Part shown: positions 1-18,932 of the stretch, piece after piece | How positions within the stretch are numbered: position 1 is the first letter of the stretch | Layout of the letters: each line of letters starts with the position of its first letter | DNA from: Pseudomonadota bacterium | Lineage (GTDB): Bacteria; Bdellovibrionota; FAC87; UBA2466 | DNA length: 18,932 nucleotides | Direction: 5' to 3' | NCBI GenBank assembly: GCA_043718025.1 | Contig: JAYSWN010000199.1 | Location: 1-18,932 of the forward strand | Translations under genes and position numbers: made by a program | Notes under the pieces: generated by a model | Databases searched by the model: none | What the model saw: the letters and a program-made list of their open reading frames with translations, nothing else | What the model was told of the DNA's origin: nothing

Positions 1-53
1 CGTGAACCTGGACTTCTTCATTTTCCACTCCCCTTACCGCAATTTTATGCGGG

Positions 54-239
54 TTGTTAGGAAGCTTCAAATGCTCCGATTTTTGGGGCCAACGTCGCCC
101 GGCCCAATGGACTCGAGGGAAGATTGACCTAGGCGAGCTGGCAAGACTTCGTCGGGAAGGCTGGACCTCAAAAGAATTACAGGCCCATTTCGGCTTTGGG
201 AGGTCCAAGATCAATTTGGAGCTTCGAAGACTTCGGTAG
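54..239 (+). CDS. Small HTH-like DNA-binding protein, copy 1 (5' end uncertain, possibly truncated)
   Basis: PAQWT..IDLGELARLRREGWTSKELQAHFGFGRSKINLELRRLR has an HTH-like pattern (GW.SKEL..HFG.GR.KI..EL). It is 37/46 aa identical to ORF 1287-1487 with many synonymous codon differences. Similarity starts only at about nt 97. Confidence 0.55.
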   Translation: MLGSFKCSDFWGQRRPAQWTRGKIDLGELARLRREGWTSKELQAHFGFGRSKINLELRRLR

Positions 240-256
240 GTGGTGAAGTGTGCTGT

Positions 257-1244
257 TTAAAGGCATGTGAGGACCCATGGATTCGCCACCCCACTTAAGT
301 ACACGTAGCGGGAAGGAACATCATTTACAAAGTATCTAGCTTTCACATGGATTCTACAAACGTCGAGAGTCCCGCCACTCTTTTCTTCTCTCGTAATCTC
401 TACTTCCTTTCCCTTGTATCTTTGACGGACTTCCTGCTCAAATTTATCCCATTCCTTCTTGGTTTTTTCCGATCTCTCGGGGGAAGCCTTGTCCGTTTTG
501 TAAATCAGGTTGTCTTCGTAAACACCCAGCTCGAAAGCATACCTTTCTTCCCAAAGTTTTCTTAGTCCGGCATTGCCGATTTCACATTTCCCATCGGAAT
601 ATTTAAGAAAGAGTTTTTCATCGCAAAGAAGATCCGCAAGCATGTCCGTCGTTGTTTCGGTATCCTCGGTGTACAAGACACCGACTAATTGGTCTTTTGC
701 GCAACCCGCACCGATACATTGCCCAACACAATCTAAGCAGGCTTGGCCGCTGTGGCAGGAGGTTATCCAAGGACGAGAATGGGGGAAAACCGTGCGAACG
801 CTTTCAACGATCTTCTTTGTCGGAATAAAATTTGGGCCAATGCAATGCCCTTCTTTGCGGGGGACGCCATGCCCTAGAATAAATAAGGGCATTTCTTTTG
901 AGTTGCCCTCTCCTTTGGAACTCTCCTTCCAGGCATTAAAATCTTCTATCGTCTTTTTGGGTCACTCTGTAATTACAATTTCTCAGCTTTTTTGCAGTCT
1001 TGTCACAGGCTCCGCGTAGGGCACCATCCTGTTGATCGAAAAAACATAAGATGAACACTTCGGTTGAAGCAGGAGCATCCCCACTCTGGGTACGGGTATT
1101 TCCGGGTGATTCATGGAGTTTAGTGACTTCCCGCTTCGTAGGTTGGGAGGATTGGGTAGTGATTGGACCGCTGGCTATTCCACTTAGGGTGGCTAATAGG
1201 CTAAGGGTTGTAAGGTATCCGATCATTCCGATCATTCCGATCAT
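257..1244 (-). pseudogene. Secreted caspase-fold (clan CD, C14-like) cysteine peptidase split by a frameshift into ORFs 936-1244 and 257-892
   Basis: The upstream part has a signal peptide (YLTTLSLLATLSGIASG) and a caspase-like first strand/helix (VFILCFF...LRGACDKTAKKLRNCNYRVT). The downstream frame is open from 961 (PKKTIEDFNAW...) and carries LFILGHG and WITSCHSG (His and Cys 38 aa apart). Removing 1 nt within 939-961 (CCCAAAAA run) gives one ~328-aa ORF. Confidence 0.6.
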
Positions 1245-1253
1245 TCCGATCTT
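1218..1253. repeat. 9-bp tandem repeat (TCCGATCAT)x3 plus one degenerate copy
   Basis: Read directly: tccgatcat tccgatcat tccgatcat tccgatctt. It encodes MIGMIGMIG at the start of the minus-strand peptidase gene. Confidence 0.9.
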
Positions 1254-1286
1254 ACTAATCGGAACGGCGGGTCAAGATCTTGAACT

Positions 1287-1487
1287 CTAAGGAGTATGTC
1301 TACGCAATCGGCGCAACTCCTTGTTAATCTTGGTTCTCCCGAAGCCGAAATGGGCCTGCAATTCCTTCGAATTCCAGCCTGCCCGACGTAGTTTTGCCAG
1401 CTCGTCCAGGTCAATCTGCCTCGCAGTCCATTGGGCCGGGCACTCCCGGGCAATGGTTGATGGTTCGAATACTATCCCGTCACCCAT
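1287..1487 (-). CDS. Small HTH-like DNA-binding protein, copy 2
   Basis: Paralog of 54-239 (IDLDELAKLRRAGWNSKELQAHFGFGRTKINKELRRLR). Its first codons (GDGIVFEP) run through the att-like arm at 1461-1482. Confidence 0.6.
   Translation of the reverse strand: MGDGIVFEPSTIARECPAQWTARQIDLDELAKLRRAGWNSKELQAHFGFGRTKINKELRRLRRHTP
1461..1482. mobile_element. att-like recombination half-site A
   Basis: TGGTTCGAATACTAT (1461-1475) is identical to 2214-2228. TCCCGTCA (1475-1482) is the reverse complement of TGACGGGA at 2244-2251. Confidence 0.5.
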
Positions 1488-1512
1488 CGCGCACCTTATT
1501 TATACCTTTTTT

Positions 1513-1541
1513 ATGGCAAAAATATACTAAAATGATACAAT
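1513..1541 (+). promoter_or_regulatory. Putative sigma70 extended -10 promoter of brnTA (possibly leaderless mRNA)
   Basis: TG-A-TACAAT at 1533-1541 lies in an AT-rich tract, with ATGGCA 17 bp upstream of the hexamer. The GTG start is 6 nt after the -10. Confidence 0.45.
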
Positions 1542-1547
1542 TAAGGG

Positions 1548-1808
1548 GTGAGATTCGAGTTTGATCCAGAAAAGAGTGCGAAGAATAAGAAGAAACATGG
1601 GATCGATTTCGAAGAGGCGCAGGCTTTGTGGGATGGCGCCGTGATGGAATTTCCAGTTTTCACAACCGATGAACCTCGATGGTTGGTCGTTGGAAAAATC
1701 CAAGACGTGCACTGGAGCGCTATCATTACGCGTCGAAAGGAAAACTCGATTCGTATTATTTCGGTAAGGCGTTCTCGCAAAGAGGAGAAAAAACTCTATG
1801 AAAAATAA
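1548..1808 (+). CDS. brnT: BrnT family ribonuclease toxin (type II TA)
   Basis: MRFEFDPEKSAKNKKKHGIDFEEAQALW...EPRWLVVG...IRIISVRRSRKEE..LYE matches the BrnT (DUF497) pattern FE[WF]D..K...N..KHG..FE.A / R.IS.R. Confidence 0.93.
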   Translation: MRFEFDPEKSAKNKKKHGIDFEEAQALWDGAVMEFPVFTTDEPRWLVVGKIQDVHWSAIITRRKENSIRIISVRRSRKEEKKLYEK

Positions 1809-2058
1809 GAAGAAGAAAGAAATTACGGCGTCTGAATTGGATGAAAAATTCGATCGCGGAGAAGATATCTCTGAACATCTCGATCTTTCCCAAGGAGTGA
1901 AGCGGGTAAACGTCGATTTTCCGGCGTGGTCTATTGGAGAACTGGATAAGGAAGCTGAAAGGCTTGGTGTCGCTCGGCAAGCTTTGATCAAGTTGTGGGT
2001 GATTGAAAAGCTTGATCAGCTGACTAAGACGCACGAGAAGAGAAAGACATCTGGTTAA
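1798..2058 (+). CDS. brnA: BrnA/CopG-type ribbon-helix-helix antitoxin
   Basis: ELDEKFDRGEDI..HLDLS...RVNVDFP.W.I..LD.EA.RLGV.RQALIKLW. It overlaps brnT by 11 nt. Confidence 0.9.
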   Translation: MKNKKKKEITASELDEKFDRGEDISEHLDLSQGVKRVNVDFPAWSIGELDKEAERLGVARQALIKLWVIEKLDQLTKTHEKRKTSG

Positions 2059-2090
2059 CAACTTAGTTTCCAGGAAAACGGAGTATTCAA

Positions 2091-2110
2091 GTGCCCGGAG
2101 TTCCGGGCAC
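2091..2110. other. Perfect 9-bp inverted repeat downstream of brnA
   Basis: GTGCCCGGA-GT-TCCGGGCAC with no U-tract, so not a clear intrinsic terminator. Confidence 0.55.
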
Positions 2111-2213
2111 CCACCTTACGGTTCAGAAGATCCCACGCCACAAACCCCGGACTTTTCACACTACTCTCTCAAGCACCCCCGATGCCCGCATGCCCCGGGG
2201 ATGTAACTCTTCG

Positions 2214-2260
2214 TGGTTCGAATACTATTTCGATTGGACCTGATGACGGGACTCGAACCA
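2214..2260. mobile_element. att-like hybrid site B containing a tRNA-3'-end-like half
   Basis: TGGTTCGAATACTAT...TGGACCTGATGACGGGACTCGAACCA. The reverse complement of 2235-2259 reads GGTTCGAGTCCCGTCATCAGGTCCA (T-loop to CCA geometry, same TGG-to-TCGAACC spacing as the tRNA-His, 17/25 identical). The ends TGGTTCGA/TCGAACCA are inverted. Confidence 0.55.
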
Positions 2261-2280
2261 ATACTCCTTTTGGGGATGGC

Positions 2281-2700
2281 CTACGATTTCGAAGACTTAA
2301 CAGAATTCTCCGTTCTATGCGATGGCCGCGCCATTTCTGAATGAATCGCCTCCACTGACTTGATCAAGCCCGTCAGCATCCTTGCGAGTTCATCCAAATT
2401 TGACCGATACGCGGCTAGATCCGTCCCGTTGATGACTCCTGCCTTGGAGAGGACATGTAAGACGGGAATGCATTCAAAGACGGAACCTCTGGCAATCCAG
2501 AAAAATTGGCGTTTGTCGGGCTTATGCCAGCGGCCATTTCCTTCGGCGATGTTTAGGGAGATAGACAGGGAGGCCCGCGAGAACTGATCGAGGAGATTAT
2601 TGGATGCTAGTCCTCGTGATCGTTTGCAAATTTCCTCTGTCGTTTCCAGCCATGTTAGGCTCTTTTTGTAGACGTCTAGGTTTTCGAACAGGAATGACAT
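2281..2700 (-). CDS. Four-helix-bundle protein (23S rRNA-IVP / Avd-like family)
   Basis: FENLDVYKKS...DQFSRASLSISLNIAEG.GR....KRQFFWIARGSVFEC...L.RML.GLIKS is the family signature. A GAGG RBS precedes the ATG. Confidence 0.92.
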   Translation of the reverse strand: MSFLFENLDVYKKSLTWLETTEEICKRSRGLASNNLLDQFSRASLSISLNIAEGNGRWHKPDKRQFFWIARGSVFECIPVLHVLSKAGVINGTDLAAYRSNLDELARMLTGLIKSVEAIHSEMARPSHRTENSVKSSKS

Positions 2701-2769
2701 GGGACCTCGCTTTTGGAACGAGCCTGACTAGTGATGTCCAAATTGGAAAGGGGCTGTGGGGAGCGTGTT

Positions 2770-2895
2770 GAAAATCGCCCGAAAATCGACAATCGAAAAT
2801 AGAGGAAAATTTCGCCGCGACGGCCTCTATTTTCTAACTATTCTCAAGCGATTCTCGATTTTCGATTTTCTAAAATTTCGCGGAGGCGAAATTTT
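2770..2895. repeat. Heptamer-repeat imperfect palindrome plus hairpin between tRNA-His and the four-helix-bundle gene
   Basis: GAAAATC-type units at 2770-2800 are mirrored by GATTTTC/GATTCTC units at 2849-2870. There is a perfect 11-bp IR GAAAATAGAGG (2795-2805)/CCTCTATTTTC (2824-2834) and a 10-bp hairpin AAAATTTCGC-GGAG-GCGAAATTTT (2872-2895). Confidence 0.8.
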
Positions 2896-2973
2896 TGGGG
2901 TGGGCGAGGGGAATCGAACCCCCGACACCCAGAGTCACAGTCTGGTGCTCTAACCAATTGAGCTACGCCCACC
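2896..2973 (-). tRNA. tRNA-His (GUG)
   Basis: Reverse complement: G-GTGGGCG TA GCTC AATTGGTTA GAGC A CCAGA CT GTG AC TCTGG GTGTC GGGGG TTCGATT CCCCT CGCCCAC C CCA. It has G-1, discriminator C, anticodon GTG and an encoded CCA. Confidence 0.98.
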
Positions 2974-3124
2974 ACACACGCCGAGCGCTGCTCACTTTAA
3001 TGCAGCGCTCAGGACGGCGTAAAGTCTCCAAATTGTACACTTTCGTCAAGGCGGAAGGCTTAAACAGCCCGCTTTGCCACGGTTTTGTCGCACCGATTGC
3101 AAACCAAACGTCAGCCTGGGTGGA

Positions 3125-3745
3125 CTACGGAATGGCGGGAGCTAGTGATTTTAAAAGCGGGCCATTAAAGAGGGGCCGACAACTTAAGCCAAAGCGACCC
3201 GAGCAGAATTCTATCAGGCGGAAAGTGCCTCCCACCTTGTCCCATGTTCCTATAGTCTTACCCTGGTAAATGAGATTGTTACCTTCGGTGGGAATGGTGA
3301 GAACTGGGTCTGCCTTGGTGCCACAGCTCTTATTCGACACCTCCACCGCGATGCTTTCAGCTCGTTTAACCAAACGAATGCAATTGAGAGACGGGTCATA
3401 GTTGTTCTTGAGCAACTCAAGCTCAGCCGATGCTTCCAACTTAAGGTTGCCCAGCACCTCGGGGGTAGCCGTTGGCTTTTCGCTTGGCTGCGGAAAAGGC
3501 ACTGGAGATGGCGTTGGCTTGTTTACCACGGCCACGGGCAGCGCCGGCGGCGAGTTTACTTGGGGCACCGCAGGCAAGTACGGAGGTCGGCCCAAGGAGC
3601 AGGGGTTAAATCCCAATGACCCTCCGCCACCAGAAACCGCACCCGGTCGATTATACGAAGGGAAACCAATGTGGTCTGCCTCGCCAAACGAGATCAAAGA
3701 CAACACGCCTAAAAAGATCACAACAAAAAATCGGCTCAAATTCAT
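3125..3745 (-). CDS. Secreted hypothetical protein with Pro-rich linker and Cys-containing C-terminal domain
   Basis: MNLSRFFVVIFLGVLSLISFG signal peptide, Pro-rich segment and several Cys. Start moved to ATG 3745. Confidence 0.65.
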   Translation of the reverse strand: MNLSRFFVVIFLGVLSLISFGEADHIGFPSYNRPGAVSGGGGSLGFNPCSLGRPPYLPAVPQVNSPPALPVAVVNKPTPSPVPFPQPSEKPTATPEVLGNLKLEASAELELLKNNYDPSLNCIRLVKRAESIAVEVSNKSCGTKADPVLTIPTEGNNLIYQGKTIGTWDKVGGTFRLIEFCSGRFGLSCRPLFNGPLLKSLAPAIP

Positions 3746-3867
3746 GCAGAGCACTCATGCACCAAAAGGACCAATTGAATTCGCCGTACGTCTCAGTCAA
3801 GAATACGTATACCAGTTGTGCGGTTGCCGTAATTTGTTCGCCACTTTTTTGTAAGATCCTACACTCT

Positions 3868-4638
3868 ATGAACCCGATCAGAAATTACCTCGTACTCGTC
3901 TCGTTTTTGCTGGCTAGCATCGCCCTGCCCTACGACGGTAAATTATTTACCCTGGCCACCGGCGCGAAATTTTCTAACGATTTGGTACGACGGGGGGCCC
4001 TACTTTACGATGGGGTACAGGCCAGTCCGCTGATTTACCTCGGCATGTTTGATGAACGCATTCAGTTTTTTGGCATGAGCCTTGAGCTTACAGATTTCGT
4101 GGCTTCCGACGTCCTCCGCCTACGCACTAAAATCAACAGCGTAAGCGATCGACCGCTCTTTATGACCGCCGGCCCCCTTACCGCCCGCAATGCCCGCGAA
4201 TCCTCGTGGGAATGGACAACCCGAGTCGAAGCCTTCTTCCCCAATTTCAAAACCACTTGGTACCAAATAGACCTCGCCTACTCCAAAGACATAAAAGCCC
4301 ACGGCGGCCACTATTTAGAACTCACCGCAAGGGTAACTCTGGGCCGTTTTCGTTTTGAAAATGAAAAGCCCTCAATCCAACCACAGTTTTTTGCGACATT
4401 GGCTTGGGGAGACGGTAGACATAACGACTATCTCTACGGTACCAGTGGCCAACTTGGCGGACTAAATCATGTGGCCTACGGCTTTATGCTGGTTTCGCCT
4501 TCGCGCATCGACCCACATTTCCCGGTGGTGACCTTTTACCGATACGACGTACTAGGCGACGCCAACCGGGCGGGATCGCTACTCAGCCAATACGCCGGCT
4601 TCCACTTAGACGTGACCGTCGCATTTGGCATTCTGTAA
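3868..4638 (+). CDS. MipA/OmpV-like outer-membrane beta-barrel protein
   Basis: Signal peptide MNPIRNYLVLVSFLLASIA, amphipathic beta strands, WGDGRHNDYLYG resembling the MipA W.D..Y...Y[YF]G motif, and C-terminal strand FHLDVTVAF. Start moved from 3616 to ATG 3868. Confidence 0.6.
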   Translation: MNPIRNYLVLVSFLLASIALPYDGKLFTLATGAKFSNDLVRRGALLYDGVQASPLIYLGMFDERIQFFGMSLELTDFVASDVLRLRTKINSVSDRPLFMTAGPLTARNARESSWEWTTRVEAFFPNFKTTWYQIDLAYSKDIKAHGGHYLELTARVTLGRFRFENEKPSIQPQFFATLAWGDGRHNDYLYGTSGQLGGLNHVAYGFMLVSPSRIDPHFPVVTFYRYDVLGDANRAGSLLSQYAGFHLDVTVAFGIL

Positions 4639-4663
4639 AACCACCCATTGATAGTCTGCCAGG

Positions 4664-6799
4664 CTACTGGCTTAACCCTTCACTGCGGGGCAACGCTTTC
4701 GGATCCGGCGCTTGACCGCGGAAACGCAGGTAAAGAACATCGGCCTCTTCGGTTCCGCCCCGCTCTAAAATTTCCGTTAAAAAACGTTGGGCCGTAGCCG
4801 CATCGAACACACCGTTCTTTTTGAACATCTCAAAAGCATCGGCCGCTAACACTTCAGACCATTTGTAACTGTAGTACCCGGCAGAATAGCCGCCGGCGAA
4901 AACGTGGCTGAATGTCGTTGATGACGAAAACCCCGGAACCTTAGGCAACAAACGGTAAGGGTCAGTAATGGCTTGCTCCCAAGCTTCCAAATTAGCCACG
5001 CTCACACTTGAAAGATCGCGGCTGTGCCAAGCCATGTCTAAACTGGCCAGCATCACCTGACGCAAACCACGGTAGCCCGCCTGAAAAGTTTCGGCGCGGC
5101 GAACCTTGCCGATGAGCGCTTCGGGAATGCGCTCGCCAGTATCCTTGTGCCTAGCGTAGACATCTAACACTTCGGGTTGAATCGCCCAGTTTTCAAAAAA
5201 CTGAGAGGGCAACTCAACAAAATCCCAGGTTACGCTCGTGCCCGCTAATGACGGTGTTTTCACCCGCGTCATCATCGAATGAAGCCCATGCCCCAGCTCG
5301 TGAAAAATGGTGCGCACCTCATCCCAGGTTAACGTGGCCTCCTGCCCTTCGAGCGGCGGAGTGAGATTGCCCACGTTAAGCACGTGCGGACGGCGATCGG
5401 CTCCGTGATATTCGCCAGCCCCCCGAATATCGGTCATCCACGCCCCTTGACGCTTTGACTCACGCGGAAACGGATCAAAGTAAAAGAGGGATAGAAATTG
5501 ATTGTCTTTGTCGCGCACTTCAAAAGCCTGCACCGTAGCATCCCAAGTGGGTAAATTTGGCTTGGCGACAAACTTCACTCCGTACAAACGGCTCGCCGCA
5601 AAAAAAGCGCCTTGCAACACTCGATCTAAACGAAAGTAGGGGCGCAGATCTTCGCTCTTAAAACTATATTTCTGCTCTTGAAGCTTCTCGGTGTAGTAAC
5701 CAAAATCCCAAGTCTGCAACGGATGGCCCGCCAAGGCCTCTAGCTCGGCCAAATCGCGCTCGGCCGCCGGGCGGTAAACTTTGGTCAAATCATTCAAAAA
5801 AGTTTCAACCGTCTCTGGATTTTTCGCCATCCGATCTTCGAGCTTGAAGTGCGCATAGGTGGCGTAGCCCAAAATGCGGGCTTTCTCCGCCTTGAGTCTG
5901 GCAATCTCGACGAGCACCTGTCGATTGTCGGTGTCACCCGCACTGGCGCGTCCACTGTAGGCTCGCCACATTTTCTCCCGCAAAGAACGGTTATTCAGGT
6001 AACTCAAGAAAGGGATCACGCTTGGAGCGTGGAGAGTGAACACCCACGTCCCCTCCTTTTTTCGCTTTCTGCCCTCTTCGGCCGCAGCCGCAATCGCACT
6101 GTCGGGTAGCCCGGCAAGCTCTTGGGGGTCGGTGATCACTAGCGAATAACCGTTTGTAGCGTCACTCACGTTCTTTTTAAATCGGGTGCCCAACTTGACC
6201 AGCTGATTGTCGATCTCAAGAACTTTGGCCTTCTCAGCCGGGCCCAGCTTTGCTCCGTTACGTACAAAGGCCTGGTAGGTTTTTTTGAGCAGCAGTTTCT
6301 GCTCGCCGTTGAGATTGGCCGAAGCCTGATGTTCGTAGACGTGATTTACCCGTTCAAATAACTTAGGGTCCGTAAAAATCGCATTAGAAAATTTGGTGAA
6401 AAGGGGATCGAGCCGGTCGCCGTATGCTTCGATGCGCGCATTTTTCATAACTGAGCGATAGAGTGAAAAAATCGACATCGCCTGGTCCATGGGTTCCGAA
6501 ACCAGATCTAACGCTTCAATGGTATTGGCGTAGGTGGGGGCCTCTGGACTATTTTTCACCGACTCCACCCGTGCCTGGGAAAGACGCAACCCCTGCAGCA
6601 GGGCCGAAGGAAAGTCGGAGACTTTCAATTTATCAAACGGAAACGCTTCGTGTTCTAATGTGCTGGTCAACAAAAGCGGGTTCTCCTTTAACACTAAACG
6701 ATCTGAACAGGATTTTTGCGGTTCAGCGGCAAACGCCGAAGCCAAAAACCAAAAGGACAGCCCCAATGATAACGAAAAACCCCTATTAATAGTACCCAT
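4664..6799 (-). CDS. dcp: M3 family metallopeptidase (peptidyl-dipeptidase Dcp / oligopeptidase A-like), signal peptide
   Basis: FHELGHGLH zinc motif, WDFVELPSQFFENW, KRQGAWM and FSHVFAGGYSAGYYSYKWSEVL. Probable start is MGTINRG at 6799, with a signal peptide ending ASAFA. Confidence 0.93.
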   Translation of the reverse strand: MGTINRGFSLSLGLSFWFLASAFAAEPQKSCSDRLVLKENPLLLTSTLEHEAFPFDKLKVSDFPSALLQGLRLSQARVESVKNSPEAPTYANTIEALDLVSEPMDQAMSIFSLYRSVMKNARIEAYGDRLDPLFTKFSNAIFTDPKLFERVNHVYEHQASANLNGEQKLLLKKTYQAFVRNGAKLGPAEKAKVLEIDNQLVKLGTRFKKNVSDATNGYSLVITDPQELAGLPDSAIAAAAEEGRKRKKEGTWVFTLHAPSVIPFLSYLNNRSLREKMWRAYSGRASAGDTDNRQVLVEIARLKAEKARILGYATYAHFKLEDRMAKNPETVETFLNDLTKVYRPAAERDLAELEALAGHPLQTWDFGYYTEKLQEQKYSFKSEDLRPYFRLDRVLQGAFFAASRLYGVKFVAKPNLPTWDATVQAFEVRDKDNQFLSLFYFDPFPRESKRQGAWMTDIRGAGEYHGADRRPHVLNVGNLTPPLEGQEATLTWDEVRTIFHELGHGLHSMMTRVKTPSLAGTSVTWDFVELPSQFFENWAIQPEVLDVYARHKDTGERIPEALIGKVRRAETFQAGYRGLRQVMLASLDMAWHSRDLSSVSVANLEAWEQAITDPYRLLPKVPGFSSSTTFSHVFAGGYSAGYYSYKWSEVLAADAFEMFKKNGVFDAATAQRFLTEILERGGTEEADVLYLRFRGQAPDPKALPRSEGLSQ

Positions 6800-6982
6800 A
6801 CTCTGGACTTGCCGCACCGAGCCGCGCGGCGTCAATGCGCCAGACACATTGTGAAGACAGTTTGATTCACTCCAAAAGTGAAAATATTTTGTAACGATCG
6901 AATTTGCTGACTGGGCACGCAAAATATTCTATTTTTAGCCATCGACTCACAAACCAAATTCATAAAACGGCTAGAAAAACAG

Positions 6983-8743
6983 TTGGCCAGCTTGCGTACC
7001 CGCGAAGCCAGTCTGGCCACGGCCCGGATGGTGACTTTTGGCCTTGGCTTCTTCGGCACCATTGCGTTGGTGTTTGCCCGCCATCCCTGGGGCCCCCCTT
7101 TTTCCATCCTTTTTGTAGCGACCTTTATCGTTCTGGTGCTTTGGCACTCCAAAGTGCGCACCGCCCTGCGCAAACGCGTAACCTACCGGATAATTTTAGA
7201 ACGAGAAGTTGCGGTGATTGAACGCGATTGGACACGTCTTCCCGCTCTGCCCCTTTACGAAACCGTGGGATCACCCCGCTACTATTCGGATCTGGATCTG
7301 GTGGGCGAAAGCTCATTGCTGCGGCTTTTAAACACCACCCTCTCTAATTCTGGATTTCAAAAATTGGCGGCCTTATTTTCGAGCAACGGCATCACCAACG
7401 ATCTGATTTCGCATCGTCAGGCGATCGTAAAAGAGCTTCAGGCTAAACGCGCCTTTCGCCGCAAGCTTCACTTGCTCGGCAACTTAGAAAACGATGCTAT
7501 CGTTGATCTGCTGAGCCTCGAGTCTTTCGTAGACGAGCCGTTTCATTCAAGCCAGGCGCCGCGAATGGTATTGGCCATCGTTGCGCTTTATGTTTTAGCC
7601 ATTGCGCTGGGCATCGGTTTTATCGCACGGTCAATTGGGCCGTATTTTCTGGTGCCATGGTTCGGCGCTTTCTTGATTTTTTCTTGGGCTTCATCGCATT
7701 TTTACAATCCGTTTGGGCGGGCCCTCACCTTAGAAGCGACGCTCACTAAGTTTTCTAAAATCGCTCGCCTGCTTGAATCGTACCGGGCAAAAAAAGGGTC
7801 TGACCTGGCGGCGCTACTTGAACCGTTTCAAGGCTCACACCGCCCTTCTAAAGAGGCCCGCAAACTTAGTCTGCTGGTCAGTCTGTTAAGCACGCGGGCA
7901 AATCCGTTGGTCTACATTCTGGTTCACATCGTCTTTCCGTTAGACTACGTGGTCACCTTGGCGCTAGAGAGTTTTCGCAAACGGCTAAAAGAGGACGTAA
8001 AGGCGTGGACCACCTCTTTTTCTGAGCTCGAGGCCTTTTTGTGTCTAGCTGGTTTCGCCGACATTTTTTCTAAAGTGAGCGTCTACCCGGCGCTAGTTAA
8101 CGAAAACACTCGTGCCCCCCACCTCGAGGCTAAAAAGGTGCGCCACCCCCTGTTGAATGAAAAAGAGAGTATCGGTAATGACTTTGTATTAGACGAAGCT
8201 CACTGGTGCGATCTCATCACCGGTTCGAACATGTCGGGCAAGAGCACGTTCTTACGGACCTTAGGTTCCAATGTTCTACTCGCCAAAGCAGGGGCTCCCG
8301 TCTTCGCCGAGGCCTTCCGTTTTTCGAACTGCCGTCTCTACACCATGTTGCGGGTCGCCGATTCGCTCGAAGACCACGTCTCCTCTTTCTACGCCGAAGT
8401 GCAGGCCCTTAAAGAAATTTTAGACGCCGCTAATGAAACGGCGGGACCACCGGTGTTCTATTTGATCGATGAAATTTTCAGAGGAACGAATAACCGCGAA
8501 AGGCTTTTGGGAAGCCGCGCCTACATCGAGGCTATGTCTAAGTTACGGGCCGGCGGTTTAATTGCCACCCACGATCTTGAGTTGGCTGAACTTGCCCAGA
8601 CCAAAGAAGGTATGAGCAACTTTCATTTTAAAGAGATTATCGAGGGAAACAAAATGCGTTTCTCTTACCTTATTGCGTCGGGACCGTGTCCTACCACCAA
8701 CGCCCTAAAGATCATGGAGATCGCCGGCCTGCCGGTTCCCTAA
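6983..8743 (+). CDS. Membrane-anchored MutS-related ATPase (MutS domain V)
   Basis: Walker A ITGSNMSGKSTFLR, SSFYAEV, Walker B LIDEIFRGTN and IATHDLEL, with N-terminal TM helices and no mismatch-binding domain. The start is uncertain because the frame is open back to 6911. Confidence 0.9.
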   Translation: MASLRTREASLATARMVTFGLGFFGTIALVFARHPWGPPFSILFVATFIVLVLWHSKVRTALRKRVTYRIILEREVAVIERDWTRLPALPLYETVGSPRYYSDLDLVGESSLLRLLNTTLSNSGFQKLAALFSSNGITNDLISHRQAIVKELQAKRAFRRKLHLLGNLENDAIVDLLSLESFVDEPFHSSQAPRMVLAIVALYVLAIALGIGFIARSIGPYFLVPWFGAFLIFSWASSHFYNPFGRALTLEATLTKFSKIARLLESYRAKKGSDLAALLEPFQGSHRPSKEARKLSLLVSLLSTRANPLVYILVHIVFPLDYVVTLALESFRKRLKEDVKAWTTSFSELEAFLCLAGFADIFSKVSVYPALVNENTRAPHLEAKKVRHPLLNEKESIGNDFVLDEAHWCDLITGSNMSGKSTFLRTLGSNVLLAKAGAPVFAEAFRFSNCRLYTMLRVADSLEDHVSSFYAEVQALKEILDAANETAGPPVFYLIDEIFRGTNNRERLLGSRAYIEAMSKLRAGGLIATHDLELAELAQTKEGMSNFHFKEIIEGNKMRFSYLIASGPCPTTNALKIMEIAGLPVP

Positions 8744-8744
8744 T

Positions 8745-10121
8745 TCACTTTAATTGTAAGTCGCTCCAAATTTTTTCTTCAGTATAAAAACCATCGTGCC
8801 CGCTATCTTTGAATTCACTAAAGGTCACTCGCCCCTTTAACTGGTTCACGGTGGCGGTAAATGACTCGCTCGGCACTAAAGGGTCCAACGCACCCGCGTA
8901 GAGAAAAAACTTAAGGCCCGGAAACTCTTCCAAACGCTTTTGCACGTTTTCAATTTTATAGGGTTCTCGTTTAGTCACAACGGCCACAACGTTGTTCCAC
9001 TTCTGTTCAAACGCCACACTCAGGCGACACTCGTTAAACGGCAGCTCGGCTGGCTTCAACCCTTGTTGTTCCAATACTCGTTGGGCAGCAACACAAACAT
9101 CTTCATCGTCAACTAACGACGCTTCCACCAACCCCACCACCGAAGCGGCAAATCCATTGTGGCTCAAGTAAGAATTGAAGAAAAAGGCTTGGGCAATCCC
9201 CCTTACCCAACTCAAAAAATAATCGTGTTCATGGTAGTCAGCCGCCACAATCCACTCATGCACCGCGGCCCAGCTGGCCGGAAACGCTAAAGGAAAAACC
9301 AGTGCGTCGAGTACCCCGGGACCACAAATACGGCTAGTGCCGTCGGTAAAGCAAAGGGCGTCGGGTACACGTTTACGCGCTTGTTCGATAATTCGGCGGT
9401 CATCAGGATATTTCTTAAAATAAAGATCTCCGATTCTCTGCTGCGCTTGAATTCTAAAAACAAACTCTTCCACCGCGTCCTTTGCAAACGCCGCGCCGTG
9501 GGCGTATGCCGCAAGTAAACTCTGAGGAGCCATTTCTACGTAGCGCTGAACCATCCAACCACCGGCGCTTTGGCCGTACGCTTTCCACTTTTTGTTTACT
9601 CCCAGCAGTTTCTCGCGAATCACTTCAGCGTCTCTTACGATCGCCTTACTTCCGTAGTGGGCCAATCGTTTCGCGTTAGTTTCATTTATTTCACTAGGGT
9701 AAGGCGTCGAACAGCCGGTGCCCCTTTGATCGATGAAAACCATGGGGATTTTTTTGGCGGCAATCTTTTCTCTCATCGCCGTAAATGAGCCGTGGCTTTC
9801 AATGGTTGGGCCACCATTAAAGAAAACGATGGCGTCTTTGGTTTTCACTTCGGCCGAGTTCCAATAGTAAAAAACGTCAATGCGCGGCGAGGAGGGGTCA
9901 GACCAGTTTTCGAGAACGCTCACACTCCCCTGCTCATACTCCGGAGGTAGAGCTTCTAGAAAGGTCTCACATATTTTTTTCGGATCAACGGCGCGAGGGG
10001 TGACCCAAACGTCGGTAGGCAGCGGGTTCCATTGGGTTCTTGGGGCCGGGGCGGCAGGCGGTGATGTGCGCCCACACCCGTAAAGTAAAAGACCGAGGAC
10101 CAGGGAGAAAAAAAGTTTCAT
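8745..10121 (-). CDS. Alpha/beta-hydrolase lipoprotein (prolyl aminopeptidase/TAP-like)
   Basis: Lipobox MKLFFSLVLGLLLYGC, FNGGP, DQRGTGCS, nucleophile GQSAGG, GALDPLVP (Asp) and SGHDG (His). Confidence 0.85.
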   Translation of the reverse strand: MKLFFSLVLGLLLYGCGRTSPPAAPAPRTQWNPLPTDVWVTPRAVDPKKICETFLEALPPEYEQGSVSVLENWSDPSSPRIDVFYYWNSAEVKTKDAIVFFNGGPTIESHGSFTAMREKIAAKKIPMVFIDQRGTGCSTPYPSEINETNAKRLAHYGSKAIVRDAEVIREKLLGVNKKWKAYGQSAGGWMVQRYVEMAPQSLLAAYAHGAAFAKDAVEEFVFRIQAQQRIGDLYFKKYPDDRRIIEQARKRVPDALCFTDGTSRICGPGVLDALVFPLAFPASWAAVHEWIVAADYHEHDYFLSWVRGIAQAFFFNSYLSHNGFAASVVGLVEASLVDDEDVCVAAQRVLEQQGLKPAELPFNECRLSVAFEQKWNNVVAVVTKREPYKIENVQKRLEEFPGLKFFLYAGALDPLVPSESFTATVNQLKGRVTFSEFKDSGHDGFYTEEKIWSDLQLK

Positions 10122-10173
10122 ATGCCTGGCACCTATACCATTTTGCGAATCACTAACCCAGGCGCCTAAATTG

Positions 10174-10935
10174 TCACCGGTAGGCTGTCGCAAACTTGCT
10201 AAAATCGGCCGCGCCCAGCCGGATGGTGTCGAAACCGTTTGTAATTCTGGCCTCTTGCAAGTTCAAATCGATCGCCATCTCCCGGAAGGCCCCCACGTCG
10301 GCGGCGCTGGGTGCCGTTACTCCCAAAATATTGTCCTGCCCCAAAAGGAAGTTATGATTATGAAGATTCTGCGAAACTTGCCAATCGGGATTGGTGTTAA
10401 TCTCCTGCTTCACCCATGCCGTTATTTTTGCGAGCCCTTTCATGCCGGCTTGGTTGATCGTGTAATAAAATATTTTGAGTCCGCGGTGCCGACGCGACCG
10501 CAATACGAATGCCATGAATTCAGTCGGGCTTTTCACCATGTCCATGCGGTCCGTCTGTTGGCTTAACAAAAGAGCTTCCCAACACTGAATGGGAAAAATC
10601 AGGGTTGGATTCTCGATCGCCACCTTCACATTAAAACGATCGGCAGAATGGGCTGGCAATAGCGGCAAGGCCCGTCGTAACAGACTTAACGCGGAGAGAT
10701 CTGGTACGACGCCAAGAACCGTCTCCCTATATTTATCAAGCGATACGCTATTCGGCTTGGAGGCCTTATAAAACGCTACCGAGTCAGCCACTTCCCAAGA
10801 TTGAAACAGCTCACTCCCCGGCATAGCGGCCGGGCCATTTGAGAATAGGATAATTGGCGAAGTCACAAACTCGCAAGGCATGGCCGATAGCCCGAGCCCC
10901 AAAGAAACCAGTAAGAAAGCAAACCACAACCTCAT
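10174..10935 (-). CDS. Secreted protein with JAB/MPN-like metal motif
   Basis: Signal peptide MRLWFAFLLVSLGLGLSA, followed by E (TEFMAF) ... LHNH-x15-SAAD. Confidence 0.55.
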   Translation of the reverse strand: MRLWFAFLLVSLGLGLSAMPCEFVTSPIILFSNGPAAMPGSELFQSWEVADSVAFYKASKPNSVSLDKYRETVLGVVPDLSALSLLRRALPLLPAHSADRFNVKVAIENPTLIFPIQCWEALLLSQQTDRMDMVKSPTEFMAFVLRSRRHRGLKIFYYTINQAGMKGLAKITAWVKQEINTNPDWQVSQNLHNHNFLLGQDNILGVTAPSAADVGAFREMAIDLNLQEARITNGFDTIRLGAADFSKFATAYR

Positions 10936-11016
10936 CAAACGAGGGTAGCGGGGCCGGTCCGAAAAGGGAATCTGCCGGCTTATTTAGCGTTATCGCAATT
11001 TAAAAACAGGAAAAGC

Positions 11017-12093
11017 TTAACGTCGCTTAACCCCAAGAAATTGAATGCGATCGACCAGGTCCTTTTCAATGGATTCGGCAATTTTATTTTGCCCCAAGGC
11101 CGAGGGGTGAAAGGCATCATCGGCGTGCAAAAGTTTGAGATCGTCTAGCAAAGCCCCGTTGATCGCCTTCGAATAAACCACTTCGATTTCATCCGAACGC
11201 CCGGCCTTCTTAATTTCATCGCTAAGCTCCTTGGCCAACGTCTCAATCGCCACATTTATTTTTTCGGCCAGTTCCACGATCTCTTTCGTTTGAAGAATCG
11301 AGGGAAACCGTTCTGTAGCCATTTCGAAAAAGGGGAAGTTCTTTGGGTTTTCAACATGCCTTTTTTCTGCAAGCCGCCGAGTCTCTAGCGAGGTTTTAAT
11401 GTTCATCGTTCCGAGCAGCACGATGCTCACCCTAGTTTTCTTTTCGGCGTAGCCCTTGATCAATGATTCCAATTCAATGCGGTACTCCCGTTGAATGCTT
11501 TGCGGAATGCTCGCCAGGTAGTCTTCTTTCTTCGTCGTCTTCAAATCAACGATGTTGTCCAGGTCATATTGAAAATCCAAATTGTTGTGGAATGGGGCCA
11601 GTAAGATCAAATTTGGTTTGTCGTTTAGCTTTTTCAATCGAGCCATCTGCGCCGAGAAATTTTGAATCCCGCCCAACAGATTGGCCATGCTGCGATTTAG
11701 CTTGGTGGCTTTGTCGACATAGGCCCCGGCCCATGCCGCATTCGTCATGCGCACTGGGTAGGCAACGCTAAGCCGTTCAAAAACTCCCGTGAGTTCGCTA
11801 CCGGCCGGGGTGGCCAGGTTCATCGCCCAACCTTTAAAATGACGGTTACGCGTTCGCTGCATCATTTCGGCGGTAGTATTGTACGTCATCTCCCCGCAGG
11901 AGACGCTGTCGCCCAATACGTAAAGATCGAGGCGCTGGTCCGACGGTACGGCTTCAAACCCTTCGCTCATCGCCACGTCGCCGGATACCTTGAAACCGTT
12001 CGCGGCGCCAGCGGGCCTCTCTGCCCTAGGCTGAGGCGGTTGGCCGCAGGCGATTAGGGGAATGAGCAAAAACAAGAAATTTAAGTTTTTCAC
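11017..12093 (-). CDS. SGNH/GDSL hydrolase lipoprotein
   Basis: Lipobox LIAC, block I VLGDSVS, block II NAAWAGA, block III FHNNL and block V DAFHPS..GQ.KIA. Confidence 0.85.
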   Translation of the reverse strand: MKNLNFLFLLIPLIACGQPPQPRAERPAGAANGFKVSGDVAMSEGFEAVPSDQRLDLYVLGDSVSCGEMTYNTTAEMMQRTRNRHFKGWAMNLATPAGSELTGVFERLSVAYPVRMTNAAWAGAYVDKATKLNRSMANLLGGIQNFSAQMARLKKLNDKPNLILLAPFHNNLDFQYDLDNIVDLKTTKKEDYLASIPQSIQREYRIELESLIKGYAEKKTRVSIVLLGTMNIKTSLETRRLAEKRHVENPKNFPFFEMATERFPSILQTKEIVELAEKINVAIETLAKELSDEIKKAGRSDEIEVVYSKAINGALLDDLKLLHADDAFHPSALGQNKIAESIEKDLVDRIQFLGVKRR

Positions 12094-12171
12094 GCAGGAC
12101 CTCTGCGCGACTTATATAGAATTGAAGGAGGTGGATCAACAGGCCAAAATTGTCACGCGAACAGAAAATAG

Positions 12172-12216
12172 AAATAGCCAAGATCGAGATTTTACCTTCG
12201 AAATTGGCTGTTTTTT
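12172..12216 (-). terminator. Probable intrinsic terminator after csp
   Basis: AAATAGCCAA (12172-12181) pairs with TTGGCTGTTT (12204-12213), with T/A-rich flanks on both sides, about 20 nt past the csp stop. Confidence 0.5.
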
Positions 12217-12233
12217 AACTATTTAAATGAGAC

Positions 12234-12431
12234 TTACGACAGAACGCGAACGTTGCTGGCTTGTGGGCCTTTTTTGCCCGCAACCACGTCGAATTCTACT
12301 TGCGTGCCTTCTTGGAGATCGGCGCCGCCGGTGTCATTGGCATGAACGAATACGTCTTTTCCGCCGCCTTCTGGAGCGATAAATCCGAAACCTTTGCCTG
12401 TGTTAAAAAACTTTACTGTGCCTTTAGCCAT
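12234..12431 (-). CDS. csp: Cold-shock protein (CspA family)
   Basis: [18 protein letters not shown] (RNP1) ... DVFVH (RNP2) ... [10 protein letters not shown], 65 aa from ATG 12431. Confidence 0.97.
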
Positions 12432-12550
12432 TTTTATTGCTTTCTTAGATATGTAGACAACTAACTTTGGTCGCCTGTAATCGCCCAGAATAGACACGTT
12501 TTTTGTAAATGTCTCGCTAATTCTTTCAAAACAGCAAGGCCCTCACTCCG

Positions 12551-13798
12551 TCAGCGTTCCAAAACCCCGCCTTGAAGCCAGGCTTGCATGCTTGGGCGCA
12601 AAAGATTTTCGAATCGGGCCACCACCGATAGTGCCTGTCCGGTCTTGGGTCGGAGCGCAGGCCCGCGCGACCCATGATAGATGCCCGCTATAAAAGGCAG
12701 TTGCGAGTCCTCTCTTTGCCAAGGATTGCCAAACAGTAAGCTGGTTCCCGAATCCCCTTTGCCTGGGCTGCAGTGGTCGGCGTCTTGAATTTTAAGATCA
12801 TTTTCACGAATGGCCAGGTACTCCGGCTCACCATCGCCGGTGGAAAGCATGGAATTGCTAATTTTTATGCGAAAGGACTCATTTCGCCCCCCCGAGCGAA
12901 ATGCTTTGGTCAGTTTCTTGTCCTGGTCAGCGCAGCCATCGGCATCTACCGCTTGCCCTAACGGCGTCCAGGGACAGAGGTCTTTTTGGTTTACCACTCG
13001 ATCTGAATCGAAGTCGCCGTGGCCGGGCTGAATGGTATCAATCTGAAGTCCCCAGCCATTAAGGCTCAGTCTTTTACCTTTTATATCTAGAGTTGATTTT
13101 GCCAGCGGCAAAGAACGGATACCTCGAATGTCTGATCGAGCCACCGCAACATCGTAAATCCCGCTTGTGTTGCCCTCTGGTTCAATCAGTAGTTCCAGAA
13201 GATAGAGTGGATGAACCTTAACCGAACCCTCACGCAGGGGGAGAACACCGGGACTTCCCTCGGTGACGTACTGCACTCGTTGGTGTCTAAAGGCCTGCAG
13301 ACTGCTCAACTCCCGATCCAAAGTGGTTATGGCGACCATCAACTTCTCCCAATCAACGGCACTGACTTGGGCCGTGCCACCAACGAAGAGGTCACGAGGA
13401 ATTAAGGGTTGTTTGCCTGGTGGCGAGGCAAAGGCGTGGGTGAAATGTTTCTCCAAGGCCACCAGCCTCTCCTCCGACCAAGGCACATTCGCCTTCATCA
13501 ATTTTCTAATTGAAAAGAGGGATTCTCCCAAATAGGTCCACCATCGGCTGTACAAACGAGCGGTAATAAAACAATGGGCGGCGCTAACGACAACGGACCG
13601 AACCAACGGCGCATCGATATAGCCGAAAGAATTAGTTCCCCCACATGTCCCGACGATCAAATCATTGCCCACTTTATGCGCCGACTCGATCACTACGAAT
13701 GGACTATTGTTTGGATCTCTGGGTAGGCCATTGTTGCCAAAAATGGGGAAGCTAAAAAACAGACTGGCAAAGAAATACCGCCACGCTTGGTCATTCAT
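12551..13798 (-). CDS. Divergent trypsin-like (S1) serine protease, secreted, with TSP3-type insert
   Basis: Signal peptide, TCGG, SAAHC (His), YDVAVA (Asp), GWG and GKGDSG (Ser). Insert DFDSDRVVNQKDLCPWTPLGQAVDADGC. Confidence 0.85.
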   Translation of the reverse strand: MNDQAWRYFFASLFFSFPIFGNNGLPRDPNNSPFVVIESAHKVGNDLIVGTCGGTNSFGYIDAPLVRSVVVSAAHCFITARLYSRWWTYLGESLFSIRKLMKANVPWSEERLVALEKHFTHAFASPPGKQPLIPRDLFVGGTAQVSAVDWEKLMVAITTLDRELSSLQAFRHQRVQYVTEGSPGVLPLREGSVKVHPLYLLELLIEPEGNTSGIYDVAVARSDIRGIRSLPLAKSTLDIKGKRLSLNGWGLQIDTIQPGHGDFDSDRVVNQKDLCPWTPLGQAVDADGCADQDKKLTKAFRSGGRNESFRIKISNSMLSTGDGEPEYLAIRENDLKIQDADHCSPGKGDSGTSLLFGNPWQREDSQLPFIAGIYHGSRGPALRPKTGQALSVVARFENLLRPSMQAWLQGGVLER

Positions 13799-13799
13799 C

Positions 13800-15386
13800 T
13801 TAGTCCCCCTGAATTTCCGGCAGGGCGTAGGCCGGATTATAGTAAAAGTAGTGATTAAATTGTCTGACCGAACTCACCAATTCCCAACGCCAGATCGTTT
13901 GGCCTGCAATAATTTTCCCCTCGTAGTCGGAGAGACGCAATCCAGCGCTTTTAATCTGATCTTCAAATGAACTCCAAACCTTCTCATTATGGTCAGACAC
14001 CTTTTTGTTGTACTCGTTGAGTGCGGCGAGTTGCCGCGTAAATTCGCCCTCGGGAATATTTGCGGGTCGTACCACTTGGAGACCATTGGAAGGAAACGGC
14101 ATTCCCTGCAAAAGGCAAAGTCGGTGATAGCTGCCCGGCAGTTGGGCAATGCCGTGGGCTCGAAGTTCCGCCATTGATCCGCGGCGTGGCGGATCATCTT
14201 GTTCATTGATTCCAGGAATTACGCTTTCGAATTTCGCCGTGTATTGGTGACGATAGTAATAGGTGCTGTAGTAGGGATTAGGTAGTTTTGCCTGAATAGT
14301 CGTCGCAAACTGATTCCAGAGATCGGTATTCGCCGCATGAATTTCCGAATTGTCGCGGCCTACTCTGGCGACATAACCACGAAACGCCTCATTGTAATCC
14401 ACGGGTACATTCACCGGCTGTTTCATCGTCCTGTAAATAGGAACCCTAATGCCCCATTCGAACGCCAAGTACTCATCTGTCCCTAGACGATGCGTGACAC
14501 TACGATTTTCTGCCGTGCCAATATTGGCGGGATGATAGCGATAGTAGAGCTCAGGCTGCAAAACTTTACTAGCGCCGTTGAGTTTGAGTGAACGGCGTTT
14601 TGCATAGAGTTCGTCACAAAAGCGCTGCCACCTTACTAGGTTGCGCGCGTCTATATTGACCGCTTTGCCCTTCAAAATCTCGTTAGTTCTTGGGTACAAT
14701 TCAGGAAAATGTGGTTCGCCGACAACAACCTCTTTTGGCAGGTAGTCGTGCGCGGAGGGCGGTTCAATGCCAAAGTGTTTCAGTTCACTATCGCTTCCAG
14801 GACGCAAAATCAGATCAACGGGGTCAACCCGCTCAACATTTGCCTGTTCGGTGTACGAAGATTCTGATGCAATGAAGTAGTAGTCATCATTATTGAGAAA
14901 TTTTTTTAAGTCCGGACCATCCGTAACGCGAATAAAAATATTCTCGGGCAATACCACCCCTTCCAAATCAAACTTAAGCCCCTGCTTCTCTCCACTTCGT
15001 GAAGGCCTCACTTTTGCGCGTAACACCGGAACGATTATTTGGGCACTCTTCTGTTCCCGCGTAAGGCGGACATAGCCTTTGGTTACAGTAACAAACAAAT
15101 TCACATTTACCGTGGTATCCAGGTTTCCCTCGGTGGGAATGATCACTTTGAATTCGTTATCTCGACCAAAAACTGCGGGATCAGCCTGTTCGGCTATTTT
15201 TGGATGGTCTTTTAAGTAGTCTTCCAGAACCCGCCGTGACTCTGCGCTATACTGCTCGGTAACGTTTAATTTGGTTTGCCCTATCTCCCTTTTTGAAATC
15301 TGGGCTGATTCCTGCCGGGCGTAGCCAATCCGGCCAAAAAATACGACCAGTATCGCGGAGACGAAACAAAAATGGTTAGTGCGCAT
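13800..15386 (-). CDS. Secreted hypothetical protein (528 aa) with internal helical repeat
   Basis: Signal peptide MRTNHFCFVSAILVVFFGRIGYA. It overlaps the upstream gene by 11 nt and ends 1 nt before the protease start. Confidence 0.8.
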   Translation of the reverse strand: MRTNHFCFVSAILVVFFGRIGYARQESAQISKREIGQTKLNVTEQYSAESRRVLEDYLKDHPKIAEQADPAVFGRDNEFKVIIPTEGNLDTTVNVNLFVTVTKGYVRLTREQKSAQIIVPVLRAKVRPSRSGEKQGLKFDLEGVVLPENIFIRVTDGPDLKKFLNNDDYYFIASESSYTEQANVERVDPVDLILRPGSDSELKHFGIEPPSAHDYLPKEVVVGEPHFPELYPRTNEILKGKAVNIDARNLVRWQRFCDELYAKRRSLKLNGASKVLQPELYYRYHPANIGTAENRSVTHRLGTDEYLAFEWGIRVPIYRTMKQPVNVPVDYNEAFRGYVARVGRDNSEIHAANTDLWNQFATTIQAKLPNPYYSTYYYRHQYTAKFESVIPGINEQDDPPRRGSMAELRAHGIAQLPGSYHRLCLLQGMPFPSNGLQVVRPANIPEGEFTRQLAALNEYNKKVSDHNEKVWSSFEDQIKSAGLRLSDYEGKIIAGQTIWRWELVSSVRQFNHYFYYNPAYALPEIQGD

Positions 15387-16062
15387 AAATATATGTGGGT
15401 TTGTTAAACGTTACCGTGGTGTCCGAATATTCAATTCGGCGCCAGGTTTTTCCGTTGTGCTCGCTAAAGCCTCCCGGGCATCTTAAGACTTGCCCAGTTT
15501 TTACCCGGTGCACAACTCCGCGCACCGCGACGGGATCGGTTGCTTTGACTGAAGAGCCATCTTCATCGCTGTCGTCATCGTGAATGACCGTACGGCGCCG
15601 ATCGATATTTAGATTCACGTCAATAACCGTACCCACATTGCCGGCAATCACGATCACGGTGACCGAATTAAACTCGTCCTGTTGCAAAACAACCCTGCCG
15701 CCCTTCGCCGTAGCCTTTAAAAAATGTCCTATCCGTTTTCGAACTTTAACGTCGGTACCGATGTTATCGACGATAGCGATAACATCTAAGTGATCGTGGC
15801 TTCGAGAGATGAGTAGGTGGTCCCTACCGGATATGGGGAGTTTCCGTTCCTCGGAATCTTTCATGGTATTGAATATTTTTCTCAGGTGTTCGGTAGGTAT
15901 TTCAATTCTGGTGGCGTGCGCCTCATTGAACGACTTGATCCCTATCAGCTGCTTAGCCCCTTCGCTTGAAATTACAAGGTCATCTGCAGTAGCGCTAAGG
16001 CCTACCAACTGAAAAAAGATAGCGATGGGAAACATCCCGAATGATTTTTTAACTTGCATCAT
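15376..16062 (-). CDS. Secreted hypothetical beta-rich protein with [GD]N[IV]G repeats
   Basis: GGAG RBS then MMQVKKSFGMFPIAIFFQLVGLSATA signal peptide. Contains IVDNIGTDVKV and IAGNVGTVIDV motifs. Confidence 0.75.
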   Translation of the reverse strand: MMQVKKSFGMFPIAIFFQLVGLSATADDLVISSEGAKQLIGIKSFNEAHATRIEIPTEHLRKIFNTMKDSEERKLPISGRDHLLISRSHDHLDVIAIVDNIGTDVKVRKRIGHFLKATAKGGRVVLQQDEFNSVTVIVIAGNVGTVIDVNLNIDRRRTVIHDDDSDEDGSSVKATDPVAVRGVVHRVKTGQVLRCPGGFSEHNGKTWRRIEYSDTTVTFNKPTYIYAH

Positions 16063-16074
16063 CACTCCCGACGG

Positions 16075-16106
16075 AAAAAATGGCGGAGGAGAGTGCCCCC
16101 CCGCCA
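16075..16106 (-). terminator. Intra-operon intrinsic terminator
   Basis: The minus strand reads TGGCGGGGGG-GCACTC-TCCTCCGCCA-TTTTTT: a 10-bp GC-rich stem (2 G-U pairs) plus U6, 11 nt after the stop at 16118. Confidence 0.8.
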
Positions 16107-16117
16107 ACCTTCATATA

Positions 16118-17131
16118 CTAACGCCGGCGGCCAAAAAACCATTGGGTCGGTTGATGCCAATAGACTACCGGTGCGGGAGCGGGGGTCACCCATTGTGTGA
16201 TCACCGGTTGCTGAGTGACGTTGGTGGTATGATAATTTTTGACGATGGGCGCAGGACGAGGGCCGGTCAGGGTGATGTTGCGCTCTTCGGTAGCCCCGTC
16301 GTTCGATTCATAGTCGACTGAGCCCCCAATGTTTCCTGAAATCACCAACTCAGTGTCTACGTTTCCACCAACCGTATTGCCGCTAATGCCTTGATTGAAA
16401 GAGCCCACTTGGCTGTGCCCAGCGTAGGCATCGGTTCCTGCCCCTTTTCCCGAGATTCGGGTGTCGGCTTTTTCAAGATGAATAGTCGATCTAGATAGGC
16501 TGGGAGCCCTCTGTCTCACTCGCGTCTCGACGCCGATATTTCCGTTGATCTGAGTGCGCCGCCGGACGTCGCCTCCCACTCTGGAACCGGTTATATTCTG
16601 CAAATGGGAGTCTTGAACGACTCGCCCAGGAATATTGACCACCATATTTGGTCTCGACTCTGTCTGCTGTCCGGGCTGTGCGGGAAGCGACGGGGTCGGG
16701 GGATTGGCTTCGGCACCCGGCCCGCGCGCTGGCGCCTGGCTAGCGGTCTCATCTGGCGAAGCGGGGGTCGGCGGTAGATCTCCTTCTTCGCCGCGCGACA
16801 ATTGGTCTACTTTAAGTTCACTCACTTCCACGCGTTCACAAGACCTAGCCAACTCGACCTCAAGTCTAGCGTCTGCGGGTATAGCCTTCCCTTTTTCGTT
16901 GAGGAAAGCGCCGTCTTTATTCCTCTTTAACTCAACTCCATCGGCTTTCACCGATTGCACTGGGCATCCGCGAAAGGCCAATCCCCAAGCCGCGCCTCCG
17001 GAATCAAGACCATCTACTTTCAAAGTTTGCGTCTCGTCCGCGTAAGCAGACGAAAGAGTCAGCAAGACTGCGCTTGCCAAAATCCCTCGACCGCGCCGTA
17101 ACTTTGTTTTTAACATAGCTAATTTTCCCAT
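16118..17131 (-). CDS. Secreted hypothetical protein: Cys-pair N-domain, Pro-rich linker, GNIG beta-repeat domain
   Basis: Strong RBS (AAGGAG..AAGGA) before ATG 17131 and a signal peptide ending SSAYA. Repeats ITGSRVGGDV..INGNIG and ISGNTVGGNV..ISGNIG. Confidence 0.8.
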   Translation of the reverse strand: MGKLAMLKTKLRRGRGILASAVLLTLSSAYADETQTLKVDGLDSGGAAWGLAFRGCPVQSVKADGVELKRNKDGAFLNEKGKAIPADARLEVELARSCERVEVSELKVDQLSRGEEGDLPPTPASPDETASQAPARGPGAEANPPTPSLPAQPGQQTESRPNMVVNIPGRVVQDSHLQNITGSRVGGDVRRRTQINGNIGVETRVRQRAPSLSRSTIHLEKADTRISGKGAGTDAYAGHSQVGSFNQGISGNTVGGNVDTELVISGNIGGSVDYESNDGATEERNITLTGPRPAPIVKNYHTTNVTQQPVITQWVTPAPAPVVYWHQPTQWFFGRRR

Positions 17132-17185
17132 TTCCTTTTCTCCTTGTTTTCTTTTTTGGCTGTTTTCCAACTCAGTACCGCTGAC

Positions 17186-18553
17186 CTATTTTCTCCACTC
17201 CGCCTCGGTCAATGTCGGCGTAAAACGGGCTGCCTTAAGGCATAAAACTTGATTTTCAAATTTGGTAACCACGGGGGTTTTACCTTCCGCAGTTTTTAGC
17301 TCGGCCTCTGACATTTCCTCCGCGGCGGTGAGGGTGTAGTCGCGGTCAATTCCCGTAAAGGGTCCACCGAGCCAGCTCAAATAGGATAAAGGCAGCTTGG
17401 TGGCACGGTAGTAGTGAGGTACCGGCACTACCACCTTAAGCGCCTGAAGTGCGTGACCGGCAACCAACGCCGAGATTTCCCAAACCAGTTTTTGAGCCCG
17501 GCCATTGTAATTCTTGAAAAGCATTTCCTGTGAGTCATGGAAAAAGGTGATGGCTTCTAGATCAGTGATAGGAAATTGATCCACTTTATCGGCGGCTAGA
17601 GTTTCCTGACCCTTAAAGAAACCTGCGGGGTAGGGAGAATGGTTGGCTTCGGCTTTCTGGCGCGCGTGTTTGGTTTGAATGTAATTTTCGCGATGGGGAA
17701 GTTGTTCCCACCGATTCATCGCGCCGAGATAGGTTCCGAGCGAATTACCGTATCCGATCCGAACAGAAATATTGCCGGAGCGCCGAGGTTGAATTACCAG
17801 GCGAAGTTTTTCATTTTCTTTCCGAGCCAAGCCCATTGAACTGGGCGCAACCCACACTTTACCGGTTGTCGGATCCATCAGCTCCACCGAATCAAAGAGG
17901 GCCGCAAGATTTTGCTCTGGGAAATGGTGCAGGTAGTTTGCGCCCTGGTTAAACTCCATCAAAATGCCGCTACCGAAGCGATTGCCAATGTCGCTATTGT
18001 CGGAGGCCAATTGGCAGGGGTTCAGACGCGAGGTTGAGACAGGAACCGGATAGGCTTCAGTAAATTTTTTCTGCCACTGTTTAGAGTCACCAAAAACGGG
18101 AAGTTTTGCGGTAACTCTCACCGAGCCTAACGCCAAGAGAGTTGCCTTATCAAAAATTTGATTGGGCAGCCCCTGGTTTACCACCACCACGTCAAGTGAA
18201 GTCAGTTGCGAATCATTGATATCGATGCGAACGTTCTGCTTGCCGCTAACGGTGAGGTGGTGCGAGACATTGCGCGCGGCACCAGTTAGCATCTTAAACC
18301 AGAGTGGGCTATTCACCTGCCCCGAACTCTCGAAAATAATTGAATCGTCTTTAGTTGTGACGCTCTCGCGCTGATTTGGTTTTGTTTCGGAATAAGTAGA
18401 GCGGCGTTCTTTAACGACGGTACCTTTAAAGGTTCCAAAAGTTTTGGGTTCTTGCCCAGGACCAACTGGTAGTTGATTCGGCAGCTGCCCGAACGCCATG
18501 TTAAAAAACGTAGAAAACCAAATCCAAGTCGAGATGCCCAGTTTACGTTTCAT
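17186..18553 (-). CDS. Secreted hypothetical protein (~455 aa), first gene of the operon
   Basis: Long ORF. Probable start MKRKLGISTWIWFSTFFNMAFG (ATG 18553) gives a signal peptide. No family recognised. Confidence 0.78.
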   Translation of the reverse strand: MKRKLGISTWIWFSTFFNMAFGQLPNQLPVGPGQEPKTFGTFKGTVVKERRSTYSETKPNQRESVTTKDDSIIFESSGQVNSPLWFKMLTGAARNVSHHLTVSGKQNVRIDINDSQLTSLDVVVVNQGLPNQIFDKATLLALGSVRVTAKLPVFGDSKQWQKKFTEAYPVPVSTSRLNPCQLASDNSDIGNRFGSGILMEFNQGANYLHHFPEQNLAALFDSVELMDPTTGKVWVAPSSMGLARKENEKLRLVIQPRRSGNISVRIGYGNSLGTYLGAMNRWEQLPHRENYIQTKHARQKAEANHSPYPAGFFKGQETLAADKVDQFPITDLEAITFFHDSQEMLFKNYNGRAQKLVWEISALVAGHALQALKVVVPVPHYYRATKLPLSYLSWLGGPFTGIDRDYTLTAAEEMSEAELKTAEGKTPVVTKFENQVLCLKAARFTPTLTEAEWRK

Positions 18554-18864
18554 CTTAAGCCCAATCCAATTTTCGAAATTCTGCCCAACTCGACACCCGT
18601 TTTTTTCCGACAATTTCGGTCGGCGAAGCCGTCGGACACTTCACAACTCGGCGCGTCGCTTTACTGTGTGACTTCTTTGCAGCATGGCCTGGGGAAGCGA
18701 ACTGATATTTTGTGGCGCGAATAAAGGCCCGGAGATTGAATCGAATTTCTGAGATTCAGAATTGGAATTTGCAAACAAGCTCTGGACCGCAATGAGCACG
18801 TAAGAATAACGTTTCCATCGACTGACGATTAATCAATGCTAGGAATCTGCGCTTTGATTAGTTA

Positions 18865-18903
18865 GTCCCTTTCGGGAAACGCTTCGCGTTTTCCGAAAGG
18901 GAC
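18865..18903. repeat. Strong 18-bp hairpin (REP-like or terminator-like)
   Basis: GTCCCTTTCGGGAAACGC-TTC-GCGTTTTCCGAAAGGGAC with one G-T pair. Confidence 0.7.
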
Positions 18904-18932
18904 GTGTCCTGAGGCAAAGCCGAAGGATCTTG

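Follow-up and report, generated by a model that had tools for sequence, protein, structure and literature searches.

A genus-restricted cluster of likely secreted proteins in a Bdellovibrionota-like lineage: a four-gene core with an optional protease-like gene

Gene order and conservation of the cluster

Do neighboring genes that all appear to encode exported proteins, mostly without known relatives, form one extracellular assembly system? The question is raised by five genes in an 18,932-nt stretch of DNA, hereafter the window, which corresponds to contig JAYSWN010000199.1 of assembly GCA_043718025.1 (Pseudomonadota bacterium; GTDB Bdellovibrionota; FAC87; UBA2466). All five open reading frames lie on the minus strand: gene 1 (17186..18553, 455 aa), gene 2 (16118..17131, 337 aa), gene 3 (15376..16062, 228 aa), gene 4 (13800..15386, 528 aa) and gene 5 (12551..13798, 415 aa). 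Genes 1 and 2 are separated by 54 nt and genes 2 and 3 by 55 nt; genes 3 and 4 overlap by 11 nt, and 1 nt lies between genes 4 and 5, in agreement with the initial annotation. Positions 12000-18891 are covered without a break by contigs of sequencing runs X1 and X2, which are possibly the source of the window itself. Short contigs of runs X3 and X5, the latter from a second study, bridge the junction between genes 1 and 2, so a misassembly behind the orientation of gene 1 could be ruled out. The sequencing runs listed for the locus include no RNA.

The initial annotation had assigned a Sec-type signal peptide to each product. Using a hand-made hydrophobicity heuristic, we found a signal-peptide-like hydrophobic N-terminal stretch in 5/5 proteins. 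Protein 1 scored lowest of the five (1.32), and its N-terminus is clear in its three homologues (2.5-3.2). The heuristic is permissive and marks 1388 of the 3169 genes of this genome as signal-peptide-like. The genome has four runs of five co-oriented genes of this kind, where 1000 shuffles gave 2.7 on average; such runs are thus not rare in it. It is conservation, not the run of secreted genes, that makes the case for a system. The cluster proteins carry no conserved lipobox or later transmembrane segment. Tat export was considered for protein 2 and rejected, as the RR pair is not retained in its homologues.

The genus is represented by four genomes: G000, which holds this contig, and the congeners G001, G002 and G003. 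Genes 1-4 are adjacent and in the same order in all four (with a contig break inside gene 3 in G002), the co-occurrence across genomes on which the initial annotation had made its proposal depend. The congener copies share 28-37% identity with this copy. In all three congeners, genes 1 and 2 stand head-to-head and gene 1 is transcribed divergently; only here do the two share an orientation. Gene 5 follows gene 4 in 3/4 genomes, overlapping or abutting its stop in each, and no homologue was found in G001 (94% complete). A dedicated, obligatory protease is therefore not supported. What had been described as a five-gene operon is a four-gene core, kept in 4/4 genomes, plus an optional protease.

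The chromosomal setting varies. Among 16 neighbor proteins from G001 and G002, 12 were matched in G000, none of them on this contig. Eleven of these 12 matches fall at 51-91% identity, so the cluster is far more diverged than most of its flanks. High divergence is common in surface proteins. Between G001 and G003, dN/dS of genes 1-4 is 0.08-0.17, and these genes are under purifying selection. Genes 1, 3 and 4 had no match in 397 other genomes of the phylum. Pattern-based locus scans returned the three congeners and nothing else in GTDB, no relative in JGI metagenomes (queried with genes 4 and 3) and none among viral contigs. A separate search turned up the JGI/IMG protein P0014, which these scans had missed, so they are not exhaustive. 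The known distribution amounts to four genomes and a few metagenome proteins. Genes 1-4 make up a conserved module, restricted to the genus, whose products are likely secreted.

Expression signals, repeats and domains

Searches of Pfam, NCBIfam, PHROGs and PDB sequence profiles gave nothing above cut-off for genes 1-4, which bears out their description as four genes of no recognized family. A query of the ESM Atlas with proteins 2 and 4 returned no usable match, a result that speaks neither for novelty nor for absence.

Gene 2 stands out by its expression signals. Its ribosome-binding site (AAGGAG, 17140..17145, minus strand) is strong in 4/4 genomes, at -8.0 to -8.5 kcal/mol by a crude duplex energy. 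It is the strongest of the cluster in the other three genomes, as had been claimed for this one, but here the site of gene 5 (-9.4) exceeds that of gene 2 (-8.5). A GC-rich stem-loop with a T tail, the terminator-like element noted earlier, follows gene 2 (16081..16106, minus strand); the other genomes also have a hairpin at this place, with differing sequences (z -2.2 to -4.5 across the four). A downstream hairpin is, as a rule, linked to the major subunit. The strong ribosome-binding site and the hairpin, both kept in 4/4 genomes, suggest that gene 2 encodes a major, high-copy subunit, as originally proposed.

Protein 2 comprises a signal peptide, a small domain with invariant Cys56 and Cys98, a Pro/Ala linker, a two-repeat core and an aromatic tail. 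Repeat 1 (16508..16585, minus strand, aa 183-208) is basic, with a net charge of +4 to +5 in 4/4 proteins, and repeat 2 (16301..16378, minus strand, aa 252-277) is acidic, with a net charge of -4 to -5 in 4/4. The repeats lie 69-78 aa apart and have 6-9 of 26 residues in common (shuffle p 0.0001-0.019). When they are aligned in register, each of the four proteins shows 4-5 pairs of opposite charge and none of like charge; no register shifted by 1-2 has as many opposite pairs. Charges are matched in a similar way in stacked beta-solenoids. When the invariant positions were kept in place, three proteins gave p 0.008-0.011 in this charge test and the fourth p 0.11, the four sequences compared being kin. 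Antiparallel neighbors would be equally complementary. The repeat cores are nearly free of proline and rich in V/I/T, G and N; Asn plus Gln make up a modest 8-20% and charged residues 13-26%. In every repeat, hydrophobic residues alternate with polar ones along the second strand. Both faces of the basic and acidic strands of protein 2 are polar, and an invariant Arg occupies the side expected to face the interior.

In protein 3, a signal peptide precedes a pair of hydrophobic repeats, spaced by 40-45 aa, and an aromatic-rich C-terminal module; helix-like segments are also visible by eye. Its repeats (minus strand; 15733..15810, aa 85-110, and 15607..15684, aa 127-152) match each other at the profile level (95%, E 5.6e-8), and the motif IAGN.G.V of the second is invariant in 7/7 sequences. 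The GN[IV]G repeats reported for genes 2 and 3 are indeed present. Each protein has two related strand-GN-strand repeats, and [GDN]N[IV]G occurs in exactly two copies in 4/4 gene 2 and 7/7 gene 3 proteins. The profiles of the two genes matched at 77.5% (E 1.9e-5), falling to 21% (E 0.001) with a deeper, seven-sequence alignment of gene 3; the likeness may therefore consist of a shared short motif only. A complex prediction for proteins 2 and 3 scored 0.00, with an uncertain fold of the partner, and carries no weight either way.

Protein 4 has a signal peptide, a conserved beta-rich N-terminal part and three helical repeats of about 105 aa (aa ~195-500). There is a hint that the N-terminal part holds a further copy of the gene 2/3 repeat, from one of 13 comparisons (32%, E 5e-4). 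The match was weaker with a deeper alignment, where 2 of 60 column shuffles reached its score, and a profile of the repeat found no match there. More generally, genes 1, 4 and 5 have no clear sequence in common with genes 2 and 3, and sequence comparison found no shared ancestry of gene 1 with gene 3 or gene 4. Protein 1 carries an invariant Cys180/Cys438 pair, likely a disulfide. Its C-terminal part is weakly modelled as a small beta-barrel in a low-confidence model (pLDDT 41), which resembles small barrels, soluble and membrane alike, at VIA-align Z of at most 5.5 (6czj_B, rmsd 3.6, 92 aligned; OmpW, Z 5.3, rmsd 4.8, 120 aligned). Considered as a possible outer-membrane pore, for which an amphipathic barrel with an aromatic signal at the C-terminus would be typical, protein 1 has no terminal aromatic residue in 4/4 genomes. 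With Foldseek, neither this model nor that of protein 4 (pLDDT 64, pTM 0.37; best VIA-align Z 5.2) gave a match at E 0.001 or better; both are whole-chain models of more than 400 aa, so known folds are still possible.

Gene 5 had been called an S1 protease. It resembles chymotrypsin-clan proteases in the order of its motifs (C52, then AAHC with H75 in a Cys-x23-AAHC arrangement, D216, and GDSG with S350), and these are retained in the G002 homologue. Unlike them, it has a long stretch inserted between His and Asp as well as a TSP3-like insert (aa ~260-290), and the Pfam trypsin profile does not match it. Its best PDB profile match (E 0.16) covers the His motif only. We thus regard it as a divergent S1-like serine protease by motif order. 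The TSP3-like insert matches stretches of envelope proteins, e.g., PA1041 and TraB. At least six open reading frames of this genome carry S1 motifs.

A candidate surface fibre and its alternatives

As a leading but tentative reading, genes 1-4 may encode a secreted, beta-stacking surface fibre, probably exported by type II secretion, in which the product of gene 2 would be the high-copy subunit. Formation of a fibre or amyloid by these products is what we infer from the sequences. The proteins would cross the inner membrane by Sec, their Cys-paired domains would fold in the periplasm, and the type II secretion system encoded on the chromosome would then carry them out. With such an exit, no pore gene would be needed in the cluster, and none is evident in any of the four loci, as had been noted for the window. 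GspD lies above the family cut-off in G000, G002 and G003, below it in G001, and is also present in G007, a genome without the cluster; the evidence for type II secretion is therefore permissive and not specific. Sec signals by themselves are no proof of exit from the periplasm. The basic and acidic repeats of protein 2 could stack into a two-rung cross-beta or beta-solenoid core displaying the small N-terminal domain. Protein 3, a putative minor subunit presumably made in lower amounts downstream of the hairpin, might use its hydrophobic repeats to nucleate the fibre or to cap it. Protein 4, a candidate anchor, cap or binding arm, may act as anchor or tip, and protein 1, a presumed accessory protein, as assembly factor. 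The optional protease could trim, release or ride on the structure. Features that run counter to a stacked fibre are the presence of two repeats per chain only, the modest Asn plus Gln content, the charged cores and the inward-facing invariant Arg.

It is rather unlikely, by comparison, that the products build a finite secreted complex, i.e., a ring or beta-barrel pore with two beta-hairpins per subunit. Several oligomeric barrels are built from two hairpin-like units per chain, as seen here, and the alternating second strand, the coupling of gene 5 to the stop of gene 4 and the fast divergence of the cluster would all suit such a complex. However, the strands of protein 2, polar on both faces, fit a membrane poorly, and the conserved stoichiometry signal favors many copies of one subunit. 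In this reading the lineage, possibly a predatory one, would turn the complex against the envelopes of prey or competitors, and the protease would activate it, which sits badly with the lack of a detected protease gene in G001.

The genes could also encode co-regulated secreted enzymes or effectors that serve one process with no assembly, genes 2 and 3 being old paralogues with an ordinary globular beta-rich domain. The frequency of signal-peptide gene runs and of S1 motifs in this genome, the dissimilarity of genes 1, 4 and 5 to genes 2 and 3, and the helix-like segments of protein 3 agree with this explanation. We consider it improbable, since the gene order and the hairpin after gene 2 persist at 28-37% identity while the flanks change, and searches of Pfam, NCBIfam and PHROGs assigned genes 1-4 to no catalytic family. 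Least probable is an envelope scaffold or lattice in the periplasm or outer membrane: Sec-type signals only, loci without a pore gene and the envelope-like insert of gene 5 would accord with it, but a conserved lipobox or later transmembrane segment is lacking, a core envelope structure would be expected to diverge less, and the chromosomal sites of the cluster differ.

Four families without detected relatives outside one genus, kept together as a module that also shows a conserved stoichiometry signal, offer a strong lead to an undescribed extracellular structure in a poorly sampled, uncultured, Bdellovibrionota-like lineage.

Comparison with curli, Fap and HET-s

The cluster is neither curli nor Fap, to which the initial annotation had likened it, judging by the missing repeat motifs of both systems and the lack of CsgG. 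As in curli (csgBAC / csgDEFG), a major and a minor subunit gene would lie side by side with an accessory gene transcribed divergently, but the subunits here have additional domains with conserved Cys pairs. The curlin repeat PF07012 was found in 0/5 genomes searched, including 4/4 of the genus (E. coli control positive), and CsgG (PF03783) in 0/5 (77-98% complete), including 4/4 of the genus, with 4/14 controls positive. PF13557, which we take as a proxy for FapF, matched nothing in G000-G002 and a single sequence in G003, weakly and not linked to the cluster, with 0/14 controls matching and thus no positive control. Neither a FapF-type barrel nor a C39 peptidase open reading frame was present in the four loci, whose contigs end near the cluster. 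Curli genes form two divergent operons (PMC5135000). No cluster of this kind appeared in the titles and abstract openings of the literature on Bdellovibrionota functional amyloid.

Like Fap (fapABCDEF, Pseudomonas), the cluster pairs two secreted repeat proteins with accessory proteins and a peptidase. The first half of the FapC motif is GN-hydrophobic-G-hydrophobic-N (PMC12392863, section 2.1), to which NN[IV]GTNV, found in the first repeat of protein 2 in all three congeners, bears a loose resemblance. A pattern search for the other half, aaG*gNqQN (G-x-N-x-QN), found it in none of the 11 gene 2 and gene 3 proteins. Fap subunits carry three imperfect repeats of about 38 aa (94% of FapC), whereas exactly two repeats occur in 11/11 proteins here. 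The peptidase FapD is C39-like, not S1 (PMC5135000), whereas that of the cluster is S1-like and optional.

A parallel in design is the prion-forming domain of HET-s, a two-rung beta-solenoid described in PMC4344463 as a stack of two pseudo-repeats featuring Asn ladders, salt bridges and charges that complement each other. Protein 2 shares with it a folded domain, a linker, two pseudo-repeats, aligned Asn/Gly and complementary charges. HET-s differs in serving as a signalling amyloid inside fungal cells; its repeats are 21 aa long, with a 15-aa loop, whereas protein 2 bears a signal peptide and its repeats are spaced by 69-78 aa. The analogy is one of design, and we propose no relationship at the sequence level. 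Should protein 2 form cross-beta fibres, it would provide a natural domain-displaying fibre and add to curli and Fap a further bacterial amyloid design that uses another export route. A Gram-negative functional amyloid that evolved independently as the third of its kind, with HET-s-like charge-complementary repeats, a paralogous nucleator and a type II exit in place of a CsgG- or FapF-type pore, is the boldest and a correspondingly less probable form of this proposal.

Gene cluster and its contig

The five minus-strand open reading frames and the spacings described in the initial annotation were borne out on re-reading the window (gene 1, 17186-18553; gene 2, 16118-17131; gene 3, 15376-16062; gene 4, 13800-15386; gene 5, 12551-13798). 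The window's genome, G000, is a 4.1-Mb assembly, 92% complete. The five-gene stretch is unbroken in contigs of two sequencing runs from which the window may itself derive; two further runs, one of a second study, supply short contigs that span the gene 1/gene 2 junction. All five N-termini are signal-peptide-like by a simple hydrophobicity rule, in agreement with the signal peptide claimed for each gene. Runs of at least five such co-oriented genes are found four times in G000, against 2.7 expected under a permissive rule, and a run of five is not itself unusual in this genome. Another contig region (G000:C232:13151-29614) carries 10 co-oriented signal-peptide-like genes, the first being a 1256-aa frame with S1 motifs.

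A palindromic repeat of about 70 bp lies at the contig end (18862-18932). Near-identical copies (96-100%) are found at the ends of seven other contigs, and read depth at the repeat is about 8 times higher; the element is REP- or MITE-like and interrupts the assembly. On the plus strand, a BrnT toxin gene (PF04365) is followed by an overlapping ORF of 86 aa (together 1548-2058), which has no Pfam match and probably encodes the antitoxin. A 23S rRNA-intervening-sequence protein (PF05635; 2281-2700) and tRNA-His (2896-2972) lie side by side on the minus strand, and GC is lower at positions 1-2500. The toxin-antitoxin pair, the PF05635 gene and the low-GC segment may form a small islet at the tRNA-His 3' end. 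Ordinary neighbours within 4664-12425 encode an M3 peptidase, a MutS domain V protein, an alpha/beta hydrolase, a cold-shock protein and a GDSL-like protein, the last not found in five relatives. Four further minus-strand ORFs, some with signal-peptide-like starts (257-892, 936-1244, 3125-3754 and 10174-10938), gave no match in a Pfam scan.

Conservation and distribution

Conserved synteny of the homologues was looked for in other genomes, and the order 1, 2, 3, 4 was recovered in all three congeners (G001, G002 and G003). A contig break falls inside gene 3 in G002, and the join between genes 3 and 4 is inferred in G001, because genes 1-3 lie at the end of one contig and gene 4 at the start of another. 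In these three genomes, genes 1 and 2 are on opposite strands, arranged head-to-head with 120-270 bp between them; comparison of the window with the congener loci (L009, L010 and L011) shows that one lineage has undergone an inversion of gene 1 with respect to gene 2. Gene 5 directly follows gene 4 in G000, G002 and G003 (the G003 contig stops within the gene). In G001, gene 4 is followed by an opposite-strand ORF, and the gene 5 profile had no match in this 94% complete genome. The five-gene operon originally proposed thus holds for the linkage of genes 1-4, but not for the orientation of gene 1 in congeners or for gene 5 in G001.

Among 16 flanking proteins from G001 and G002, 12 have a match in G000, 11 of them at 51-91% identity and none on the window contig, while the cluster proteins share 27-37% identity between G000 and its congeners. 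For genes 1-4, dN/dS is 0.08-0.17 in the closest pair of genomes. Conserved linkage, changed flanks, low identity and low dN/dS therefore indicate a module that is kept as a unit, relocates and diverges fast.

Of 401 genomes of the phylum searched with profiles of genes 1, 3 and 4, four gave matches, all belonging to the window's genus; the 30 further genomes of its family gave none. A single-sequence query with gene 2 had hits in 4 of 61 genomes. A GTDB-wide pattern scan for gene 4 recovered the same three congeners. Protein databases yielded one further gene 4 homologue (P0008) and three of gene 3 (P0014, P0015 and P0016), all unnamed singletons. P0008 and P0016 each lie on a 4,695-bp contig, which suggests linkage, short of proof. 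Shared-word, length-window searches with gene 2 and the gene 1 profile gave no members beyond those known. The system first proposed is a real, conserved module, of narrower range and looser organisation than described.

Proteins and expression signals

Protein 2 comprises a signal, a domain of about 80 aa with invariant Cys56/Cys98, a Pro/Ala linker, a repeat core and an aromatic tail. The repeats reported to be shared by genes 2 and 3 were recovered as exactly two strand-[GDN]N[IV]G-strand units in each of 11 proteins. Protein 2 has a further Gly-Asn/Asp turn nine or ten residues before each motif. A repeat-unit profile run against the 13,535 ORFs of G000 found nothing beyond proteins 2 and 3 (next E 2.2). 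Profile comparison supports the internal repeat strongly within gene 3 (95%, E 5.6e-8) and less so within gene 2 (24%, E 8e-4). Between the two genes, the likeness was 77.5% when each was represented by four sequences, and 21% when seven gene 3 sequences were used. Repeat 1 of protein 2 is basic and repeat 2 acidic, giving in register 4-5 opposite pairs and no like pair (stricter control, p 0.011, 0.11, 0.008 and 0.009 for four related sequences). This pattern appears in one of four gene 3 proteins only. The six complete gene 3 proteins share, in a C-terminal module of about 45 aa (aa 183-228 of P0003, the window's copy), conserved Tyr, Phe-Pro-x-Gly and Trp as well as a Y-[VI]-Y-A pattern at the terminus; this may be a binding module.

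Protein 4 has three repeats of about 105 aa (pairwise 90%, 83% and 18%), each ending in a long helix, in a model of pLDDT 64 overall. In protein 1, a pair of cysteines is invariant and the C-terminal part is modelled, with low confidence, as a barrel. Protein 5 carries the S1 triad motifs, consistent with the protease assignment already made for the last gene, and a TSP3-like insert.

In pilus-type operons, the major subunit is marked by a strong start and a downstream hairpin, a signature for which our literature search found nothing. All four genomes carry a strong Shine-Dalgarno match before gene 2, and in three of them it outranks that of every other cluster gene; in G000, contrary to the initial annotation, gene 5 scores slightly higher. 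The terminator noted after gene 2 is matched by a GC-rich hairpin in all four genomes, with stems of unrelated sequence; 5, 1, 0 and 2 of 200 shuffles fold equally well. The hairpin has a clear T tail in G000 and a weak one in G001; G002 and G003 have the tail as well.

Possible function and known systems

A single shared function of genes 1-4 is very likely. The module is conserved, so far unrecognised and likely secreted, probably with a structural role. Linkage, selection, the hairpin and the repeats are observed here; the tentatively preferred reading is a secreted beta-stacking fibre, for which passage beyond the periplasm, assembly, the amyloid state and every role are inferred. Protein 2 would act as major subunit through a two-rung core, and protein 3 as nucleator or cap. 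An anchor and an assembly factor would be provided by proteins 4 and 1, respectively, and protein 5 would be an optional processing or cargo enzyme. Export could proceed through type II secretion; GspD scores above the cut-off in G000, G002 and G003, also in G007, a genome lacking the cluster, and below it in G001. A finite ring or pore complex built from these proteins is unlikely, as are co-regulated effectors acting without assembly. An envelope scaffold is slightly less likely still. The boldest reading, a third functional-amyloid system of Gram-negative bacteria that evolved independently and exports its charge-complementary subunit by type II secretion without a CsgG- or FapF-type pore, is likewise unlikely.

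The two-repeat, charge-complementary design of protein 2 resembles that of HET-s (PMC4344463), by analogy only. Judging by titles and abstract openings, we found no literature on such a cluster. Searches for curlin repeats and CsgG detected their positive controls but gave no match in the five genomes searched; curli are encoded by divergent operons and FapD is C39-like, according to PMC5135000. Only the first half of the FapC motif (PMC12392863) has a counterpart here, a loose one in repeat 1 of the three congener gene 2 proteins; most Fap subunits carry three repeats, proteins 2 and 3 two. The cluster may work like curli or Fap, yet it is neither.
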